Below are positions 1 through 64,000 of a stretch of 64,000 bases of DNA, one piece after another; positions within the stretch are counted from its first letter, which is position 1; each line of letters begins with the position of its first letter. The stretch comes from Bacteroidetes bacterium ADurb.Bin174 (GTDB taxonomy: Bacteria > Bacteroidota > Bacteroidia > Bacteroidales > Paludibacteraceae), in contig MWCX01000088.1 in the NCBI GenBank assembly GCA_002070265.1, positions 34,389 through 98,388 of the forward strand, in the 5' to 3' direction. The notes below the pieces were generated by a model. It did no database searches. It was not told the DNA's origin and worked only from the letters and a program-made list of their open reading frames with translations. Both the position numbers and the translations under genes were made by a program.

Positions 1-40
1 TGTCTCATAAAAGTGCCAATTGCTGCGTTACTTTCTATTC
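1..40. repeat. Partial end of the GTCTCATAA MITE-like repeat family
   Basis: tgtctcataaaagtgccaattgctgcgttactttc resembles the reverse complement of the element end at about 18525-18563 and the copy at 42902. Confidence 0.7.
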
Positions 41-126
41 AAAACACTCTAAACGATCCAAAACGCAGGTGCGCCTTATGGTTGGAAGATTAGAAGAGTT
101 TATATGACTCATTTGGAGTGAAAAAA

Positions 127-154
127 GGGACTCGAACCCGCGAACCCGTACCCA
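127..154. repeat. Degenerate heptamer array (CGAACCC-type) abutting the cdaA stop
   Basis: gggactcgaacccgcgaacccgtaccca lies directly next to the cdaA stop codon at 155-157. Confidence 0.6.
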
Positions 155-934
155 CTACATCATCGCACTTGACAAAAACATTTCCAGCTCTTCCGGCTTC
201 ACATTGAGTGTTAATTCGCCATTGATTGCGTAAGATATTTTGCCGGACTCTTCGGAAACAATAATCGCAATGGCATCTGTTTGTTCGGTAATCCCTAAGG
301 CTGAACGATGCCTCAAGCCAAGTCGTTTGGGTATATTTTGATTTTTGGAGACAGGAATGATGCAAGAAACAGCACGTATCCTGTTGTCACGAATAATCAT
401 TGCGCCATCATGAAGCGGACTGTTCTTAAAGAATATGCTTTCTATCAAACGTGAGTTGATGGTTGCATCAATAAGTTCACCGGACTGTATTTGCGTATCC
501 AAACTGTTTTTACGGGCAAGGATGATGAGTGCACCGGTGGACATTTTTGCCATATTGCGACAAGCCAATACAATTTGCACGGTATTATAATCTGTCTTTT
601 CCTCATCACTCCTTCCATTTCCAAAAACTTTCTTCAAAAATTTATGAAATGCCAATTGTCTTCTGGACCCCAAACGCGCAAAAAACCTGCGTATTTCTTC
701 CTGAAAGAGCACAATCAAAGCAAAAGTACCCACACTGACCACCCTGTCAAAAATTCCGCCCATCAATTCCATCTTGAATACTTTAGATACAAGATACCAG
801 ATGATCAAGAAACTGATGATACCCAGAAAAACACTCAGTGCACCGGATTTTTTCAGCAATATAAAAAGTTGATATAGCAGAATCGCTACAAGAACTATAT
901 CAACTATGTCTTTGATTCCCATTTGAAAGTCCAT
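155..934 (-). CDS. cdaA: Diadenylate cyclase CdaA/DacA
   Basis: N-terminal TM helices followed by a DisA_N domain with the DGA (PLHDGAMII) and RHR (GLRHRSALG) motifs. Confidence 0.93.
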   Translation of the reverse strand: MDFQMGIKDIVDIVLVAILLYQLFILLKKSGALSVFLGIISFLIIWYLVSKVFKMELMGGIFDRVVSVGTFALIVLFQEEIRRFFARLGSRRQLAFHKFLKKVFGNGRSDEEKTDYNTVQIVLACRNMAKMSTGALIILARKNSLDTQIQSGELIDATINSRLIESIFFKNSPLHDGAMIIRDNRIRAVSCIIPVSKNQNIPKRLGLRHRSALGITEQTDAIAIIVSEESGKISYAINGELTLNVKPEELEMFLSSAMM

Positions 935-945
935 GGCGTTATATT

Positions 946-1809
946 TTATTTGTAGTTTACGGTTCCCGCTGTTTTGTAAGCCTGGAATATCTTGATTGCC
1001 TCCATAGCTTCTTTCACATCATGTACGCGCAGAATGGAAGCCCCTCCCATCAATGCCAGTACATTCAGAGCCGTTGTACCGTTTAATGCCTGTTCCGGAA
1101 CAATCTCCAACAGCTTATAAATCATTGACTTTCTGGATATGCCCACCAACATAGGCGCATCAATCATCTTGAAATAATTGAGTTTTCTCATCAATTCGTA
1201 GTTTTGTTCCAAAGTTTTAGAAAACCCAAATCCCGGATCAATCACTACATCATGTACACCAAGCAAACGCAGTTGTGCCAGTTTTTTAGACAGGTATTGT
1301 ACAATTTCCGCAACCATATCCTGATAATCGGTATATTCCTGCATATCCTTAGGCGTTCCCCTCATGTGCATCAACACATAAGCTACCTTCAAGGATGCAA
1401 TGGTCTCAAACATTTGCAGGTCAATATTTCCTCCGCTGATGTCATTAATCATCGCTACTCCATACTGCTGAACCGCCATCCTGGCTACCGGAGAACGATA
1501 GGTATCTATAGAAATTACGGCTTCGGGGAATTTTTTACAAACAACTTCCAAGGTTTCAGCTATAAGCCTCATTTCTTCTTCCATCGACACCTGGTCGGAT
1601 CCCGGGCGAGTCGAGCAGCCTCCTATATCGATGATGGTTGCTCCTTCCGATAAAAAATTTTCTACTCTTTGCAATAAAGCCAGATCCGACTTAAACCTGC
1701 TGAGCGAAAAAAAAGAATCTGGCGTTACATTGACGATCCCCATCACGATGGGGGTACGCAAATCGTACAATTTACCTTTTAAGTTTAAAAAGAAGTTTGA
1801 ATCTTCCAT
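946..1809 (-). CDS. folP: Dihydropteroate synthase
   Basis: MGIVNVTPDSF, IIDIGGCSTRPG, DPGFGF, GISRKS and ILRVHDV motifs. Confidence 0.97.
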   Translation of the reverse strand: MEDSNFFLNLKGKLYDLRTPIVMGIVNVTPDSFFSLSRFKSDLALLQRVENFLSEGATIIDIGGCSTRPGSDQVSMEEEMRLIAETLEVVCKKFPEAVISIDTYRSPVARMAVQQYGVAMINDISGGNIDLQMFETIASLKVAYVLMHMRGTPKDMQEYTDYQDMVAEIVQYLSKKLAQLRLLGVHDVVIDPGFGFSKTLEQNYELMRKLNYFKMIDAPMLVGISRKSMIYKLLEIVPEQALNGTTALNVLALMGGASILRVHDVKEAMEAIKIFQAYKTAGTVNYK

Positions 1810-2017
1810 AGAGAAACAATTAATTTAAAAATAACCGTTATATAGTTGTTGACAATTGAAATAGCTTCATCACCACGGTTCAAAATGATGATTTCAGCCG
1901 TATCAATTTCGTTACAAGCCGGATATTTTGAATAAATCTCTGCAAATTTAAGAAAATATTATACGAAATACGCTTTATAACCGTTTATTTAGGCATAAAT
2001 TTAAACACTTCGTCTCT

Positions 2018-3232
2018 ATGTTACGTAACTTATTCGGCATTTCCGTCTTATTTTTGGTAGTTACATTTTCTTCATGTAACAGCAGCAACATCACCAGCTC
2101 AACTACAGGATGGCCCTACGACTATAAAGAAAAAAATGCTTTCCGTTCTGCCGGAAGCTCTTCTTCCCAAACTCCTCCGGGAATGGTAGAAATTCCGGGG
2201 TGGAGTTTTACGGTAGATGATGCGGATGAATATGAAACCGTAAATCGCAGGATTCGTCCGAACGAACTCAATACACGCAGAACGCTCACTGTTAACAGCT
2301 TCTACATGGACCAGTTTGAAGTCAGAAACATCGACTGGCGTGAATATCAAAATTGGCTTACATCCGTGTATGCGCGGGTAGCTCCCGAAAAAATCGAAGC
2401 TGCCAAGCCGGATATCAATGCCTGGACAAAAGGATTGAGCGACAACGAGCCGTTTCTGATGAATTATTTTACCCATCCCTCATTCAATGAGTATCCCGTT
2501 GTTTGTGTCAGTTGGGAACAAGCAACTGCTTACTGTGCGTGGAGAAGCGACCGCGCCAACGAAATACGCCTGATACGGGCAGGTGCTATACAGGCACCCG
2601 ACTTTGATGCCATTGCCCGGATGACAAGCCTGGAAGCAGTAGAAGAAGCGATATTTACTTCTAAAAAGTTCTTTACCGGCCAACAAGACAATTTAGCCAA
2701 GACCTACGCCGGTATGTTTCCCGATTTTCGTTTACCCTCGGAAGATGAATGGGAATTTGCAGCCTATGCACGTAAAAGCAGCGATGCAGAAGGTAAAATC
2801 AGAGCCTACCCCTGGGCAGCTAAGTATCAGGGTAAACTCAATCAGCTTCAACAGCAGCAACAACAAGCCCATTACAACAAAACAGGCGCTGACATCCATT
2901 CGAATGTCTTTTCACGTACCGTTCCTGTCGGCTCTTTTGCTCCCAACGATTTCGGTTTGTACAATATGGCAGGAAACGTAAACGAGTGGGTTTTTGATCA
3001 ATACATAACCCGTGGCAATCTAAATAAAATTGACAGCGTAGATGTATTGGATACTTTTCTTCCGGAATATCATAAATCTGCCGACAGCCGTGTGTACAAG
3101 GGTGGCTCCTGGAAAGATCCGATTTATTGGTTACATCCTGCTTCCCGTAGGTATCTTGACAGACATCAATCAGCTAATGATGTGGGTTTCAGATGTGCCA
3201 TGAGCATGATTCCTACCGGAACCAAAAAATAA
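2018..3232 (+). CDS. SUMF1/FGE-sulfatase-fold lipoprotein, GldJ/GldK(PorK)-like
   Basis: Lipobox-like FSSC, TTGWPY, FYMDQFEV, YPVVCVSWEQA, RLPSEDEWEFAA, GLYNMAGNVNEW, KGGSWKD and VGFRCAM. Confidence 0.8.
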   Translation: MLRNLFGISVLFLVVTFSSCNSSNITSSTTGWPYDYKEKNAFRSAGSSSSQTPPGMVEIPGWSFTVDDADEYETVNRRIRPNELNTRRTLTVNSFYMDQFEVRNIDWREYQNWLTSVYARVAPEKIEAAKPDINAWTKGLSDNEPFLMNYFTHPSFNEYPVVCVSWEQATAYCAWRSDRANEIRLIRAGAIQAPDFDAIARMTSLEAVEEAIFTSKKFFTGQQDNLAKTYAGMFPDFRLPSEDEWEFAAYARKSSDAEGKIRAYPWAAKYQGKLNQLQQQQQQAHYNKTGADIHSNVFSRTVPVGSFAPNDFGLYNMAGNVNEWVFDQYITRGNLNKIDSVDVLDTFLPEYHKSADSRVYKGGSWKDPIYWLHPASRRYLDRHQSANDVGFRCAMSMIPTGTKK

Positions 3233-3355
3233 ACAAGATTAACACTCAACTAATTCACATCAATTATCAATATTATTTACCTTTTTGAGAGATTATTCAA
3301 TAAAATCGTGTAAATTTGTCACCGATTTTTAAACATTTATAATAATATTGATAAT

Positions 3356-4549
3356 ATGGACCTTGTATCTGCTCGTTTAGCCGCGCTTTCTCCATCGGAG
3401 ACACTTGCGATGTCTCAAAAAAGTAATGAATTAAAAGCCCAGGGAATTGACGTAATCAACCTCAGTGTGGGAGAAACCGACTTCAACACGCCCGACCACG
3501 TTAAAGATGCTGCAAAAAAAGCCATCGACGAAAACTATTCTTTTTATTCTCCCGTTCCGGGATATCTTTCCTTGCGGGAAGCCATTTGCAATAAACTGAA
3601 GAAGGAAAACAACCTGGAGTATAAACCCGATCAAATCGTCTGCTCCAACGGAGCCAAGCAGTCGGTTTGTAACGTATTGTTGGCTTTAGTCGGCAAGAGT
3701 GATGAAGTGATTATCCCCGCGCCCTATTGGGTGAGTTATCCTGAGATGGTAAAAATCTCTGATGGTAAGTCGGTGATTATTTCGGCAGGTATTGAGCAGG
3801 ATTTTAAAATAACACCGGCACAACTTGAAGCCGCCATCACTCCCCAAACAAAAGTCTTTATTTTATGCTCACCCTCCAACCCTACCGGCAGCGTATATTC
3901 CAGGGATGAACTCAAAGCATTGGCTGATGTGTTGGAAAAATATCCGAATGTTTATGTCTTATCGGATGAAATTTATGAGCATATCAACTATGTAGGCTCA
4001 CACGAAAGCATTGCTCAATTTGAAAATATCAGAGACAGGGTTATTGTTGTCAACGGTATATCAAAATGCTATGCCATGACCGGCTGGAGAATTGGTTGGA
4101 TAGCAGCACCGAAATGGATAGCGGCAGCCTGCAACAAGCTGCAAGGACAATACACCTCAGGTCCCTGCTCCGTAGCACAGAAAGCAGCCGAAGCAGCTTA
4201 TATTGACGATGCAGGTTTTGTGGTAAAAGTCCGCGAAGCCTTTACCCGCCGCAAAAAACTGGTTATGGAGTTAACAGCAGAAATTCCGGGGTTTAAAGTC
4301 AGTGAACCAAAAGGTGCATTCTATATCTTCCCCGATGCCGCAGCCTATATCGGTAAGTCTTACGGCGACAGGAAAATTGAAAATTCCGGTGATCTGGCTA
4401 TGTATTTACTGGAAGTTGGTCATGTTGCCTGTGTTGGTGGAGGAGCTTTCGGCGCTCCTACCTGTATCCGCATGTCGTACGCTACTTCTGAAGAAAACTT
4501 AAAGAAGGCATTTGCACGGATCAAGGATGCTCTGGGGAAATTGCAGTAG
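3356..4549 (+). CDS. aspC: Class I/II PLP-dependent aminotransferase (aspartate aminotransferase-like)
   Basis: SPSNPTG, SDEIYEH and SKCYAMTGWRIGW (PLP lysine). Confidence 0.88.
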   Translation: MDLVSARLAALSPSETLAMSQKSNELKAQGIDVINLSVGETDFNTPDHVKDAAKKAIDENYSFYSPVPGYLSLREAICNKLKKENNLEYKPDQIVCSNGAKQSVCNVLLALVGKSDEVIIPAPYWVSYPEMVKISDGKSVIISAGIEQDFKITPAQLEAAITPQTKVFILCSPSNPTGSVYSRDELKALADVLEKYPNVYVLSDEIYEHINYVGSHESIAQFENIRDRVIVVNGISKCYAMTGWRIGWIAAPKWIAAACNKLQGQYTSGPCSVAQKAAEAAYIDDAGFVVKVREAFTRRKKLVMELTAEIPGFKVSEPKGAFYIFPDAAAYIGKSYGDRKIENSGDLAMYLLEVGHVACVGGGAFGAPTCIRMSYATSEENLKKAFARIKDALGKLQ

Positions 4550-4566
4550 ATGTTAATACAGCTATA

Positions 4567-4608
4567 AAAAATCCCCGGCATAAAAACATATATGACCAGG
4601 GATTTTTA
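4567..4608. terminator. Bidirectional intrinsic terminator between convergent genes
   Basis: aaaaatcccc-gg...cc-agggattttt inverted repeat with A and T tails. Confidence 0.7.
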
Positions 4609-4636
4609 TTGAATATTATTTCAAGAAGACTTCATC

Positions 4637-6259
4637 TTAACAGCTCGCAATTTTTATCTGTTTGAAAAAATCATTTCCCTTATCATCAACCAAAATAAAG
4701 GCAGGGAAATTTTCTACTTCTATCTTCCAGATTGCCTCCATACCCAATTCAGGATAATCGAGACATTCCACTTTTTTGATATTTTGCTCGGCCAGAATAG
4801 CAGCCGGACCACCGATAGAACCTAAGTAGAAGCCACCATGTTTTTTACAGGATTCCGTTACCTGATCACTTCGGTTTCCTTTGGCAATCATGACCATGCT
4901 GCCACCATGTGATTGGAACAAGCCTACATAGGGATCCATTCGCCCTGCGGTAGTCGGACCAAAAGAACCGGACGGCAGACCTTTCGGAGTTTTAGCCGGA
5001 CCGGCATAATAAATCGGATGATCTTTGATGTATTGAGGTAGTTTTTTACCTGCATCCAACAATTCCTTCAGCTTGGCATGGGCAATATCGCGGCCCACGA
5101 CTATGGTGCCGTTGAGTGACAATCTTGTTGCTACCGGATATTTTGATAAGGTTGAGAGAATCTCCGACATCGGACGGTTCAAGTCAATTTGTACGGCATC
5201 ACCTTCTCCACTCCGACGGTACGCTTCAGGAATATATCTGCCGGGATTATCTTCTAACTTTTCTACCCAAATGCCTTCTTTGTTGATTTTAGCTTTGATA
5301 TTACGGTCGGCTGAACAGGAAACCGCCATCCCCACAAATACGGAAGCACCGTGCCGAGACAAACGTACCACACGCACATCATGGGCATAATACTTACCGC
5401 CAAACTGTGCACCCATCCCAAACTTCTGGGTGGCTTTCAATATCTTTTCTTCCATCTCTACATCACGAAAAGCACGCCCCAATTCATTGCCTGTGGTAGG
5501 CAAGTTATCATAATATTTGGTAGAAGCCAACTTGACAGTCTTCATACAAGCATCCGCAGAAGTGCCACCGATTACAAATGCCAAGTGATAAGGCGGACAA
5601 GCAGCCGTGCCCAAAGTCTGCATTTTTTCAGTCAGGAATTTCTCCAAAGATGCAGGATTCAAAATGGCTTTGGTCTCCTGGAAGAGATAAGATTTATTGG
5701 CAGAACCACCTCCTTTGGCGATGAATAAAAACTCATATTCATTACCCGTACTTGCCATCAAATCGATTTGAGCCGGCAAATTGGTTTTGGTATTCACCTC
5801 ATCATACATATTCAGGGCAGCATTCTGCGAATATCGCAAATTCTCCTGTGTATAAGTCTGATAAATCCCCTTGGACAAAGCTTTTTCGTCCGTTCCATCA
5901 GTACAAACCAAATGGCCTTTCTTGGCATAAACAGTAGCGGTTCCGGTGTCCTGGCAGAAAGGTAATACGCCTTTGGCGGCAATCTCCGCATTACGCAGCA
6001 TAGTGACGGCCACATATTTATCATTTTCACTGGCTTCCGGGTCATCTAAAATTTTCGCAACTTGCTGTTGATGTTCAGTGCGCAACAAGAAATTGCAGTC
6101 GCGCATAGCAGTTTTTGCTAATAAAGTCAAGCCCTCCGGTTCCACCTTCAACACTTCCTTGCCTTCAAACTCAGTCGTACTCACATAATCTTTGGTCAGC
6201 AAATAATACTTGGTTTTGTCTTTCCCCATTTCAAACGGATCTTGATACTTAAATTCCAT
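4637..6259 (-). CDS. Class I (Fe-S) fumarate hydratase
   Basis: [27 protein letters not shown] and GPTTAGRMD motifs; 540 aa. Confidence 0.96.
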
Positions 6260-6500
6260 GATAATATTTTTCTTTGTTTTTAATTCGGTGCGAATTTACG
6301 AAAATTTTTTATGAATGATTAAATTTGTTTGTCGGGAGCTCTACACGACAACTTAAAATAAACTATCACCATGTGTGAAATGAATGATAAATTTTGTGTT
6401 GGTTCCCTTTCATAATTGTTTTATCAATTATTTTTTATTTTCTTTGTGGACTGTTAGTGAAGAATTTAATATAAAACGAACATAAACAAATAATAATCAT

Positions 6501-7265
6501 ATGAAACGAATCTACTTAATAGGCTTAATTTTTCTCCTTGGTTTTTCCTGTACTTACGCCCAACAGTCGGACAGCACGCTTACTATCATGACCTACAACC
6601 TATACCGCGATTTGCCATCGAATACACAAAACAGTCGCATTCCCGAATTTGCCAAAGTTATCGTGTCTTGCGACCCGGACGTTGTTTCTTTGCAGGAAGT
6701 CAGGGGTATCAGCAATTTATTTCAACTGAGTTTAGCTACCGGTTTGAAAGGCAGAAGATACAATGTGTTACCGTTTTACGGCATAGGCATGTTGTGGCAT
6801 TCCCGTTTAGGAAAACCTGTCATTACATCTTATGAACTCAAGGCTTTGAGAAATTCAAACGATAAAGAAGCGAGGGCTTTTATGGTTGCGGAATTTGACA
6901 CATTTTATTTTATCGCCACCCATTTCAGTCTGGACCAGCAAGATAGAGACAGGATGGTAGAAGCCATTATTTCTTTTGCACAATCCGTATCCAAGCCCGT
7001 TTACTTAGCCGGTGATTTAAATATCACACCTGAAGATGCCGCCATTGCAAAGTTCAAAGCCAATCACTTTATTTTACTCAACGACCCTACCCATCATACT
7101 TTTAGAAGCAGCAATCCTGACAGACAACTTGATATGATTTTGGTTCATCCCAATCAATCAAAAGCACCCACCATCATTGACAGAAGCACTACTGAGTTTC
7201 CAAAAGATTACCTGGAAAAGCTGTCGGATCATTTACCGTATTGGGTGAAAGTGAGGGTAAAGTGA
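6501..7265 (+). CDS. Secreted endonuclease/exonuclease/phosphatase (EEP) family protein
   Basis: Signal peptide, then MTYNL, LQEV, THFSL, AGDLN, LDMI and SDHLP motifs. Confidence 0.85.
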   Translation: MKRIYLIGLIFLLGFSCTYAQQSDSTLTIMTYNLYRDLPSNTQNSRIPEFAKVIVSCDPDVVSLQEVRGISNLFQLSLATGLKGRRYNVLPFYGIGMLWHSRLGKPVITSYELKALRNSNDKEARAFMVAEFDTFYFIATHFSLDQQDRDRMVEAIISFAQSVSKPVYLAGDLNITPEDAAIAKFKANHFILLNDPTHHTFRSSNPDRQLDMILVHPNQSKAPTIIDRSTTEFPKDYLEKLSDHLPYWVKVRVK

Positions 7266-7619
7266 AAATCTCACCTCCTCTATAAATCAAACCTGTCTCT
7301 AATACCTCCTGCCCAAAATCCAATTTTTTCCATTAAATTTGCACCTCAATTCAATAGCAAGTTACTTTGCTAAGTACATGAAAAAATACTTCATAAAACG
7401 CAATTGATTAGCTTGCAGAGTTTTATATATATTGGATAGCGACCTAACTTCGTCCGGAGAGCCGAAAAACAAAGCGGGTACGGGATAACGTGTTCCGAAA
7501 TATGAGGTCTAGAGTGCAAGGGCTTGTGTACTTTTGGTAATGATCTTTGTCCAACGAGAATGCTTGACCTTGACTGATGAGCCGAAAAATAAGTGAAAAC
7601 AGCGTTAAAAATCGTCCTT

Positions 7620-7743
7620 GTTTGAGCGAGGGACGAGCGAGTTTGGACGATTTAGCTGTTTGAGCGTGAATTTTTCGAGCGAAGCAGGCACAGTCTTGAC
7701 TTTTTTTTGCTTCGTTTTTTTGTGTCAAGACAAAAAAATGAAG
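7620..7743. repeat. Intergenic repeat (GAGCGAAGC...AGTCTTGA...CTTCGTTTTTT...CAAGACAAAAAAATGAAG family)
   Basis: Reverse-complement copies occur at 22595-22672 and 55545-55597. Confidence 0.8.
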
Positions 7744-7802
7744 TGGGAAAGTTAATTTGACAAATTAATTTAATCGAAATAAATATTACAATTCAAAACA
7801 AT

Positions 7803-9329
7803 ATGAAGAAAAAAACTTTATTGATGATTCTCGATGGGTGGGGAATCGGCGATGGCTCAAAAGGTGATGTAATAGCCTCTACCCCAACGCCTAACTGGGA
7901 TAAATTACTTGCCGTTTATCCTAATTCTTTTCTACATGCCTCCGGCGAAAATGTGGGATTGCCTGATGGACAGATGGGTAATTCAGAGGTAGGACACCTG
8001 AACATAGGAGCAGGACGTGTAGTATATCAGGATTTGGTGAAAATCAATATTGCTTGCCGCGACAACAGCATCCTTAAAAATAAAGCCATCATCAATGCTT
8101 ATACATATGCCAAAAAGAACAATAAAAAAATGCATTTCCTGGGATTGGTTTCCGATGGCGGGGTACATTCTTCTATGGATCATCTCTTTAAGTTATTAGA
8201 TATAGCTAAGGTGTATGGTATAGATAAGGCTTATGTTCATTGTTTTATGGACGGCCGCGACACCGACCCCAGAAGCGGTGCAGGCTATCTGGAGCAGTTG
8301 GAAAAGCACATGCAAAACTCCAGCGGAAAAATTGCTTCGGTGATTGGTCGCTACTACGCCATGGACCGTGATAAAAGATGGGAAAGGGTGAAATTGGCAT
8401 ACGACTTATTGGTGAAGGGCAAAGGCACTCCTTATACTAATGCGGTTGAAGCCATGAAAGCTTCTTATGCAGACGGTGTTACCGATGAGTTTATCAAGCC
8501 TGTTGTCATTACGGATAGCAACAACAAGCCTTTGGCTACTATTGAAGAAGGTGATGTAGTCGTGTTCTTTAACTTTCGCAACGACCGCGCAAAGGAACTC
8601 ACCATCATGCTTACTCAGGAAGATATGCCGAATCATGGTACGAAAACCATCCCTTTGGAATACTACACCATGACACCTTACGATTCATCTTTTAAAGACT
8701 TGAATGTTCTGTTTGAAAAAAGTAATGTTGACAATACCTTGGGAGAATATCTTTCAGATTTGGGTATGAAGCAATTGCGCATTGCCGAGACTGAAAAATT
8801 CCCGCATGTAACCTTTTTCTTTTCCGGCGGCCGAGAAGCTGAATTTGAAGGTGAAGAGCGAATATTAATTCCTTCTCCGAAAGTACCTACTTACGACTTG
8901 CAGCCGGAAATGTCGGCTTACGGTGTCACTGAAGCTTTGGTGGCTGAACTCAATAAAAAGAAATTTGATTTTATTTGTCTGAACTACGCCAACGGCGATA
9001 TGGTGGGGCATACCGGCGTGTATGAAGCCATTGTAAAGGCTGTAAAAACTGTGGATGAATGTGTAGGAAAAGCAGTAGAGACAGCAATTGCCAATGATTA
9101 TGAGGTGATCATCATTGCCGACCATGGGAATGCCGATAACGCAATCAACCCCGATGGCTCACCCAACACAGCCCATTCGCTGAATCCCGTGCCCTTGATA
9201 TATGTTACCCAACGTCCGAATGCTTCCGTGAAAAGCGGTATTTTAGCTGACGTCGCACCTTCCATTTGTCAAATTTTAGATATACCCCAACCAAAAGAAA
9301 TGACGGGGAAAAAATTGCTGAAAATATAA
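7803..9329 (+). CDS. gpmI: 2,3-bisphosphoglycerate-independent phosphoglycerate mutase
   Basis: [25 protein letters not shown] and NGDMVGHTG motifs. Confidence 0.97.
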
Positions 9330-9368
9330 TCTCGGGCTTACAACCTAATTCAATCTCCTGCTGAAAAA

Positions 9369-12110
9369 ATGATTCACCTACTACAACATCGCATATTAGT
9401 CCTGGATGGAGCCATGGGTACCATGATTCAGCAGCATAAGTTGAAGGAGGCTGATTATCGTGGGAGTCGATTTGCGGAAGCAGCCATTCCTCAAAAAGGA
9501 AATAATGATTTGTTGGTGCTGACACAGTCGGAGATTATCCACAATATTCATTGTCAGTATCTAGAAGCCGGTGCCGACATCATTGAAACCAACACCTTCA
9601 ATGCCCAGTCCGTCTCTATGGAAGATTACGGCATGCAAGAACATGTCAGGGAAATCAACCTGGAAGCGGCGCGTTTGGCAAGGAAGGCAGCAGATGCATA
9701 TACGGCAAAGACACCTGACAAACCAAGATTCGTGGCAGGATCTATCGGTCCGACCAACAAAACCACCTCGCTTTCTCCGGATGTAAACAATCCTGCTTAC
9801 AGGGCTATCACCTTTGATCAATTGGCGGTTGCCTACAAGGAACAAATGCTCGCTTTGATTGAGGGTGGTGTGGATGCACTTTTGATTGAAACTATTTTTG
9901 ACACTTTGAATGCCAAGGCTGCGATTTTTGCTGCCCATGAAGCCATGGCAGAAGCAGGTAAAAAAGTGGGGCTGATGATATCTGTAACCGTTACGGATAA
10001 AAGCGGCAGAACTTTATCAGGACAGACCATACGCGCCTTTCTCGCTTCCGTAGAGCATGCGGATATCCTGTCCATAGGATTAAACTGTTCTTTCGGAGCC
10101 AAGGACTTGAAACCCTATTTGCAGGAAATCGCCAAATACAGTCCGCACTACATCAGCGTATATCCCAATGCCGGCTTGCCCAATCAGTTTGGCGAATATG
10201 ATGAAAGTCCGGAAACCATGGCGGCACAAGTTCAAGAATTCATAGACGAAGGCTTGGTAAACATCATTGGCGGCTGCTGCGGAACTACCCCCGAACACAT
10301 TGCTGCCTTTGCGCAAATGGTAAAATTTGCTGATTTGCGCACCCCTAACGATGCCAAAGAAGATGAAGGAACATTATACCTTTCAGGTTTAGAACATCTG
10401 GCAATCAAGGAGGACTCGTTGTTTGTAAACATAGGTGAGAGATGCAATGTTGCCGGCTCCAAGAAGTTCTTGCGCTTGATCAATGAGAAAAAATACGAGG
10501 AAGCTTTATCCATTGCCCGCCAACAGGTATCGGACGGTGCCCAGATCTTAGACATCAATATGGATGATGCAATGTTGGATGCTGTGCAAGAAATGACTAC
10601 TTTCCTCAACTACGTCGTATCCGAACCGGAGATATCCAAGGTTCCGATCATGATTGATTCTTCCAAATGGGAAGTGATAGAAGCCGGATTGAAATGCGTA
10701 CAAGGCAAATGCGTAGTTAACTCCATCAGTTTGAAAGAAGGCGAAGCAAGTTTTATAGAGAAAGCAAAAAAAATTCGTGCCTATGGTGCAGCCATAATTG
10801 TAATGGCTTTTGATGAAGTCGGGCAGGCAGATACCTTGGCAAAGAGGATTGAAATTTGCGGGCGTTCTTACAAACTGTTAACCGAAAAAGCAGGTTTTCC
10901 TCCAAGCAATATTATCTTCGACCCGAATGTATTACCCATCGCCACCGGCATGGAAGAACATAATAACTATGCCGTTGATTTTATTGAAACCATTCGTTGG
11001 ATAAAGTCAAATTTACCTTTTGCACGGGTCAGTGGCGGCATCAGCAACCTGTCCTTTTCCTTTCGCGGCAACAATATTGTGCGCGAAGCCATACATTCGG
11101 CCTTCCTTTACCACGCCATTCGTGCAGGTCTTGATATGGGGATTGTAAATGCCGGCATGTTACAGATTTATGAGGAAATTCCTAAAGAGTTGTTGGAATA
11201 TGTTGAGGATATCGTATTGAACCGCCGACCGGATGCTACGGAACGCATGATAGCCTATGCGGAAAAGATAAAATCAGAAGCTTCAGGAGAAGGTGCAAAA
11301 GGTAAAAAAGAGGACGAATGGCGTACACGTGATTTGCAAGGTCGTTTGGAATACGCCCTTATCAAAGGCATTAGTGATTATATGGAAGAAGATTTAACGG
11401 AAGCTCTTCAGCAGTACGAAACAGCATTGGACATCATCGAGCAACCCCTGATGAACGGAATGAATACAGTGGGTGAATTGTTTGGCTCAGGAAAGATGTT
11501 TCTGCCGCAAGTGGTAAAAACCGCCCGCACCATGAAAAAAGCCGTAGCCTTTCTGCAACCCTATATAGAAGCGGAAAAAGCACCCGGAGAAAGCGCATAT
11601 GCAGGAAAATTCCTGATTGCTACCGTAAAAGGCGACGTGCATGACATAGGAAAAAGCATCGTAGCAGTAGTGTTAAGATGTAACAACTACGAAGTCATTG
11701 ATTTAGGGGTGATGGTTCCTGCCGAAACACTTATTGAAACAGCCATCAAAGAAGATGTGGACATTTTGGGCGTAAGTGGCTTGATCACACCTTCTTTGGA
11801 AGAAATGACAATAGTGGCTTCCGAAATGGAAAAAGCCGGATTGAAAATACCTTTGCTGATTGGTGGAGCGACCACCTCCAAAATACATACGGCAGTGAAA
11901 ATTGCACCCAACTACAGCGGACCGGTAATTTATTCGAAAGATGCATCAGTCAATACACAGATAGTTGCACAACTGACCAATCCCAATACCTATGCGTCAT
12001 TTACTGCTGAAATAGCTGATGAATACAAGCAATTGAGAGAAAAACAAATGACGAAAACAAATTTGCTCTCTTACGAAGAAGCGCAAAAACGCAAACCAAA
12101 TCTATTTTAG
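9369..12110 (+). CDS. metH: Cobalamin-dependent methionine synthase (Hcy-binding, pterin-binding, cap and B12 domains; no C-terminal AdoMet activation domain)
   Basis: [35 protein letters not shown] and DVHDIGK motifs; ends at 913 aa. Confidence 0.95.
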
Positions 12111-12160
12111 GATCTTCGTTAAATTCAAATTTAAAAAAATACGAGAGAATATCCAAAGAC

Positions 12161-12199
12161 AAAAAAGCCAACTATCTCACAATGATTTAGTTGGCTTAA
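12161..12199 (-). terminator. Intrinsic terminator of NHL gene copy 1 (may also serve convergent metH)
   Basis: aagccaacta...tagttggctt stem with an A6 run on the + strand (U-tail on the - strand). Confidence 0.75.
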
Positions 12200-12370
12200 T
12201 CTTATTAATTAATGAACATCCCTAACTCCTTTAACTTCCTGACTACTAACTACTATCTACCAACTACTTAACTTCAATAATCAGTTCTTAGTTTTTAGTT
12301 CTTCGTTCTTCGTTTATTTTTACGCTTTTGTCCCGAAATCGTCTTTTGTCTTTATTCTTTACTCTTTGTT

Positions 12371-13591
12371 CTACCTCACCACCACTTTCTCTACTCCGCC
12401 ATTTACTTTTACCATATATACACCTTGTTTCATAGGTATAGTATGACTTCCTGCGGACAGCGTGCTGCTATAGATAGCTGCTCCTGTAAGCGAATAGACC
12501 TGCACATTTATCTTATTTGGCGAGCTGATAGCTATCTCCCCTTTTCTTGCTGTAAGACTATATTCTTTATCTGCGGCAGCATCTGCTACGCCGGTAATGG
12601 TAAACGTTATCTTGCGGATTTGGTGGTTGTTATAATCGGCTACGTATAAATCCCCGGATGAGTCAAATGCCAATCCACGAGGCTGATCAAATCTGGCACT
12701 TGCTCCGATGCCATTGACATTACCGCTTGTCCCCGCTACACCGGCAATGGTGGTAACCACGCCGTCCGGCAAGGTTATTTTACGTATGGTATGGTTACCT
12801 GCATCACCGATATATAAATGTCCGTCGGGACCAATAGCTATTCCGTTGGGCCACTTAAAACTTGCTGCCGTTCCGGTACCATCTGCACTCCCTTCGGTAC
12901 CACCTGCTACAGTGGTTACTACACCGGCAGGGGTTATTTTCCGAATGGCATTATTAACATTGTCTGCCACATAGATATTTCCGGAGGCATCCATCGCCAT
13001 CTTTCTGGGGCAATAAAACCGGGCTGCATTACCCGTCCCGTTTATAAAACCACTTTCTTCGCCACCACCTGCGAGCAGTGTTTTTTCGTTTGTTGCGGTT
13101 ATAATTTTATATACCGAATGATTATCACTTACATATAAATTACCTGTGGCATCGCTGCATAATCCTGTGGCGTAATTATAAATTCCATAGTCACTCATCA
13201 GGGTAACTTCGCCTGTTGCCATATCAATCCGGTTTATTCGACCAGTGCTTGGGCTACTTCCTGTCTTGATTACATAGAGTTTACCGTCTGCCAATGCCAT
13301 TTGATTAGGATGTTCTGCTGATGCAGTATTAAGGGTGCTTACCGTGCCAGAAGCTATTTTCCGTACAGCATTGTTCACATAGTCTGATACATAAAGGTTG
13401 CCGCTTCCGTCAAAAAGGAGAGCCTGTGGCCCTTGGAACCGAGCTTCCAATAAGTTGCCGTCTGTATATCCGGCCGTACTACCGGCGTAAGTACTTACCG
13501 ATACCGATACCTGTGCCTGTACCGCACTTGCCGTCCACAACAGAAGGGCAGCAAGGATAAATAATGTAATTTTTCTTTTCATGATTTTCAT
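12371..13591 (-). CDS. NHL-repeat beta-propeller protein with T9SS C-terminal sorting domain (copy 1)
   Basis: Signal peptide, repeated GTGxAARF..P.G.A.D..GN.YVAD..N..IRKIT units, and a CTD ending GVYMVKVNGGVEKVVVR. Confidence 0.9.
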   Translation of the reverse strand: MKIMKRKITLFILAALLLWTASAVQAQVSVSVSTYAGSTAGYTDGNLLEARFQGPQALLFDGSGNLYVSDYVNNAVRKIASGTVSTLNTASAEHPNQMALADGKLYVIKTGSSPSTGRINRIDMATGEVTLMSDYGIYNYATGLCSDATGNLYVSDNHSVYKIITATNEKTLLAGGGEESGFINGTGNAARFYCPRKMAMDASGNIYVADNVNNAIRKITPAGVVTTVAGGTEGSADGTGTAASFKWPNGIAIGPDGHLYIGDAGNHTIRKITLPDGVVTTIAGVAGTSGNVNGIGASARFDQPRGLAFDSSGDLYVADYNNHQIRKITFTITGVADAAADKEYSLTARKGEIAISSPNKINVQVYSLTGAAIYSSTLSAGSHTIPMKQGVYMVKVNGGVEKVVVR

Positions 13592-13678
13592 TTTTTTGTT
13601 AGTTATTAAATGGATTTAAAATAAGATTGCTCCAACATATTTATCAATTCTGCTTTTAATTGAATGAAACGAATATCT

Positions 13679-16291
13679 CTATTTAGCTTTGATGATGCGC
13701 TTAATCTCATTCAACTTATTTAAGGCTTCAACGGGAGTCAGGTTATCGATGTCCAAGTTTTTAATTTCATCGCGGATTTGTTCCAAAACAGGATCGTCTA
13801 ATTGGAAGAAGCTGAGTTGCATGCCTTCGCGCTGACCGGCAATTTCCGTTATCGGTTTAGTAATTTCGCCTTGTCTGTTATCCGTTTCTAACTGTTTGAG
13901 TATCTGGTCGGCTCTTTTGACAATGCTTTGTGGCATACCCGCCATCTTGGCTACATGGATACCGAAGCTGTGTTCGCTTCCGCCACGCTCCAATTTTCTC
14001 AGGAAAATGATTTTCTTATCAATTTCTTTCACCGACACATTGTAGTTTTTGATGCGGCTAAAGGATTTTTCCATCTCATTCAATTCGTGATAATGAGTAG
14101 CAAAGAGGGTTTTTGCTTTGGCATGCGGATGCTCGTGGATATGTTCCACAATTGCCCAGGCAATGGAAATACCATCATAGGTGGAAGTACCCCTGCCCAA
14201 TTCATCAAAAAGTATCAAACTTCTGTCCGAGAGATTATTTAAAATACTGGCAGCCTCGTTCATTTCTACCATAAAAGTAGATTCGCCCTGAGAGATATTG
14301 TCGCTGGCGCCTACACGTGTAAAAATCTTATCAACAAGCCCAATGCTTGCACTTTCTGCCGGAACGAAGCAGCCGATTTGAGCCATCAGGGTTATCAGGG
14401 CTGTTTGGCGCAGCAAAGCGGATTTCCCCGACATATTCGGACCGGTAACGATGATAATTTGTTGACTGCTGCTATCAAGATACACATCGTTGGCAATATA
14501 TGATTCACCCACAGGCAACTGCTGCTCAATCACCGGATGCCTCCCTTGTTTGATGTCAATCACATCGCTATCGTTAATATTCGGACGGATGTATTTGTTC
14601 TCTGCTGATACTTTTGCAAAAGAAAGCAAGCAGTCTAATTGAGAAATTAAATTGGCATTCAATTGAATGGCTGTGATATAGTCAACCAGGCTCAACACCA
14701 ATTCATTGAATAACCTGGTTTCTATTTGCAGGATTTTGTCTTCAGCCCCTAGTATTTTCTCTTCGTATTCTTTTAGTTCCTGGGTGATGTATCGCTCCGC
14801 ACTCACCAAAGTTTGCTTGCGTATCCAGTCGGCAGGGACTTTATCCTTGTGCGTGTTCCTGACTTCAATATAATAACCGAAGACATTGTTAAAGCTGATT
14901 TTTAAACTTGGAATGCCGGTATGCTTACTTTCTCTTTCTTGTATTTTTTGTAGATATTCCTTTCCTGAATAAGCTAAATCCCTCAACTCATCTAACTCGG
15001 CATCAACACCTTCCCGGATAACGTTCCCTCGGTTAATCATCGTTGGCGGATCAGCATGAATTTCTCGTTCGATTTTTTCCGAAATAACTTGACAAGGGTT
15101 CAATTGGTCTGCTATCCGGTTCAAAGCAGGATTGTCGGCTTGAGAACACAGTTGTTTGATAGGCTCTATGGCTTTTAAGGCTGTTTTGAGTTGCACCACT
15201 TCCCTTGGGTTAATCCTTTCAACCGCTACTTTAGAAATGATTCTTTCCAGATCGCCAATCAAGGATATATTTTGCACCAATGAATCTTTAATTTCAGGAT
15301 GTTTGAAAAAGTACTCAACCACGCCCAATCGTTCTTGTACAGGTTGCACATCCTTAAGTGGAAATGCAATCCAGCGTTTCATCATGCGGGCACCCATGGG
15401 AGAAATGGTTTTGTCCAATACCTGCACCAGGGTTTTAGCACCTTCATGTATAGAACTAAAAAGCTCTAAGTTCTTGACAGTAAAGCGATCTAACCACACA
15501 TAACGCTCTTCCTCTATGCGTGACAAATGCGTGATGTGTCCGGTTTGCTGATGCAGCGTAATGTCTAAATAATGCAGAATGGCGCCTGCAGCCACTATGG
15601 CAAAAGGTAAATTTTCAACGCCAAAGCCTTTCAGCGTGTGGGTTTCAAATTGTTTAAGCAGTCTTTCTTCAGCAGTTACGGGTGTGAACACCCAATCTTC
15701 TAAGCCATAAGTGTAAAAATTATTACCGAAATGTTCGGTGAACAATTGTTTTTTATTTCTGTCGTATAAAACTTCTTTCGGACTGAAATTATTCAGTAAT
15801 TTGTCCACATATTCAGCCGTTCCTTCAGCAACCAGAAATTCTCCGGTAGAGATATCCAAAAAGGCTACACCTACCATTTTTTTATCGAAATATACCGAAG
15901 CCAGGAAATTATTTTCTTTGTGGTTTAAAGTGGTGTCGCTATAAGATACGCCTGGGGTAACCAGTTCCGTAACACCTCTTTTAACCAATTTTTTGGTTAA
16001 CTTAGGGTCTTCCAACTGGTCGCAAATGGCTACTCGCTTGCCGGCACGCACCAATTTAGGCAGATAAGTGTCCAGGGCGTGGTGGGGAAATCCTGCTAAT
16101 TCCACAGATTTTGCGGCGCCGTTGGCACGGCGTGTTAAAGTAATGCCTAAAATTTCGGAAGCAATGATGGCGTCTTCGGAAAATGTTTCATAAAAATCAC
16201 CACAACGAAACAACAAAATAGCATCCGGGTGTTTCGACTTAATGTTGAAATATTGTTTCATCAAAGGGGTTGTAGCAATTTCTTTGGACAT
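13679..16291 (-). CDS. mutS: DNA mismatch repair protein MutS
   Basis: [37 protein letters not shown] and FATHYHEL motifs. Confidence 0.98.
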
Positions 16292-16465
16292 GTTTTATGT
16301 TTAAATATTGTTGGTAGTTGCTGTTGGTGCGCCCAGGATAAAGAGCGTGCTAATTATACCAATCTTTTTTCTCTTATGCAAATTTAAAAGAATTTCTTTG
16401 AAAATTTTATTACCCGACAAAAAATCACTTAATTTGCAAAGAAAAAAAATTAAATACAAATTCCA

Positions 16466-16645
16466 ATGAAAATTCTGAAAACCCTCCTGAGATACTTAGG
16501 TCCCATTATTTTATTGATTGGTGCCGCTTTACTGGTAGTGTATTATTTTCAAGCAACAGCTGAAAATACCTTGTTGATTGTATCTGCTGCTTTGATGGTT
16601 GTTGGTGTTATAGCCCATGTTGTTATCAATAAGTTTATGGAGTAG
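16466..16645 (+). CDS. Small two-TM membrane protein (59 aa), divergent from mutS; missing from the ORF track
   Basis: Translated by hand: MKILKTLLRYLGPIILLIGAALLVVYYFQATAENTLLIVSAALMVVGVIAHVVINKFME*. Confidence 0.75.
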   Translation: MKILKTLLRYLGPIILLIGAALLVVYYFQATAENTLLIVSAALMVVGVIAHVVINKFME

Positions 16646-16923
16646 TCATACTTTATTTGTTCTTAAATTTAAATTTAAGAGCGGAATTGATAAATATGTT
16701 GAGGGGGCTACCGGACCTTTAAAATGAACCCGAAAAACCACACATATACGCATTACTGTTGCGGGAATACCCGTGCCGTGCCTTACTGTGAAATGGCAGT
16801 AGCGGCTTTACCCCCCCCCTCCCCTATTAACACTTATTAACAAAACGATAATTTTACCTATTACCCCGTGCCATACAGGTGCGGGGATACTTATTTTAAA
16901 TCCATTTAATAACTAACAAAAAA

Positions 16924-18132
16924 ATGAAAATCATGAAAAGAAAAATTACATTATTTATCCTTGCTGCCCTCCTACTGTGGACGGCAAGTGCGGTACAGGC
17001 ACAGGTATCGGTAAGTACTTACGCCGGTAGTACGGCCGGATATACAGACGGCAGCTTATCGGAAGCTCAGTTCGACCAACCGCAGGCTCTCCTTTTTGAT
17101 GAAAGCGGTAATCTCTATGTGGCTGAAAACAACAACGAAGCTGTACGGAAAATAACCCCCGAAGGCACGGTAAGTACTCTTACAACCGAAAAAATTTATT
17201 GGCCCTTTCAAATGACATTAGCAGACGGCAAACTCTATGTGATGCAGCGTGCGATAAGCTCTTATATAAATCAGATTGATATGACAACAGGTGCAGTAAC
17301 AATCACGAGCTATGGTAGTTATAATTATAGTCTTGGTTTATGCAGCGATGCCGCAGGAAATTTATATGTAAGTGATTACCATTCAATATATAAAGTGCCA
17401 ACTGATACCAGGCAAAAAACACTGCTTGCGGGCGGTGGTTCTGAAAGCGGCTTTATAAACGGAACAGGTAGTGCAGCTCGGTTTAATTACCCCGGATATA
17501 TGGCAATAGATGCCTCCGGCAATATCTATGTAACAGATGGGGAAAATCACGCAATTCGGAAAATAACCCCTGCTGGTGTAGTAACTACTTTGGCAGGAAG
17601 CGGTACCGCAGGTAGTGCGGACGGTACCGGAGCGGCGGCAAGTTTCAATAGACCCTCCGGAATAGCTATCGGACCGGACGGACATTTATATATCAGTGAA
17701 TCAGGTAATCATACCATACGGAAAATTACCTTGCCGGACGGCGTAGTTACCACCATTGCCGGTATAGCGGGGACAAGCGGTAATGACAATGGTAGCGGAG
17801 CAAGTGCTACATTTTACACTCCCCGTGGATTGGCGTTTGATGCAGTCGGTAATCTGTACGTAGCTGATTATAGTAATGACCAAATCCGCAAGATAACATT
17901 TACTACTACCGGCGTAGCAAATGCTGCGGCAGATAAAGAATATAGCCTTACAGCAAGAAAAGGGGAGATAGCTATCAGCTCGCCAAGTAAGATAAATGTG
18001 CAGGTGTATTCGCTTACAGGAGCAGCTATCTATAACAGCACGCTGTCCGCAGGAAGTCATACTATACCTATCAAGCAGGGTATATACCTGGTGAAAGTAA
18101 ACGGTAAGGCAGGAAAAGTGGTGGTGAGGTAG
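16924..18132 (+). CDS. NHL-repeat beta-propeller protein with T9SS C-terminal sorting domain (copy 2)
   Basis: Paralogue of 12371-13591 with an identical signal peptide and a near-identical CTD. Confidence 0.9.
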   Translation: MKIMKRKITLFILAALLLWTASAVQAQVSVSTYAGSTAGYTDGSLSEAQFDQPQALLFDESGNLYVAENNNEAVRKITPEGTVSTLTTEKIYWPFQMTLADGKLYVMQRAISSYINQIDMTTGAVTITSYGSYNYSLGLCSDAAGNLYVSDYHSIYKVPTDTRQKTLLAGGGSESGFINGTGSAARFNYPGYMAIDASGNIYVTDGENHAIRKITPAGVVTTLAGSGTAGSADGTGAAASFNRPSGIAIGPDGHLYISESGNHTIRKITLPDGVVTTIAGIAGTSGNDNGSGASATFYTPRGLAFDAVGNLYVADYSNDQIRKITFTTTGVANAAADKEYSLTARKGEIAISSPSKINVQVYSLTGAAIYNSTLSAGSHTIPIKQGIYLVKVNGKAGKVVVR

Positions 18133-18281
18133 ATAGAGCAAAGAACAAAGACAAATTTGTTTAATGCTTAATGTGTAGTGTTTAGTATTTTGTTGAATTG
18201 TTGAACTGAGAACAAAGAACAAAAAACTAAGAACTGATTTAGTTTTCTATTTATAAAGAGATGTTCATTAATTAATAAGAT

Positions 18282-18319
18282 TAAGCCAACTAAATCATTT
18301 TGAAATAGTTGGCTTTTTT
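18282..18319 (+). terminator. Intrinsic terminator of NHL gene copy 2
   Basis: taagccaacta...tagttggctt stem followed by a T-run. Confidence 0.8.
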
Positions 18320-18408
18320 ATGTTTTTGGATATTACCTCGTGTTTACAGATTTTGGCTCAAAACGGGGGTAATCAACTACTGAAGATACGGCAAGAATAT
18401 ATATTGGG

Positions 18409-18565
18409 GCTGTCTCAAAAGTAAATATTCAAGCAAAAAACCGCAAGGTGTCTTAGAAGCGTCCAAATGCAAGGCGCTGAGATTGAGGACGAAGGAGCAT
18501 ATTGAAGTATGCGACTAAGCCCGAATATCGAAAGCAACGCAGCAGTTGGGCACTTATGAGACACC
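18409..18565. mobile_element. MITE-like element with GTGTCTCA...TGAGACAC ends (outer left end plus inner element at 18447-18565)
   Basis: gctgtctcaaaagtaaatattcaa ... ggtgtcttagaag ... cagttgggcacttatgagacacc; homologous to 43599-43727; no transposase. Confidence 0.7.
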
Positions 18566-18582
18566 GCCATTGATTTACATCA

Positions 18583-19920
18583 TTAAAACAACAACCAGGA
18601 AGCCACAGAAAAATAAATAACCACTCCGCATATATCCGTAATAGATGTAATCAGTGGTGCACTTGCTGTAGCAGGGTCAATTTTCAATGTGGTAAAAATA
18701 AACGGCAGCAACATACCAATCAAACTACCGGCCACCACTATCAAAACCATAGTCAGCGACGCCACCCAAATAATTTCCGGAGACCGGATACTGGCAATAA
18801 GGGCTACCCCCACAGCCATGGTCACGCCCAATAAAAGCGACACCAACAGTTCCTTGCCTATTAATTTATACCAGTCGGAAAGTTCAACATCCCCGGTTGC
18901 CAACGAACGAATCATCAAAGTTGCGGATTGAGAACCGGCATTCCCGCCGCTACCGATTAACAATGGTAAGAAAAAGACCAAAGAGACATATGCAGTGATC
19001 GTTTCTCCAAAACTTGCAATGGCAGCACCCGAAAAAATATTGACAAAGACCAATGCCACCAACCATACAATACGATTCTTATACAGTTCAGTCACCCTCT
19101 CTTTCAAAGGATTGGTAATAGCCGACTGAAACGCCCCGAATTTGTGGAAGTCTTCGGTTGATTCTTCTTCCACCACGTCCATGATATCATCCACCGTCAC
19201 AATTCCCAGAAGTATGCCTTCGTCGTTGACAACGGGCAATGCTACCCTGTCGTAATCACTAAAAGCCTTAATGGCAGCCTCCTGATCATCCAGCACATTC
19301 AGCGCTACAAAGCGACTGTCCATCAAATCTTCAATTTTTTTAGTGGGATCAGCCAGAATAAGTTCTTTGATTCTGAGATCATCAAGCAACTTCCAGTCTT
19401 CACTTACAATATAAATTACATTCAGCGTTTCGGAATCTCTGCCGAATTTCCGGATGTGATTAAAGGTTTCTTCGATGGTAAAACTGGGTTTTACAGCCAC
19501 ATATTCCGGAGTCATCAAACGACCGATACTATCTTCCGGATATCCTAAAAGTTGTGTAGTGATGCTGCGTTCTTCCGGCAACAACAATTGCATGAGACGT
19601 TGTGTTACCGTACCGGGAAGTTCTTCGAAGAAAGCCGTTCTGTCATCAGGTTCAATGTCGTTCAATAAATTGGAAAGCGTTTGCACATTGTTAGCCAAAC
19701 CCTCAATGACTTGCTCCTGAATATCGTGCGACAAAAGTTGGAATACGTCCTTAGCCTGCATTCGACCGAGCAGTCTAAAGTAGATTATTTCTTCACCTTC
19801 CGAACAATCCTCAATCAATTCGGCTATCTGGATGGAATCATAAGCATTCAAGGCTCCTTTTAATGCCTTCCAATCCTTATTTTCAATAAGATGTTGAAAG
19901 TCGGTTTTGAATTCAACCAT
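18583..19920 (-). CDS. mgtE: Magnesium transporter MgtE
   Basis: MgtE_N, two CBS domains (GRLMTPEY, ALPVV) and a TM domain with GGNAGSQ and DPATASAP. Confidence 0.96.
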   Translation of the reverse strand: MVEFKTDFQHLIENKDWKALKGALNAYDSIQIAELIEDCSEGEEIIYFRLLGRMQAKDVFQLLSHDIQEQVIEGLANNVQTLSNLLNDIEPDDRTAFFEELPGTVTQRLMQLLLPEERSITTQLLGYPEDSIGRLMTPEYVAVKPSFTIEETFNHIRKFGRDSETLNVIYIVSEDWKLLDDLRIKELILADPTKKIEDLMDSRFVALNVLDDQEAAIKAFSDYDRVALPVVNDEGILLGIVTVDDIMDVVEEESTEDFHKFGAFQSAITNPLKERVTELYKNRIVWLVALVFVNIFSGAAIASFGETITAYVSLVFFLPLLIGSGGNAGSQSATLMIRSLATGDVELSDWYKLIGKELLVSLLLGVTMAVGVALIASIRSPEIIWVASLTMVLIVVAGSLIGMLLPFIFTTLKIDPATASAPLITSITDICGVVIYFSVASWLLF

Positions 19921-19923
19921 GAT

Positions 19924-20018
19924 GATGTCTCCTTACAATTTGGCACTACAAGGAAACATCCGTCTCCTTATAGGGGGATTAATAAATTTTGCTGACTATG
20001 ATACGGGCCTTCGTCCAT
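19924..20018 (-). promoter_or_regulatory. Putative mgtE leader: 16-aa uORF (19968-20018) plus an RBS-sequestering hairpin
   Basis: The uORF reads MDEGPYHSQQNLLIPL*. GATGTTTCCTT can pair with AAGGAGACATC, which covers the mgtE RBS. TAAGGAGAC is directly repeated. Confidence 0.55.
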
Positions 20019-20139
20019 TTCAAAAGATTTTTTCAAATTTTCAGGTGCAAAAATAAGAAAATTTATTGGTTGGACAAGAGGAAAACTAAAATTTTCCGTC
20101 TGAATAAGCTCTGTTCATCAGTCAAGGTCAATTTTCACC

Positions 20140-20211
20140 CTGCAACACTTTGACCCCGCACCACGGAACCCGCACCCCGAAAACAGTTGGACATTGATGA
20201 GACGTCGCCAT
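20140..20211. repeat. Heptamer array followed by a MITE-like right end
   Basis: ctgcaacactttgaccccgcaccacggaacccgcaccccgaaaa-cagttggacattgatgagacgtcgcc. Confidence 0.65.
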
Positions 20212-20305
20212 TGCAATTTTCAGGATGAATTTAAGTGTTTTTCTGTTTTTTAATAAGAAAAAAAAGAAATTTGTAAGATTTCAAGGTGAAAAACAAAAAA
20301 AGTAT

Positions 20306-20313
20306 TACATTTG
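20306..20313 (+). promoter_or_regulatory. Bacteroidota -7 promoter element upstream of serC
   Basis: TACATTTG matches the TAnnTTTG consensus. Confidence 0.5.
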
Positions 20314-20458
20314 TGCCTTTAAACAATATTAAAGAAAAAAATCTCTATTTAATCGGAATATCTGCTCTCAAAAAGAGGTTGAAACTACCTTAATCTCTGT
20401 GTTTGACTATCCCGAAAATATAAAGATTCAATCGAAATTCAACGTAATTTTTTTATAA

Positions 20459-21529
20459 ATGAAGAAACATAATTTTAATGCCGGTCCTTCTATTTTACCG
20501 CGCGAGGTAATTGAAAAAACAGCGCAAGCTGTATTGAATTTTAATAATTCAGATTTGTCAATATTAGAAATATCTCACCGCTCCAAAGACTTTCAGGCAG
20601 TGATAGACGAAGCAGTCTCTCTCTTTAAAGAGATACTGTCCATTCCTGAAGGTTATTCGGTTTTGTTTCTTGGAGGAGGTGCCAGCTTGCAATTTTGCAT
20701 GGTGCCGTACAACCTAATGGAATCGAAAGCAGCTTACTTGAATACAGGTACTTGGGCAAGCAAAGCCTTAAAAGAAGCAAAAGGTTTTGGTGAAGTTGTC
20801 GAAGTAGCATCTTCAAAAGCGGCTAATTTTAATTATATCCCCAAAGATTATGTGATTCCCACTGATGCTGATTATTTTCACATCACCACCAACAACACCA
20901 TCTTCGGAACTGAAATATTAAAGGACATCAACTCTCCTGTTCCTTTGGTGGCCGATATGTCATCCGACATCTTTTCGCGACCGGTAGATGTATCCAAATA
21001 TGCACTGATTTATGGAGGAGCACAGAAAAACCTCGCTCCTGCAGGCCTGGCTTTCGTCATTGTGAAAGACGAAGTACTTGGTAAGGTAACACGTCATATT
21101 CCTTCTATGTTGAATTATCAAATCCATATCGAAAACGGTTCTTTGTTCAACACTCCGCCGGTGTTACCGATTTACAGTGCTTTAGAAACCTTGCGCTGGA
21201 TTAAATCCATTGGAGGATTGAAAGAGATGGAAAAACGTAACATCCGAAAAGCTGCACTTTTGTATGATGAAATTGATCGTAACTCACTGTTTGTGGGAAC
21301 AGCAGTCAAAGAGGACCGTTCACGCATGAATATATGCTTTGTAATGAAACCCGAATATGCTGATTTAGAAGGTGAATTCTTGAAGTTTGCCACTGAACGT
21401 GGTATGGTCGGCATCAAGGGACACCGCTCGGTTGGCGGTTTCAGGGCATCTACTTACAATGCGCTCCCCATCGAAAGCGTACAAGCTTTGGTGGATTGCA
21501 TGCAAGCATTTGAAAACCTGAAAAAATAA
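20459..21529 (+). CDS. serC: Phosphoserine aminotransferase
   Basis: [30 protein letters not shown] and GHRSVGG motifs. Confidence 0.97.
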
Positions 21530-21591
21530 TCTTATATTTGATGACTCATAATTAATAATCAATAATTAATCATCATATAAAAATTAGTATC

Positions 21592-22509
21592 ATGAAAGTA
21601 TTAGTTGCTACCGATAAACCATTTGATCAGAAAGCGACAAATGGTATCAGAGGAATATTGGATGCTGCCGGTTACGAGTTGGTTTTACTTGAAAAATACA
21701 CTGAAAAACAACAACTACTTGATGCCGTAGCAGATGTTGTGGCTATCATTATACGTAGTGACATCGTAGATGCGGAAGTAATTGCTGCTGCAAAAAATTT
21801 AAAAATCGTTGTTCGCGCCGGTGCCGGTTATGACAATATTGACTTGAAAGCAGCAACTGCTGCAAATGTATGTGTTATGAATACACCCGGACAAAATTCC
21901 AATGCAGTTGCCGAATTGGTTTTTGGCTTACTCATTTATGGAGCGCGTAACTTCTACGACGGAAGTTCCGGAATTGAACTAAAAGGCAAAAAATTGGGAA
22001 TACAGGCATATGGCAATGTTGGTCGAAATGTGGCTCGCATAGCTAAGGGTTTAGGTATGGAACTGTATGCATATGACACCCTTTGCAGTGATGAGTTAAT
22101 TGCGGCAGATGATGTGGTTCCCCTACACACAATAAGTGAACTTTATGAAAAAGCCGAGATTTTGTCCATTAACATTCCTGCAACACCGGAGACAAGAAGA
22201 TCCATCAATAGAGATTTATTGAATTTACTTCCAAAAGGAGCTATAATAGTTAATACCGCACGGAAAGAAGTTGTCAATGAAGAAGAAATGATGCAATTTA
22301 TGCAAGAACGTACCGATATTAAATATCTGACTGATATCAAGCCCGATAATCATGAGGAAATGTGTAAGAAATTCCCCGGAAGATATTTCTCTACCCCGAA
22401 GAAAATGGGTGCACAAACAGCAGAAGCAAATATCAATGCAGGAATTGCCGCAGCCAACCAAATCGTTCGATACTTAAAAACTGGTGAAGAGCGTTTCCGT
22501 GTAAATTAA
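21592..22509 (+). CDS. serA: D-3-phosphoglycerate dehydrogenase-like 2-hydroxyacid dehydrogenase
   Basis: RAGAGYDNID, NTPGQN, GNVG and VNTAR motifs; immediately downstream of serC. Confidence 0.88.
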   Translation: MKVLVATDKPFDQKATNGIRGILDAAGYELVLLEKYTEKQQLLDAVADVVAIIIRSDIVDAEVIAAAKNLKIVVRAGAGYDNIDLKAATAANVCVMNTPGQNSNAVAELVFGLLIYGARNFYDGSSGIELKGKKLGIQAYGNVGRNVARIAKGLGMELYAYDTLCSDELIAADDVVPLHTISELYEKAEILSINIPATPETRRSINRDLLNLLPKGAIIVNTARKEVVNEEEMMQFMQERTDIKYLTDIKPDNHEEMCKKFPGRYFSTPKKMGAQTAEANINAGIAAANQIVRYLKTGEERFRVN

Positions 22510-22530
22510 TTTATGTACTTAAATACTATA

Positions 22531-22565
22531 AAAAATACGATTCCAAATGAGGAATCGTATTTTTT
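22531..22565 (+). terminator. Intrinsic terminator after serA
   Basis: aaaaatacgattcc-aaatga-ggaatcgtattttt. Confidence 0.85.
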
Positions 22566-22594
22566 ATAGTATTATTCCAAATCTCTCTCTTTCT

Positions 22595-22750
22595 CTTCAT
22601 TTTTTGGCTTGAACCAAAAAACGAAGCAAAAAAAATCAAGACTGCGCCCGCTTCGCTCGAACAGCTAAATCGGACGAGGTCAGTTTGCGGTCTGCAACAC
22701 TTTGACCCCGTGAACTCGGAACACGGACCCCGGAACTCGCACCCCGCAAC
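22595..22750. repeat. Composite repeat: CTTCATTTTTT...CAAGAC family copy plus heptamer array
   Basis: Reverse complement of about 7648-7743, then ctgcaacactttgacccc, which is also present at 20140, and heptamers. Confidence 0.8.
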
Positions 22751-22764
22751 TGCATATTCATTAA

Positions 22765-24375
<1,611 letters not shown>

Positions 24376-24404
24376 TATCTCGAAAATCATTCATCAGGAA
24401 TTTT

Positions 24405-24656
24405 ATGCATCTTGAAATTATAACAGTAGAACAGACTTTGTTTTCCGGAGATGTAGAATCTGTAACAGTTCCGGGAACTAAGGGACCGTTTACCATTCTG
24501 AAAAATCACGCTCCCATAGTATCAAGCCTGACAAAAGGTACTGTTAAATACAAAAACAATCAAGCTGAAAACAAATTGAAAATTTCCGGTGGATTTATTA
24601 AGGCGAATCTCGATGTGATTACCATTTGTTTAACTTCTTCCGAACAATTGAGATGA
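24405..24656 (+). CDS. atpC: ATP synthase epsilon subunit (short form)
   Basis: LEIITVE, PG..G.F.IL.NHAP motif; operon position. Confidence 0.9.
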   Translation: MHLEIITVEQTLFSGDVESVTVPGTKGPFTILKNHAPIVSSLTKGTVKYKNNQAENKLKISGGFIKANLDVITICLTSSEQLR

Positions 24657-25072
24657 CACAACTCAGAAAAAAACTCATGCTCTACCTGACTGCCACCTTA
24701 GCCGGTGTTGGCGGTATCTTGTGTTTTTTGGTCGTTGTCGTATTTAAACATGACATCACAACTTGTTATGTCTCCATACCTATATTCTTCCTGTTTTTCG
24801 GAGTATTTTCTATTCTGACGATTACCAAAAACGGCATCAAACATAAAAATAACGGCAGGAAGAGAGCCAACAAATACATGTTGGTACGCACCATCAAAAT
24901 CTTTTTGGGAGGCACTTTCTTTCTATTATATTGGTATATAGTCAAACCCGAAGACATGCAAGGCTTCGCCCTGACTTTTGCCGTATTTTATTTGACATAC
25001 CTCGCTTTTGAAGCATGGAGCTTTATTCAGGTAGAGAAAAAAATCAAAAACAATGTTCAGCAAAACTCTTAA
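24653..25072 (+). CDS. Four-TM membrane protein in the ATP synthase operon (AtpI-like)
   Basis: Hydrophobic helices; lies between atpC and atpB; start MTQLRKK. Confidence 0.7.
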   Translation: MTQLRKKLMLYLTATLAGVGGILCFLVVVVFKHDITTCYVSIPIFFLFFGVFSILTITKNGIKHKNNGRKRANKYMLVRTIKIFLGGTFFLLYWYIVKPEDMQGFALTFAVFYLTYLAFEAWSFIQVEKKIKNNVQQNS

Positions 25073-26159
25073 ACATATTTTGTGTGTATGGATGTTTCTG
25101 GCAATGAGCATTTCTTTGCCGGCTGAAACTATTTCACAAGATGAAGGCTCGGATCCGGAAGCAGTACCATTGGATGTTAAAGAGCTGATACTCGAACACT
25201 TAAAAGATGATTACGAGTGGCATATAGCTACGTTTAAAGATAAAAGCATCAGCATTCCTCTACCCATCATATTGTACAGTAAAAACTCGGGAGTACAATT
25301 GTTCTCTTCCGCTAAGTTTCACCAAAATGACGGTTATTACAATGGTTTTTATATCAGCAAAAGTGGAAAATACAAAGGGAAAATAGTGGAGACTGACGCA
25401 AGCGGCAACGAAATCCGACCGATTGACCTGTCCTTGACGAAGAATGCCCTTTCCCTACTCATCGGTTCTTTTCTGTTAATCATCTTCATGCTGCTCATTG
25501 CCCGGACTTACAAAAACGAACCCATCAAACCTAAAAAAGGTTTGGTAGGAGCTATGGAGATTTTTATATTATCCGTTTATGATGATGTTATCAAACCGGT
25601 TTTGGGAGAAGATTACAAGAGATACAGGTATTATCTGTTGACCCTGTTTTTCTTTATTTTCTTCAATAATATTTTGGGATTGGTGCCTATTTTTCCCGGA
25701 GGAGCAAACGTCACCGGAAATATAGCCGTTACACTTACATTGGCTTTGTCCACTTTTCTGATTGTAAACCTGTCGGGTACCAAAGAATATTACAAAGAAA
25801 TTTTTTGGCCCGATGTGCCGGTTTGGTTGAAATTCCCTTTCCCTCTGATGATTATCATTGAGTTGGTAGGCTTGATTACCAAACCTTTTGCACTGATGAT
25901 CCGTCTTTTTGCCAACATTATGGCAGGACATGCCATTGTATTAGGTTTAGCGAGTTTGATTTTTATAACGGCACATATGAGCGCTGCCCTCAGTTCATCC
26001 ATGACAGGCTTTTCAGTAGTATTAATCATATTCATCTACTTTATAGAGATGTTGGTGGCGTATATCCAGGCTTATGTGTTTACAATTTTCACAGCCATAT
26101 TCATCAATGGAGCAAGGGTCAAACCAAGAAAAGCTGAGAAATCTCTCGAATCAACATAA
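25053..26159 (+). CDS. atpB: ATP synthase subunit a
   Basis: ANVTGN, KPFALMIRLFANIMAGH and AYIQAYVFT motifs. Confidence 0.96.
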   Translation: MFSKTLKHILCVWMFLAMSISLPAETISQDEGSDPEAVPLDVKELILEHLKDDYEWHIATFKDKSISIPLPIILYSKNSGVQLFSSAKFHQNDGYYNGFYISKSGKYKGKIVETDASGNEIRPIDLSLTKNALSLLIGSFLLIIFMLLIARTYKNEPIKPKKGLVGAMEIFILSVYDDVIKPVLGEDYKRYRYYLLTLFFFIFFNNILGLVPIFPGGANVTGNIAVTLTLALSTFLIVNLSGTKEYYKEIFWPDVPVWLKFPFPLMIIIELVGLITKPFALMIRLFANIMAGHAIVLGLASLIFITAHMSAALSSSMTGFSVVLIIFIYFIEMLVAYIQAYVFTIFTAIFINGARVKPRKAEKSLEST

Positions 26160-26203
26160 ATACTGAATTCAACGAATTACTAACAAATAAATAAAAAACA
26201 ATT

Positions 26204-26446
26204 ATGTTACTAAGCACTTTATTACAAGTTACCCCCGACATCGGTATTATAGGAAAAGCTATTGCTATCTCTGTAACAGTTTTAGCAGCCGGACTTGGTA
26301 TCAGTAAAATCGGATCCTCCGCTATGGATGGCATTGCCCGCCAGCCCGAAGCAGGTGGTGATATCCGTATCAGCATGATTATCGTTGCTGCATTGATTGA
26401 AGGTGTGGCACTCTTTGCCCTCGTTATTGCCGGATTTATTTTATAA
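26204..26446 (+). CDS. atpE: ATP synthase subunit c
   Basis: ARQPE loop and ALIEGVALF. Confidence 0.96.
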   Translation: MLLSTLLQVTPDIGIIGKAIAISVTVLAAGLGISKIGSSAMDGIARQPEAGGDIRISMIIVAALIEGVALFALVIAGFIL

Positions 26447-26455
26447 TCATTCGTC

Positions 26456-26956
26456 ATGTCGTTACTTACACCTGATCTGGGATTGGTTTTCTGGATGTCG
26501 ATCGCATTTGGAATAGTCATCCTTATTCTGACTAAATTTGCTTTTCCCCCTATCATCAAAGGGGTAGAAGACAGGAATAAGTACATCAATGAGTCCTTGG
26601 CAGCCGCAAAGCAAGCCCAGGAAGATCTCAAAAATGTGAAGGCAGACGGAGAAAAGATACTCGAACAGGCTAAAAAAGAACAGGCTAAAATTTTGGCTGA
26701 AGCCGTCAAATCTCGTGAAACCATCATTCGCGACGCGATGGATAAAGCCAAAAAAGAAGCAGACGTAATGATTAACGTTGCCCGCAAACAGATAGAAGCA
26801 GAAAAAGACGATGCTATTCGAGATATCAGAAAAGAAGTGGTCAACCTCTCCTTTGACATAGCCGAAAAACTGTTGCGCAAGAATTTAGATCAGCAAGCAG
26901 AACAAGAAGCTGTCATCAATCAACTGATTGATGAAATGAACATCCATAAATCATAA
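26456..26956 (+). CDS. atpF: ATP synthase subunit b
   Basis: LLTPDLGLVFW, a single TM helix, then a charged coiled coil. Confidence 0.95.
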   Translation: MSLLTPDLGLVFWMSIAFGIVILILTKFAFPPIIKGVEDRNKYINESLAAAKQAQEDLKNVKADGEKILEQAKKEQAKILAEAVKSRETIIRDAMDKAKKEADVMINVARKQIEAEKDDAIRDIRKEVVNLSFDIAEKLLRKNLDQQAEQEAVINQLIDEMNIHKS

Positions 26957-26973
26957 ACATTTTTTCAATACCC

Positions 26974-27522
26974 ATGAGCTTCGGATTGATACCGGCGAGA
27001 TATGCAAAAGCTTTGTTGGAGTTTGCTAACGAAAACTACAGCGCAGAGACGGTATATGAAGAAGCCAAAGTGATTGTGTTGGTTTTAAACAAAACAAAGG
27101 AAGTCAATCTAGCTCTGAGAAACCCGAAATTGCCCGTTGAGGACAAACGTGAGTTGATGCTGAAACTGACCGGAAAAGAACTGAGCGACACCCTAAAGCG
27201 TTTTATGGACTTGTTGTTGGAAAATAATCGTGAATCCTTACTTCGGCAGGTGATGTTGAAGTATATAGATTTTTACCGCGAAGACAACAAAATCAACCAC
27301 ACCAAATTGATAACGGCAGCTCCGATAGATGAAGAAACGGAACAACGCTTTATCAAATTGATTGAAGCTCAAGTAGGCGGAACGGTTGAATTGGAAAAAC
27401 ATATCCGTTCTGAAATATTAGGAGGTTTTCAAATTGAGGTGAATCATTTGCGATGGGATGCCACATTATCGGGACAATTGGAACAAATGAGAAAAGACAT
27501 GTTGAACGGAAACGAAAAATAA
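26974..27522 (+). CDS. atpH: ATP synthase delta subunit
   Basis: RYAKAL, ILGGF and WDATL motifs; operon position. Confidence 0.93.
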
Positions 27523-27526
27523 TAAT

Positions 27527-29113
27527 ATGGTTAACAAAATAAATGTAAGCGAAGTCTCGCAGGTATTGCGCAAGCAATTAGCCGGTATGGATGCCGACCC
27601 TAAGTTTGATGAAATCGGAACGGTATTGCAGGTCGGCGATGGTGTGATACGCTTGTACGGTTTACATAATGCGGAAGCAAGTGAACTGCTTCAGTTTGAA
27701 AACGGCATGCATGCCATCGTCATGAACCTGGAAGATGATAATGTGGGTGCCGTACTGTTGGGATCGTCTTCCGAGATTAAGGAAGGAGATACCGCCATGC
27801 GTACCAAAAGAGTTGCTTCCATCATGGTAGGCGATGAAATGTTGGGCAGGGTTATCAACCCCTTGGGTGAAGCCATAGACGGAAAAGGAAAGATAAGAGG
27901 CGAACTTTATGAAATGCCTTTTGAGCGCAAAGCGCCGGGCGTGATCTACAGGCAACCTGTGAATCAGCCTTTGCAGACCGGACTTACAGCCATTGATGCC
28001 ATGATCCCTATCGGACGCGGACAGCGGGAACTAATCATCGGTGACCGGCAAACCGGTAAAACCAGCATTGCTATAGACACCATCATCAATCAACGCCGCA
28101 ACTTCGAAGAAGGTGACCCCGTATATTGTATCTATGTGGCTATCGGGCAAAAAGGTTCAACCGTAGCTTCCATCGTAGAAACCCTGCGCAGACACAAGGC
28201 ATTGGAATACACCATCATTGTGGCAGCCAATGCCTCCGACCCCGCAGCCATGCAGTACTATGCTCCTTTTGCAGGTGCTGCCATAGGTGAATTTTTGCGT
28301 GATACCGGCAGACATGCTCTGGTGGTTTACGATGACCTGTCGAAACAAGCCGTTGCATACCGCGAAGTTTCACTGATATTGAGACGACCATCCGGAAGAG
28401 AAGCCTATCCGGGAGATATTTTCTACCTGCACTCGCGCCTCCTGGAACGGGCAGCCAAAATCATCAATCAGCAGGAAGTAGCTGAACAAATGAATGATGT
28501 ACCCGAAAGTCTGAAGGGAAAGATTAAAGGCGGCGGCTCACTGACTGCCCTCCCCATCATTGAAACACAAGCCGGCGATATTTCGGCTTATATTCCTACC
28601 AATGTGATTTCTATTACAGACGGTCAGATTTTCTTGGATGTAGATGCCTTTATCAGCGGCAACCGACCGGCTATTGACGTGGGAATTTCCGTATCGCGCG
28701 TCGGCGGCAATGCGCAAATTAAAACCATGAAACGAATTGCCGGCACCCTGAAAATAGATCAGGCTCAGTACAGGGAATTGGAAGCTTTCTCCAAGTTCGG
28801 CAGTGATTTGGATGCTGTCACTGCCATGATCATAGACAAAGGTCGAAAGAACGAACGCCTGTTGGTGCAACCCGTTCACTCCCCCCTCGAGGTTGAAAAG
28901 CAAATCGCCATCTTGTATTGCGGTACCAAAGGCTTGTTGAAAGATCTTGCTTTGGAAAAAGTAGATGCCTTCAAAAAAGAATTTTTAGCCAGATTGGAAT
29001 CTCTCCACAGGGAAAATGTATTAAATCCCATTCGGAAGGGTGTTTTTAATGATGAAATCATTACTATCATTGAGCAAGTTGCAGCGGGTGTAATCCTAAG
29101 TCTTTCCGAATAA
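27527..29113 (+). CDS. atpA: ATP synthase alpha subunit
   Basis: [20 protein letters not shown] and [11 protein letters not shown] motifs. Confidence 0.98.
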
Positions 29114-30006
29114 TGTCCTCCCTGAAAGAAATAAAAAACCGCATTCATTCTGTGCAATCCACACGGAAGATCACTTCTGCAATGAAGATGGTTTCCATGG
29201 CAAAGCTCAACAAAACAGAAAGGATGATAGGTGGCATTCATTCATTTTATCATTATTTACATGATATTTTAAAAGTGGTTTTGGATGATGGTAAGGACTA
29301 TCAGACAGAATTTTCCGAAGTACGGGAATTGAAACGCATTGCCTTCGTTGTATTTTCTTCCAACTCCAGTCTTTGTGGCAGCTTCAACAGCAATATTGCC
29401 AAAAGACTGAGTGTAGAGGTTCGGAATTATGCCGCTTTGGGACATGAAAACATCCTGGTGATTCCCATTGGTAAAAAGATAGCCCAGGCAACTGTGAGAA
29501 TGGGATATAAAATTCCCCCCGGTTTTGAAAATTTGGATTTCATCATAGACAAACCCAATGCGAAAGCCGTGCTTGAATTAGCCAATCAACTGAAACAATT
29601 GTATCTAAGCGGTAAAGTTGATAAAGTTGAACTTATCTACCACCACGCTAAAAGCAAAGGCTCGCAGATTTTGGATTCGCGCACACTGCTTCCTTTGGAT
29701 TTGAAAGAAAGGGATGTGATAGAAAAACCCGTCGTCAGAGAACGTATTTATGAAGATGATTTTATCATTGAGCCGGACAGGGAAAGTTTATTGCACGATT
29801 TGGTTCCCTACATCATCAACATGCGCCTGTATTTGGCATTGTTGGATTCAAACATATCCGAGCATACAGCCCGTATGTTAGCCATGCAAACCGCCACCGA
29901 TAATGCCGATGAATTACTTGAAGAAATCAAATTGCAATACAACAAGCTCCGCCAGCAAGCCATCACCAGTGAGTTGTTGGATATCGTCGGAGGAACACTG
30001 GAATAG
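29113..30006 (+). CDS. atpG: ATP synthase gamma subunit
   Basis: KITSAMKMV, LCGSFN and RQQAITSEL motifs. Confidence 0.97.
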   Translation: MSSLKEIKNRIHSVQSTRKITSAMKMVSMAKLNKTERMIGGIHSFYHYLHDILKVVLDDGKDYQTEFSEVRELKRIAFVVFSSNSSLCGSFNSNIAKRLSVEVRNYAALGHENILVIPIGKKIAQATVRMGYKIPPGFENLDFIIDKPNAKAVLELANQLKQLYLSGKVDKVELIYHHAKSKGSQILDSRTLLPLDLKERDVIEKPVVRERIYEDDFIIEPDRESLLHDLVPYIINMRLYLALLDSNISEHTARMLAMQTATDNADELLEEIKLQYNKLRQQAITSELLDIVGGTLE

Positions 30007-30038
30007 TAAATGATGGCAAAATTACTAAATTGTAAATT

Positions 30039-30713
30039 TTATTTTAAGAAAGGATAAATAGTAGCAGAAGCAAGGATATACCATCCAATAATGGGAGCAA
30101 ACCCGTTCCATCCCATCAACAGTAATAATACAATGCATCCGAATAAAAAGATGTATTGTATTTTATTATCCGCCCATTTCAGATTTCTAAATTTCAGGGC
30201 AAACATGGGAAATTTGGAAACCAATAATCCACTGAAAACGATGGTAAGTACGATGACAAGCCATGTTGTATCTATCAGCCAAGGGGCACAAGAATATGCC
30301 ATACCTGTCCAAAAAATGGCATTGGCGGGAGTGGACAAGCCTATAAAAGAATCCGTTTGATTTTCATCAATATTGAATTTTGCTAATCTCAACGCTGAAA
30401 AAACTACTATCAACAGTCCGATGTATTGTGTCCAATCGGGATATGTGCTGCTTGCCAACATCGAAAAAACCACTGTTGCCGGCAATAAGCCAAAGCTAAT
30501 TACGTCAGCCAGGGAATCCAACTCTTTACCCATGGGTGAATAAGCTTTCAGGATACGTGCCGTCAAGCCGTCTAAAAAATCAAATAATCCTGCGATCAAG
30601 ACCGCAAAAAATGCCACCGTGTAATTTCCGCTGAACGCAAAATATACTCCTACACTACCTGTCAGCAAATTGAGCGAAGTAATAAAATTGGGTATGTGCT
30701 TTTTAATCTTCAT
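30039..30713 (-). CDS. pssA: CDP-diacylglycerol--serine O-phosphatidyltransferase
   Basis: IPNFITSLNL, DFLDGLTAR...GKELDSLADVISFG and ALRLAKFN; start taken at MKIKKH. Confidence 0.88.
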   Translation of the reverse strand: MKIKKHIPNFITSLNLLTGSVGVYFAFSGNYTVAFFAVLIAGLFDFLDGLTARILKAYSPMGKELDSLADVISFGLLPATVVFSMLASSTYPDWTQYIGLLIVVFSALRLAKFNIDENQTDSFIGLSTPANAIFWTGMAYSCAPWLIDTTWLVIVLTIVFSGLLVSKFPMFALKFRNLKWADNKIQYIFLFGCIVLLLLMGWNGFAPIIGWYILASATIYPFLK

Positions 30714-30717
30714 TTGA

Positions 30718-31170
30718 TTATTCCTTGATTTTACTATCGATAAGGATTGTAACCGGACCGTCATTTATGAGAGAAACCTGCATCATGGCTCCAAACTCAC
30801 CGGTTTGAACGGACTTTCCCAATAAGTTTTCGGTCTGCCTGCAAAAATACTCATAGAGCGGAATGGCCTGCTCCGGACGCGCTGCTTTGATGTATGAAGG
30901 TCGGTTCCCCTTGCGGGTAGAAGCATGTAAAGTAAACTGACTCACCACCAACACCTCACCGTCTATATCCAAAACGGAACGATTCATCACTCCATTGGAG
31001 TCATCAAAGATACGAAGATTCACCAACTTGGCAACCAACCAATTTACATCCGTTTCATCATCCGCCTCCTCTATCCCCAACAACACCAACAAGCCCTGAT
31101 TGATAGCCGACTTTACCCGACCATCAATCTCCACAGAAGCTTGCTTAACGCGCTGTACGACTATTCTCAT
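30718..31170 (-). CDS. dtd: D-aminoacyl-tRNA deacylase
   Basis: MRIVVQRV, SQFTL and NDGPVT motifs. Confidence 0.97.
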   Translation of the reverse strand: MRIVVQRVKQASVEIDGRVKSAINQGLLVLLGIEEADDETDVNWLVAKLVNLRIFDDSNGVMNRSVLDIDGEVLVVSQFTLHASTRKGNRPSYIKAARPEQAIPLYEYFCRQTENLLGKSVQTGEFGAMMQVSLINDGPVTILIDSKIKE

Positions 31171-31219
31171 TGAACTCTATTGCCTCTATAATTTCTTAAT
31201 TCTATTTTAAAGAAATGCT

Positions 31220-31327
31220 CAAACCCCGCACCCCGCACCACAGAACTCGCGACCCCGGACCCCGCGAATCCGGAACTCACAACCCGCACCTCAGGACTCA
31301 AAACTCAGAACTCAAAACTCGCAAAAA
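31220..31327. repeat. Long degenerate heptamer tandem array between asd and dtd
   Basis: About 15 units such as ccgcacc, cggaccc, cagaact, caaaact; ends at the asd stop codon. Confidence 0.85.
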
Positions 31328-32335
31328 CTACACCTCCCCCTCCTGAATCAAATACTCTGCAATCTGCACAGCATTCAACGCAGCACCTTTTCTAATCTGA
31401 TCACTTACACACCAGAATGTCAGTCCATTGGGATTAGCCAAATCTTTGCGGATACGTCCAACGTACACCGGATCTTTTCCGGAAAGGAATAATGGCATGG
31501 GATATAATTTTTCTGCAGGATTATCCATCACTTCCACACCCGGAGCAGCTTCAAAAGCAGCACGAGCCTCTTCGACAGAGATCGGTCTTTCAGTCTCAAC
31601 CCAAACGCTTTCAGAGTGAGCACGCAAAGAAGGCACACGCACACAGGTAGCGCTGACTTCTACGTTGGAATGCATAATTTTACGCGTTTCGTGGTACATT
31701 TTCATTTCCTCTTTGGTATAGCCATTATCCATAAAAACATCCACTTGAGGAATTAAATTATAAGCCAATTGATAGGGGAATTTACTAACAGTAACCGCTT
31801 CGCCGTTCATAATCTGACGATATTGCAATTCTAATTCGTCCATTGCAGCCGCACCGGCACCTGAGGCAGCCTGGTAAGTTGACACATGAATGCGCTTGAT
31901 ATGCGAAAGATTTTCAATGGCTTTCAATGCCACCACCATTTGTGTAGTGGTACAGTTCGGATTGGCAATGATACCGCGCGGACGGTTTTTGGCATCAGCC
32001 GCATTCACTTCAGGAACAACCAAAGAAATATCCTCCTCCATGCGGAAAGCACTGGAGTTATCAATCATAATCGCACCAAATTTAGTGATGTCGTCTGCAT
32101 ATTCTTTGGAAATACTTGCACCGGCAGATGTAAACACTATTTGAAATCCTTTAAAATCGTCACCATGCTTTAATTCTTTCACTGTAAGTTTTTTCCCTTT
32201 GAACTCATAAACCTTACCTGCACTACGAGATGACCCGAATAATACCAATTCGGTCATGGGAAAATTTCGTTCGGCAAGAACCCTTAAAAACTCCTGACCT
32301 ACTGCGCCACTTGCGCCTACAATCGCTACTTTCAT
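31328..32335 (-). CDS. asd: Aspartate-semialdehyde dehydrogenase
   Basis: [30 protein letters not shown] and IRKGAALN motifs. Confidence 0.97.
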
Positions 32336-32542
32336 TTTTAACTTATTTTATGGTGAATATTATTTTACATCATGATTTTTTATCACGGATAAAACCTAAC
32401 TTTGTCGCCTCTGTTTGATTTATGCAACCGCTGATTTTTTTCAGCTGCAAAAATAACTTAATTTGTTAGATATTACAATCCTATACCTACTTAGGTGCTG
32501 AAATTAAAGCACCAGCATAAAAAATCAATAATTATTACACCT

Positions 32543-33469
32543 ATGAAAAATTATTTGTTATTGTTTACCATGTGTTTACCTGCATTTTCTTCAGCCTACA
32601 CATCCGACACCATTCAAATCTGCGACATCATCATCAATGAGGTCATGTTCAATCATCCGGAGGGTGGCGCTGAATATGTTGAGCTACACAACCGTTCTTC
32701 GCACCGGATAGACTGTTCGGGGTTGGTTTTTACCACACGTAAAACCGACGGAACTTTGAACACGGGCGTAAAGATCCCGGCCAACACCATCATGCCCCCC
32801 AACTCCTATCTGGCTCTGACTACTGATGCAGAGGCAGTCAGAAACTTCCACGATTGTCCCGATGAAGCTGTCTTGTTGACAGTCAAGTTGAGCGCCTTGA
32901 ACAACGAATCAGCTTGTCTGGTGCTGACCAACGCAAACAAAAGCGTCATATACGATGAATTTCAATACCATGCCGACATGCATCACGTGTTGATTAAAAA
33001 TCCTAAAGGTGTTGCTTTGGAACGCATATATCCAAATCGGGATACGCAAGATGAAAGCAATTGGCATTCGGCAGCAGCCTCACATCATTACGGAACTCCG
33101 GGATTTCAAAATTCTCAATACAGAGAAGCAATGACGCCGGACTTTGAGTCAGCACAATACTTTTATCTTGAAAATGAAATATTCACGCCTGACAATGACG
33201 GCAATAATGACCTGTGCGTATTGCATTATGCATTTCCCGAAAGCGGCTACGTATTTACAGTGCACGTGTTATCCGCAACAGGAGTAAAAGTTTTTACCCT
33301 AGCTGAACAATATCTTGCCGGGACGGAAGGCTTCCTCACCTGGGATGGTAGAAACCGGCAAGGAAACATTTCCGACATTGGGATTTATGTCTTTTATATT
33401 GAAATGATACACCCTCAAAAAGGCAAAAGAAAAAATCTGAAACTTCCGGTTGTGCTTTCTTCACGATAA
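32543..33469 (+). CDS. Secreted lamin-tail-domain protein with a C-terminal T9SS type-B-like region
   Basis: INEVMFN..EYVEL.N, GTPG..NS and FTPDNDG.ND motifs; start taken at MKNY. Confidence 0.75.
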   Translation: MKNYLLLFTMCLPAFSSAYTSDTIQICDIIINEVMFNHPEGGAEYVELHNRSSHRIDCSGLVFTTRKTDGTLNTGVKIPANTIMPPNSYLALTTDAEAVRNFHDCPDEAVLLTVKLSALNNESACLVLTNANKSVIYDEFQYHADMHHVLIKNPKGVALERIYPNRDTQDESNWHSAAASHHYGTPGFQNSQYREAMTPDFESAQYFYLENEIFTPDNDGNNDLCVLHYAFPESGYVFTVHVLSATGVKVFTLAEQYLAGTEGFLTWDGRNRQGNISDIGIYVFYIEMIHPQKGKRKNLKLPVVLSSR

Positions 33470-33558
33470 TTTTCAATAAATTAACACCTAATTTTCAATA
33501 AAATCAGCTATCTTTGCAGACATTTAAATTTTTAGCCATTAAATACATTCCTACACAC

Positions 33559-34314
33559 ATGAAAAAAATATTGATTATCATGCTTGCATTAACCACAGTG
33601 TTGACCGTAGGCGCAAAAGAAAAAAAACCAAAGAAAATGAGCAAATCTAAAAATCAGGTAGAAGCAGTTGTAGAAACTCCCATTACCTTTAACAATGATG
33701 TTGACTCCATGAGTTATGCTTTGGCAGTGAACATTGGCAGCGATTTACTGAAAAACTTACAAACTTTGCCCAATGGCAAATATAATTTAGATTTATTCTT
33801 AAAAGCCTTCAATACAGTGATGAAAGGTGATTCTACCCTGATTTCCGTAGAAAATGCACAAAATGTTCTGCAAAATTATTTCACCGCTGCACAAGAAAAA
33901 ATGGCTGCTGAGCAGCGTTCAGCCGGGGAGAAATTCCTGGAAGAAAATGCAAAAAATCCGGCAGTACAAAGCACAGAGTCAGGTTTACAATACATCATAT
34001 TGACAGAAGCAGATGGTCCTAAGCCCACTGCTACTGACAAAGTGAAAGTTCATTATGAGGGAACTCTGCTTGACGGTACTGTATTCGACAGTTCTTACGA
34101 AAGAGGAGAACCTGTCGAATTTCAACTCAATCAAGTCATTGCCGGATGGACGGAAGGTGTTCAATTAATGTCTCCGGGTTCGAAATATAAATTCTTCATA
34201 CCTTACAATCTCGCATACGGCGAGCGAGGTGCAGGCGGGGTAATCCCTCCTTTTGCAACCTTAATTTTTACGGTTGAACTTTTGGATATCGTTCTTCCTC
34301 CAACTTCGAATTAA
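33559..34314 (+). CDS. FKBP-type peptidyl-prolyl cis-trans isomerase (FKBP_N + FKBP_C)
   Basis: [38 protein letters not shown] and LIFTVEL motifs. Confidence 0.93.
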
Positions 34315-34348
34315 TTCAAAGAATTAGAAATATAATAAACGTATCAAA

Positions 34349-34819
34349 ATGAGAAAAATAAGTAGTTATCTGATAGTTGCCATAGGGCTTACTATTTTTT
34401 CAATCAGTTCATGTACAAGCAATAAACCTAAAGAAGTTACGCTTAAAAGCATGAACGACAGCATCAACTACACCTTGGGACATTGGCAAGGTGATGTAAT
34501 GAGACAGCAAGTGTTCGGTGAAGATTCAGCTAAAGAATTAGATGCTTTTATTCAGGCATTGGATAAAGCATACGCCGGAAAAGCAAAAAGTGAAATGTAC
34601 ACTTTAGGTGTGCAAGTTGGTAAATACTTCAATGACCAAATTGAAAATGGTTACTTCGGAGATTCAACTCTAACAGGAAATGTTGATTTGGTAATGGCAG
34701 GATTGATAAACGCTTTGAACGATTATCAGGATGTTATATCATCAACAGAAGCAGATTCTATTGTACAGGCCGTACAAATGAAATCACATGCAAGAATGTA
34801 CGGTCAACCCAATAATTAA
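34349..34819 (+). CDS. Lipoprotein with FKBP_N-like dimerisation region only (no PPIase domain)
   Basis: Lipobox ISSC and DSINYTLG; similar to the N-terminal half of 34838-35704; no VHYxG/FDSS motifs. Confidence 0.65.
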   Translation: MRKISSYLIVAIGLTIFSISSCTSNKPKEVTLKSMNDSINYTLGHWQGDVMRQQVFGEDSAKELDAFIQALDKAYAGKAKSEMYTLGVQVGKYFNDQIENGYFGDSTLTGNVDLVMAGLINALNDYQDVISSTEADSIVQAVQMKSHARMYGQPNN

Positions 34820-34837
34820 TTTTAAAACGATAATAAT

Positions 34838-35704
34838 ATGAAACAAATAAATATTTTCTTGATTATTGTAGCTACCTTGTCGTTGCTTGCAACCTCATGT
34901 ACAAATTACAAAGAAAAATCTGTAAAGCTAAATACTGAATTAGACAGCCTGAATTATTCATTTGGCTTTGTCAACGGTAACATTCTCAAGAATTATCACC
35001 TGAGTAGAGATACTACCGACAATGCACTTCAGGAGTTGATGAAAGGTATCAAAGACGGTTTGAAAGAAAAAGCTGCCGACCCTCAACTGGGACAAGTTGT
35101 AGAAATTGGCACTGCGATAGGAAATCAACTAAAATCAAATCCTGATTTTTACGGAGATTCAACACTCACTGTTAATTTCAAACTTATCAAACAAGGTTTG
35201 ATCAATGGAATTTCCGGTGAAGATTTCGAAATAGATGCCGAAGAAGCCAGAATATACTTCAATGAAACCATGGAACAAGTTCAATTAAAAAAATTGGAAG
35301 TTCAGTATAAGGCAAACAAAGAAGAAGGTGAAAAATTCTTAGCTGAGAATGCAAAAAAAGAAGGTGTTATTTCTACTGAATCGGGGTTACAATACGAAAT
35401 TATCAAAGCCGGGAATAAAAAAGGGAATTATCCGTCCGAAACTGATAAGGTTAGGGTACATTATCACGGTACACTCGTGGATGGAACCGTTTTCGACAGC
35501 TCGGTGGATCGTGGAGAGCCTGCCGAATTTGGATTAAATCAGGTTATTAAAGGCTGGACTGAAGGTTTACAATTGATGCCTGTCGGTGCAAAATACAGAT
35601 TTTACATTCCACAGGAATTGGCTTACGGCTCACGCATGCAGGGAAACATCAAACCATTCTCTGTGCTGATTTTTGATGTTGAGTTGCTTGCCATCGTTAA
35701 GTAA
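34838..35704 (+). CDS. FKBP-type PPIase lipoprotein
   Basis: Lipobox [31 protein letters not shown] and LIFDVEL motifs. Confidence 0.93.
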
Positions 35705-35767
35705 ACTTGTATAATTTTAATTCTATTGATTATTTGTGCTCCACAACTTTATCAATTCATCTGTAAT

Positions 35768-36223
35768 ATGGAAAAAATTGATCAATTAGATCGTAAAATT
35801 TTACGTATCATCAGCCAAAATGCACGCATGCCTTTTAAGGATGTGGCAGAATTGTGTGGAGTATCCCGCGCAGCCATCCATCAGCGTGTGCAACGCATGA
35901 TAGACTTGAACGTGATTACCGGATCAGGCTATACAGTGAATCCCAAAATGCTGGGATACAATATCTGCGTGTATATCGGTATTGCGCTTGAGCGCGGTTC
36001 TATGTATAAGGCAGTAGTAAGCGAATTGGAAAAAATTCCCGAGGTTGTTGAATCTCAATATACCTTAGGAGCTTACACCATTCTTATCAAGCTTTACGCA
36101 AAGAACGACGAGCACTTGATGGAGTTGCTGAACGGGAAAATACAGGAAATTCCGGGCGTTGTTTCAACGGAAACTTTGACTTCTTTGGATCAACGCATCC
36201 GGAGAACCCTGCCGATTGAATGA
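35768..36223 (+). CDS. asnC: Lrp/AsnC family transcriptional regulator
   Basis: IDQLDRKIL...NARMPF HTH plus a C-terminal RAM domain; start taken at MEKID. Confidence 0.88.
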   Translation: MEKIDQLDRKILRIISQNARMPFKDVAELCGVSRAAIHQRVQRMIDLNVITGSGYTVNPKMLGYNICVYIGIALERGSMYKAVVSELEKIPEVVESQYTLGAYTILIKLYAKNDEHLMELLNGKIQEIPGVVSTETLTSLDQRIRRTLPIE

Positions 36224-36261
36224 TCTTTTCAGAATTTATTTTTAACAGTACCAAAAAGACT

Positions 36262-37257
36262 ATGGAGATAGTTGTAAGCGGCATCCGTCCTACAGGAAAC
36301 TTACATCTCGGAAATTATTTCGGGGCATTGAAGAATTTCATCAGCATGCAAAACGAGCATGATTGCTATTTTTTTATTGCTGATTATCATTCTTTAACCA
36401 CCCATCCCACCCCTCATGATTTACACGGCAACGTAAAACAGGTACTGGTTGAATACTTAGCTGCCGGACTAGATCCTGAAAAAGCGACTCTGTACATTCA
36501 AAGTGATGTGCCGGAGACCGCTGAATTGTACCTTTTCCTGAATATGAACGCCTATATAGGCGAACTGGAACGTTGTACTTCTTTCAAAGACAAAATACGA
36601 CAACAACCACAAAACGTAAATGCTGGTCTGTTGACTTACCCAACTTTGATGGCAGCGGACATCATCATCCACAAAGCTACCAAAGTTCCTGTGGGCAAAG
36701 ACCAGGAACAACATTTAGAAATGACCCGCCAGTTTGCCAATCGTTTTAACAGACTGTACAATGTCGATTATTTTCCTGAACCTCAGGCATACAATTTTGG
36801 CAAGTCTTTGGTTAGAATCCCCGGTTTGTTAGGTAGCGGAAAAATGGGCAAATCAGAAGGAGAAGGCAATGCCATCTTTTTGGCTGACGAGCCTGCTGCT
36901 ATCCGCAAAAAGGTTATGCGCGCCGTTACCGACAGCGGGCCGACCATCCCTAACCAGGAAAAGCCGGAAACCATACAAAATCTGTTTCAACTGATGAGCG
37001 TGGTGTCTTCGAAAGATGCGGTCAATCACTTCAACGACCTGTATAACAACTGCCAAATCCGCTATGGCGACATGAAAAAACAGTTGGCGGAAGATATGAT
37101 CCGGTTTACAACTCCCTTCCGTGAAAGAATCAAAGAGTTACTGAGTGACGAGGCTTATATCTCCAAGGTAGCCCGCATGGGAAAAGAAAAAGCCCGGGCC
37201 AGTGCAGCAAAAACTATCCAAGAAGTCAGGGAGATCATTGGGTTTAAGAGTTTTTAG
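36262..37257 (+). CDS. trpS: Tryptophan--tRNA ligase
   Basis: SGIRPTG, HLGN (HIGH-like), YPTLMAAD, VPVGKDQ and KMGKS (KMSKS-like) motifs. Confidence 0.97.
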   Translation: MEIVVSGIRPTGNLHLGNYFGALKNFISMQNEHDCYFFIADYHSLTTHPTPHDLHGNVKQVLVEYLAAGLDPEKATLYIQSDVPETAELYLFLNMNAYIGELERCTSFKDKIRQQPQNVNAGLLTYPTLMAADIIIHKATKVPVGKDQEQHLEMTRQFANRFNRLYNVDYFPEPQAYNFGKSLVRIPGLLGSGKMGKSEGEGNAIFLADEPAAIRKKVMRAVTDSGPTIPNQEKPETIQNLFQLMSVVSSKDAVNHFNDLYNNCQIRYGDMKKQLAEDMIRFTTPFRERIKELLSDEAYISKVARMGKEKARASAAKTIQEVREIIGFKSF

Positions 37258-37486
37258 TTTTAACCTCTGATACGCATAAGCAACCTATATACTGTGCTTC
37301 TTACTTGCAACAAACTTGTTAGTGCACGCATCTACGTTTGCGTCTGTCTAAATGTTTGATAAAGCAATTACACAATAATCACAGTATGAAACCGACACGA
37401 TTAAAATAATCATTACTTTGTGTGTTTAATGATTATTTTAATCGTCAAAGGTTCCATCTGACAACTAAAAATAATAAATAATACAG

Positions 37487-38245
37487 ATGAAAAAACTCCT
37501 TTTTATAATTTGCTTTTGCATCGGTGCATCCGCACTATTTTCTCAAGACCTGAAAAAATTATCACTGAGCTTCTACGGTGGAGCCAAAATTCTCTCACCA
37601 TCTTTGAATGAAGATTGGCCTATACGTCAGGATGTAAGTTATGGCTACTATGGTGACGAATTTAATGCTCAGGTCAACCTGAATGGAGATATTGCTTATT
37701 TTGGTGTTTCTCCCGAATATCTGATCAACAAAAATTGGTCAGTCGGTTCAGGCCTACGATTTTCGAGATACCTGTCATCCATCATAAAAGACGATTATGA
37801 TCGCGGAGGCTTCTTTTTCCTAAGAGTTAGTCAGGAGGATGAAAGAACTGATTTTGCCCGCATCAGAGCTATCAAAGAAAGTTCGAATTATATAGGAATT
37901 CCTTGGGAGGTAAAATACACTCCCCTGGTGCTTCGCTATTTTGATTTGCATGCCAAACTCACTGTAGAACTCGCCTATCGACTGAACACCCATACAGACA
38001 TTGAGTTTAAGGATGAGGCGATGAAAGCTTATCAAAAGGACGTTCTGCGTGATATAGGTGTAAAAGCCAATCCGTGGTTTTCAACCACTTCTTTGTCTGC
38101 AGGAGCAAGGCTGAAATTGTCAAAGCAAGTTTACTTCTCATGTGATTGGGTTGCACCGGCTTTTTACATAACAAAAAACAACTCAAGCCTGGTGAATGTC
38201 AATAATCTCGGGGGATTTCAATTGTCGATAGACTGGGTATTATAA
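37487..38245 (+). CDS. Hypothetical outer-membrane beta-barrel protein (porin family-like)
   Basis: Signal peptide, amphipathic strands, YIGIP motif and a terminal aromatic-type strand LSIDWVL. Confidence 0.6.
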   Translation: MKKLLFIICFCIGASALFSQDLKKLSLSFYGGAKILSPSLNEDWPIRQDVSYGYYGDEFNAQVNLNGDIAYFGVSPEYLINKNWSVGSGLRFSRYLSSIIKDDYDRGGFFFLRVSQEDERTDFARIRAIKESSNYIGIPWEVKYTPLVLRYFDLHAKLTVELAYRLNTHTDIEFKDEAMKAYQKDVLRDIGVKANPWFSTTSLSAGARLKLSKQVYFSCDWVAPAFYITKNNSSLVNVNNLGGFQLSIDWVL

Positions 38246-38264
38246 AATAGTTAAATTAAAAATT

Positions 38265-38876
38265 ATGGAAAAAAGAAGATATATACACTTTGTTGCCCTG
38301 ACTTTGGCTGTTGCAGCAATCATGAGTTCATGCGCATACGACTCATACGAACTTAGCAAAACCGTATTCATACCTGATTATGAAAACCCGGGATTGCCCA
38401 TTTATTCGGAATGGGGATACAATACCTTTGGTATGTACGTCGACCGCTCAACTTTTGTATCAACTGACCATATATTACCAAGCAAGATCATCGTGAACCC
38501 CGATACTTTCAATATCAGATTAAGTGGTATTTACCAAAGTGTCTCTACAACCTTGCTCATTTCAGTGGTCGGTTATGCCCCAAGAGATTATCCTGATTTA
38601 ATCAGTTTGAATGATTCAACCATCAATTTAAGAGACGACAATTGCATCATTACCCTGAGAAAATTCTCCGAAGAAGCCGTTAAGCTTCCTATTATCGAAG
38701 GCTACATCAATTTTAAAAAGGCTCAAAATTTATACGTAGATAAAGAGTTGACCAAAACGATCCTTTCAGGCACCATCCAGTTCAAAACATTTTTCGATGG
38801 CGAACCTGTGGCAATCACGAATGGCCGGTTTGATCTGGGGATAGGATATGAGAATTTTTATTATTATACAAGATAA
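38265..38876 (+). CDS. Hypothetical lipoprotein
   Basis: Lipobox MSSC; beta-rich; ends GRFDLG, as seen in Bacteroidota lipoproteins. Confidence 0.65.
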   Translation: MEKRRYIHFVALTLAVAAIMSSCAYDSYELSKTVFIPDYENPGLPIYSEWGYNTFGMYVDRSTFVSTDHILPSKIIVNPDTFNIRLSGIYQSVSTTLLISVVGYAPRDYPDLISLNDSTINLRDDNCIITLRKFSEEAVKLPIIEGYINFKKAQNLYVDKELTKTILSGTIQFKTFFDGEPVAITNGRFDLGIGYENFYYYTR

Positions 38877-39059
38877 AATCCCCCAGGAACAATAGCACCC
38901 CCTACACTCATTTCGAGTTTACACTCTCAAAGTTTAAACAAATAAGGATATTCGTTTAAATTCAAAAACTGACCCGCTACTTTTTTCAATGAAGTGCAAG
39001 ATACTGCAGGAAGTGAAGACAGCAGCAGTAGAAAAATGGTTTGTTTGTTTGAATTCACG

Positions 39060-39125
39060 ATTTTTACTATGTCTTTGAAGAACAAGCCTTCTTTCGTATT
39101 CTGCCGGTAAGATTTCTATTTGCAT
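39060..39125 (-). pseudogene. Possible 5' remnant of an integron-type tyrosine recombinase
   Basis: MQIEILPAEYERRLVLQRHSKN resembles the L.R.YS.NT start of the IntI/phage-integrase N-terminal SAM-like domain; divergent from the att-like site; the similarity is lost after about 22 codons. Confidence 0.35.
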
Positions 39126-39240
39126 TTTTTATGCTTATGTGAATTTAATCATTTGTAAACGCAAATGATGTTTAATCAATTTAAATTGTTGTATTTAGTT
39201 GATTTATAGGTGCATATAGAATTACTGCTGAAATGATATG

Positions 39241-39307
39241 CGAATGTTATAAATTTTATATTTACGAATGTTTTGTATATTTGTTTCGTAAATTAAACGT
39301 TAGCGGG
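39241..39307 (+). promoter_or_regulatory. attI-like/promoter element ending at the cassette core GTTAGCGGG
   Basis: CGAATGTT direct repeat, TTTACGAA/TTCGTAAA inverted repeat around TATATTTG (-7 box), then GTT at 39299; 56/61 identical to 44463-44523. Confidence 0.6.
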
Positions 39308-39370
39308 TATGCTATGAAAGACAGTGAAGAAAATAATAATCAAACTAAGAATAGACATGTTTAATCGATT

Positions 39371-40654
39371 ATGACAGAAATAGAACTCTTTGCAAAACAT
39401 TATTTTGGGTTAGGATTAAATGTTACTTGCATTAGCAATCGAATCAATGAACACAACTTCTATTGCAGAAATATCCTCAAAACTCCAAACCATAAATGGA
39501 AACATCTTTTTACTCAAAGACAACTACAAACAGAATTTCAAAAATACGAGTGGGACTCAGCGACAGGTGTAGGATGTGTTACAGGTTTTCAAGATTTGCG
39601 TGTTATTGATATTGACGGTTGCAATGACTACAACTTTTTAGATGAAGTTTTAGCACTATTAGAATTACCTACGAACTACGAGTGGGTTACTTTATCGGGC
39701 AGTAAAAATGGATTTCACATTTTTATTAGTAGCAATAAATTTTCCTACCTTAACGAAAGTCAAGTTGTAACAACATTCCCTCCTAAGGAAGAATATAAAC
39801 ACAAACTTGAAAAGGTTGAGATACTTTGGAATACCCATGTTGTTTTACCACCATCTATTCACAATTCAGGTAATTCATACAGCTTCATAAATTGCAAGTA
39901 TCCTAAATCACTTCCAAAAGTCGTTAAGCATCGAAAAGTTTCAAGTTTTATTGACAAATATCTGCAAGCTGAAAAAAAAATAATTGGACGAGGTTATGGA
40001 GAAGTTCTATTTGAGTTCATTCCACCCAATATCCCAAGTAACCTTGATGAAGATGATGTTTCACGATTAGAAAACAAAACCATCATTTGTGTTTTGGATA
40101 TTGAAACTGATGGCTTACCAAGAAAAAATTTAGTTTCAATTGAATATCCAAACGTGGTTCAAGTTGCTTGGTTGCTAATGGACACAGACGGTAATATTTT
40201 CAAAAAAGAATCAGACCTAATCAACTATCCCAACATTACTTATACAGAGGCATTTGCCGTGAATCAGATTGACATTAACCTTGTCAAAAGAATAGGTAAA
40301 CAACCCGACGAAGCATATAGGAAACTAATCAGTGATATAAAAATTTCTGATTTCATTGTTGCTCATAATATTGATTTTGATTTACCAATATTACGGAGTC
40401 AATTAAAAAAATATCAAGTGCAAGACCCTTTCAGTAGCAAGAAAACAATTTGCACAATGAAGGAAACAATAGATTATTGTAATATTCCAAACTTTGATGG
40501 ACGAAACAAGTTCCCAAAATTGACTGAACTCTACAAAAAACTATTTGACTACGATATTGAGCAAAAACATAATGCGGAATCAGATGCTTTTCTTACGGCA
40601 AAATGTTTTAAAGAGTTATTGACTAAAGGAATTATTGATTTAGACAATTACTAA
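39371..40654 (+). CDS. Fusion of a bifunctional primase-polymerase (AEP, Prim-Pol) and a DEDDh 3'-5' exonuclease
   Basis: AEP motifs LRVID80ID82, SGSKNGFH116 and VVLPPSIH.SG..Y; exonuclease motifs LD243IE245TDG, AHNIDFD337 and H400NAESD405. Confidence 0.85.
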   Translation: MTEIELFAKHYFGLGLNVTCISNRINEHNFYCRNILKTPNHKWKHLFTQRQLQTEFQKYEWDSATGVGCVTGFQDLRVIDIDGCNDYNFLDEVLALLELPTNYEWVTLSGSKNGFHIFISSNKFSYLNESQVVTTFPPKEEYKHKLEKVEILWNTHVVLPPSIHNSGNSYSFINCKYPKSLPKVVKHRKVSSFIDKYLQAEKKIIGRGYGEVLFEFIPPNIPSNLDEDDVSRLENKTIICVLDIETDGLPRKNLVSIEYPNVVQVAWLLMDTDGNIFKKESDLINYPNITYTEAFAVNQIDINLVKRIGKQPDEAYRKLISDIKISDFIVAHNIDFDLPILRSQLKKYQVQDPFSSKKTICTMKETIDYCNIPNFDGRNKFPKLTELYKKLFDYDIEQKHNAESDAFLTAKCFKELLTKGIIDLDNY

Positions 40655-40685
40655 TATTCAGATAAAAAAATAATTAATTCAACCA

Positions 40686-42206
40686 ATGACATTAGTTGAA
40701 AAACATTTTAAAAAGACAGCAAAACTTGTTAGAGCTATTGACAAGAAAGTTATTGCCGAATGGTTATTGACTGAAGGTTATTTTCCTGAACAGTATGTGT
40801 TGCCACCGTCCTTTTCGGTGACAGACTTTAAACTCAAAACCAAACCTTACAATAAAAACCTCAATGACCCTGCAAGAAGAAAGCTTGTAACTATTTCATA
40901 TCCTAAATCACTTCTGACTTCAAGAGTTTTTGGCATCCAACATCCATTTAACTATCATGACATTGTGTTTCATTTGATAGAAGATTGGAAAATTGTTGTT
41001 GACCACATTTTTCATAATGACCTTAAAATATTCTCATATAGTTTTCCTATACCGGTAAATGCAAAAGCAATTGGGAAGCTAGGCAATCTTCGTTCAGGAA
41101 GAATGATTTATGAATGGGTTGAAATGGCGGAAAAAGATATGGTAGCAGAAGCACATAAATATAATTTTATCATTCGTGCTGACATTACCAATTTTTACAA
41201 TTCAGTTTATACACATAGCATTGGTTGGGCTTTACATGGCAGAGAAAAAGCATTTGCCGACAAGGAGTTTAAACTAACAGGGAATAAAGTTGATAAATTA
41301 ATTCAATATGCTAATGACGCAAGGACCAATGGCATTCCAGTTGGTTCAGCACTCAGCGACCTTATTGCTGAAATAGTTCTTACGAGTATAGACAGAAAAG
41401 TATCTTCAAAACTTAAAACAATTAACTTTGTTGGCAGTCGCTTTAAAGATGATTACAGAATTTTATGCAACAGTGAAGATGAAGCTAAAAAAATTCTCAA
41501 AGTGCTTTCAGACGAATTGGTTGAATTTAATTTGCTAATAAACGAACACAAGACAAAGGTTCTTACACTTCCAGACGGACTTTACAGACAACATGATAGA
41601 GAATATCACAATTATTCTCTGAAAGACAAGGAAGCTATACCTTTTAAAACTTTTGAATTAACTCTTTTAAAAGCACTTGACATTCATAAAGCTTACCCAG
41701 GGACAAGTATTCTTGAAAAGTTTTTCTCTGAATTATACGACAACGACAGCAAGCTCAAAATTCAATTTTCAGCTGACAATAACGCAAGGAATAAACAAAT
41801 TTTGAAAGCAATGAGTCTGCTAATGTTGGTTAAACGAGAATCAGAAAAAACTCTGTGTCATGTATTAGCAATCTGTGAAGAGATTTATATAAAATATCGG
41901 TCTCCGAAATTGAAAGAAAAGTTGAAATATTTAATTGAATCTGAGATTGTTAAAGCATCAAACAAAAAATCAGCATTTGAACTAGTTTGGTTAGTATTTT
42001 TTTCTCGTTATCTATCTCTTGGACTAACGACCTTTTCAAAAATGATTGATAAGGAACTAATGGAAACAGCATTTTTAAAATCAGTAATTTCAAGTGAGCA
42101 AAAGTTCTTTAATGACTCAAAGCAAAAACTATTTTTGAAACCCAAAGATTGTAAAACAAAAACTTTATCAAAACGACTTGCAGTATTCGACAGAAATAAG
42201 GAATAG
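40686..42206 (+). CDS. Abi/UG-type (defence-associated) reverse transcriptase with a helical C-terminal extension
   Basis: GYFP..LPP.F, YPK...R, AD166ITNFYNSVYTHSIGWA, GIPVGSALSDLIAE, RFKD255D256Y and L.IN..KT; about 210-aa helical tail. Confidence 0.9.
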   Translation: MTLVEKHFKKTAKLVRAIDKKVIAEWLLTEGYFPEQYVLPPSFSVTDFKLKTKPYNKNLNDPARRKLVTISYPKSLLTSRVFGIQHPFNYHDIVFHLIEDWKIVVDHIFHNDLKIFSYSFPIPVNAKAIGKLGNLRSGRMIYEWVEMAEKDMVAEAHKYNFIIRADITNFYNSVYTHSIGWALHGREKAFADKEFKLTGNKVDKLIQYANDARTNGIPVGSALSDLIAEIVLTSIDRKVSSKLKTINFVGSRFKDDYRILCNSEDEAKKILKVLSDELVEFNLLINEHKTKVLTLPDGLYRQHDREYHNYSLKDKEAIPFKTFELTLLKALDIHKAYPGTSILEKFFSELYDNDSKLKIQFSADNNARNKQILKAMSLLMLVKRESEKTLCHVLAICEEIYIKYRSPKLKEKLKYLIESEIVKASNKKSAFELVWLVFFSRYLSLGLTTFSKMIDKELMETAFLKSVISSEQKFFNDSKQKLFLKPKDCKTKTLSKRLAVFDRNKE

Positions 42207-42219
42207 ACAAGAAGCACGA

Positions 42220-42353
42220 CCCGCTAACAGGCGTTTGGCTCAATGGCGGGTGACGTGGTTAATTGAACATACTTACTCGCATCAACTTTTGTGGTGTATT
42301 GACAGTTTTGCACTCCGAAATCCGCCACTGCGCCAAGCGCCAAAACGGTAAAT
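42220..42353 (+). mobile_element. attC-like recombination site closing the Prim-Pol/RT cassette
   Basis: CCCGCTAAC lies 13 nt after the RT stop and is the exact reverse complement of 39299-39307; 20-nt arms 42230-42249 and 42322-42341 have 3 mismatches; the end GGTAAAT is one change from GTTRRRY. Confidence 0.7.
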
Positions 42354-42429
42354 GCCATGCGGTCATTTTAACAAAAAGAAAAATTTGTATTTTTACTAAA
42401 ACCATCAAATAAGAACAAACAAATTTTTT

Positions 42430-42617
42430 TATGCCGCACGGTATTTACCCCAAACCATTGGGTGCAAGTATAGCAAAACCTACCAACGAAAGCGATTGGT
42501 AGCCATAAGAGTAATAGCAGTACGACAACCCTTGACAACGCAAAATTCACGAAATCAGAACCCTTGCAGAGTAACTGGATAAAGAGCTTGCAAAAGTCGA
42601 GAAGAAATATGCATTAA
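42430..42617 (+). pseudogene. Decayed small ORF (possible second cassette gene)
   Basis: Protein-like fragments in different frames (HWVQV*QNLP, RLVAIRVIA, QRKIHEIRTLAE*LDKELAKVEKKYA) separated by stops and frameshifts. Confidence 0.3.
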
Positions 42618-42619
42618 TC

Positions 42620-42660
42620 CATCATCAAGTGGGAAAAACCCACTTGATGATGTTGTTTTT
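42620..42660 (+). terminator. Intrinsic terminator
   Basis: Perfect 14-bp stem catcatcaagtggg/cccacttgatgatg followed by a T-rich tail. Confidence 0.85.
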
Positions 42661-42725
42661 TAGATTAAAATGTTATTTTAATTCTTTTTTTATGCAATTT
42701 TGCGGAAAATTAGAAGTAAATAAAA

Positions 42726-42911
42726 ATGAAATTTTGGCAATTAAGAAATCAATTTTACGACTTGATATGTTTCAATATAAATCAAGTTTATGCGTGGCAA
42801 CCTGGTTTTGATAAAAACAATCTCACTCGTTGGGTAAAACAAAATTTGCTCGTAAAATTGCGTAATTCGTGGTATAGTTTCCCGGATTATGTAAAGATGT
42901 CTGTCTCATAA
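42726..42911 (+). pseudogene. Truncated AbiEi-like (type IV TA antitoxin) N-terminal winged-helix gene, cut by a MITE
   Basis: CFNINQVYAWQPGFDKNNLTRWVKQNLLVKLRNSWY resembles the AbiEi N-terminal HTH; the stop TAA is supplied by the inserted GTCTCATAA end. Confidence 0.55.
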
Positions 42912-43006
42912 GTGCCCAACTGCTGTGCTTCGACTTCGCTCAGCAACCACGTTACTTTCGATGGTTGCTGAGCCTGTTGAAGCACGGGCTCAGTCACATA
43001 CTTCAA
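42902..43006. mobile_element. MITE-like copy carrying a nested REP-like palindrome
   Basis: tgtctcataagtgcccaactgctg...cgggctcagtcacatacttcaa aligns with the reverse complement of about 18503-18563; extra arms at 42926-42949 and 42963-42984. Confidence 0.75.
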
Positions 43007-43165
43007 AGAAATACCACATCTTTACTTTCAAACTAAGGTTTCATTGGATTCATTTCAGCATGTGACGCACGGCATGACCCTCCACCATCATATCCATACC
43101 ACCGCTGTTACCGCTACTTGAGCTTGGTTGACCCTCGCCGTACAGAATTCTACGGCACATATTCT

Positions 43166-43465
43166 TTACATCAATAACACGCCGCTGATTTTTGAGACGA
43201 ACAGCACCAAATAGATCAACAGACCCGTTATAATGATTATGGTGAAAATCGCGAACACTAGCCCCAGGCAGCCCCATTTACGTTTCCCGTCGGGGAGTTT
43301 GTCAAACAAAAGCGTTATCAATAACCCTATGAATGGAGTAGTCAATATTGAAAACAGATAGGACCATCCGAAACCTATCTTCCTACGCGCTCCCACCAGG
43401 CCTACCAACACTGAAATCAGCGAAAAAGATATAACACCAAATATCAAAAGAGTAGCAGTTATCAT
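43166..43465 (-). CDS. Small hypothetical membrane protein
   Basis: 99 aa with three hydrophobic segments; G.RRKIGFGWS motif; ATG start. Confidence 0.65.
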   Translation of the reverse strand: MITATLLIFGVISFSLISVLVGLVGARRKIGFGWSYLFSILTTPFIGLLITLLFDKLPDGKRKWGCLGLVFAIFTIIIITGLLIYLVLFVSKISGVLLM

Positions 43466-43598
43466 GAGTACAATGTTTTATCAACCGCGTAAAAATACAT
43501 ATTTTTTCAAAAAATACTGTCTTTACTGCGTTATAAAAGAATATACTTTTAAAACAGACAGGGCAATCTCAACACAAATATTCAACTAAAAATAATAA

Positions 43599-43727
43599 GG
43601 TGTCTCAAAAGTGTCCATATGTGAGACTCTAAGATTGAGGACTGTAGAGGAAGACTTGCGCGTCTGCCCTCGGTGACTGAGCTCAAATATCGAAAGTAAC
43701 GAAGCAGTTGGGCGCTTATGAGACACC
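43599..43727. mobile_element. MITE-like element with 13-bp terminal inverted repeats
   Basis: GGTGTCTCAAAAG ... CTTATGAGACACC (1 mismatch); interior homologous to 18447-18565. Confidence 0.8.
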
Positions 43728-43842
43728 GACCAATACCGACAGAAATGCAACAAAAACATGAAAAAGCAATGACAAGTTTCGGAAAAAAGATACTTATCTT
43801 GGAAGAAACATTAACTTTGCGCCTGGATTAAATATCAAAATA

Positions 43843-44289
43843 ATGAAAAAACAACTCAAAATAGCCTTGGTAGCACACGATGCACGCAAGGCAGACATGG
43901 TAGAATGGGCAGTTTTTAACTCGGATATGCTTTCGCAGCATAAACTAATTTGTACGGGAACTACCGGCGGGCTGATACAGAAAGCCTTTGAAAATGAAGG
44001 AATAGAAGTAGAGGTTGAACGTAAAAACTCCGGTCCGATGGGTGGCGATGCCGAAATTGCTGCAATGGTTGTGAACAAACAAATAGATTTTTGCGTGTTT
44101 TTGATAGACGACCTAAGCGCAAATCCGCACGAAGCTGACATACAGATGCTTTTACGTCAGTGCCGTATTCACAATATCCCAATAGCCTGCAACCGTTATA
44201 GTGCAGATTTGATGATTACCAGTCCGCTGTGGGACAATGATGAGTATGTGCCGAAAGACCCGCAATATATTCCTTTTCATCGTGAATAA
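43843..44289 (+). CDS. mgsA: Methylglyoxal synthase
   Basis: IALVAHD..K, TGTTG, SGPMGGDAEI, PHEADI and NIPIACN motifs. Confidence 0.96.
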   Translation: MKKQLKIALVAHDARKADMVEWAVFNSDMLSQHKLICTGTTGGLIQKAFENEGIEVEVERKNSGPMGGDAEIAAMVVNKQIDFCVFLIDDLSANPHEADIQMLLRQCRIHNIPIACNRYSADLMITSPLWDNDEYVPKDPQYIPFHRE

Positions 44290-44341
44290 ATATTGCGGTT
44301 TCCGACAGATTATATTACATTTGCGGTCTCAAAATATCCAT

Positions 44342-44412
44342 TGACTTATGGTGTAATGGTAGCACTACAGATTCTGGATCTGTCTGTCTAGGTTCGAATC
44401 CTAGTAAGTCAG
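44342..44412 (+). tRNA. tRNA-Gln (anticodon CTG)
   Basis: Acceptor stem TGACTTA/TAAGTCA, anticodon arm ACAGA-TTCTGGA-TCTGT, T-arm CTAGG-TTCGAAT-CCTAG; upstream TACATTTG at 44316. Confidence 0.95.
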
Positions 44413-44425
44413 CAAACTCTCCTTC

Positions 44426-44447
44426 CAATTTCCCGTTCCGGGAAATT
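44426..44447 (+). terminator. Hairpin after tRNA-Gln
   Basis: aatttcccg-ttc-cgggaaatt. Confidence 0.6.
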
Positions 44448-44462
44448 AAATGAATTGATACA

Positions 44463-44523
44463 CGAATGTTTTAAGTTTTATATTTACGAATGTTTTGTAT
44501 ATTTGTTCCGTAAATTAGATGTT
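44463..44523 (+). promoter_or_regulatory. Second copy of the attI-like/promoter element
   Basis: 56/61 identical to 39241-39301, ending at GTT. Confidence 0.6.
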
Positions 44524-44596
44524 TTGTATGTGCAACAGCAAAAAACAAAAGACGCACAACTCTATTTATCAAAAAAACATTTCAAACAAAAATTAT

Positions 44597-45253
44597 ATGA
44601 AAGCCTTTTTTCTAATTCCTCTATTATTGTTTTTTCCAATCATTTCAATATTCGGTCAAAGCAATCCAAACCTTTTTTTGGGTTTTGAAGTTATTGAACT
44701 TCAACAGAACTCATTTAAAAATTTAGGAAAAAACAACTATACCTTCTTTATTGGCACATCATTTCCTATAAATGAAAAAACTCTATGGGGAGGACGTATT
44801 ACAAGTATGAATGTGGAACTGAGCGAAAAACATCTGCAAGAGCCATCGCCTGTTTATAAGGGTGATTTTAAAGGAGTTACAGGAAATCTGAATGTTCAAC
44901 GAATTTATTTGGATTACTATTACAGATGGAATCTCAACTTTTTGTGGATTGAACCAATTTTTTCAGTCGGTATTGGATACAACAACTGGAAGTTTTACAA
45001 CAAAATTGTTGATGAATCCTATGATCTTAAGACAGCTAGTTTAGGTGTTTCAGGTAAAGTCAGGTTTACATTTTTTAAATATCCTTTCATTGAAATACCA
45101 TCTTTGGATGTGTTCGGCTTCATATATAAAAACAGAAACCCGGAAGAAATGCTTGGAGACGCACATATTGATTTTTGGAAAAGAGGAGGTGTTTTTAACT
45201 GGATCTTTATTGGTTGCAACATCCCTCTCAATAAGCTCGGAAAGCAACCCTAA
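44597..45253 (+). CDS. Hypothetical outer-membrane beta-barrel protein
   Basis: Signal peptide MKAFFLIPLLLFF..., alternating aromatic strands; the stop TAA lies inside CCCTAAC. Confidence 0.65.
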   Translation: MKAFFLIPLLLFFPIISIFGQSNPNLFLGFEVIELQQNSFKNLGKNNYTFFIGTSFPINEKTLWGGRITSMNVELSEKHLQEPSPVYKGDFKGVTGNLNVQRIYLDYYYRWNLNFLWIEPIFSVGIGYNNWKFYNKIVDESYDLKTASLGVSGKVRFTFFKYPFIEIPSLDVFGFIYKNRNPEEMLGDAHIDFWKRGGVFNWIFIGCNIPLNKLGKQP

Positions 45254-45299
45254 CAGTAGGGTTTGCAATATAGCCAACCGTACCAAACCTGCGTTGTAA
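45248..45299 (+). repeat. Short attC-like imperfect palindrome
   Basis: AAC-A-GTAG-G-GTTTG ... CAAAC-CTGC-GTT pairs with two unpaired bases. Confidence 0.4.
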
Positions 45300-45383
45300 T
45301 CACTTCAAACAAAAACATAACAGAAATCTACATAGAAAAAATACGCTTTACCCATTTTTGAAAAGAGTATCTTCTATAATGAT

Positions 45384-48300
45384 TCACGAACTACACGCAA
45401 CAACCCGCACCTTTCTAAGCTTTACATAACATAAGTAGGCTTGCGTGTGGTAGCCCATCTTATGCAGCAGCCGCGCATAATTTTGCACTTGTCTGGTGTG
45501 GGATGGAAGTTCCTTCTCGCCGAATTTATAATCTATAACTGTGGCTTGATTATCTTCTAAAATGATGCGGTCGGGACGATAATGCTGACCTTCGGAAGTA
45601 AGGATGGTGGTTTCGTTCAATACCCGAACACCGGGTTTAAACCATGCTTTGGTTTCGGGTAGTTGCCAAAACTCTTCAACATCTTTGGCTATTTGGATGG
45701 CTTCCGTGCCGGTAATTCTTCCTGCCCGTATAAACTCTTCTATAAGGGCGTGATGGTCGTCCGGTGTTTGTATATTGTAGAAAATCTCATGCATCAGATT
45801 GCCATAATCTAACGGACTTTCGGTGATGTCAATTTCCTCACGGTTCAACATACTGATGCTGTGCTTGAGTTTCAGGCGACCAGAAATACTGCAAATGGGA
45901 TAGGCTTCAGATACCGATGCAGATTCTTGGAGATGTTTGGCAGATTGTTCTCTATTCAGGGGTTGCCCTATTTGACAAATATCTTCATCAAAATTAGAAG
46001 TCAGGATTCTTTTATTGCTTGCTGTCAGACATTGATGGATCAAACTTGAAATGCTATCAATGGTTATGCTGCCATCCTTTTTTTCTTTGGGAAGCGGACA
46101 AATTGCCATCAGTTCGTGCTTCGGACGGGTGAAAGCAACATAAGCAAGATTCAGGTTATCCATAAAGGTAAGCATCATTTCTTCATAATAGTCGGCTGCA
46201 AACAATGATTCCCCCAATGCTTTTTTGTATTCTACCGGTATCAGAGGTAATGCATTGTAGGGTGGAACCTGAGTTTCGCACCACAGGATATTGCGCATGC
46301 GCGAGTCTAATGTCCAGTCGCAAAAAGGCATCACCACCGCATCAAACGACAAACCTTTAGCTTTGTGTATGGTCATGATGCGGAAAGCATTTTCTTTTTC
46401 CGGCGTTGCTATATTTTGTTTGTGACCAAATTGATCCCACCATTGCAGAAAAGCATTTAAATCGGATGTTTTGCCTGTTGAAAACTGATACACTACATCC
46501 TGAAAGGCTTGCAGAAAAATAATTTCTTTATCGTTCCACGAAGCCAAATCAAACAACGCAATGATATTTTCAACCATCTCAAACAAAGTGTAATGTTTAT
46601 ATGATCTCAATTGTTCATTTTCTTCCCGGGTAAACATAGAAGAAATGACGGTCTCGCAATTTGTGTTACCTGAGTCTATACGATTGGCAACAGTTTCTCG
46701 CACAGCTTCAGAGGCAGATCGTCCAAATTTACCTTTTGCATACTCAAACTGCATGATCATTTTTTGCACAACATCTTCAGGATGAATGAAAAGTCGCAAT
46801 AGGCTCAATAAAAACTTGACAGATGCTGCCGACTCTAAGGTCAGCCCTTCCGACCCCATGATGTCATAACTAAAACCGGACTTAGCCTCTTCTGTTGTTT
46901 TATGATGCAGGAGTTTTCGGATAACCATTGAAGCTTCCTCATTTGTCCTGACCAAAATAGTAACTTCAGCAGGCTTATAACCTCTCGACTGAAAATCTTC
47001 AAGTAAACCGGGTAGCATATTCAAACTTTGTTCTTTCCAGGATTCTCCTTCAGGATCAACCCTTTCTATAAATTGAAATCTCACATGACCTTCACCTGCA
47101 TGTTTGCGAAAATTTTGTTCGGTTTGTTGATAGGCATCTGTAATTTTACTTTGCAAACCGGTCAGTTGCGGAAGCGATGAAAGAACGGGATCGAGGTTTT
47201 CATTCAGCTTTTGTTGCAGCCATTGAGCCGCCTCAGGGAATAAAGCGTTATTGAAAAGGACGATGTTTTTATCACTGCGCCAGTTAGTATCCAAATTTTC
47301 TTCTTGTAAATTTTCATGCTTGAAATCCTCATACACTTGACTTCCTAATAAATTCCAATCCGAATTGCGCCAGCGGTAAATACTTTGTTTGACATCTCCC
47401 ACCACCAGGTTATAATGATTCATTGATAAACTGTTCTTCAAAAGCGGTAGGAAATTCTCCCACTGCAAAACAGAAGTATCCTGAAATTCATCTATCATGA
47501 AATGATGGAACAACAATCCGCTTTTCTCATAAATAAAGGGTGTGTCGCTACGGTCTATAATCTGATTCAACAAAAGGTTGGAGTCAGATATCAGCATTAA
47601 TTTTTGATCAACGGTCAGCTTTCTGATTTGCATGGTCAAATCGGACAAAATTCCCAGGGTATTCAAATGCTTACGGATAAAAACAGCCGTATTATATGAC
47701 AATATGTGGGTGTCCACATGCGCAATCAATTCCTGCATTTTGGCTTGCAACCCGCTATTATAAGCATTTTCAATAGTGGTAATGATGGAAGGTTCTGTTT
47801 TTTTTGCATAACATTTCTCAATCTCCTCAGCCATTCCTCTAAAAGTTTTGTTCAGGTCGAAATCACCATCTTTTATCCTTTCCAATTTCTTCATGGCAGA
47901 CCGGGAAGCTCCACTGAACTGATCGGTACTCAGTTCGTGTTGATGGATAATCGCCAATGCCTCCTCAGCTATCCTCTCAGAAGTTTTAGTAAAGGTTTCT
48001 ATTATCTTCTTCAACCCAGTCTGAAATACTTTAAGGAATTGTTTGTCGTGTAATTTTTTATTGGTTTCGGTAGCTTTATGCTGATATTTTTCTTTGAAGA
48101 TTTCATACCCCAAACTTAGGATATTTCCGCGCATATCCCAGTTCTCTGCATTTTCAATGCGTTCTTCAGCAAATTGAACCAACCACTCCAAGAGTTGCGC
48201 ATTTTCTTTCTCAGATAAATCGAAAAACAAATTATCCACAGCTTGTTCAAGTACACCCTCCGTATCCAACTCTAAGGTATATCCTCCATACACTCCTATC

Positions 48301-48662
48301 TCACGTGCAAACGAACGAATGATTTGCTGAAAAAATTTATCTATGGTGCTGATAGAGAATGCGGTATAATCATGTAAGATGTTGGTGAGTATATACCTGG
48401 CTTTTTGATTGACAGATTCGGCAGTAAGCCGGTATGCTTCCATCAATCCTTCCCGGTAGTTTGATTCTTGTCCGGAAGCTAATAGATACAGCTCTTCTAA
48501 TATGCGCGATTTCATCTCTTCCGTAGCCTTGTTCGTAAAGGTTACAGCCAGGATGCGGCGATGGGCATGGGTGTATTTGGCATTGAAAAGCAGGTGTATA
48601 TAGTCCTGCGTCAGCCTGAATGTCTTTCCCGATCCCGCAGAGGCGCGATAGATTTTGAGCAT
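45384..48662 (-). CDS. UvrD-like helicase with C-terminal PD-(D/E)XK nuclease (AddA/RecB-like)
   Basis: ASAGSGKT, VTFTNKA, DEFQD, VGDVKQSIYRWR, TIHKAKG, YVAFTR and RPDRI...IDYK motifs. Confidence 0.92.
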   Translation of the reverse strand: MLKIYRASAGSGKTFRLTQDYIHLLFNAKYTHAHRRILAVTFTNKATEEMKSRILEELYLLASGQESNYREGLMEAYRLTAESVNQKARYILTNILHDYTAFSISTIDKFFQQIIRSFAREIGVYGGYTLELDTEGVLEQAVDNLFFDLSEKENAQLLEWLVQFAEERIENAENWDMRGNILSLGYEIFKEKYQHKATETNKKLHDKQFLKVFQTGLKKIIETFTKTSERIAEEALAIIHQHELSTDQFSGASRSAMKKLERIKDGDFDLNKTFRGMAEEIEKCYAKKTEPSIITTIENAYNSGLQAKMQELIAHVDTHILSYNTAVFIRKHLNTLGILSDLTMQIRKLTVDQKLMLISDSNLLLNQIIDRSDTPFIYEKSGLLFHHFMIDEFQDTSVLQWENFLPLLKNSLSMNHYNLVVGDVKQSIYRWRNSDWNLLGSQVYEDFKHENLQEENLDTNWRSDKNIVLFNNALFPEAAQWLQQKLNENLDPVLSSLPQLTGLQSKITDAYQQTEQNFRKHAGEGHVRFQFIERVDPEGESWKEQSLNMLPGLLEDFQSRGYKPAEVTILVRTNEEASMVIRKLLHHKTTEEAKSGFSYDIMGSEGLTLESAASVKFLLSLLRLFIHPEDVVQKMIMQFEYAKGKFGRSASEAVRETVANRIDSGNTNCETVISSMFTREENEQLRSYKHYTLFEMVENIIALFDLASWNDKEIIFLQAFQDVVYQFSTGKTSDLNAFLQWWDQFGHKQNIATPEKENAFRIMTIHKAKGLSFDAVVMPFCDWTLDSRMRNILWCETQVPPYNALPLIPVEYKKALGESLFAADYYEEMMLTFMDNLNLAYVAFTRPKHELMAICPLPKEKKDGSITIDSISSLIHQCLTASNKRILTSNFDEDICQIGQPLNREQSAKHLQESASVSEAYPICSISGRLKLKHSISMLNREEIDITESPLDYGNLMHEIFYNIQTPDDHHALIEEFIRAGRITGTEAIQIAKDVEEFWQLPETKAWFKPGVRVLNETTILTSEGQHYRPDRIILEDNQATVIDYKFGEKELPSHTRQVQNYARLLHKMGYHTQAYLCYVKLRKVRVVACSS

Positions 48663-48677
48663 GGTATTGTGTTTCTT

Positions 48678-49121
48678 TTATCTCTTTTTCTGAAAAAACT
48701 CTTTCATCAATGTGGCACATTCTTTTTCCAAGACGTTGGCTGTTACGACAGTCTTTGGATGAATAGCCTGAGGTGCAAAACGTAAAAATCCCCTTTTTGT
48801 ATCATTTGCTCCATATACTATCCGACTGATTTGCGCCCAGCCCAATGCACCGGCACACATCACACAAGGTTCTACGGTGACATAAATGGTACAATCGGTC
48901 AGGTATTTACCACCCAAAAAATCGGCTGCAGCGGTGATAGCCTGCATTTCAGCATGTGCCGTCACATCATTCAAAGTTTCGGTCAGGTTGTGTCCGCGTG
49001 CGATAATTCTCTCATTGCAAACAATCACGGTGCCTACCGGAACCTCATCTCTGTCGAAAGCTTTTTGGGCTTCCAACAGTGCTTGACGCATAAAGTACTC
49101 ATCATTCAACATCTTCTTCAA
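48678..49121 (-). CDS. tadA: tRNA-specific adenosine deaminase / nucleoside deaminase
   Basis: EVPVG, HAE and EPCVMC motifs. Confidence 0.9.
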
Positions 49122-50958
49122 CTACTAAATTTTCAATGATGAAATTTTGACGCTCTGAAGTGTTTTTTCCCATATAAAACTCCAGTAATTCGGCTACCGC
49201 ATCTTCCTTTTTGAGTGTCACTTGATCTAAGCGCATATTTTTCCCGATGAAGTGTTTGAATTCATCCGGCGATATTTCGCCCAAGCCTTTAAAACGGGTG
49301 ATTTCAGGATTGGGACCTAATTTCGCTACTGCTTTTAAACGTTCTTCTTCCGAATAACAATAAACTGTTTCTTTTTTATTGCGCACGCGAAACAAAGGGG
49401 TTTGTAAAATATAAACATGACCTTTTTTGATCAGGTCCGGAAAGAATTGCAAGAAAAAGGTAATCAGCAACAAGCGAATATGCATTCCATCCACATCAGC
49501 ATCCGTTGCCACAATCACTTTATTGTAACGCAAGCCGTCCAGACCATCTTCTATGTTTAGAGCTGCCTGCAACAAATTAAATTCTTCATTTTCATACACC
49601 ACCTTTTTGGTCAGACCGTAACTGTTCAAGGGTTTACCGCGCAAGCTGAAGACAGCCTGAGTGTTCACATCCCTACTCTTGGTGATAGAGCCGCTGGCAG
49701 AATCACCTTCAGTGATGAAGATGCATGTATCGTCAATGTTCCCTTTGCTGTCATTATAGTGGATGCGACAATCCCGCAATTTTTTGTTATACAGATTGGC
49801 CTTTTTCGCTCTTTCTCTAGCAGTTTTGGTAACACCGGCAATTGCTTTTCTTTCCTTTTCCGACTCTTGAATCTTCTGATTTATAATGTTGGAGATCTCC
49901 AAGTTACGATGCAGATAATTATCCAATTCTTTTTTCAAAAAATCGGAAATATGCTTGTTGACAGTAATCCCGCCCTCAGCCATATCGCGAGAACCTAATT
50001 TGGTTTTGGTTTGCGATTCAAATACCGGTTCCTCCACACTAATGGCTATTGCAGCAACAATGCCGTTGCGGATGTCATTCAATTCCATATTTTTATTGAA
50101 GAACTCCTTGATGGTTCTGCCAACTGCTTCACGAAATGCACTCTGATGCGTACCTCCTTGCGTGGTGTGTTGTCCGTTTACAAAAGAATAATATTCTTCC
50201 CCGTATTGATTGGTATGTGTAAAAGCAACCTCAATATCTTCCCCTTTCAGATGAATAATAGGATACAGCATCTCTGAAGTAATGTTTTCATTGAGCAGGT
50301 CCAACAAACCATTTTTGGAACTTATTTTAGTGTCGTTGAAATTAAATGTCAATCCGGTATTGAGATAGGCATAGTTCCTAAGCATCGTATTGACAAAATC
50401 CTCATTGTATTTGAATTTTTCGAACATGGTACCATCCGGTTCAAAATACACATAAGTCCCCTTTTGCGATTTCGTGTCTTCTATTATTCCGGAATCTGAC
50501 ACGATTTTTCCTTGTTTAAATTCTGCACGGCGCGATTGTCCTTCCCGAAAGCTTTGTACGATAAATTTTTCAGACAAAGCATTCACAGCTTTGGAGCCTA
50601 CACCGTTCAATCCGACCGACTTTTTAAATACTTTGGAATCATATTTTGCCCCTGTATTCATGACAGATATGGCATCTATCATTTTTCCCAGTGGAATACC
50701 CCGTCCGAAATCTCTTACTTCTACGTGATTTTCGTGTAAAGTAACATTGATTTGTTTGCCCTCGCCCATGCGAAACTCATCTACGGAATTATCCAACACT
50801 TCCTTCAGCAAAACGTAAATTCCGTCATCTACATGCGAACCGTCACCCAACTTCCCGATATACATTCCCGGTCTGCGGCGCACATGTTCCAAATCCTCTA
50901 AGGTTATAATATTCTTGTCGGTATATTCAACCTGTTTCATCCCATTTGTTTCACTCAT
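49102..50958 (-). CDS. parE: DNA topoisomerase IV subunit B
   Basis: [39 protein letters not shown] and RFKGLGE motifs; 618-aa Bacteroidota type. Confidence 0.92.
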
Positions 50959-51086
50959 TGTTGTATCTAAAAATTTTCTTGTTTCTTGATTTTTACTACC
51001 ATTTACTTTTCAACACCCAAACCTTAATTCATAAAAGTCGTTTATATATTTTAATTGTTGTTACCATCCATCTTTTTGCTTCCCTT

Positions 51087-51165
51087 GGGGCTGTCTCAAA
51101 ACAAATATTCAACTACCTCGGAACCCGCACCCCGCACCGCGGAACTCAGAACTCAGAACTCGAAA
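51087..51165. repeat. MITE-like left end plus heptamer array
   Basis: ggggctgtctcaaaacaaatattcaa followed by cggaacc cgcaccc cgcaccg cggaact cagaact cagaact. Confidence 0.8.
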
Positions 51166-51172
51166 AAACATC

Positions 51173-52402
51173 CTACTTCGCAATCCATAACTCGGGGTTT
51201 AATATAGTCCTTTCTTTCCAAATTTGAAAAAATAACTCCGTTTTATTATCATTCTCTGCATCCGTATAAATCTGCCCTATCCTTTGTTTGGCAGAAACTT
51301 TTTCACCAACGCGAACATAGATTGTCGTAAGATTTGCATATACCGTTCGGTACTGTCCATGTTGAATAATGACACCATTATTGCTTCCGGGAACTGAAAA
51401 ACGTTGCGTCACTATTCCCTCAAATACTGCCCGGGCATTGGTTTTGGCAGTCGTTTGTATGTAAATACCTTTATTGTTGGTTGTTACATATTTCAAGGTA
51501 GGGTGAGGCTGAATACCGAATTTGCCGCTGATGAAACCCCTTTCAACAGGCCAGGGCAGTCTGCCGGCATTGGCAGCAAAGTTACCCGATATCAACTGCT
51601 CTTCTTTGGTCAGGGCATAAACCCCCGTATCCTGTGTATCATCGGGAGAGGCTTCACCCGTTTTTTTACGTTTCTTTTCCGCTTTGCTGACTTCCTCAGC
51701 AATTAAAGCTTCAATCTTTCTATTTAGATCATCGGCTATTTTTTGCTGCTTTTTCAAATCAGCTTGGAGCGTTTTTTCCTTCCGCTTAAGATTCGCATAA
51801 GCCGTATTTTCTTTCTTTTTATCGACCAGCAGTTTTTGCTGTTCTGCATTCTTTTGCTTTTTCACAGCTTCTTGCGTTTGTTGATGCCGTGTCAGTTGAG
51901 TTGTTTTTTTGGCAATCTCTTGCCGGGTTTCCTCAATTTTTTCGATTTGCCGTTTTCTGTAAGCAGTGAACTCCTGCATATAACGAAGTCGCCTGTACGA
52001 TTGATCAAAGGATTCAGCCGAAAGCAAAAACAACATCTTTGAATACACCCCTCTATTGATATACGCCTCCCTCACCATATGGGCATAATCTTCTTTATAG
52101 GCTTCAAGCTCTCGCTCCAATTTTTTAGTTTCCGTATTCAGCTTTGAAATTTCTCTTGCCAAAGCATTGATTTCTTTGTTGATGGTGTTGATCAAGCTTG
52201 TGCGTTGACTGATACTTTTGTTGATGATATTCAGTTTGTTTAGTGAAGTTTGTTGCGTCTTTTTAGTTTCACTGAGCACTTTACTTGTTGTCTCAAGGCG
52301 TTTCAGCGCATTCTTGCGTTGTTCCTCAAGCTCTTTGATGGTTTGTGCAGAAGCAACAGCCACCAACAAAAAAGTGAATAATATGGTCAAAACCTTTCGC
52401 AT
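51173..52402 (-). CDS. envC: Murein hydrolase activator EnvC family (coiled coil plus degenerate M23)
   Basis: Long coiled coil, LPWPV, FG...HP, NKGIYI and ELFFQIW motifs. Confidence 0.82.
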   Translation of the reverse strand: MRKVLTILFTFLLVAVASAQTIKELEEQRKNALKRLETTSKVLSETKKTQQTSLNKLNIINKSISQRTSLINTINKEINALAREISKLNTETKKLERELEAYKEDYAHMVREAYINRGVYSKMLFLLSAESFDQSYRRLRYMQEFTAYRKRQIEKIEETRQEIAKKTTQLTRHQQTQEAVKKQKNAEQQKLLVDKKKENTAYANLKRKEKTLQADLKKQQKIADDLNRKIEALIAEEVSKAEKKRKKTGEASPDDTQDTGVYALTKEEQLISGNFAANAGRLPWPVERGFISGKFGIQPHPTLKYVTTNNKGIYIQTTAKTNARAVFEGIVTQRFSVPGSNNGVIIQHGQYRTVYANLTTIYVRVGEKVSAKQRIGQIYTDAENDNKTELFFQIWKERTILNPELWIAK

Positions 52403-52415
52403 TTGCCAAGAATAT

Positions 52416-53270
52416 TTAATCTAAAAGCGACTTGATATCTGCTTGTCTGTACAAATTAGCATTCAAAAAGGGAATGTCAATATTACCGTCAACTTCCATT
52501 TGGCTGATAGATACATTAAAGTTAAATTTTTTAGATTCATTGTTTAGTTGAAGACGTATATTCGAGGGTAGAACCAATTTCCCGACAGTTACAAAATCAG
52601 TGTAATAAGTTCTGAATTGCTCTGCCCCTTCGTTGGATTTGATTTCAATTTCCCTGATTCGATTATTTTCGTTCAACAGAAAATGCTGTGTCAAAGATAC
52701 ATTTTTATACGTCAATATCCGCTCATTTTTTCTGTCGGAAGGCATAGGCTTGAGTGGTTTTTCCTGATTTTTCATCTGAATCGTGAAGAGTTTATTTGTA
52801 AGCAGAGACTCAAAAGTTTTGTAATCCAACTGCATGTCGAATAAGTCTTCAAAAATTAAATAATCAGATTGATAATACAGGTTTTTGGTTTTATCAACAA
52901 GCACCATCCTCGCAGGCGTCAATTGTACAATAAACATTTCAATGCCGAAGAAGGGTCTGACAGAAATATGTATCACGGAATCAGTAATGATTTTACAGTT
53001 TGCTGCACTGTTGTATCTGCCTTTACCATTCAAATTCACCCCTACGTTCATGCGCATAAAATGAATGTTCTCGAATGCAGGCTCTGCCTCTAAAACTTCT
53101 TGCAACAGCACTTCCTCATGTGTACGCAAATCGTCAATTTTTACTTTTTCCTTTACTTTACATCCGGTAATGGTAATTAGTAATCCTACTGCGACTAATA
53201 TTTTTATAGTCCGTGTATTATGCATCTTATATTTTATCCTGTTGTTCTTTGAGATTATTACCTTTCCCAT
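52416..53270 (-). CDS. DUF4292-like lipoprotein
   Basis: Lipobox ITGC; DS.I.ISV.PFFGIE motif; lies between the TPR gene and envC. Confidence 0.75.
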   Translation of the reverse strand: MGKVIISKNNRIKYKMHNTRTIKILVAVGLLITITGCKVKEKVKIDDLRTHEEVLLQEVLEAEPAFENIHFMRMNVGVNLNGKGRYNSAANCKIITDSVIHISVRPFFGIEMFIVQLTPARMVLVDKTKNLYYQSDYLIFEDLFDMQLDYKTFESLLTNKLFTIQMKNQEKPLKPMPSDRKNERILTYKNVSLTQHFLLNENNRIREIEIKSNEGAEQFRTYYTDFVTVGKLVLPSNIRLQLNNESKKFNFNVSISQMEVDGNIDIPFLNANLYRQADIKSLLD

Positions 53271-55006
53271 CCTTTATTTTCGATTTTTGCTTTCAACTCA
53301 TCCGTTTGATGTCCTGAATTAAAAGCCTTTTCCCAAACTTCCAAAGCTTTTTCATCATTCTCCTTAGACATCCAAAGTATATCGCCGTAGTGATCCAATA
53401 TCACACCTTGACCTTGAGTGTCTTTCAAGTTGTCAATCGCCCTTTCTATATAAAACTTAGCCAAGGAATAATTGCCTTGTTGATAAAATATCCAGGCATA
53501 AGTATCTAAATAGGTACTGTTACGAGGCTCCCTTTCAACTGTTTTAGCGCTCATCCTCTCGGCCTTTTGTAAATCTCCTTTTTCTGTGGACAAAGAATAA
53601 GCATAATTATTGAGCGCGATCAAATTGCCTGCATTCATCTGTATAGCCTCTTCATAAGCCTTAAAAGCTTCTTCTGTCTTGCCCAATTTCATGTAAACAT
53701 CACCTAAATGCGTGAAAATATCGCTTTTCAATTCTGCCTTATCTGTTGGTTTAAATAGTGAGGTGGCATCTAAATAGGTTTCCAATGCCTGCTCATACTC
53801 TTCCATCAATTCAAAGGTCAAACCCTTATACAAATAAAACAACTGTTCATCTTCTGTGGCTCCCAATGCCCGGTCGGCAGTATGAAGCAAAGCCGGATAA
53901 TTCTGCTCGGCAAAATATATCTGAATGATATTCAGCCAGGTTTGTTTGTTGGCAGGATTAATATTCAGCATGGATTCATACACCATCACAGCATCCTCGT
54001 CCCTTTTCATGTGCTGAAGGAAAGCAGCGTAATAACCATGCACAGCTTCTTCTAACGGATAGTACTCAATGAGCAATTTAAACAGGTTTTCCGTTTCTTC
54101 GATTTCGCCTTCAGCCCTTAAGATATGTTCAATATGTTGGCTCAGGATATCCAGCTTACTGTTCATGTCAAGCTGACCGCTTTTCAGTGCCATGACAGTA
54201 TATTTCAAAGACTCATCAGGATTATCAACCGCTTTGTAATATTCAGAAAGTGAAACATATACATAAGGATTCAGAGGATCATCTTTTAGAATTTGCTGAT
54301 ATAATTCATAAGCATCCAATAAATTCCCTTGCTGCATTAGTAAATCGGCTTTCAGAATTTTATATTTATTTTCTAAAGGAAATTTCTGAATTATTTTATC
54401 TATTTCTGCCTGTGCCTTTTTGAAATTCTGATTCGACAGATAAATACCGATTTTCTCGAACACCGTTCTTTCGCTGATACCGGCAATTCGCTCTAACTTA
54501 TCATACAAAACAATGGCTTTTGACAGTTGGTTGGTTTCTTTGTAAAGAAGAATCAAAACATTGTACGCATACTCTTTTTCCGGATATTTTTTTAGCAGAA
54601 ACTCAGCAATAGTTATCGCTTCATCGTATTTTTTACCCTGGATATACATATTGAGCAAATTAGTATTGTACCACCAATTATTCGGTTCCTGCTTTACAGC
54701 CTGCTGCATCCCGATGATAGCTTCATCTAAATTACCCAAGGCAAGTTTCATAATGGCAATTTCGGCTATCAGGCCGGTATCCAGGGAGTCGATAGACTTG
54801 CAGGAAAGAAATGATTCGTAAGCATCTTTGTATTTCCCTTCTTCTTTGAGCCGAATGCCTTCATAAAAATGATAATCGAAAACACGCTGTTCTTCTTCCG
54901 TCAGCACTTGTTTTCTGACATAACCGTGACTTTCGATGTGTTTGGTAGTTTGACATGAAAGCAACATTAAAAAAAGAACATATGTTAAAATCCCCCACTG
55001 CTTCAT
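53258..55006 (-). CDS. Tetratricopeptide-repeat lipoprotein
   Basis: Lipobox LLSC; many TPR units; LNNYAY and YLDTYAW motifs. Confidence 0.88.
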
Positions 55007-55434
55007 ATGCCTGTGTGACCAAATCCTCCTTCACCGCGATCGGAAGGAGATAATGTTTCCACTTCTTCCCATTCTGCCTGCTCGTGAGCGGAAATTACCA
55101 TTTGTGCAATGCGTTCACCATCTTCAACAATAAAATCTTCCGAAGATAAATTGATAAGAATAACCCCTATTTCACCCCGATAATCGGCATCAATGGTGCC
55201 CGGTGAATTTAAAACAGTAATGCCTTTTTTAAGTGCCAAACCGCTTCTTGGTCTGACTTGCGCTTCATACCCAATCGGCAACTCAATGAATAAACCGGTC
55301 GGAATCAACTTCCTTTCCAAAGGCTTCAATACTATTCTTTCAACTATATCAGCCCGCAAATCCATCCCTGCTGCATGCAAAGTAGCATATTCGGGTAAAG
55401 CGTGCTTGGAGCGGTTGACAATTTTTATTTTCAT
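55003..55434 (-). CDS. dut: dUTP diphosphatase
   Basis: [24 protein letters not shown] and [10 protein letters not shown] motifs. Confidence 0.98.
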
Positions 55435-55466
55435 ATTCTGATAATTGAAACGATAACTAAAGTATA

Positions 55467-55686
55467 TGTCTCAAAGTAAATATTCAACTGAAAATAGTGG
55501 GCGTTTAACGTTAAATTCAACTTTTAAAGTATTACTCCTTCTTCCTTCATTTTTTTGTCTTGATACAAAAAAACGAAGCAAAAAAAATCAAGACTGTGAC
55601 CCCTGAACACGTACCGCGGAACACGCACCTCGCACCACGGAACTCGAAACTCGAAACTCGTAACTCAGAACTTATGAGACGCCGCC
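55467..55686. mobile_element. Composite MITE-like element enclosing a CTTCATTTTTT repeat and a heptamer array
   Basis: Left end tgtctcaaagtaaatattcaa and right end cttatgagacgccgcc, with two other repeat modules between them. Confidence 0.7.
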
Positions 55687-55879
55687 CACAAAAATACAAT
55701 TTTTCATCGGGATAGTTTGTATCAATATGTTTAGAAATACTTTTTTTATTTAATTAGAGAAATATTTCTTTAATTGTTTTTTGTAGCTCCATAAAAATAT
55801 TGTACTTTTGTCCGGCAAATTTTGAGAATTGGTTTCTTAAAGTTAAAAAAATATACATAACCATTTTATTTATTAGCAA

Positions 55880-57475
55880 ATGACAAATTTGGATTTAAGC
55901 AAGTATGGAATTTCAGGGAACTTTGAAATCGTACACAATCCTACTTACGAACAGTTGTTTCAGGACGAAACAGACCCTAACAATGAAGGTTTTGAAAGAG
56001 GTATTTTGACTAATACAGGTGCAGTAGCAGTTGACACCGGCGTTTTTACCGGACGCTCTCCTAAAGATAAATTTATCGTTTTAGACGATACGACAAGAAA
56101 TACATTGTGGTGGGACGGTACAATCAACAAACCGACCACTCCTGAAGTATTTGATGCATGTAAAAAATTAGTAACCAAACAGTTGTCTGGTGCAAAAAAA
56201 ATATATGTAGTTGATACATTTTGTGGTACCAACGAAGATACCCGTATGAAAGTTCGTTTTATCATGGAGGTAGCATGGCAGGCTCACTTTGTGACCAACA
56301 TGTTCATTCGTCCTTCTCATTATGAGTTGGCTAATTATGGTGAACCTGACTGGGTGACTATCAATGGCTCCAAAATCACTAATCCTAACTGGAAAGAACA
56401 AGGCCTTCACTCTGAAAACTTTACTTTGTTTGATTTAACCCGCAGGATGCAGGTTATTGGCGGAACATGGTATGGCGGCGAGATGAAAAAAGGTATTTTT
56501 GCTTTGATGAATTACTTCCTTCCTTTGAAGGGTGTTGCTTCCATGCACTGTTCAGCTAACGTAGGTGCAGAAGGTGATGTTGCTATATTCTTCGGTTTGT
56601 CGGGTACAGGTAAAACTACTTTATCTGCAGACCCTAAACGTTATTTGATTGGTGACGACGAGCACGGATGGGACAGCCATGGTATTTTCAACTTCGAAGG
56701 TGGATGTTATGCCAAAGTAATTGATTTGGAAAAAGATAAAGAGCCTGATATTTGGAGAGCCATCCGTCGCGATGCGCTGTTGGAAAACGTTACTGTAAAT
56801 CCTGATGGTTCTGCCGATTATAGAAAAGAAGTTTCAAAAACTGAAAACACACGTGTTTCATATCCGATTTATCACATCAGTAAAATCGTATTACCTTCAC
56901 GTGCAGGTCATGCTAAGAAAATTATTTACCTATCGGCCGACGCATTTGGCGTATTGCCTCCGGTATCTATTTTAGATGAACAGTCAGCTCAATATCACTT
57001 CTTGTGTGGTTATACATCGAAATTGGCAGGTACCGAACGCGGAATTACAGAACCGCAAATGTCCTTCTCACCTGCTTTTGGAGAAGCTTTCTTGACTTTA
57101 CACCCCACCAAATATGCATCAGACTTAGCTAAAAAAATGGAGGAACACGATGCAAAAGCTTATTTGGTGAACACAGGTTGGAACGGTACCGGCAAACGCA
57201 TTGCTTTGAAAGATACGCGCGCTATCATTGATGCTATTTTGGACGGTTCAATTGAAAAAGCCGAAACTTTCCACGTTCCAATTCTGAATTTGTATGCTCC
57301 TAAGGCTTTGAAAAATGTATCTGAAGGTATTCTTGACCCGCGTGATACTTATCCGAAAGCTGCCGATTGGGAAGTGAAAGCCAAGAAATTAGCTGCAAAA
57401 TATATTGAAAACTTTGAACAGTATTGTGTGAACGAAGCTGCTATCGCTCTGAAAGCTTCCGGTCCGCAACTGTAA
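55880..57475 (+). CDS. pckA: Phosphoenolpyruvate carboxykinase (ATP)
   Basis: [36 protein letters not shown] and ENTRVSYP motifs. Confidence 0.98.
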
Positions 57476-57547
57476 TTAATATTGAAATAATATCCTTTTA
57501 TAAGGTTAAAGGTATCTTTTAAAAAAGATTGTGTTAGTTAAGTGAAC

Positions 57548-57580
57548 AAGTCGTCCGGAATTTTCGGGCGACTTACTTTT
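57548..57580. terminator. Intrinsic terminator between pckA and the convergent Wzi-like gene
   Basis: aagtcgtccg-gaatttt-cgggcgactt followed by actttt. Confidence 0.75.
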
Positions 57581-57585
57581 TAAAA

Positions 57586-59238
57586 TTATAAATGATAGAT
57601 CAAACTTGTCTGCAACTGAAATCCGTATCTGGTTGAAGTCCTTATCCAACTAATAGAATCATACAAGGGGTTATGTTCAACGATAAACGCAGCACCGCCA
57701 TAAACTTGTAAATTCGGTCGAATAAAATAAGTCGAATTCAACCCGACAGAAACAACTGCCTTAAAGTTTTTGATGTGTTGTTTTTTCATTTCATCCGTAA
57801 GTTCTGTGTTAACAGAATATTGATATATATAATCATTGTCCGGATTTGTACGGTGTCCAAAAATATTTACATAACCTTTTTGGTGATATACTTTAAAACC
57901 TATGTACTGACTGTTTCCTCCGGTTCCGTTACCTGCTCCCAACCACTGACCACGATTGGTGTAGCCTTGTTTCATCTCATGGTGGGCATAAAAAGTAGCG
58001 GGCCACTGGAACTGAAAATCTTGCGACATTTCCAAATTACTTACTTCCAGCATCAACTCACCCCTCATGTGCTGGGAAAACAAATGCATGGGCACCGACT
58101 TCCTCATGCCTGATGTGTAAACCATACTGTGAAAGGGATAGCGGATATAACCATATATACTCGGACTATAATCATTCAAACCGATTTCGGTATAGACCTC
58201 AAAACCGGATACAGGCAGTAAATAATTCAAACCGATGGATGCACGCTGATCCCATACATCACGACTACCATGCAAATTCCAAGGAATATAAAATAAATCA
58301 AGAACAGCATACAAAGATTCGGTTTTCCAATGAGACAAATAGTTACGATTCGCTGTCAACACCAACCCTTTCAAAAAAGAAGGTGCATACCCTATTGATA
58401 AAGCCGAGTAAAGCATTTTATTATTGCTTTCGTCATTGTCAAAATAATCGGATTCGCGCAACTGACCCACCCAAAGACGGGCTTCTATTTCTCCTATATT
58501 GACTTTCCCAAAACGAAGACTGGTCTTGCGTATGCCAATATCAACCTTGGGATAAGAAGGTGCATGGTTGCTATGCAGAATAGGATTGATCCGAGATGGC
58601 CCCACCCAAGCATATTGAGAGCCAAATCCCACAGTAAAAGCTTTATACGAATAGCGAATCTCCGAATCGCCCCACCCGTAACTTGCAAAAGCTTTGTTAC
58701 CAAAACGCTGAGGCGCATCAAGGTATGGCTTTCCATAATAACCGTAAACCGCAGCTTTCTTGTCATATAGGCTGCCCGAATAAACCGGATCCGGAGGCAT
58801 AAAATCAAAATTTTGATTCATCGAATAAGTGACTTCCGGTTTCAAGGTCAACTCAAATCCATATTTTTCAAAACGTAATCCTGCTGACAAATAAGCATTC
58901 AAACCCTTTCCCTGCCAAAGCAATCCGTCATTTTGTCCATAAGGAGCAGTACTGTTGTACGACAGCAAACATTCCGGACCATACATTTTCAAAGCTTTAG
59001 ACTTAGAAGCTTTTTGAAAATCAATCTGTTGCTTCCATATATTGCCTTCTTGCTGATTGACAGTCCATTTTGAATCGGATAAAGTGTGGTAATTCAAATA
59101 TGCCCGCTCCGTAAAACCGTCCAAAGCCAAAAAATCATAATAGGACTCCATGTCCGACATGATTTTTTCCTGTGCCAACAAAGGTATCCCGATGATCAGC
59201 ATCAGAAAACAAACATATTGCTTTTTAAAATTCCACAT
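57586..59238 (-). CDS. Capsule assembly Wzi-family-like outer-membrane protein
   Basis: Signal peptide, NDG.LWQG.G.N, D.PQRFG, GQL.ES.YFD and RGQWLGA motifs; barrel-like C-terminus. Confidence 0.72.
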   Translation of the reverse strand: MWNFKKQYVCFLMLIIGIPLLAQEKIMSDMESYYDFLALDGFTERAYLNYHTLSDSKWTVNQQEGNIWKQQIDFQKASKSKALKMYGPECLLSYNSTAPYGQNDGLLWQGKGLNAYLSAGLRFEKYGFELTLKPEVTYSMNQNFDFMPPDPVYSGSLYDKKAAVYGYYGKPYLDAPQRFGNKAFASYGWGDSEIRYSYKAFTVGFGSQYAWVGPSRINPILHSNHAPSYPKVDIGIRKTSLRFGKVNIGEIEARLWVGQLRESDYFDNDESNNKMLYSALSIGYAPSFLKGLVLTANRNYLSHWKTESLYAVLDLFYIPWNLHGSRDVWDQRASIGLNYLLPVSGFEVYTEIGLNDYSPSIYGYIRYPFHSMVYTSGMRKSVPMHLFSQHMRGELMLEVSNLEMSQDFQFQWPATFYAHHEMKQGYTNRGQWLGAGNGTGGNSQYIGFKVYHQKGYVNIFGHRTNPDNDYIYQYSVNTELTDEMKKQHIKNFKAVVSVGLNSTYFIRPNLQVYGGAAFIVEHNPLYDSISWIRTSTRYGFQLQTSLIYHL

Positions 59239-59274
59239 GAATAATTTATTTTAGACGATTTACTATTTTTATTT

Positions 59275-59311
59275 AACACGCGACCTCGAAACTCGCTACC
59301 ACGCAACCCGT
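59275..59311. repeat. Heptamer array abutting the GT2 stop
   Basis: aacacgcgacctcgaaactcgctaccacgcaacccgt. Confidence 0.65.
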
Positions 59312-59312
59312 A

Positions 59313-60131
59313 TCATTCACTAACAGTCAGCCCTTGCTCGCAAAAGTACTCATTCCTTTCCATTTTAGCCTCCATTTTCTTTTTATTCTCAGTGTTATCA
59401 TGCCATGCTTGCACATGGTACAAATGATATTGGATTGCTGCACTTCTTATAGATTTTAATTTGAAGCCGGCAGACAAAAATCTCCACAACAAATCGGTAT
59501 CTTCTCCTACGGCAGGCAATGCAAAATTTTCATCAAAACCATTGATGGCATAAATTGCTTTTTTTGAAAAGGACATGTTACAACCCAACAGATAATTAGT
59601 CGGACGCATCCCGTGTACAAACCGAAGTAATCCTCGTGGAGAAATAAAAATTCCTTCTTCGGGATACGAAATTGCACCTTTCCCAAACAAAAGTTTTTTC
59701 CATAAAATAGCCTGCATTTTCAAAATGGATTGCGGCGTATTATTTAATAAATAAGTAGATGTAGGTTCGTCCAATTTTACACGCCTTCCGGATAAGATGG
59801 TGTTTTCTTCGGCATAACGTAAGTGCATCTCAATAAAACGCGGATGCAACACGCAATCTCCATCGATAAAAATCAACCATTCAGAGCGGGTATGACGTAC
59901 GGCATTGTTGAGTGCCTTATTTTTTCTCCATCCTAAATCTTCCTGTGTCAGATGTAGGTAATCATGTTCAAAAGCATAAGCTGCAACAAAACTTTTCACA
60001 GTCTCATGACAACCATCCTCTGATATAATAATCTCAAAATTCCGTTCCGTCTGAAGCTTTAATGAATCCAATACCGCCTTTAAAAAAACGGTATTCTTAT
60101 ATATTGATATGATGACTGAAGCTTTATACAA
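59313..60131 (-). CDS. Glycosyltransferase family 2
   Basis: FEIIISEDG, FIDGDC (DxD), GCNMS and GEDTD motifs. Confidence 0.9.
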   Translation of the reverse strand: MYKASVIISIYKNTVFLKAVLDSLKLQTERNFEIIISEDGCHETVKSFVAAYAFEHDYLHLTQEDLGWRKNKALNNAVRHTRSEWLIFIDGDCVLHPRFIEMHLRYAEENTILSGRRVKLDEPTSTYLLNNTPQSILKMQAILWKKLLFGKGAISYPEEGIFISPRGLLRFVHGMRPTNYLLGCNMSFSKKAIYAINGFDENFALPAVGEDTDLLWRFLSAGFKLKSIRSAAIQYHLYHVQAWHDNTENKKKMEAKMERNEYFCEQGLTVSE

Positions 60132-60162
60132 AGTGTTGATTAGTTAGTCGATTAAGTGCAGG

Positions 60163-60216
60163 GTCACGCAAGGTGCGAGAATACGAAGTCTGGGTGCCGG
60201 AGTTGCGAACTGCAAG
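60163..60216. repeat. Heptamer array in the opposite (G-rich) orientation
   Basis: gggtcacgcaaggtgcgagaatacgaagtctgggtgccggagttgcgaactgcaag. Confidence 0.45.
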
Positions 60217-60247
60217 GCAATAAAGTCATGCGTTAATTGTAATCGGT

Positions 60248-62119
60248 TTATTTTTTTATAAATTTGATAACTTCATCTCCTTTTGGAGTATAGCATTGAA
60301 GGAAATAAAGTCCGGGTGACAACATGGAAACATCTATGCTGCTGTTATTACTGATTTGTTGCTCTATTCTTACATTTGCCTGCATGTCTATAATTTTGAT
60401 ATTCAAACAGTCATACGGACAGGCAATGTGAATTTTATTTTCAACAAGATGAGGATAGATTTGAATATCCTTTTGCATAGGTGTATGCACATTACTTGAG
60501 ACAGCAGCTACCAACAACCAGTCGGTGCTGGCGGCCTTTGCAGATTGTCTTTGTACTAAACCGACTTTTTCTCTCATTTGTTTGGATTCTTCAATACCCA
60601 CATATTTCAAACTACTCAACACTATGAGTTTGTAACTGCCATCCTGTTGTGGCAGGGCTAAGAAGCGTTGATTCGATTTCCCCTCATCATTAGCTTGCTC
60701 GAAACCGGCACCATCGTGCATGTAATCGGCAAACTGGCTATTCACTACTTGCAGTACCTTTTTACTGCCCTTATTTACAATTTTAAACAACCGGTTTTCA
60801 TCGGACTCGAATGTCCACAGACTAAAATTCGTAGAATCCGCCGTCATTTGGTATAATGTGGGTGCCGGACCGTTACGGGAGGGTTTAATCACGAAACCGC
60901 TTTGCTTATTTTGTATCATAAAATCTTTACCAACTAAATCCTCCGGATTGTTAGCAAGAACACGCAAAGAATTCACAGCAAAAATACCGGACAATTTGGA
61001 TATATCCGGTGTATTAGTTGTAATAATCAAGGAATCTCCTTCAAAATTATCTTGCTGATAGACAACAATTTGAAAACCTTCTTCTAATTTTACGGCTGCA
61101 AATTTTGTCAAATCCAAACCTTTACTCTGAATCTGAGCTTTAGTATAGCTCCCGGGAACGAAGTTGACTTGAGGTACTTTATAGTCTGTCACCGGATACA
61201 ACATAGCCACTATTCTGCTGCGATCTATTACTTCACCACCTCCGAAGACCTCATTGATGGGAGCAGAAAATCTCTTCAAATCTCTGTCGTAATTGTAATT
61301 CCAGTAAAAACCACCCACTATGCCGGCATTATTTTTCCAATTGGTCATGGTGTTCTTGATTTCCTCGTGAGACAAATTTGGGTTAGCTTCTATATCACGA
61401 CTACCATATATCGGCAAATTTTCAATTTTCCAATTAGCAGGATTATTACCGCTACCACCACCATAGCATTGCAAATAATTACGATCAACCGCACCTGGAC
61501 GAGCTATCTCTACCTGTCGTACAAAACTCTCCCAATAAGATTTATTCGTATAAGGGGCAATCGTGGTCTTAAATCCAAGATCATACAACATAATATGAAA
61601 TCTGGCCTGACTATTGGCTTCGTAATCATGCTCAATGTCGTTATTCACAGCAATCACCGCAGGAATGGCATCTTTCAGAGCTTTGAAATTCCTGTATAAA
61701 ATACTGGACGTGCCGGTACCTTGGGCATTCACCAAATTGGTAATATTCTGATAAGCGTGGTTACCCCAACCGCCAATGCAATATTCCAAACGTTGAATCG
61801 AAGTATTGCCTGAAAGTAAGGAATTCACATCATCCACATAATTAACTTGCGCTTTATCACTGTTATAACCAGCTATTATTTGGTCAAAAACATATTGACC
61901 ATCTTTACAAATAACCTCCCCATCAGTTGTTAAAGTCCCATCTGCTTCCACATGCACGTTAAAAATAATGCCGAAAGTAAAGCCAGAAGCTTTTAAAGCC
62001 GTAACAGTTCTGGTGCGATCTCGACGAAAGTGCCCGCAAATATAAATACCCGAATCAGCAAGTAAAGAGATGGTGAGCAAAGATAGAATAACAGTAACGC
62101 AGTATTTTTTAATTTGCAT
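60248..62119 (-). CDS. Secreted GH18-like glycoside hydrolase with crystallin-like, ricin-type beta-trefoil and T9SS CTD domains
   Basis: TIM-barrel region with IGGWG and AVNNDIE (DxDxE position), LQCYGGG and GG.YW; later S.KVL.V...Q...NQRF ricin-like repeats; CTD ending VIKFIKK; start taken at MQIKK. Confidence 0.65.
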   Translation of the reverse strand: MQIKKYCVTVILSLLTISLLADSGIYICGHFRRDRTRTVTALKASGFTFGIIFNVHVEADGTLTTDGEVICKDGQYVFDQIIAGYNSDKAQVNYVDDVNSLLSGNTSIQRLEYCIGGWGNHAYQNITNLVNAQGTGTSSILYRNFKALKDAIPAVIAVNNDIEHDYEANSQARFHIMLYDLGFKTTIAPYTNKSYWESFVRQVEIARPGAVDRNYLQCYGGGSGNNPANWKIENLPIYGSRDIEANPNLSHEEIKNTMTNWKNNAGIVGGFYWNYNYDRDLKRFSAPINEVFGGGEVIDRSRIVAMLYPVTDYKVPQVNFVPGSYTKAQIQSKGLDLTKFAAVKLEEGFQIVVYQQDNFEGDSLIITTNTPDISKLSGIFAVNSLRVLANNPEDLVGKDFMIQNKQSGFVIKPSRNGPAPTLYQMTADSTNFSLWTFESDENRLFKIVNKGSKKVLQVVNSQFADYMHDGAGFEQANDEGKSNQRFLALPQQDGSYKLIVLSSLKYVGIEESKQMREKVGLVQRQSAKAASTDWLLVAAVSSNVHTPMQKDIQIYPHLVENKIHIACPYDCLNIKIIDMQANVRIEQQISNNSSIDVSMLSPGLYFLQCYTPKGDEVIKFIKK

Positions 62120-62434
62120 GGTAATCAGTATCTTGAGTACATAAAATGTATGATATACACTTGTTTTAACACGACAAAGATACAATATAATTATTAATGG
62201 TCAATCATGTGAATACGCAATTTCATCTTCCCGCAGGACCAACTTTTGAATTGCAAAATTACCTTTAAAAATCCTCATCGTATGCAGATGCATTTGGGTT
62301 GTAAATCCATTAATAAAAGCTAAAAAAACAATACAATAAGCATGAATGTATTGACAGATCTTAGATTTACGGTTTTTTTCAAGGAGAATTCATTGGAAAT
62401 GCTTAATTTTGCAGACAATTTTAATTTCCCCCTG

Positions 62435-63877
62435 ATGAATAAGATGTTTAGATTTTTTTTAATGACAGGGCTTCTGATAGGAAGCTTTTCTGTTTTTGCA
62501 AACAATCCCATTGATAAATTTATCAATGACCCATTGATGCAAAATGCCAATATCAGCATATTAATCAAAGACTTAAAGACAGGCAAGGAACTGTATCAGC
62601 AAAGACCCAATCACGCTACCATTCCGGCATCTACTATGAAAGTCCTGACTACGGCGACTGCCCTGGAGTTGATGGGAGCCGACTATCAGTACAAAACCGT
62701 ACTTGCACATGATGGTAGCATAGACCAATCAGGTGTGTTGAACGGCAATTTATACATCATCGGGAATGGTGATCCTACATTAGGCTCTTCAAGAATGGGA
62801 GACAGGCAATTTTTATCAAAATGGGCTGGCGCGATAAAAGAGGCAGGCATCACTAAAATCAATGGAAGTATCATCGCCGATGAAAGTCGGTTTGACAACG
62901 AAGGTTCCAATCCTAAATGGACTTGGGATGATATCGGAAATTATTATGCACCGGGTATTTACGCCATTGCTTACCGTGATAATACTTTAAACGTTACTTT
63001 TAAATCGGGGGCAGTCGGCACCACACCTGAAATCATCAATATCAATCCGAAAATTAAAGATTTGACGATTGAAAATAATTTGATGAGCAGCAGGATTACT
63101 TTCGACAGTGCTTATTTTTACGGTACCTCAAAAAGTAAAAATCGCTCGGTACGTGGTGAGATTCCGGCCAATAGCCCGGGATTCGTCGTAAAAGCAGAAT
63201 TGCCGGAACCTGGCCTGGTGCTCGCCCAAGATCTCCAATTGGAGTTGGAACAACAGGGGCTTGAAGTCACGGAACCACCTTTTACTATTCCTATTGCAAA
63301 TTATACTTTCCCTGCCAAAAATACTACACGGAAAACCATTTATACCCATTATTCAGACCCCTTAAGTAAAATCATTCAGGAAATAAACCAGCAAAGTAAT
63401 AATTTCTATGCTGAGCAGGTGTTCAAGTCTTTGAGTTTGTTTCGTTATGGCTTGGGCACAAATCGTCATTCCATAAGCATCATCCGCAATTTTTGGAAAT
63501 CAAAAGGATTGGATGTCAATCAATTATTTCAATCGGACGGATCGGGCTTAAGTCCGACCAATGCCGTTTCAGCCGCTTTCTTTACGTCGGTTATGGAGTA
63601 CATGTACCAAAAAAGCAAAAACAAAGAGGTGTTTTTCAAGAGCTTATCTATTGCCGGAAAAACAGGTACTTTAGCCGGTGTACTTAAAAATACTCCATTG
63701 TCCGGAAAAGTCTATGCGAAAAGCGGAACCATCGCACGTGTCAGGGCATATACCGGGTATATCATAGATGACAATCGGGAATGGGCATTTACCATCATGG
63801 TGAATAATTACAATGGAAATTCCTGGCAGGCACTGCGTAAGATTGAAAATTTATTGGTTGAACTCTGCAATCAATGA
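62435..63877 (+). CDS. dacB: D-alanyl-D-alanine carboxypeptidase/endopeptidase (PBP4, peptidase S13)
   Basis: PASTMK (SxxK), SNN (SxN), DGSGLS and KSGT (KTG) motifs; start uncertain (62342-62444). Confidence 0.93.
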   Translation: MNKMFRFFLMTGLLIGSFSVFANNPIDKFINDPLMQNANISILIKDLKTGKELYQQRPNHATIPASTMKVLTTATALELMGADYQYKTVLAHDGSIDQSGVLNGNLYIIGNGDPTLGSSRMGDRQFLSKWAGAIKEAGITKINGSIIADESRFDNEGSNPKWTWDDIGNYYAPGIYAIAYRDNTLNVTFKSGAVGTTPEIININPKIKDLTIENNLMSSRITFDSAYFYGTSKSKNRSVRGEIPANSPGFVVKAELPEPGLVLAQDLQLELEQQGLEVTEPPFTIPIANYTFPAKNTTRKTIYTHYSDPLSKIIQEINQQSNNFYAEQVFKSLSLFRYGLGTNRHSISIIRNFWKSKGLDVNQLFQSDGSGLSPTNAVSAAFFTSVMEYMYQKSKNKEVFFKSLSIAGKTGTLAGVLKNTPLSGKVYAKSGTIARVRAYTGYIIDDNREWAFTIMVNNYNGNSWQALRKIENLLVELCNQ

Positions 63878-63955
63878 ACAATAAAATCATAAAATTCTAT
63901 TTTTCTGTGCCCGAAAAGAAAAAAAAGTATATCTTTGCAGTCCAAATTCTTTGAA

Positions 63956-64000
63956 GGCAGCGTCTCATAAGTTTCGAGTTTCGAGTTTCGAGTTTCGAGT
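63956..64000. repeat. MITE-like end followed by a perfect TTTCGAG heptamer array (runs off the window)
   Basis: ggcagcgtctcataag followed by tttcgag x4. Confidence 0.8.

Follow-up and report, generated by a model that had tools for sequence, protein, structure and literature searches.

The window analysed here, a stretch of 64,000 nt, comes from an anaerobic-digester Bacteroidales genome, a metagenome-assembled genome (MAG) of 93 contigs. Between metH and mgtE it carries two genes for NHL-repeat proteins, c1 and c2, which point outwards and bracket mutS together with a small gene for a 59-amino-acid protein, orf59 (Table 1). An earlier note on this DNA had described the inverted pair, the two genes lying between its copies and a structured region following the small open reading frame, and each of these observations held up on closer analysis, the structured region giving z = −3.6. 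The two NHL copies are 79% identical at the protein level and ∼82% identical in DNA. The left anchor of the locus, metH, is convergent with c1 and is syntenic across lineages A, B, C and D, while mgtE forms the right anchor and converges on c2. The mutS product is of the MutS1 type, with domains I to V present and in order by Pfam, and a motif scan placed a −7 box for this gene (TAAATTTG) at 16386 on the minus strand. The small hydrophobic protein encoded by orf59, which is divergent from mutS, shows 80% conservation in lineages B and C and 45% in genome G002. The MITE-like dispersed element next to mgtE has a second copy in the window at 43561-43728 and occurs at a different locus in lineage C.

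Table 1. Features of the metH–mgtE interval; positions are those of the window.
Feature	Coordinates	Strand	Basis or remark
metH (B12-dependent methionine synthase)	9369..12110	+	Pfam S-methyl_trans, Pterin_bind, B12-binding
T1, one copy of a dispersed ∼85-nt repeat (hairpin and T-run, terminator-like)	12137..12223	-	inverted repeats I5, I10
I7, 36-nt 3'-flank repeat	12279..12314	-	89% match to 18204-18239
c1, NHL-repeat beta-propeller with predicted signal peptide and T9SS type A C-terminal domain, 406 aa	12371..13591	-	
Left arm of 124-nt inverted repeat (I4): 34-nt leader and signal-peptide coding region	13502..13625	-	
27-nt element upstream of c1	13633..13659	-	I11; relaxed Bacteroidota −7 box TAAATATG (motif scan)
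mutS (MutS1 type, 870 aa)	13679..16291	-	Pfam MutS_I to MutS_V
orf59, small hydrophobic 59-aa protein	16466..16645	+	ORF; no Pfam family
27-nt element upstream of c2	16675..16701	+	inverted-repeat and motif scans
L, 188-nt conserved structured segment, putative leader	16702..16889	+	2 compensatory pairs
Right arm of 124-nt inverted repeat	16890..17013	+	
c2, NHL/T9SS paralogue, 402 aa	16924..18132	+	
c2 3' flank	18133..18345	+	3'UTR, I7 (18204-18239), T2 (18257-18345)
MITE-like dispersed element between T2 and mgtE	18405..18570		
mgtE	18583..19920	-	Pfam MgtE_N, CBS, MgtE

Both NHL proteins have the features of T9SS type A cargo and are predicted to be secreted. Each scores 29.6 bits with the type A sorting-domain model TIGR04183, whose curated cut-off is 23, also matches PF19910, and begins with MKIMKRKITLFILAALLLWTASAVQAQ, which we judged by eye to be a predicted signal peptide. 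T9SS machinery is encoded in the genome, where GldM/PorM (TIGR03517) was identified on contig C38 with 404 bits. Lineage C has one NHL gene, and c2 is its orthologue (92.6% identity in protein, 93-100% in DNA); residues 45-215 of c1 represent a divergent allele. A third NHL paralogue, on contig C43, has a similar N-terminus and C-terminal domain; we considered it as the donor of the divergent middle of c1 and rejected it on its dS of 0.7-0.8. When 102 species of the genus were surveyed, the NHL family and the 188-nt segment L were both found in G000 and G004 only.

The leader and signal-peptide regions of the two copies form an inverted repeat that matches at 121 of 124 positions (98%, 3 mismatches) and includes an exact run of 81 nt at 13545-13625. 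The earlier note had the shared sequence begin 34 nt before both ATGs and run through the signal peptide, which is correct, and its edge owes its sharpness to the break in homology at L. The edge is not, however, where homology ends for good, since a second inverted repeat of 27 nt and 93% identity (13633-13659 / 16675-16701) lies beyond it, past the 188 nt that are unique to the region upstream of c2. We regard this 27-nt element as a putative NHL promoter. L itself occurs upstream of c2 and its orthologues only and is confined to this clade; it closes with a terminator-like hairpin (16864-16886) that has a T-run behind it, and may serve as a regulatory leader of an attenuator-like kind. With this hairpin standing at the end of the small-gene region, immediately ahead of the c2 leader, it is doubtful that transcription would simply read through from orf59 into c2, as the earlier note had envisaged. 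An Rfam scan of 12000-18600 at E ≤ 1 returned no match, L included. Scans for sigma-70 promoters and for terminators returned sites no commoner than in shuffled sequence, and from these scans we used the hairpin at 16864-16886 alone.

The 3' flanks are built differently from what the note had supposed. A terminator block of ∼80 bp is indeed present in both, but it is not specific to the pair, being one of a family of ∼85-nt terminator-like repeats with 18 copies on 12 contigs of the genome. Since copies stand behind unrelated genes, we rejected the block as a component of the duplicated unit and as a T9SS-specific element. In the flank alignment, the 36-nt repeat I7 marks the junction of c1's own 3'UTR with flank sequence common to lineage C, and the 3'UTR of c2 is common to the lineage-C NHL gene up to about 18217.

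Divergence between the two copies is strongly uneven along their length. Over codons 1-45 their dS is as low as 0.10; it rises to 0.74-0.83 for codons 45-215 and falls back to 0.24 in the C-terminal domain. Nearest-neighbour relationships change along the NHL gene, and the slot-1 gene of G004 is c2-like in its 5' half (dS 0.2). The 34-nt leader of c2 is 100% identical to those of c1 and of the G004 slot-1 gene, yet it differs at 7 positions and 1 indel from the leader of its lineage-C orthologue, to which the body of c2 is 93-100% identical. That c2 has a c1-like leader, unlike its own orthologue's, marks a recent c1-to-c2 conversion tract across the leader and signal-peptide region. This tract gave rise to the 124-nt, 98% repeat, so that the sharp repeat is young. 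Judging from the mosaic dS and the converted leader, the arms are patchworks of conversion tracts and clearly recombine. Differences between the 3' flanks of lineages A and B require more than one exchange in the flank alignment, and recombination may here be more frequent than "rare".

We examined the orientation of mutS in related assemblies, a check that the earlier note had proposed, and found the mutS-orf59 block reversed in sister lineage C relative to metH and mgtE. The order in that lineage is aminotransferase, mgtE, mutS, a Mu-like prophage, orf59, L, NHL and metH, with the 3' end of mgtE abutting the 3' end of mutS and the orf59-L-NHL segment abutting metH. The aminotransferase gene shares its strand with mutS in lineage C and likewise in six other species of the genus. 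This genus-wide order, taken with that of lineage C, shows that the mutS-orf59 block has undergone inversion in the course of evolution. In lineages A, B and D the core has the opposite orientation, a fixed between-lineage difference; the inferred historical breakpoints are at the outer ends, at the mutS stop and in the NHL-gene 3' flank, and not at the inner repeat. Lineage B has its core oriented as in the window and carries a diverged slot-2 leader. Lineage C was also considered as a simple single-copy deletion form, which we rejected because its mutS lies beyond the prophage and in the opposite orientation. These comparisons support a locus that is prone to inversion, and to that extent, and in its recombining arms, the invertible switch proposed in the earlier note found support; a programmed 3.3-kb flip of 13626-16889 did not.

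Within lineages the spanning contigs are uniform in orientation. For the strain itself, contigs that span the 5' repeat come from 8 samples at c1 and from 4 at c2; all show the reference orientation and align collinearly to the window with 99.8-100% identity. The 18 contigs of lineage B and the more than 20 of lineage C are each uniform in their own orientation. All these counts come from assemblies, which represent the majority form and from which a minority orientation below ∼10-20% would escape. A search for the inner-repeat isomer among ∼20 contigs encoding exact c1 or c2 found none, and exact look-ups with mutS and mgtE (20 mgtE and 11 mutS contigs) found no reciprocal recombinant junction. 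One contig, L024 (ERZ795061, 2.8x), joins 1291 nt matching L and c2 without a difference to 763 nt that match the 3' end of c1 and metH equally well, with the switch point inside 28 nt of exact identity in the C-terminal domain. This junction, if real, would represent a recombinant or inverted isomer in a present-day population.

Several other explanations of these data have to be weighed. A mis-join in a MAG of 93 contigs could have created the second copy or the inverted layout, and the earlier note had allowed for an artefact of this sort; however, overlapping pieces at 99.8-100% identity come from at least 12 independent samples and from different assemblers, and a JGI contig of 206 kb reproduces the 12.6-kb layout with 100% identity, by which an artefact is effectively refuted. 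It is also highly improbable that the copies do not recombine at all and that the identity of their 5' ends and C-terminal domains reflects purifying selection on leader, signal peptide and sorting domain after an old duplication. Functional constraint does act on signal peptides and on T9SS C-terminal domains, and the C43 paralogue retains both ends in similar form, but here synonymous and non-coding sites are conserved as well, as the low dS of codons 1-45 beside that of the middle indicates; in addition, the c2 leader matches c1 and departs from its own orthologue, and nearest neighbours switch along the gene. To a programmed inverton, in which a site-specific invertase encoded elsewhere would flip 13626-16889 at sharp inner boundaries in a Bacteroidales-type phase switch, we give almost no credence. 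Both copies do have a sharp boundary 34 nt before the ATG, the genes on either side code for surface proteins, as in many Bacteroidales invertons (PMC11892184), and a PF00589 profile search of the genome identified 9 tyrosine recombinases that could act in trans. None of these is on the 220-kb contig C88, however, which extends the earlier note's finding of no recombinase in the window, and a PF00239 search of the genome for serine recombinases gave no match. Nor are the repeats short and conserved: the repeat is a whole gene unit of ∼1.5 kb with identity graded from 60 to 100% and no short conserved core. Homology resumes past the 188-nt indel, so that the sharp edge is merely where it is broken off, and the sharp repeat is young, given the recent change of the c2 leader to the c1 type. 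Lineage B, moreover, has the same core orientation with a diverged slot-2 leader, and all assemblies show one orientation.

Inversion could also matter without any dedicated recombinase, if homologous recombination flipped the core often enough and the flip were used for variation, a possibility that we regard as unlikely. A crossover in the 124-nt repeat would then shift L and its attenuator-type control to the other NHL variant, and a crossover in the C-terminal domain would exchange whole gene bodies between the flanks. The L024 junction is exactly as expected of the latter, with 100% identity on both sides, and the perfectly matching runs of 81 and 50 nt have sufficient length for recombination substrates. 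Conversion has taken place recently, and at least one flip of the core has occurred, with the A and B flank patterns suggesting more than one exchange; the copies differ, besides, by L with its terminator-like hairpin. Against this stand the absence of the inner-repeat isomer and of the reciprocal junction from the contigs searched, the status of L024 as a lone contig at 2.8x, and the fixation of every lineage for a single orientation. We consider it distinctly unlikely that the pair is a device for antigenic or regulatory variation lacking a dedicated recombinase, in which RecA-type flips would occur at a low but useful rate under the control of the MutS protein whose gene lies in the flipping segment, L or the NHL bodies would be moved between contexts, and L024 would be a captured isomer. 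Were this minority reading true, the locus would be a compact natural variation system based on inversion without an invertase.

The locus is, in our judgement, probably an inverted paralogue pair of the tufA/tufB kind that undergoes ordinary homologous recombination, and not a programmed switch. It comprises two complete inverted transcription units, each with a 27-nt putative promoter element, a 34-nt leader, a coding sequence and a 3' flank. The ancestor would have been lineage-C-like, carrying just one NHL gene in the order metH, NHL, orf59, mutS, mgtE. The next step would have been the gain of a second NHL unit, after which the mutS-orf59 block, probably with the original NHL gene, would have been inverted by homologous recombination between the inverted repeats, which would have produced the arrangement for which lineages A, B and D are now fixed. 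Gene conversion would thereafter have gone on swapping patches, both between the arms and with alleles of co-resident lineages, the latest such exchange being the copying of the c1 leader and signal-peptide region onto c2 that would have generated the 124-nt repeat. The arrangement would now be population-stable, and a present-day flip would be a rare RecA-type by-product, as in tufA/tufB, with no recombinase-driven phase switch.

The locus documents a case of genome evolution on a small scale, in which a housekeeping gene, mutS, belongs to a block of a few kb that sister lineages living side by side carry in different orientations. The conserved ends of the T9SS cargo genes around it (leader and signal peptide on one side, C-terminal domain and 3' flank on the other) serve as homology arms for gene conversion and cassette replacement, and exchange mediated by such arms may be a general route by which T9SS cargo repertoires diversify in Bacteroidota. 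It also calls for caution in sequence-only screens for invertons, which inverted paralogues can mimic.

The locus can be set beside several known systems. Shufflon-type multiple-inversion loci of Bacteroides fragilis, which involve SusC/SusD paralogues, have an adjacent tyrosine recombinase and conserved short crossover sites. As in those loci, an inversion at the 5' ends would re-assign one upstream expression region among surface-gene variants, but neither an adjacent tyrosine recombinase nor conserved short crossover sites are present here. RecA-mediated inversions between inverted rRNA operons or IS copies form a general class, which the locus resembles in that homologous recombination at inverted repeats would have fixed different orientations in related lineages; it differs in its few-kb scale and in having as repeats protein-coding paralogues under diversification. 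Known invertons of the PhaseFinder class have short repeats, usually of tens of nt, around a small segment that is flipped by an invertase and found in both orientations per population. Bacteroidales promoter and intragenic invertons share with our locus the Bacteroidota host, the position of surface-protein genes by inverted repeats and the property that a flip would alter the pairing of gene and upstream region (PMC11892184, PMC10028968). Here, in contrast, the repeats are whole genes of graded identity, a housekeeping gene lies inside, there is no invertase in the vicinity and each lineage shows one orientation. In the tufA/tufB pair of Salmonella enterica, about half of selected events are accompanied by inversion, and rates range from 2e-8 to 1e-5 per cell per generation. 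Diverged copies exchange less because of MutS-dependent mismatch repair, rates being ∼1000-fold higher in mutS mutants (PMC5485169, PMC6735719). Our pair likewise consists of homologous genes inverted on one replicon, with conversion tracts and, as the lineage comparison suggests, crossovers that invert the intervening segment. It differs in that the copies are separated by 3.3 kb, as against 761 kb for the Salmonella tuf genes, in that their middle is ∼75% identical as against ∼99%, and in that they encode variable proteins predicted to be secreted and not a core translation factor, with mutS itself as the intervening gene.

The window (C88:34389-98388) comes from a 2.95-Mb MAG of 93 contigs, for which the nearest species genome is a Bacteroidales MAG from a biogas reactor. 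Two inverted NHL-repeat genes, c1 and c2, bracket mutS and a 59-aa ORF (orf59). In both, TIGR04183 identifies a T9SS type A sorting domain (29.6 bits; cut-off 23), and GldM/PorM is encoded in the same genome. A third NHL/T9SS paralogue, with 66% protein identity to c2, has a signal peptide and C-terminal domain like theirs but not their common 34-nt leader. Exact-protein look-ups with c1, c2, mutS and mgtE (JGI, ENA, Logan) turned up, in at least 12 samples, contigs that are collinear with the window and 99.8-100% identical to it, which disposes of the pair as an assembly artefact, a possibility allowed for in the earlier note.

Coordinates of the features discussed (window positions unless a contig is named)
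Feature	Location	Strand	Description
metH	9369-12110	plus	outer anchor gene, c1 side
c1	12371-13591	minus	406 aa; NHL repeats (Pfam E 4e-35)
mutS	13679-16291	minus	domains I-V; between c1 and c2
orf59	16466-16645	plus	hydrophobic; between c1 and c2
L	16702-16889		188-nt segment
c2	16924-18132	plus	402 aa; NHL repeats (Pfam E 1e-28)
mgtE	18583-19920	minus	outer anchor gene, c2 side
Best-matching block	13502-13625 / 16890-17013		inverted repeat
27-nt element	13633-13659 / 16675-16701		inverted repeat
~85-nt repeat	12137-12223 / 18257-18345; C37, C81, C36, C79, C18, C85, C83, C93, C24, C25, C23		dispersed
MITE-like element	18405-18570; 43561-43728; L039 2668-2833		166 nt
GTATCG unit	13504-13521; 16994-17005		Val-Ser repeat
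292-aa cargo gene	L006 5369-6247; L059 2750-3628; L067 2241-3119		slot 2
Third paralogue	C43:94862-96061		NHL/T9SS

Comparison with sister lineages sheds light on the history of the locus. In lineage A, that of the window, the order is metH, c1, mutS, orf59, c2, mgtE, and lineage B (genome G004, contigs L025 and L059-L064; about 88% DNA identity) shares this order and orientation; lineage D (L058) reads mutS, a c1-like mosaic allele, metH. Lineage C (L022, L023, L027-L041, from many samples; about 90% DNA identity) has a single NHL gene, with 92.6% protein identity to c2, between orf59-L and metH; walking upstream we met a ~35-kb Mu-like prophage, then mutS, mgtE and an aminotransferase gene, the 3' ends of mutS and mgtE lying 20-30 nt apart. 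Minus the prophage, the order is metH, NHL, orf59, mutS, mgtE, with the mutS-orf59 core opposite to that of lineages A, B and D. In six further species of the genus, mutS and the aminotransferase gene share a strand, with mutS immediately upstream, and since this co-orientation is kept in lineage C and lost in the window, the window orientation appears to be the derived one. The proposed inversion of the mutS block therefore holds between lineages, but among the contigs, L024 (below) apart, each lineage shows a single orientation. The lineage-C prophage (L036-L041, L029-L035), a transposable one present in many samples, sits between mutS and orf59 and encodes an S24 repressor, a 692-aa transposase-like protein, AAA_22 (MuB-like), DUF3164, Portal_Mu, Mu_F, gp36 and a resolvase.

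Between the window and lineage C, mutS homology begins exactly at the stop codon (13680), and the lineage-C NHL gene is c2-like throughout its coding region and for about 85 nt into the 3'UTR, its flank being c1-like from a 36-nt repeat (I7) onward. The reoriented block thus probably spans mutS, orf59, L and the NHL gene that was there originally and is now c2, with c1 then probably an added unit at the opposite junction. The long flank from I7 to the terminator-like block is on the metH side in lineage A and the mgtE side in lineage B, so that more than one exchange must have taken place, and several orders of events are possible. In lineage B, slot 2 (the c2 position) is occupied by an unrelated T9SS cargo gene of 292 aa, also found in slot 2 of a hybrid close to the window genome. 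The lineage-B gene retains the L leader, the signal-peptide start and the c2 C-terminal domain and 3'UTR, which suggests that slot 2 may be a cassette site whose cargo is replaced through recombination at conserved ends.

The c1 and c2 units can be aligned across about 1.5 kb. Their best-matching block (121 of 124 positions, including an 81-nt exact run) does start sharply 34 nt upstream of each ATG, as the earlier note had it, but homology resumes beyond this edge in a 27-nt inverted repeat, 7 nt away at c1 and across the whole of L at c2. As the 27-nt element contains a relaxed Bacteroidota -7 box (TAAATATG), each arm looks like a whole transcription unit. Similarity over a terminator block is likewise present at both flanks, but the ~85-nt sequence is a dispersed repeat (18 genome copies on 12 contigs), each copy just downstream of an unrelated gene, and so says nothing about this pair specifically. 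It comprises a hairpin (AAGCCAACTA...TAGTTGGCTT) between conserved flanks, plus a T-run, and resembles a mobile terminator element of the REP kind. A MITE-like element lies between the c2 terminator and mgtE; its lineage-C copy, 91% identical, is at a different locus, flanked by 2-hydroxyacid dehydrogenase and ATP synthase genes. The tandem GTATCG unit directly after the signal peptide has one copy more in c1 than in c2, a small slippage-type length polymorphism.

Divergence between c1 and c2 is uneven, with dS of 0.10 in codons 1-45, 0.74-0.83 in codons 45-215, 0.52 in codons 215-335 and 0.24 in the C-terminal domain. The G004 slot-1 gene is c2-like in its 5' half (dS 0.2) and nearer c1 in its 3' half, and further mosaic alleles exist in the database (P0005, P0041, P0081, P0084, P0111, P0121). 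The 34-nt leader is identical across c1, c2 and slot 1 of G004. Between c2 and its lineage-C orthologue the leaders differ at 7 positions and one indel, whereas the c2 body is 93-100% identical to that orthologue. This is most simply read as a tract recently converted from c1 to c2, and a tract stopping where homology stops, at L, would account for the sharp repeat boundary. Moreover, c2 is nearer lineage C than are the flanking housekeeping genes (89-93%), and L067 (GCA_033809055.1) and L072 (ERZ772708) are mosaics of different lineages, their identity to the window dropping from about 99% to about 93-94% within a few kb. These patterns indicate that co-resident lineages also exchange sequence around the locus.

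The structured region noted earlier 3' of orf59 was borne out: across lineages A, B and C, L is better conserved than the sequence around it, folds significantly (z = -3.6) with two compensatory pairs, and ends in a 9-bp hairpin (16864-16886) and T-run, terminator-like, immediately upstream of the common leader. It has no match in Rfam and is confined to this small clade. L may act on c2 and its orthologues as a 5' leader or an attenuator, with transcription from the 27-nt element, and we regard it as a candidate cis-regulatory RNA or attenuator for a T9SS cargo gene. Since c1 has no L and lies 87 nt behind mutS with no intervening terminator, we infer that the two copies would be differently regulated.

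We considered whether the pair still switches, as a 3.3-kb invertible segment (13626-16889). Contigs running across the 5' repeat from unique to unique sequence come from 8 samples at the c1 end and from 4 at the c2 end, and every one has the reference orientation; L012 and L051 end at the repeat edge, as expected of de Bruijn graphs. Among the contigs, orientation is uniform within every lineage with one exception, the 2082-nt contig L024 (ERZ795061), at a k-mer coverage of 2.8. It opens with 1291 nt that match 16716-18006 exactly (L, leader, c2 body) and closes with 763 nt identical to the part of c1 that encodes the end of the C-terminal domain, to the 3' flank of c1 and to metH; the change-over lies inside a 28-nt exact stretch. 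This junction is the one expected from a C-terminal-domain crossover, which would invert the core; gene conversion from c2 to c1, or a mis-join at low coverage, could also produce it. A protein look-up found no second contig encoding the L024 protein, and the reciprocal junction was absent from contigs matched by exact mutS and mgtE look-ups.

The earlier observation that the window has no recombinase extends to all of C88, the nine tyrosine recombinase hits of the genome lying elsewhere, and no serine recombinase was found in the genome. Two defining marks of an invertase-driven inverton, an invertase close by and repeats with a short core, are missing; as to the third, coexisting orientations, the spanning contigs show a single orientation and L024 one recombinant junction. 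We consider a programmed inverton very improbable. Flip-flopping without a recombinase, which would still be biologically meaningful, we regard as unlikely. Of the proposed switch there remains an inversion that occurred once in evolution, and we consider it quite probable that homologous recombination has shaped the locus, a pair of inverted paralogues with that one inversion fixed. Among known systems the inverted tufA and tufB genes of Salmonella behave most similarly; they evolve in concert through gene conversion, with inversion accompanying about half of selected events, at rates of 2e-8 to 1e-5 per generation that rise about 1000-fold in mutS mutants (PMC5485169, PMC6735719).

Follow-up and report, generated by a model that had tools for sequence, protein, structure and literature searches.

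The window, by which we mean the whole 64,000-nt stretch of Bacteroidetes bacterium ADurb.Bin174 analysed here, carries a reverse transcriptase (RT) gene and a partner gene between two short inverse-complementary sequences, the second of which opens a long imperfect palindrome. This arrangement raises two questions: whether the gene pair is a cassette of an integron-like system, as a sequence-only reading of the DNA had proposed, and whether such a cassette can still move. We conclude with high confidence that positions 39300-42347 are a two-gene cassette in the first position of a small, decayed integron-like platform, and we hold just as strongly that the two-gene RT module is a mobile gene cassette whose capture system has a recombinase without the hallmark integron-integrase domain. 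Our answer to the second question is more guarded.

Anatomy and cargo of the cassette

The locus comprises the following features, in window coordinates.

38934-39125, minus strand: 63-aa ORF, likely the N-terminal stump of a recombinase gene, divergent from the attI-type site
39229-39301, plus strand: conserved 73-nt attI-type site with promoter; crossover triplet GTT at 39299-39301
39299-39308, plus strand: cassette 5′ core GTTAGCGGGT, the R′ half belonging to the RT cassette; exact reverse complement of 42219-42228
39300-42347, plus strand: gene cassette of 3048 bp under the integron convention, starting at the TT that follows the attI G and stopping at the G of its own R′ core
39371-40654, plus strand: gene 1, fusion of a PrimPol (AEP primase-polymerase) and a DEDDh 3′-5′ exonuclease, 427 aa (Pfam, PADLOC)
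40686-42206, plus strand: gene 2, UG14 reverse transcriptase (Abi-like), 506 aa (PADLOC, Pfam)
42219-42353, plus strand: attC-type site, with extended R″ core ACCCGCTAAC at 42219-42228, arms at 42230-42249 and 42322-42341, and a partly conserved centre
42347-42353, plus strand: non-canonical R′ core GGTAAAT; G 42347 is the crossover position
42354-42900, plus strand: sequence past the cassette, like a cassette 5′ leader (GCCAT...TTTTAACAAAAAG), ending in a hairpin (42620-42652) and genome-wide REP-like repeats
44451-44523, plus strand: second attI-type copy, 89% identical, directly past tRNA-Gln; GTT, then TTGTATGTGCAAC

The cores GTTAGCGGGT (39299-39308) and ACCCGCTAAC (42219-42228) are exact reverse complements over 10/10 nt, and since this 10-mer occurs twice in the window, once per strand, against an expectation of 0.02 from shuffles, their complementarity goes far beyond chance. 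The sequence-only reading had recognised the pair as GTTAGCGGG (39299-39307) and CCCGCTAAC (42220-42228), one nucleotide short of its real extent, and had correctly placed CCCGCTAAC 13 nt past the RT stop codon (42204-42206), at the start of a 134-bp palindrome (42220-42353) that has 20-nt arms with 3 mismatches and ends in GGTAAAT. The GC fraction of the cassette is 0.29-0.35, compared with mostly 0.33-0.48 in the flanks. This arrangement recurs elsewhere in the genome, on contigs C16 and C70, where the 10-mers are different and a homologous palindrome follows each, and another cassette (contig C44) has a core pair identical to that of the RT cassette. Beyond the attC, the site search of 42354-42900 returned no attC of its own, no recognisable gene is present there, and the 60- and 61-aa ORFs after the attC have no Pfam match. 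Short repeats of other kinds are abundant in the genome, for example at 42902-43000.

Gene 1 matches the Pfam families Prim-Pol (2e-09) and RNase_T (1.9e-04) and the PADLOC DEDDh model (3.6e-22), while gene 2 matches PADLOC RT_UG14 over residues 2-503 of 506 (9.3e-211) and Pfam RVT_1 (1.8e-14), with Drt6, Drt4 and AbiP2 as its next-best PADLOC models. The pair is predicted to be an anti-phage defence module, the defence role of UG14 itself being a prediction from enrichment in defence islands (PMC9226505). The full-length match to the UG14 model links gene 2 to UG14 and the related Abi-like RTs (AbiK, Abi-P2, DRT4/UG15 and DRT6/UG12; Mestre et al. 2022, PMC9226505), but the main text of that paper describes no PrimPol-DEDDh partner gene for UG14, whereas one is present here; a close RT variant, L042, is without the partner. 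The RT is rare in the order (2/201 genomes), and a search of named genomes returned only a broken RT, without an attC, in a metagenome-assembled genome labelled Ca. Kuenenia. Metatranscriptome contigs span both cassette genes, which hints that both may be transcribed. No structured ncRNA specific to the RT locus was found, the only structured element being the attC, which is common to unrelated cassettes; an Rfam scan of 36-46 kb returned tRNA-Gln only, and Rfam contains no attC family. The locus thus holds a candidate defence module, UG14 RT plus PrimPol-exonuclease, within a compact and well-delimited 3-kb unit that has its promoter.

That promoter lies in the attI-type element, which contains CGAATGTT direct repeats and an inverted repeat, TTTACGAA (39261-39268) and TTCGTAAA (39285-39292), flanking a Bacteroidetes-type -7 box, TATATTTG (39276-39283). 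The genome has seven copies of the element, in each of which homology ends at ..AYGTT and unrelated sequence follows; a classical integron does not have its attI dispersed in seven copies through one genome. In G019, a genome of the same genus, the 73-nt element carries a TAnnTTTG box and lies ~100 nt from an intact, divergent recombinase gene, with an array of five attC sites after it. The second copy in the window (44451-44523) has no attC downstream, and the 241-aa ORF past it has no Pfam match. A tRNA-Gln-integrated island bounded by the two 73-nt repeats was considered and rejected, the repeat being one of seven copies that all end at GTT.

A family of attC-type hairpins and the array-linked recombinases

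The palindrome after the RT belongs to a family of ~134-nt hairpins with 31 copies in this genome, many of them arrayed on short contigs, and with members in 37/41 related genomes (up to 70 sites per genome); a covariance model scores the window site at E 1.3e-23. The complete genome G006 has 29 co-oriented sites within 57 kb, and G031 has 13 one-ORF cassettes within 9.3 kb. This integron-like system is widespread in the order. The check proposed with the sequence-only reading, a search for the same repeat beside unrelated genes, yielded many instances: cassettes in this genome mostly hold defence systems, which outside the RT cassette include DISARM, restriction-modification of types I, III and IIG, PDC-M16 and a DpdF/PsyrT-like helicase, and the window attC is 94% identical to that of an unrelated type III methylase cassette (contig C6).

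Both the cores and the stems of these sites behave as a family. The AAC is invariant in an alignment of 21 sites from this genome, and the downstream triplet of 48 complete sites is GTT in 45, TTT in 2 and GGT in 1; the 7-mer cores, CGCTAAC and GTTAGCG, fit RYYYAAC/GTTRRRY loosely. Since integron crossover takes place at G^TT, the integron rule is that a cassette's inverse core complements the bases with which that cassette opens. When the 7 nt past the previous GTT were compared with the reverse complement of the 7 nt preceding the next AAC, a mean of 6.07 of 7 nt matched across 29 consecutive site pairs, against 2.91 ± 0.24 for shuffled partners (maximum 3.90 in 2000 shuffles). Compensatory changes occur in 17/19 stem pairs, which indicates that the hairpin structure is under selection; it is on this covariation that the structural argument depends, because the energies from single-sequence DNA folding were unremarkable for both strands of the site (z -0.3 and -0.8). 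In the consensus structure two 1x1 internal mismatches occupy fixed positions, and bulges are not consistent; at one of these mismatches the top strand has an A/C pair that hardly varies and that would be a G-T pair on the bottom strand.

Recombinase genes adjoin arrays or lie close upstream of them in G006, G019, G025, G031 and G038. Against TIGR02249 the array-linked recombinases score 181-220 bits, with a cut-off of 265 and model positions ~180-250 unmatched, and in alignment to VchIntIA (PDB 2A3V) residues ~180-246 are missing from the array-adjacent recombinase, whose best PDB match is archaeal XerA; some array-linked recombinases have an N-terminal extension of up to ~280 aa. They are most closely related to integron integrases and Xer recombinases. 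A canonical IntI (TIGR02249 above cut-off) was found in 0/41 genomes, a result to be read with the 14 control genomes all being integron-free, so that the search was without a positive control. Because the recombinases are without the IntI-specific insertion and the search of the 41 genomes found no canonical IntI, we describe the system as integron-like and not canonical, and the earlier phrase 'little-characterised Bacteroidota integron-like system' is apt for it, the associated enzymes being IntI/Xer-like. By adjacency, the enzyme that serves the sites is presumably the array-adjacent tyrosine recombinase.

At the window platform, the 63-aa ORF may be a remnant of such an attI-adjacent recombinase. 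Its start, MQIEILPAEYERRLVLQRHS, aligns residue 1 on residue 1 with that of the intact G019 recombinase, MEIHSFINQFERSLRIQRYS (8/20 residues identical, E 0.03), the distance from ATG to GTT is 174 nt in the window and 180 nt in G019, and the paralogous locus of contig C16 has the stump as well. An intact recombinase of the attI-adjacent G019 type was not found in this genome (95% complete), which has a 301-aa recombinase relative on contig C91, ~37-39% identical to the array-linked recombinases of its relatives, and a fragment on contig C54.

Natural variation places the same cassette in different contexts, which we take to show its mobility. In L047, the same two genes (93% nt identity over 39295-42323) have the 3′ arm of a different attC on their left and their own attC on their right; the latter closes with an intact GTT (GTTGTAA), and its stems differ from those of the window site with compensation. 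A strain contig, L049, is 99.96% identical, matching window positions 37863-42347 with 2 mismatches and diverging exactly after G 42347, where its junction reads GTT GGGCG... and that of the window GGT AAATG... In runs X20 and X18, Logan contigs begin at 39295/39296 and have an arm resembling attC upstream of this point; joints in run X16 were set aside, their sides being under 30 nt at 90% likeness. The sequence-only reading had held that a lack of precise differences at G^TT junctions would count against it; L047 and L049 contradict such a lack, and these differences, together with the palindrome homologues at unrelated genes, support its interpretation of an integron-like cassette. No circular cassette was seen in the assembled contigs that were searched, a source that hides rare forms, and an excised or empty form (attI joined to downstream sequence) was not found in JGI metagenome contigs. 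Flank synteny within the genus is poor, and for this reason an orthologous empty locus was not obtained from relatives.

By analogy with integrons, a tyrosine recombinase would exchange strands at G^TT between the attI-type site (39229-39301) and a folded ~134-nt attC-type hairpin, recombination of folded single strands being the presumed step. The first bases of an inserted cassette would be the TT-proximal half of the R′ core that it brings along (GTTAGCGGGT), and its last part the R″ core complementary to them (ACCCGCTAAC) and then the hairpin, a layout that would follow from G^TT strand exchange, and the Bacteroidetes-type promoter in the attI-type element could transcribe the promoterless cassette. 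The system would, on this analogy, work like an integron without being a canonical one.

Alternative readings and relation to known systems

An alternative interpretation is that this is a canonical integron cassette or a CALIN (the IntegronFinder term for an attC cluster without integrase) whose I2-bearing IntI was missed. The attC-like architecture, G^TT rule, promoter-bearing attI and defence cargo are as in sedentary chromosomal integrons, and one paper reports integrons in Bacteroidota (PMC9668308), but we consider this very improbable because no above-cut-off TIGR02249 match occurs in the 41 genomes (37 with sites, including the complete G006), every array-adjacent recombinase is without the insertion, IntegronFinder surveys report almost nothing in Bacteroidetes (PMC9024848), and the stems have symmetric 1x1 mismatches, not obvious bulged bases. 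Less probable still is that the palindrome is the RT system's own ncRNA template or scaffold, as in retrons, DRT2 and DRT9, or a terminator, with the 9-10 nt complementarity incidental; its position 13 nt past the RT stop would suit such a role, and several RT defence systems need a structured ncRNA, yet 30 further members of the hairpin family stand after unrelated genes in this genome, the attC of the L047 RT cassette has different, compensating stems, the L042 RT variant is without such a hairpin, Rfam gives no match here and the cassette rule holds family-wide. The abundance of other short repeats in the genome, as at 42902-43000, could suggest that the hairpins are REP/MITE-type repeats or transposon terminal inverted repeats and not cassette-recombinase sites; this we regard as the most remote of the three readings, because each cassette has a single site, all sites point the same way and keep register with the ends of genes, the two cores of a pair are complementary although they are specific to their cassette, transposase is absent, the arrays adjoin a dedicated tyrosine recombinase, and context shifts exactly at G^TT.

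Read as an integron-like cassette system, the arrays share with sedentary chromosomal integrons such as the Vibrio cholerae superintegron (VchIntIA, attIA and VCR-type attC) a recombinase gene adjoining an attI with an outward promoter, co-oriented and mostly promoterless cassettes each closed by a ~130-nt imperfect palindrome, and AAC...GTT cores with crossover at G^TT and an inverse core complementary to the cassette's own 5′ end. They differ in that the recombinases are without the I2 insertion, fall below the integron-integrase model cut-off and are in some cases N-terminally extended; that the stems have symmetric mismatches, not clear extrahelical bases, around a partly conserved site centre; that the cassettes are often large and multi-gene, up to ~10 kb; and that several attI-type copies lie scattered through a single genome. 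A short platform without a working integrase and a damaged core in the last site recall CALIN or degenerate terminal integron cassettes, but the window locus keeps an attI-type site and promoter and has a single attC. [quoted passage not shown] Integron-borne anti-phage cassettes (Darracq et al. 2024 preprint, 10.1101/2024.07.02.601686) resemble the present ones in that defence systems are stocked as cassettes and expressed from a platform promoter, but those belong to canonical integrons of Vibrio and relatives, in a text that is without RTs or DRTs, whereas the present cassette carries a UG14 RT with a PrimPol-exonuclease partner, on a non-canonical platform.

The signature of integron-type capture (covarying hairpins, the G^TT rule, a promoter-bearing attI, arrays and context changes) adjoins I2-less recombinases. 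We think it reasonably probable that these arrays represent a second, I2-less class of integron, widespread in Bacteroidales and storing large multi-gene anti-phage systems, of which the RT cassette is a working part. Gain of the I2 helix is held to have let an Xer-like enzyme recognise folded attC sites (PMC7790495); if the second class is real, Xer/IntI-like recombinases would process folded attC-type hairpins although they do not have this insertion, which is regarded as the decisive novelty of integron integrases. They would use other determinants, namely the symmetry of the hairpins, whose centres are conserved, and an N-terminal domain that is repeated in many members. Should the enzyme assignment hold, cassette recombination can do without the insertion or the architecture arose twice; in both cases environmental Bacteroidales have a large pool of mobile cassettes that earlier counts missed. 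Surveys that rely on the I2-based definition report Bacteroidetes to be largely free of integrons (PMC9024848); an I2-less class, if it exists, would escape standard integron finders, and our literature searches found no published description of these arrays.

The GGT core and the mobility of the RT cassette

The downstream R′ core has GGT where GTT is usual, a difference in the base that adjoins the presumed cleavage point. In the 21-site alignment from this genome, the window GGT is aligned exactly to the GTT of 19 sites, and because eight independent metagenome contigs carry the same GGT, with the whole cassette identical too, it is not a sequencing error. It is plausible that the GGT core blocks excision and freezes the cassette, as the sequence-only reading had suggested; such a block fits the near-invariant GTT, the identical locus in the eight contigs and the empty site not having been found. 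On balance we lean towards the view that the cassette at this locus is no longer moving, since the adjacent recombinase gene is probably reduced to a stump, GGT stands in place of GTT and the locus is identical in many metagenomes. We caution against the interpretation that the eight identical contigs prove immobility, because they were chosen for carrying an identical RT. Nor is GGT necessarily a point substitution, because L049, the strain variant with GTT, departs from the window in what follows the G as well: recombination at a non-canonical partner and a simple GTT-to-GGT substitution are equally possible origins, and the sequences compared contain no second copy of the stretch downstream.

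The cassette may also be real and not frozen, with GGT tolerated or other excision partners used, and still mobile in the species, a substantial possibility that we do not favour. The left junction (attI GTT) is intact, the conspecific variant differs exactly at the right junction and so implies that the site recombined in the recent past, the TTT of two other sites indicates that triplet variants persist in arrays, and a recombinase gene survives on contig C91; weighed against these are GTT at 45/48 sites with the altered base adjoining the presumed cleavage point, the identical context in all 8 examined contigs with this RT, the failure to find an empty site in JGI metagenome contigs and the likely reduction of the adjacent recombinase to a stump. 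The GGT of the window and the GTT of L049 form a natural allele pair, a ready-made test of the bases that the recombinase needs.

Anatomy of the cassette and its family of sites

The reverse transcriptase (RT) unit at 39300-42347 constitutes a genuine cassette of an integron-like system and holds two genes. This reading, first made from the sequence alone, is now supported by a family of related sites, by the integron cassette rule and by the recurrence of the same cassette beside other neighbours, with the sequences parting at G^TT. The core pair, palindrome, 13-nt spacing and terminal GGTAAAT described in that reading are each present, and the complementarity between the cores extends to 10 nt rather than 9 (GTTAGCGGGT versus ACCCGCTAAC, 42219-42228); this 10-mer occurs in only two places in the window, against a chance expectation of 0.02. 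The unit also has a lower GC content (0.29-0.35) than the sequence around it (mostly 0.33-0.48).

Features of the cassette and its upstream flank
38934-39125, minus strand: 63-aa ORF, at the place corresponding to the recombinase gene of a relative of the same genus (G019)
39229-39301: attI-type element, 73 nt
39299-39307: GTTAGCGGG
39371-40654: gene 1, fusion of PrimPol and DEDDh exonuclease, 427 aa
40686-42206: gene 2, RT, 506 aa, full-length match to the UG14 profile (E 9.3e-211), stop codon at 42204-42206
42219-42353: attC-type site
42220-42228: CCCGCTAAC, reverse complement of GTTAGCGGG, starting 13 nt past the RT stop codon
42230-42249 and 42322-42341: palindrome arms, 20 nt each, 3 mismatches
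42347-42353: GGTAAAT, 3' end of the palindrome

BLAST, nhmmer and a covariance model made from 21 copies together recovered 31 copies of the palindrome in the 2.95-Mb assembly, lying next to other cassettes that include restriction-modification and DISARM systems. Many of the copies form co-oriented series on short contigs (C74, C91, C54, C44, C49, C5 and C16), which frequently end some tens of nucleotides past a site, as expected where repeats break assembly. When aligned, the sites share an invariant AAC towards the 5' end and a nearly invariant GTT towards the 3' end. Their arms pair into a stem of ~19 bp with compensatory changes in 17 of 19 pairs, so it is the pairing that is conserved and not the arm sequence. 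Folded singly, the window site is unremarkable in energy (z -0.3 and -0.8) because ~70 central nucleotides are unpaired. The stems carry symmetric 1x1 mismatches and no clear bulged bases, which might fit an enzyme without a helix that reads extrahelical bases. The window attC is 94% identical to that of an unrelated type III methylase cassette on contig C6 (3429-3557), and matches the attC of a homologous RT cassette in a metagenome contig (L047, 9849-9982) much more poorly, chiefly in the conserved centre; the closer likeness of the C6 site suggests that attC-type sites may be homogenised within a genome.

In integrons, crossover falls at G^TT, so that every cassette opens with the TT-proximal portion of its own core, and this portion pairs with the inverse core of that cassette's attC. 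We took 29 pairs of consecutive sites (this genome and five relatives) and set the 7 nt that follow the first site's GTT against the reverse-complemented 7 nt ahead of the second site's AAC. The mean match was 6.07 of 7, with at least 6 in 23 of the 29 pairs, whereas random re-pairing of partners gave 2.91 +/- 0.24 and a maximum of 3.90 in 2000 shuffles. The attC-type sites thus obey the integron cassette rule, and the window's core pair is one instance of it. Exact 10-nt pairs of other sequences occur at two more loci of the genome (C16 and C70), both of which start at the conserved upstream element.

The premise that integron arrays stock defence genes holds in this genome, judging by the cargo of its other cassettes: DISARM DrmA/DrmB in a 10.7-kb unit running from an attI-type copy to an attC (C38), type I and type III restriction-modification systems, a type IIG methylase with a Snf2/HKD helicase, PDC-M16 (a candidate defence system in PADLOC), a DpdF/PsyrT-like helicase, and a secreted C10 protease with its inhibitor. 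UG14 itself is defensive by prediction only (PMC9226505).

The same cassette in other contexts

Metagenome contigs place the cassette beside other neighbours. The 60.7-kb contig L047 carries both genes at 93% nucleotide identity, with similarity beginning at window position 39295; upstream of its GTT stands the 3' arm of another attC instead of attI, and the stems of its own attC differ in a compensating way, with an intact GTT at the end of that site. In two further metagenomes, assembled contigs likewise start at 39295/39296 with an attC-like arm ahead. A 4557-nt contig, L049, corresponds to window 37863-42347 (chromosomal flank, attI, both genes and attC) with mismatches only at 42311 and 42317. 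Past G 42347 it reads TTGGGCGTAATGC where the window reads GTAAATGCCATGC; L049 thus comes from a near-identical strain with a canonical GTT and another downstream neighbour, parting from the window exactly at the crossover G. Precise gain or loss at G^TT junctions had been set beforehand as a test of the cassette reading, and this is such a case.

Sludge contigs derived from metatranscriptomes (runs X24, X26 and X28), possibly through DNA carry-over, cover both cassette genes (39322-42236); the X28 matches are exact, and those of X24 and X26 represent a ~98% variant with an L047-like attC. Another RT variant, P0003 (L042-L046), a UG14 RT at 89% nucleotide identity, lacks the PrimPol-exonuclease partner and has an HTH protein and a type I restriction-modification system as neighbours. 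The palindromes on its flanks are shorter (~85 nt), begin with CTACTAAC and are unmatched by the 134-nt model, and the similarity of the variant to the window stops directly past the R'' core. A broken UG14 RT (77% identity over residues 1-242), preceded by a 991-aa ORF, lies at L018 5001-5752, on a perhaps mis-binned contig of a metagenome-assembled genome labelled Candidatus Kuenenia; no attC is present at that locus.

The attI-type element and the recombinases

The 73 nt upstream of the cassette (39229-39301) are an attI-type site with a predicted promoter. They contain two CGAATGTT repeats, an inverted repeat (TTTACGAA/TTCGTAAA) and a TAnnTTTG box, which we take to be the Bacteroidetes -7 promoter motif. 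Unlike classical integrons, the genome has seven dispersed copies of this element, one of them at 44451-44523 (89% identity), and in all seven similarity stops at ..AYGTT, with unrelated sequence beyond. In G019 the same element lies ~100 nt from an intact 280-aa tyrosine recombinase gene in divergent orientation; beyond the element lie two ORFs and, after these, five attC-bounded cassettes. The 63-aa ORF of the window is probably the stump of such a gene, on weak evidence: 8 of its first 20 residues are identical to the recombinase N-terminus (E 0.03), and its spacing to GTT is about the same (174 nt versus 180 nt in G019).

The copy at 44451-44523 begins 38 nt past tRNA-Gln (44342-44413) and may be an empty attI; its GTT is followed by TTGTATGTGCAAC, resembling GTTGTGTGCAA past the attI in G019 and on contig C21, and then by a 241-aa ORF (44528-45253) with no family match in Pfam. 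On C21 (L041, 20876-22364), two copies separated by 1.5 kb lie downstream of a pair of attC sites; no recognisable attC follows either copy. At a paralogous locus on C16 (L032, 33000-42000), perhaps a duplication or perhaps from a co-binned strain, mgsA recurs at 96% amino-acid identity, together with a stretch that matches window 43774-44460 at 86% identity and yields no tRNA in aragorn. A recombinase stump comes next, then the attI-type element and a pair of multi-gene cassettes.

The genome has nine tyrosine recombinase genes. Besides XerC and XerD, the only simple recombinase is a 301-aa protein on C91 with attC sites on its flanks; a recombinase fragment on C54 adjoins an array. Homologues of 280 to 555 aa stand beside or close upstream of arrays in five relatives. 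All have SAM-like and catalytic domains, and their best models are 'XerA / integron integrase' and integron-integrase, with 181-220 bits against an integron-integrase cut-off of 265. Their matches to the latter skip model positions ~180-250, and alignment to the VchIntIA structure (2A3V) omits residues ~180-246, where the IntI-specific insertion sits; the closest solved relative is archaeal XerA. Genome-wide, no protein in 41 genomes (37 with sites) exceeded the integron-integrase cut-off, and partial matches all end at about model position 180, one extending to 201. The array-linked recombinases are integron-like and not IntI. The label 'integron-like' proposed earlier therefore suits the system, which lies outside the canonical integron family because the defining feature of the integrase, when looked for, was absent.

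[quoted passage not shown] IntegronFinder surveys list for Bacteroidetes only integrase-only elements (In0) and a single complete integron, in Salinibacter (PMC9024848); a 2024 preprint on defence cassettes places Bacteroidota among integron-free clades (10.1101/2024.07.02.601686), and one paper counts them among phyla with integrons detected (PMC9668308). Our literature search found no paper describing these arrays.

The 543-555-aa recombinases of G006, a complete genome (L013 10431-12098), and G025 (L017 2936-4567) have a ~280-aa N-terminal extension in which a motif (..RI.VDF.YN....ARWS.TL..WHIPYT..) is repeated; the extension matches nothing in Pfam and may be a DNA-binding module in place of I2. 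Their attI lies downstream of the recombinase gene, where an inverted repeat precedes GTTAGG or GTTAGT.

The GGT core and mobility

Among 48 complete sites the core triplet is GTT in 45, TTT in 2 and GGT only in the window; one TTT site is a plain G-to-T change ahead of a cassette start known elsewhere. Integron strand cleavage occurs between G and TT; if this holds here, the changed base would adjoin the cut and break one pair of the AAC/GTT box. That the cassette is frozen, as had been proposed, seems to us slightly better than an even bet. In favour of immobility are the probable recombinase stump alongside, the identity of the cassette sequence in eight contigs from different samples (contigs chosen for identical RT), and the failure to find, among JGI metagenome contigs, any in which attI is joined to the downstream sequence. 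Against it, comparison with L049 clearly points to recent recombination at the right junction. Given the damaged core and the decayed platform, domestication is plausible but unproven.

The GGT may have arisen by point mutation of an earlier GTTAAAT, or it may stem from exchange with a non-canonical partner or from a deletion between similar attCs. The clustering of the two L049 mismatches just ahead of the junction hints at exchange or deletion; a second copy of the downstream sequence, which would bear on the matter, was not found among the sequences compared. A very abundant short repeat (TGTCTCATAAGTGCCCAACTGCT...), with dozens of copies in the genome, occurs further downstream at 42902-43000 and 43600-43730, inverted around an ORF for a 99-aa membrane protein (43166-43465, minus strand).

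Follow-up and report, generated by a model that had tools for sequence, protein, structure and literature searches.

A repeated element ending at GTT in a Bacteroidales genome is probably the attI-type site of an integron-like gene-capture platform

Introduction

The stretch of DNA considered here (the window) is 64,000 nucleotides long and lies on contig C88 of a Paludibacter-like 2.9 Mb assembly (G000) made up of 93 contigs. Within it the same short element occurs twice, each time ending at a GTT in front of an accessory gene. What is such an element for? It might be a promoter that has been copied from gene to gene, the end of a mobile element, or the docking site at which a recombinase inserts incoming genes.

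The last of these possibilities brings integrons to mind. In the attI1 site of class 1 integrons, which consists of DR2, DR1, L and R boxes, (G/A)ATGTT direct repeats lie upstream of an inverted pair and crossover takes place in the terminal GTT. The specific insert of the classical integron integrase, IntI, is thought to be essential for its handling of folded attC sites. A survey of complete genomes with IntegronFinder 2.0 found in Bacteroidetes only In0 elements and one Salinibacter integron, with almost no complete integrons (PMC9024848), and a literature search found no open paper joining integron, attC and Bacteroidales.

The element is probably the attI-type site of an integron-like gene-capture platform of Bacteroidales, with a likely outward promoter for the captured cassettes. 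The first-pass annotation had proposed just such a combination, and the proposal has gained weight from comparison between genomes. This demonstrates linkage to a recombinase (a divergent tyrosine recombinase gene elsewhere, a remnant of one beside copy 1), a sharp boundary at GTT, variable content (the DNA after GTT differs between related genomes whose flanks are conserved), structured repeats (the cassettes that make up this DNA each end in a structured attC-like site) and complementarity at the boundary (the bases with which a cassette opens, right after GTT, complement the beginning of its own attC-like site).

The element and its family

Positions 39241-39301 and 44463-44523 of the window are identical at 56 of 61 nucleotides. 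This 61-bp repeat, reported in the first-pass annotation, is real: recomputation gave the same figure and shuffled sequences contained none. The match is in fact longer, with 65 of 73 nucleotides identical between 39229-39301 and 44451-44523. Outside these 73 bp, identity falls to 7/40 upstream and 10/40 downstream. A 25-mer from the core occurs exactly twice in the window, with 0 occurrences expected from 100 dinucleotide-preserving shuffles. The repeat goes beyond chance.

Copy 1 (39229..39301, plus strand), delimited by family alignment and genome search, has direct repeats CGAATGTT at 39241-48 and 39265-72. The box TTTACGAA (39261-68) and its inverted partner TTCGTAAA (39285-92) flank a -7-type box, TATATTTG, at 39276-83. 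The terminal GTT occupies 39299-301, and crossover would fall between its G and TT (written G/TT below). Copy 2 (44451..44523, plus strand) is a solo module, with no recombinase remnant and no downstream attC-like site. Its direct repeats CGAATGTT lie at 44463-70 and 44487-94, its boxes TTTACGAA and TCCGTAAA at 44483-90 and 44507-14, its -7-type box TATATTTG at 44498-505 and its terminal GTT at 44521-23. TATATTTG is thus enclosed by the TTTACGAA/TTCGTAAA pair, and 24 bp upstream there is one more direct repeat. The direct repeat, inverted repeat, -7 box and terminal GTT described earlier were thus all found in place in both copies. The loss of similarity after GTT, also described earlier, holds among all aligned copies.

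A search of the whole genome with BLAST and a sequence-only model (R1) found nine copies. Four are on C21, two on C88, and C16, C38 and C70 have a single copy each. Within-genome E-values reach 1e-21 to 1e-32. All nine are co-oriented with the next gene, and these genes are mutually unrelated. They include a PrimPol-exonuclease gene with a reverse transcriptase, a 218-aa secreted protein, a split C10 peptidase, a membrane protein with an 817-aa protein, a DUF5677 protein and others. The four copies on C21 (20867-29963, minus strand) lie within 9 kb and two of them are degenerate tandem duplicates 720 bp apart. That region also has attC-like sites at 26999-27138 and 28324-28463, making it a compound array with repeated attI-like units.

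In the order as a whole the element is patchy: of 151 genomes sampled, 6 have it. Some carry 12-15 copies, of which several lie at contig ends. Twenty copies from several Bacteroidales families give the consensus ..ACGAATGTTATAAnTTTTATATTTACGAATGTTGTATATTTGTTTCGTAAATTAnAyGTT, in which there is little or no variation at TTGTA.ATT, at the CG of TTCGTAAA and at the final GTT. Tracing the 61-mer through this genome and others, as the first-pass annotation had suggested, turned up both linkage to a recombinase and variable downstream genes. The annotation had allowed for homologous elements that always precede the same gene and are never linked to a recombinase; instead, the downstream genes are unrelated and a recombinase gene runs divergently from the element elsewhere.

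A divergent tyrosine recombinase

The genome has nine tyrosine-recombinase genes and none is on the element-bearing contigs C88, C16, C38, C70 and C21. Together with the lack of enrichment of the boxes, this initially favoured a propagated promoter. The objection to an attI was overturned because remnants (by tblastn) and intact genes in other genomes emerged.

The best-scoring copies in G019 and G165 are divergent from a recombinase open frame of about 300 aa, the gene product being 280 aa. Among public loci, an intact divergent recombinase gene adjoins the element in L062/L038, L063/L051, L052, L072 and L074-76. It is truncated in L030, and 25-44 codons are left in L047 and L043. The array of L072 holds a second recombinase N-terminal fragment. 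In the window, 22 codons of a recombinase N-terminus (MQIEILPAEYERRLVLQRHSKN; 39060..39125, minus strand) are divergent from copy 1. They were found by tblastn of the G165 recombinase against the whole genome (residues 1-22, 77% identity, E 4e-4). In the window 176 bp separate the recombinase ATG from the GTT of the element; at intact platforms the figure is about 182-193 bp. A homologous remnant with a stop codon lies beside the C16 copy of the element.

A tblastn search of the assembly found no intact recombinase of the platform family, only fragments on C88, C16, C91 and C54. Contig C91 opens with the last 20 codons of a platform-type recombinase gene (C91:3-62, 85% identity), and C54:3590-3805 is a fragment spanning residues 197-266 (52% identity). 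An intact copy may lie within an assembly gap.

The 103-bp spacer between the remnant and the copy 1 element contains an oppositely oriented box, TTTACAAATG. Upstream of the remnant, 39139..39169 (minus strand) comprises a TTTAC(A/G)AATG box in this opposite orientation and then a TAnnTT-type box. The C16 counterpart of the reverse box, on the recombinase strand, is TTTACGAATGATTATATTCG. Weak matches to the element model in reverse orientation adjoin intact recombinase genes in L074 and L076. The boxes at 39139-39169 are a candidate promoter/operator of the recombinase gene, and the combination of box and TAnnTT motif before that gene would fit autoregulation.

What kind of recombinase is it? 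It passes NCBIfam NF040815 (site-specific tyrosine recombinase/integron integrase) with 238-240 bits, above the cut-off. Against the integron integrase model TIGR02249 it reaches 219-233 bits, above its XerD/XerC model scores and below the cut-off of 265. The shortfall arises because the TIGR02249 match is in two stretches, skipping model positions ~177-252, the IntI-specific region. The best alignment among solved structures is with archaeal XerA. VchIntIA (2A3V) aligns in two pieces, and the 58 aa that IntI has between them are matched by 15 aa here. The recombinase thus lacks the IntI-specific additional domain, about 43 aa of insert being missing, and so the recombination chemistry may differ. 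The recombinase has more than 5000 relatives at E 1e-30 or better. Some of them, 86-94% identical, are from Petrimonas, Lentimicrobiaceae and Bacteroides heparinolyticus, a distribution that points to horizontal spread.

Cassettes and attC-like sites

The variable DNA behind the element consists of genes with a repeat after them; this repeat has ..AAC at one end and ..CGTT at the other, about 120 nt apart. The repeat is about 137 nt and uniform in length. An alignment of 19 copies yields an 18-pair consensus stem with compensatory changes at 16 of the pairs. A covariance model built for this family (R2) finds 27-29 copies in the genome. Many are on small contigs (C54, C74, C91, C44, C49, C16 and others), which suggests that cassette arrays have been fragmented by assembly. 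Sites of this family lie downstream of the element on C16, C70 and C21 and in L063 (five sites), L066, L068-L071, L072 and L074. Copy 2 and four or five others have no matching site downstream; these are C38, C21a, C21b and, less clearly, C21c/d, which are only weakly matched. Across the order, 301 genomes of 209 genera were sampled; the model has matches in 207 of these genomes and in 158 of the genera.

An Rfam search over 38500-45500 found no known RNA family besides tRNA. The genome is also rich in intergenic repeats of MITE/REP type, with dozens of copies across contigs (43561-43728, 42902-42997 and 18436-18595 in the window). These are unrelated to the attC-like family.

One clue to the nature of the repeat is what happens at the cassette boundaries. 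Whether GTT belongs to the element or to the repeat before the cassette, the 7 nt that follow it complement the 7 nt just ahead of AAC in the next repeat. A complementary run of at least 6 nt beyond GTT/AAC is present in 16 of 32 cognate pairs, where some failures stem from a crude choice of GTT, against 28 of 2538 pairs compared all against all. At copy 1, GTTAGCGGGT (39299-39308) is the exact complement of ACCCGCTAAC (42219-42228), located 13 nt past the stop codon of the reverse transcriptase. The C16 and C70 copies show the same GTT/AAC signature. The features that define attC sites (an imperfect palindrome, R''/R' boxes and a cassette start complementary to its own R'') are thus all found in this family.

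The complementarity usually takes the form of 7 matches, a recurrent A/G mismatch at position 8 and then 2 further matches. In the folded site, position 8 might form a conserved mispair or else be an extrahelical base. Some 8-12 nt past GTT, many cassettes (on C54, C68 and C70, in L038 and L047, and at 39302-39330 of the window) have a loose A-rich leader resembling CATTnTAAAAAGAC. This stretch could belong to the recombination site or act in translation as a leader.

Two orphan platforms in the window

Copy 1 is part of a short array: recombinase remnant, 103-bp spacer, element, one cassette and attC-like site. The cassette cargo (39302..42217, plus strand) has a GC content of 32.3%, against 0.40-0.43 in neighbouring core genes. 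It encodes two proteins on the plus strand. The first is a 427-aa fusion of PrimPol and a DEDDh exonuclease (39371-40654; Pfam Prim-Pol and RNase_T; PADLOC DEDDh, 77.5 bits). The second is a 506-aa defence reverse transcriptase of the UG14 class (40686-42206; Pfam RVT_1; PADLOC RT_UG14, 699 bits, full length). The attC-like site that closes the cassette (42218..42355, plus strand; R2 108.4 bits, E 2.9e-23) is the only R2 match in the window. Its 3' end reads ACGGT, not the CGTT of the family, and so it may be degenerate or inactive. On C6 there is a copy, 93% identical, with a regular CCGTT end.

In L074, a locus like that of B. heparinolyticus, the first cassette encodes an Abi-P2 reverse transcriptase with a trypsin-TPR partner. 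With the UG14 cassette of the window, this indicates that the arrays stock reverse-transcriptase defence systems.

Beyond the attC-like site of copy 1 come an AbiEi-like gene fragment, MITE-like repeats, mgsA and tRNA-Gln. The fragment is a 61-aa open reading frame at 42726-42911, which we take to resemble the N-terminus of an AbiEi-type antitoxin. It is interrupted where a MITE-like repeat starts.

Copy 2 is a barer affair. It starts 38 nt after tRNA-Gln(CTG) (44342..44413, plus strand; ARAGORN; Rfam tRNA 63.9 bits), and on C16 a platform likewise lies just downstream of a tRNA-Gln. The gene that follows, 73 nt downstream of copy 2, encodes a 218-aa signal-peptide protein (44597..45253, plus strand; 33.5% GC) with no family match. 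Downstream of copy 2 there is no R2 match and no complementary R'', and the 130-nt gap after the gene is not attC-like.

Where did this copy come from? On C16 the order is mgsA', tRNA-Gln', recombinase remnant, element, C10-peptidase cassette, attC-like site and a further cassette, and the paralogous stretch is 86-89% identical to the window. Where the tRNA flank meets copy 2, C16 and the window share the motif TGAAnTGATA. Loss of about 215 bp between two such short repeats would turn a C16-like arrangement (tRNA-Gln, remnant, element) into copy 2, which probably arose by this deletion. Earlier talk of a duplicated capture platform suits these facts, given the third, paralogous platform on C16, yet copy 2 itself is without a cassette.

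The duplication extends to neighbouring genes. Both mgsA and tRNA-Gln are present twice (43774-44460 of the window and C16:40473-41138, with 86% nucleotide and 96% protein identity), whereas 32 of the 34 genus genomes with an mgsA match have one copy. The second copy of mgsA and tRNA-Gln may have arrived together with a platform. A tRNA-linked island with attL and attR was considered and excluded. The window copies flank the core genes mgsA and tRNA-Gln, and therefore they are not attL/attR. The closest relative, G004, has neither platform at the corresponding places. Homology with it ends at the end of a 203-aa gene and about 22 nt after tRNA-Gln, so that no empty site can be read from G004 synteny.

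A probable promoter inside the site

The element probably carries an outward cassette promoter as well. A TAnnTTTG box, oriented into the cassettes, is nearly invariant across the 20 aligned copies, and the -7 box TATATTTG matches it exactly. The -33 region reads TTTT/ATTT, not TTTG. The primary-sigma consensus of Bacteroidetes, reportedly described by Bayley and co-workers in 2000, is TTTG at -33 and TAnnTTTG at -7, spaced 19-21 bp apart. TATATTTG would be an active -7 box and, lying between the boxes, would be repressed when the recombinase binds.

Promoter, transposon end or docking site?

What if the element were a promoter and nothing else? It could be a mobile promoter, or the promoter-operator of a small regulon, where a repressor binds TTTACGAA/TTCGTAAA and recombination has no part. 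The -7 box and the constant co-orientation with the next gene are what such an element should have. The copies on C38, C21a and C21b and copy 2 of the window, all of which precede genes without an attC-like site, would be at home in it, and similar boxes before the recombinase gene are as expected for an autoregulated operator. However, TTTACGAA and related 8-mers occur at the expected genome-wide frequency, with no enrichment, and the arrangement of box, -7 and box is restricted to copies of the element. It is on these grounds that a regulon operator was rejected. A mobile promoter also leaves unexplained why complementarity to the cassette's own attC-like site should start exactly at the GTT of the element, why the content after GTT varies at a chromosomally fixed platform (see below), and why a tyrosine recombinase is physically linked to the element across families. 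This reading is unlikely.

The other possibility is that the element is the terminal 75-120 bp or so of a small transposable or integrative element that has a recombinase gene and an outward promoter, the downstream genes being chance flanks. The sharp GTT boundary with the recombinase gene just inside it, the many copies at contig ends and the existence of solo ends with gene remnants all agree with this. So does the horizontal spread implied by 86-94% identical recombinases in different families. A direct comparison of two loci is telling in this respect. L063 (in G019) and L052 (in another Paludibacter) are 92.6% identical through hisB, the recombinase gene and the element, up to about 12 nt past GTT. 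Unrelated DNA then follows, 8.1 kb in L063 and 1.3 kb in L052, and synteny returns after ...CGTT, at ATGTGCCATATAAAC. Both the hisB side and the far flank are therefore conserved, and only the DNA after GTT differs. Such a pattern speaks against a transposon terminus and in favour of a docking site, one that adjoins a recombinase gene and would receive insertions at a conserved G/TT as an attI does. In addition, the variable DNA is modular and bounded by attC-like sites, and the far side of the recombinase gene showed no second, inverted terminus. A transposon terminus was rejected for the conserved flanks on both sides, and this reading is very unlikely.

Finally, that the likeness of the window copies is chance or low-complexity sequence in an AT-rich region is already refuted by the 0 matches in 100 dinucleotide-preserving shuffles, the BLAST E-values of 1e-21 to 1e-32 and the conservation of the element in other families.

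How the platform might work

An attI-type site can be fitted into a simple scheme. At an intact platform the 280-aa recombinase gene reads away from the element, which ends at G/TT about 180 bp from the start codon. Cassettes adjoin it at G/TT, each starting with TT and about 7 nt complementary to the start of its own attC-like site (7 nt plus AAC), and each having as its attC-like site an imperfect hairpin of about 137 nt that ends in ...CGTT. Judging from the comparisons above, circular cassettes opened at G/TT and inserted at the element would explain this signature of circular permutation. The recombinase is predicted to cut at G/TT. The TTTACGAA and CGAATGTT boxes would bind it, by analogy with DR2, DR1, L and R of attI1, and if they do, bound recombinase would occupy the promoter. 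Both platforms in the window are orphans, copy 1 with 22 recombinase codons and one cassette, and copy 2 bare.

Taken to its full extent, the scheme would be integron-type capture by a Xer-like recombinase that does without the IntI domain, acting on folded attC-like sites of about 137 nt with crossover at G/TT. The promoter between the binding boxes would be gated by their occupancy, and copying of the attI together with the 5' end of the recombinase gene round the genome would have produced nine platforms. This idea is offered tentatively; as a complete account it is possible rather than probable.

Relation to known systems

How does this compare with what is known? Like class 1 integrons and the chromosomal integron of Vibrio cholerae, the platform has a recombinase gene divergent from a boxed site of about 70 bp that ends at G/TT. 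A putative promoter reads into the array, and the cassettes are co-oriented, each ending in an AAC...GTT imperfect palindrome and starting with bases complementary to the R'' of its own attC. The uniform length of the attC-like sites, about 120-137 nt, is reminiscent of Vibrio repeats. However, the 280-aa recombinase lacks about 43 aa of the IntI-specific insert and scores under the TIGR02249 cut-off, and conservation of the attC-like sites extends from structure to sequence. Where a classical integron has a single attI, this genome has nine attI-like copies, some with recombinase-gene remnants. The promoter box, unlike that of classical integrons, lies inside the attI-like site, between putative binding boxes. 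With attI1 the element shares two (G/A)ATGTT direct repeats upstream of an inverted pair and a terminal GTT, here the presumed crossover point. There is no sequence homology between the two, and in the element the inverted pair encloses a promoter box, with a spacing of 13-17 bp. As for cargo, classical integrons also include defence systems, as here (bioRxiv 10.1101/2024.07.02.601686).

Another close counterpart is rAID-1 (recombinase-associated acquired interbacterial defence), a type of gene cluster of Bacteroidales in which an XerD-like recombinase lies beside a low-GC gene array (Ross et al., 2019; bioRxiv 10.1101/471110). In the description of these clusters, the repetitive intergenic sequences are called 'reminiscent of integrons', and rAID-1 is reported in 226 of 423 genomes, over half (bioRxiv 10.1101/471110). 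The criteria set out there are a recombinase at least 44% identical to BF9343_RS08045, at least two co-directional downstream genes and an array GC of at most 41% (bioRxiv 10.1101/471110). The likeness is considerable. Both systems belong to Bacteroidales and combine a tyrosine recombinase with a low-GC array, the attC-like element occurring here in 207 of 301 genomes. The copy 1 cassette, at 32.3% GC, falls within the GC limit and has attC-like intergenic repeats. In L065, a related recombinase (47% identical) is found with co-directional attC-like sites. From the spread of the attC-like sites and the L065 recombinase, the repeat family is very probably the one seen in rAID-1, as far as description rather than sequence can be compared.

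The platform differs from rAID-1, again by description, in three ways: its orientation, its cargo and the attI-like element with a likely promoter, which is present in several copies. rAID-1 has a 5' recombinase and co-directional genes, whereas the recombinase is divergent in L062, L063, L072, L074 and the window remnant. The cargo of rAID-1 consists of T6SS immunity genes; here the cassettes encode a reverse-transcriptase defence pair, a C10 peptidase and the like. The consulted portion of the rAID-1 text describes no attI-like promoter site, G/TT boundary or folded-site structure (bioRxiv 10.1101/471110).

Implications

In complete-genome surveys integrons have been called almost absent from Bacteroidetes, yet an attC-like element is present in about two thirds of the sampled genomes of this order. 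The points of interest are a recombinase without the IntI insert, a likely promoter embedded in the site and the sheer size of the attC-like family. Clusters of the rAID-1 type in gut Bacteroidales gain a concrete and testable candidate architecture for their sites: an attI with a likely promoter, a G/TT boundary and a folded attC-like site. Their arrays stock anti-phage systems (UG14 and Abi-P2 reverse transcriptases) and not T6SS immunity genes alone. If the system is active, then either some recombinases can do without the IntI insert or evolution has found a parallel solution.

Follow-up and report, generated by a model that had tools for sequence, protein, structure and literature searches.

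UG14 is a named group of Class 1 UG/Abi reverse transcriptases (RTs) and a predicted defence gene, for which the available portion of the source text gives no associated gene (Mestre et al. 2022, PMC9226505). No experimentally tested UG14 member was found in the literature searched. The DRT7/UG10 protein PPRT unites a primase-polymerase (Prim-Pol) and an RT-like domain in one polypeptide, and has protein-primed synthesis and 3′–5′ exonuclease activity (PMC12439943). Rst_DUF4238 protects against T7 as a single protein (Rousset et al. 2022, PMC9122126). Phage defence systems are also carried by integron gene cassettes, termed BRiCs, and the study describing them reports a pseudo-attC with a crossover-point mismatch in a system outside an integron (Kieffer et al., 10.1101/2024.07.02.601719).

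Here we report the analysis of the window, a 64,000-nucleotide (nt) stretch of DNA from Bacteroidetes bacterium ADurb.Bin174, in which a gene encoding a Prim-Pol fused to a DEDDh exonuclease (gene 1) directly precedes a UG14 RT gene (gene 2). The locus is probably an integron-type cassette formed by fusion of two cassettes that are independent elsewhere, each contributing its own defence-associated gene.

Two intact genes in an accessory region

Gene 1 (39371–40654, + strand, 427 residues) and gene 2 (40686–42206, + strand, 506 residues) are intact, co-oriented open reading frames (ORFs) separated by a 31-nt spacer (40655–40685). The GC content is 0.29–0.34 over 39000–42000, as compared with 0.37–0.45 in the flanks. 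The AT-richness of the pair described in an earlier note on this DNA is thus confirmed, as are the two ORFs and the lack of a terminator-like site between them.

The region is accessory in the host lineage: both genes are absent from 40 relatives, 24 of which belong to the same genus. In G004, the closest relative, approximately 36 kb replaces 38876–43752, and only 37271–38875 and 43752–44435 are shared around the locus. A comparison with relatives for an empty site revealed a variable region in which synteny is broken, with no clean empty site. Many metagenomes of wastewater and digesters, dating from 2016 to 2025, contain the stretch, and the fused pair is intact in at least two sequence variants. 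Contigs of approximately 2,975 nt from wastewater metagenomes (runs X18 and X20) cover 39295/39298 to 42236 at 98% identity, with 54 differences; among the differences listed, 22 are synonymous and 12 are not.

Gene 1 is a Prim-Pol–exonuclease fusion

We assign gene 1 with confidence as an AEP Prim-Pol (approximately residues 1–220) fused to a DEDDh 3′–5′ exonuclease (approximately residues 235–427). The Prim-Pol domain is matched by Pfam PF09250 (2e-9, residues 41–183) and the exonuclease domain by the DEDDh model of PADLOC (3.6e-22, residues 240–413). In an alignment of 28 homologues, the AEP catalytic residues D80, D82 and H116 are invariant, and the exonuclease residues D243, E245, D337, H400 and D405 are nearly so. 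The AlphaFold2 model (pLDDT 91) resembles pRN1 ORF904 in its Prim-Pol half (1ro0, 1rni and 3m1m, approximately 5e-7 in Foldseek), and DnaQ, PolC, the DinG exonuclease domain and TREX1/2 in its exonuclease half. The protein therefore has the DxD and H residues and the fold of an AEP Prim-Pol, together with the D-E-D-D and H residues and the fold of a DnaQ-like exonuclease, and both domain calls of the earlier note are correct, down to the position of each catalytic residue.

No helicase or origin-binding domain was found in the protein, and PADLOC, which lacks a model for the entire protein, matches the DEDDh domain alone. The homologues fall into 61 clusters. A phage or satellite origin was considered and rejected: a viral contig collection yielded one distant match, and PHROGs gave matches to the exonuclease domain alone. 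No function has been described for the Prim-Pol/DEDDh family, members of which repeatedly share multi-gene cassettes with PLD, DUF4238 and HEPN-like genes.

Gene 2 is a UG14 reverse transcriptase

The RT had been recognized as a UG/Abi enzyme but left unclassified; it falls in a named group. PADLOC's RT_UG14 model matches it at 9.3e-211 over its full length (residues 2–503 on positions 2–492 of 493), above every other UG/Abi/DRT group, with Drt6 as the runner-up (2.6e-70) and RT_UG10 models at approximately 1e-16. All the motifs noted previously are in place, including GYFP at residue 31, LPP at 39, FYNSVYTHSIGWA at 170, GIPVG at 216 and the YxDD-type motif C sequence FKDD at 253–256. The motif C aspartates D255 and D256, and the whole segment from R252 to R258 (RFKDDYR), are invariant among 16 homologues.

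Pfam detects only RVT_1. The AlphaFold2 model contains helices from approximately residue 320 to 470, corresponding to the helical tail proposed earlier, so that gene 2 has the Class 1 composition of an RT domain and an α-helical, putatively repeat-type C-terminal domain with no other known domain. Among solved structures, its closest relatives in sequence are Abi-P2, UG15/DRT4 and AbiK, and a Foldseek search aligns the entire protein with DRT4, UG15, Abi-P2, DRT6 and AbiK over approximately 470–500 columns. By sequence and predicted fold, gene 2 is thus a UG14 enzyme grouped with DRT4/UG15, Abi-P2, DRT6 and AbiK.

The homologue search gave 717 clusters among 8,000 candidates scored, which include RT groups other than UG14. 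Of 401 genomes surveyed in the phylum, just two carried UG14, too few for statistics on its neighbourhoods, and the viral contig collection yielded one RT relative (37%). A template non-coding RNA beside the RT was also sought: no Rfam match lies near the gene, and a BLAST comparison of the 400-nt flanks of six RT loci, a weak test for such an RNA, detected no conservation outside the attC.

Gene 1 and the RT are found elsewhere without each other

The co-occurrence count for gene 1 covered 26 loci with a homologue and at least 600 nt of downstream sequence, of which 25 were informative and non-self. The RT was present in one of the 26, a contig identical to the window, and in none of the 25, although these include homologues up to 86% identical; the genes downstream of homologues at 86%, 78% and 65% identity differ from the RT. 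On the RT side, where the test comprises only eight distinct UG14 contexts (RTs approximately 65–97% identical), gene 1 was found in none. Among these loci, adjacency does not recur in unrelated genomes, and the pairing was found in the window's lineage alone, at 100% and 98% identity. The dedicated pairing postulated in the earlier note therefore fails by the note's own standard, that homologues of the two genes would be neighbours, and its module of primer synthesis, reverse transcription and exonuclease lacks comparative support, remaining a possibility for one lineage only. As each gene is found elsewhere without the other, the locus is probably a recent fusion of separate modules rather than a new dedicated two-gene system.

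The surroundings of both genes bear out the defence-related setting that had been proposed. Neighbours of the UG14 RTs in the eight contexts include SIR2-HATPase, GmrSD, Mrr, MmeI-type RM, DruA, PglZ and AbiE, and in L046 the RT forms a single-gene cassette (attC, RT, attC). Close homologues of gene 1 adjoin BrxL, PDC-S56, DUF4238 and PLD/DrmC-like genes in attC-bounded cassettes. The 78% identical homologue (P0005) has BrxL upstream and genes without Pfam matches downstream. In L012, an attC is followed by a PLD gene, a gene-1 homologue and a DUF4238 gene, and then by an attC and two further genes, each with its attC; in L022, the homologue is followed by genes of 218 and 258 residues and an attC. 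A DUF4238 gene directly follows gene-1 homologues in L012, L013 and L052, and is broken in L052, beside the 86% homologue. The core formed by PLD and gene 1 is followed by either a HEPN-like or a DUF4238 gene, so the downstream partner varies between close homologues. In subfamilies A and B, the next gene overlaps or lies no more than 15 nt away, and the spacing in L052 is 3 nt. Distant homologues stand alone among housekeeping genes, as in L024, between the RNase G and RadA genes.

Homology breakpoints outline a probable fused cassette

DNA homology to gene-1-type loci spans 39299/39368 to 40657–40671, where it stops in L052, L038 and L039, and homology to RT-type loci (L043, L045 and L053) begins at 40667–40686 and continues to 42221–42245. 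The joint between the two units thus lies within the spacer (+ strand), which contains neither an attC nor a terminator. The earlier statement that no att site lies between the genes holds, but recombination-type sites do flank the pair.

The left cassette border is the GTT at 39299–39301 (+ strand), an R′-type crossover triplet at which homology to the gene-1 cassette of L052 begins. Homology to the 98% variant contigs starts at 39295 and 39298, and their sequence to the left is unlike that of the window. The sequence at this border, GTTAGCGG(G/T)(C/T)AT, is also found after the terminal GTT of attC-like copies in C44, L013 and L039.

The cassette is headed by a dispersed promoter-like repeat (39180–39301, + strand), which contains two ACGAATGTT direct repeats, ends in ..AAACGTT and occurs eight times in the genome, every copy lying directly upstream of a same-strand ORF. 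For five of the eight, a same-strand attC-like copy lies 0.7–8.7 kb downstream. A match to the Bacteroidota-type −7 box consensus, TATATTTG at 39276–39283, suggests that the repeat may act as a promoter. A 73-nt direct repeat (39229–39301 and 44451–44523) beside tRNA-Gln was considered as the att sites of a tRNA-targeted island, a reading we rejected because the repeat has eight genome copies, each upstream of an ORF.

An attC-like site closes the cassette

An attC-like site of 132 nt follows the RT gene (42222–42353, + strand; nhmmer E 1e-38 with a model built from 35 copies of the family), with the R″ sequence CGCTAAC at 42222–42228, long complementary arms and GGT at R′ (42347–42349). The sequence is AAAACGGTA in the window copy and AAAACGTTA in other copies; GGT replaces the crossover GTT, so that the window site has no intact crossover triplet. 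The 35 copies share conserved ends, 5′ ..TAAC and 3′ GTTA.., respectively. Its 15 stem pairs are 86% canonical, as compared with 34–40% when the 3′ partner is slid by one to three columns, and changes on both sides of the stem account for 162 cells, as compared with 27–40 in the slid controls. The locus has the layout of an integron cassette, with ORFs followed by a same-strand attC with AAC...GTT ends and paired arms, as judged with a model derived from the family's own 35 copies.

There are 31 copies in the genome, and in all loci mapped the sites lie directly after stop codons, on the gene strand. Members of the family also lie behind the UG14 RT genes of L046 and L089, and behind an Mrr gene of L045. 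Other attC-bounded cassettes of the genome carry PsyrT-like, type II RM, PD-T7-4 and PDC-S05 genes, and several cassettes of this genome and of L012 contain between two and four genes that resemble true multi-gene systems, such as a methyltransferase with a putative restriction enzyme or a PsyrT-like helicase with a partner gene.

No canonical integron integrase scored above the TIGR02249 cut-off in the 95%-complete assembly (G000). The best candidate (contig C91) lacks the IntI-specific insertion, and on contig C54 three attC copies are preceded by no more than a recombinase fragment of 61 residues; an IntI with the specific insertion next to the array, as in a complete integron, is therefore missing. 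A candidate integrase remnant at 38934–39125 was rejected, as tblastn with canonical IntI gave no similarity in 38701–39400 even at E 10. Genome G446 has the same attC family and two IntI matches above 430 bits, one of them stop-interrupted; no attC of the family was detected near either.

Comparison with described systems

Gene 2 shares with the UG14 group (PMC9226505) the full-length RT_UG14 match, FKDD, the helical C-terminal domain and defence-gene surroundings. UG14 RTs elsewhere have 60–390 nt upstream and varied neighbours, whereas the window RT follows gene 1 after 31 nt, without an upstream intergenic region of its own. Like DRT7/UG10, the window encodes, as read from its sequence, an AEP Prim-Pol, a Class 1-type RT and a 3′–5′ DNA exonuclease together. 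However, the exonuclease activity of DRT7 resides in the RT-like domain, whereas here a separate DEDDh domain is fused to the Prim-Pol; DRT7 combines Prim-Pol and a UG10 RT in one polypeptide, whereas the pair consists of two separate ORFs with a UG14 RT (RT_UG10 at approximately 1e-16 against approximately 1e-211 for RT_UG14); and the window pairing is not conserved. Rst_DUF4238, which follows gene-1 homologues in L012, L013 and L052, is absent from the window, where the RT takes its position. The resemblance to BRiCs and to CALINs, which are attC arrays lacking an integrase, lies in compact, one-strand defence genes, each followed by an imperfect palindrome with AAC...GTT ends, and in arrays of such sites in the genome. 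The differences are that the genome has no canonical IntI, that the sites are long (approximately 132 nt) and sequence-conserved across several genomes and metagenome contigs, and that the mini-arrays are scattered, several being headed by the repeated promoter-like element.

Alternative readings

The pair might instead be a lineage-specific two-gene system, a narrowed form of the earlier note's idea. Gene 1 would usually act together with the product of the gene behind it, the UG14 RT would here occupy that slot, and Prim-Pol, RT and 3′–5′ exonuclease would act on the same DNA product in a split version of the DRT7 arrangement. Most gene-1 loci do have a tightly linked next gene, the partner of the PLD–gene-1 core does switch between close homologues, the 31-nt spacer has no attC, the pair persists with mostly synonymous changes among the differences listed, and DRT7/UG10 unites all three activities. 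We nonetheless consider this unlikely. UG14 RTs occur elsewhere without gene 1, even as a single-gene cassette in L046, and the more distant gene-1 homologues are solitary between housekeeping genes. The apparent partners of gene 1 may be merely independent neighbours, since DUF4238 is a stand-alone defence protein (PMC9122126). At the breakpoints two units meet abruptly, and no trace of co-adaptation is evident.

AEP Prim-Pols typically serve in the replication of mobile elements and in repair, and gene 1 could accordingly be cassette cargo, either a proofreading polymerase for DNA repair or damage tolerance or a mobile-element replication gene, leaving the RT as the only defence gene. The distant homologue between the RNase G and RadA genes (L024) and the restriction of the PADLOC match to the DEDDh domain agree with this, as does the contribution of the DRT7 Prim-Pol domain to the oxidative-damage response (PMC12439943). 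The protein, however, has no helicase or origin-binding domain, the viral contig collection yielded a single distant homologue, its close homologues have BrxL, PDC-S56, DUF4238 and PLD/DrmC-like genes as neighbours within attC-bounded cassettes, and the gene is missing from all 40 relatives; we give this reading little credence. That a dead integron has left the pair behind as decaying cargo, with no current function, appears highly improbable. The GGT triplet, the lack of a canonical integrase in the assembly, the recombinase fragment on C54 and the broken DUF4238 gene of L052 would fit such decay, but both ORFs are intact with complete catalytic residues, the differences listed between variants are mostly synonymous, and the stretch has been found in metagenomes over nearly a decade.

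Proposed model and implications

Under the favoured reading of two fused cassettes, the promoter-bearing repeat probably drives a single transcript through gene 1 and the RT. Because the RT groups with DRT4/UG15, Abi-P2, DRT6 and AbiK, a Class 1 UG/Abi mode of action is most likely, and by analogy with these relatives the enzyme would block phage growth by protein-primed, template-free DNA synthesis, needing no partner gene. Gene 1, a primase-polymerase carrying its own 3′–5′ exonuclease, would here have lost the neighbours it has in other genomes, namely a PLD-family nuclease with DUF4238 or HEPN-like genes, or two unknown genes. Either protein may have anti-phage activity, and the two would function independently. 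Several observations argue against this reading: one shared cassette could also mark a functional unit, as cassettes with several genes resemble true systems, the fused pair stays intact in at least two sequence variants, DRT7/UG10 provides a working precedent for the trio of activities, the RT side of the comparison comprises only eight contexts, and the assembly has no canonical integrase. As the crossover triplet of the terminal attC-like site is mutated, the pair is probably fixed in place.

A broader and rather speculative proposal, to which we attach a low probability, is that a cassette-borne defence family is built around the Prim-Pol/DEDDh protein as its common core, with exchangeable partners (PLD with DUF4238 or HEPN-like; two unknown proteins; the UG14 RT). 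Here the protein would work with the RT as a split DRT7-like machine in which the Prim-Pol primes or copies the RT product and the exonuclease trims it, and the scattered mini-arrays headed by a promoter/attI-like repeat would be a Bacteroidota form of integron without an adjacent integrase.

Adjacency and a short spacer alone had suggested a new DRT system with three activities; the comparative data remove this tempting lead and point to a probable recent fusion of two mobile units. UG14, only a predicted defence group in the literature searched, is seen here travelling as a single-gene integron-type cassette, and a long, sequence-conserved attC family, abundant in wastewater communities, bounds cassettes that carry defence genes. 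If the fused pair cooperates, cassette fusion after attC loss could build a new multi-enzyme defence system.

The two genes and their products

Both ORFs described in the earlier note are real and lie on the + strand. Gene 1 (39371–40654, 427 aa) encodes a Prim-Pol/DEDDh fusion protein and gene 2 (40686–42206, 506 aa) a reverse transcriptase (RT); they are separated by a 31-nt spacer, within which there is no terminator-like site. The pair is AT-rich, as had been claimed (GC 0.29–0.34 versus 0.37–0.45 around it), and the previously named residues and motifs are all where they had been placed.

The gene-1 protein is matched by Pfam Prim-Pol and PADLOC DEDDh, no PADLOC model spans the whole protein, and neither a helicase nor a zinc-binding domain was found in it. 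Across 28 homologues, D80, D82 and H116 are invariant and D243, E245, D337 and D405 nearly so; H400 is present in the window's protein. In a confident AlphaFold2 model (pLDDT 91, pTM 0.87), the N-terminal half resembles a pRN1 ORF904-type Prim-Pol, and the C-terminal half resembles DnaQ, PolC, the DinG exonuclease domain and TREX1/2. Other proteins of the family join the Prim-Pol module to a PRTase-CE domain or, replacing the exonuclease, to a TIGR02145-type domain, and Prevotella/Bacteroides versions of the module carry an N-terminal extension of ~200 aa (fetched loci L035:245–2941 and L007/L008/L025, 656 aa; proteins P0045–P0049).

Gene 2, earlier described as an Abi/UG-type RT, belongs to the named group UG14: it matches the PADLOC model RT_UG14 end to end (E = 9.3e-211), followed by Drt6, Drt4 and AbiP2 (1e-70 to 1e-57). 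The main text of Mestre et al. 2022 (PMC9226505) names UG14 once, among seven groups strongly enriched in defence islands and predicted to be novel defence genes, and names no UG14-associated gene. The family is strongly conserved, with relatives 58–97% identical, all of about 506–536 residues, and an invariant RFKDDYR motif. A profile of 16 homologues matched solved structures including Abi-P2, UG15/DRT4, Drt3b and AbiK, and the AlphaFold2 model (pLDDT 82), helical in its C-terminal part, has DRT4, UG15, Abi-P2, DRT6 and AbiK as its best fold matches over nearly the full length. According to a recent preprint (PMC13174585), Class 1 DRTs synthesise DNA without a template, and by analogy we infer that the UG14 RT may do so too. 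The GYFPEQY loop (residues 31–37), which is invariant and lies in a low-confidence region of the model, is a candidate priming loop, given the likeness to AbiK.

Genomic contexts of the two families

The protein search with gene 1 returned 61 clusters; 42 loci bearing a gene-1 homologue were fetched, 26 of them with at least 600 nt downstream. Among these 26, an RT adjoins the gene-1 homologue only in L011, a contig from a metagenome with 99.95% identity to the window. Scoring 8000 candidates in the RT search gave 717 clusters, which take in RT groups besides UG14; for the RT, co-occurrence was judged from eight distinct UG14 contexts (76–97% identity where fetched by protein), and none (0/8) contains gene 1. 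In these loci, homologues of the two genes are thus not neighbours, an outcome that the earlier note had named as refuting a dedicated gene 1–RT pairing. Both genes are absent from 40 relatives, including 24 same-genus genomes, and in a survey of 401 genomes of the phylum two carry UG14.

The neighbours of UG14 in the eight contexts comprise SIR2-HATPase, carried on a conjugative element; Mrr; GmrSD; PglZ; AbiE; a Schlafen-like ATPase; an Eco57I-type enzyme; and an MmeI-type enzyme accompanied by DruA and an SNF2/PLD helicase. The UG14 locus L091:5001–7120 adjoins PglZ and an SNF2 helicase; the RT is preceded there, at a distance of 61 nt, by a 235-aa gene, and its stop is overlapped by 4 nt by a 200-aa gene. 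These two genes may be local RT partners, and neither type of neighbour was found in the other UG14 contexts. In L053, the RT gene (1224–2744) is 94% identical in DNA and 97% in protein to that of the window, with homology beginning exactly at the ATG, and the upstream 316-aa gene (196–1146) is unrelated and matches no family. This junction points to the RT having been swapped recently as a unit of one gene.

Around gene-1 homologues, the neighbours are a broken DUF4238 gene next downstream (L052, 86% identity), BrxL before and two genes without Pfam matches after (P0005, 78%), a PDC-S56 gene before (L039, 84%) and an unrelated gene next downstream (L042, 65%). Two conserved operons are characteristic of more distant subfamilies. 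The first runs from a PLD-family protein (~455 aa, with weak DrmC-like matches) through the gene-1 homologue (a 472-aa Prim-Pol/DEDDh protein) to a 298-aa R-x4-H protein or a 335-aa DUF4238 protein; no PADLOC system model matches it, and it is a candidate for a defence cassette of several genes. In L012 (1410–5677) attC sites bound it, and the operon recurs in L001, L002, L013, L015, L021, L023 and L027. The other places the gene-1 homologue before 218-aa and 258-aa proteins, whose genes overlap (L003, L004, L016, L018–L020 and L022; 41–43% identity to gene 1); in L022 an attC-like site closes it.

Cassette borders and the attC-like family

DNA homology to gene-1 loci covers 39299/39368 to 40657–40671, and that to RT loci covers 40667/40686 to 42221–42245, so the two units meet inside the 31-nt spacer. 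The left border of the cassette is the GTT at 39299–39301, where homology with L052 and variant contigs begins; the border sequence GTTAGCGG(G/T)(C/T)AT also follows the GTT closing attC-like copies elsewhere. An attC-like element of 132 nt (42222–42353, + strand) directly follows the RT stop. There is no attC between gene 1 and the RT, and the pair therefore forms one fused cassette. Elsewhere the order is attC/RT/attC (L046), attC/PLD–gene-1 homologue–DUF4238/attC/289-aa gene/attC/1087-aa gene/attC (L012) and gene-1 homologue–218 aa–258 aa/attC (L022). In the window's own genome, other cassettes enclosed by the same attC family hold PD-T7-4, PDC-S05, a PsyrT-like helicase plus a partner gene, and a type II methyltransferase accompanied by a putative nuclease; in other loci it lies 3′ of UG14 RT genes (L046, L089) and an Mrr gene (L045).

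A model built from 35 copies detected 31 in this genome, spread over 17 contigs, and numerous others in the fetched loci, invariably on the gene strand and immediately past a stop codon. The genomic copies (~132–165 nt; contigs C5, C6, C16, C21, C23, C31, C38, C44, C49, C54, C55, C68, C70, C74, C79, C88 and C91) often occur at the ends of contigs or grouped into arrays of two to four, with four in 4.5 kb on C74. Copies share a 5′ ..TAAC and a 3′ GTTA.. end, between which long pairing arms covary (for example, GGCGTTTGGC/GCCAAGCGCC, GCGTGTATGTG/CACATACACGC and GCGGGTTTAAG/CTTAAACCCGC). The 15 stem pairs are 86% canonical, versus 34–40% with the partner slid, and double-sided change cells number 162, versus 27–40 in slid controls. 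Judged from anatomy, covariation, position and array structure, the element has the features of an integron attC site. The window's copy has GGT where other copies have GTT, and may be likened to the pseudo-attC adjoining a defence system outside an integron (Kieffer et al., 10.1101/2024.07.02.601719).

No canonical integron integrase was found in this genome: no match exceeds the TIGR02249 cut-off, and the best candidate is without the IntI-specific insertion. On C54, a 61-residue C-terminal tyrosine recombinase fragment (3593–3772, − strand) shares 54% identity with a canonical IntI from G446, a genome carrying the same attC family (in L045). The fragment is upstream of three attC-like copies (C54:47–2704) and runs in their direction, and may be an integron integrase remnant in inverted orientation. 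G446 itself has two IntI matches above 430 bits, one broken by a stop codon; no attC of this family was detected near either.

Promoter-like repeat and surrounding region

A 73-nt repeat, with a TATATTTG box, two ACGAATGTT repeats and a 3′-terminal GTT, has eight genomic copies, all upstream of an ORF: two in the window (39180–39301 and 44451–44523), and C16:40183–40316, C38:11928–11975, C70:1102–1166, C21:20879–20927, C21:22293–22392 and C21:29186–29298. A same-strand attC lies 0.7–8.7 kb downstream of five of the eight, within 3 kb for four of them, where roughly 1.6% per copy would be expected by chance. The repeat may be a promoter or an attI-like head of integrase-less mini-arrays; its interpretation as the att site of a tRNA island was rejected.

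Between the window and the closest relative, G004 (contigs C51 and C119), two lipoprotein genes (37271–38875, 89%) and mgsA with tRNA-Gln (43752–44435, 92%) are common. The intervening region (38876–43752) is 4.9 kb in the window versus ~36 kb in G004, and homology ends again 22 nt past tRNA-Gln; both sides are variable hotspots. An inverted short repeat (23 nt, 96% complementary; 42902–42987 and 43684–43725) brackets a small membrane-protein gene (43166–43465, − strand), and a copy of 42904–42987 is also present in G004.

Many metagenomes of activated sludge, digesters and wastewater, dated 2016–2025, contain the pair's stretch. Contigs of ~2975 nt from two metagenome runs (X18 and X20) span 39295/39298 to 42236 with 54 differences (98.2% identity), so a second variant also has the fused pair as one unit. 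Their opening 17–21 letters are unlike the window, and this variant apparently sits in another left context. Among the in-gene differences in a partial list, a few entries of which are perhaps from another run, 22 of 34 are synonymous. Coverage of the attC ranged from hundreds- to thousands-fold, and the sequences upstream of it were of many kinds, indicating that the family is abundant in those communities.

Interpretation of the fused cassette

A lineage-specific cooperation of gene 1 and the RT, as a split DRT7-like machine, would fit the way gene 1 is tightly linked to downstream genes that vary, the multi-gene cassettes of this genome and the precedent of DRT7 (PMC12439943); however, UG14 occurs elsewhere without gene 1, and DUF4238 is a stand-alone defence protein (PMC9122126). 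We regard such cooperation as unlikely. That gene 1 serves repair or replication rather than defence is less probable again, and that the pair is decaying cargo is very improbable.

We consider it probable that two independent defence modules have been fused into one cassette. Loss of the intervening attC would have made one cassette of two, in which gene 1's usual neighbours (PLD, DUF4238 or HEPN-like) are missing, and the repeat's promoter would probably drive a single transcript through gene 1 and the RT. The gene-1 product would then act as a primase-polymerase that trims 3′–5′ in cis, and the RT would act like the Class 1 UG/Abi enzymes.
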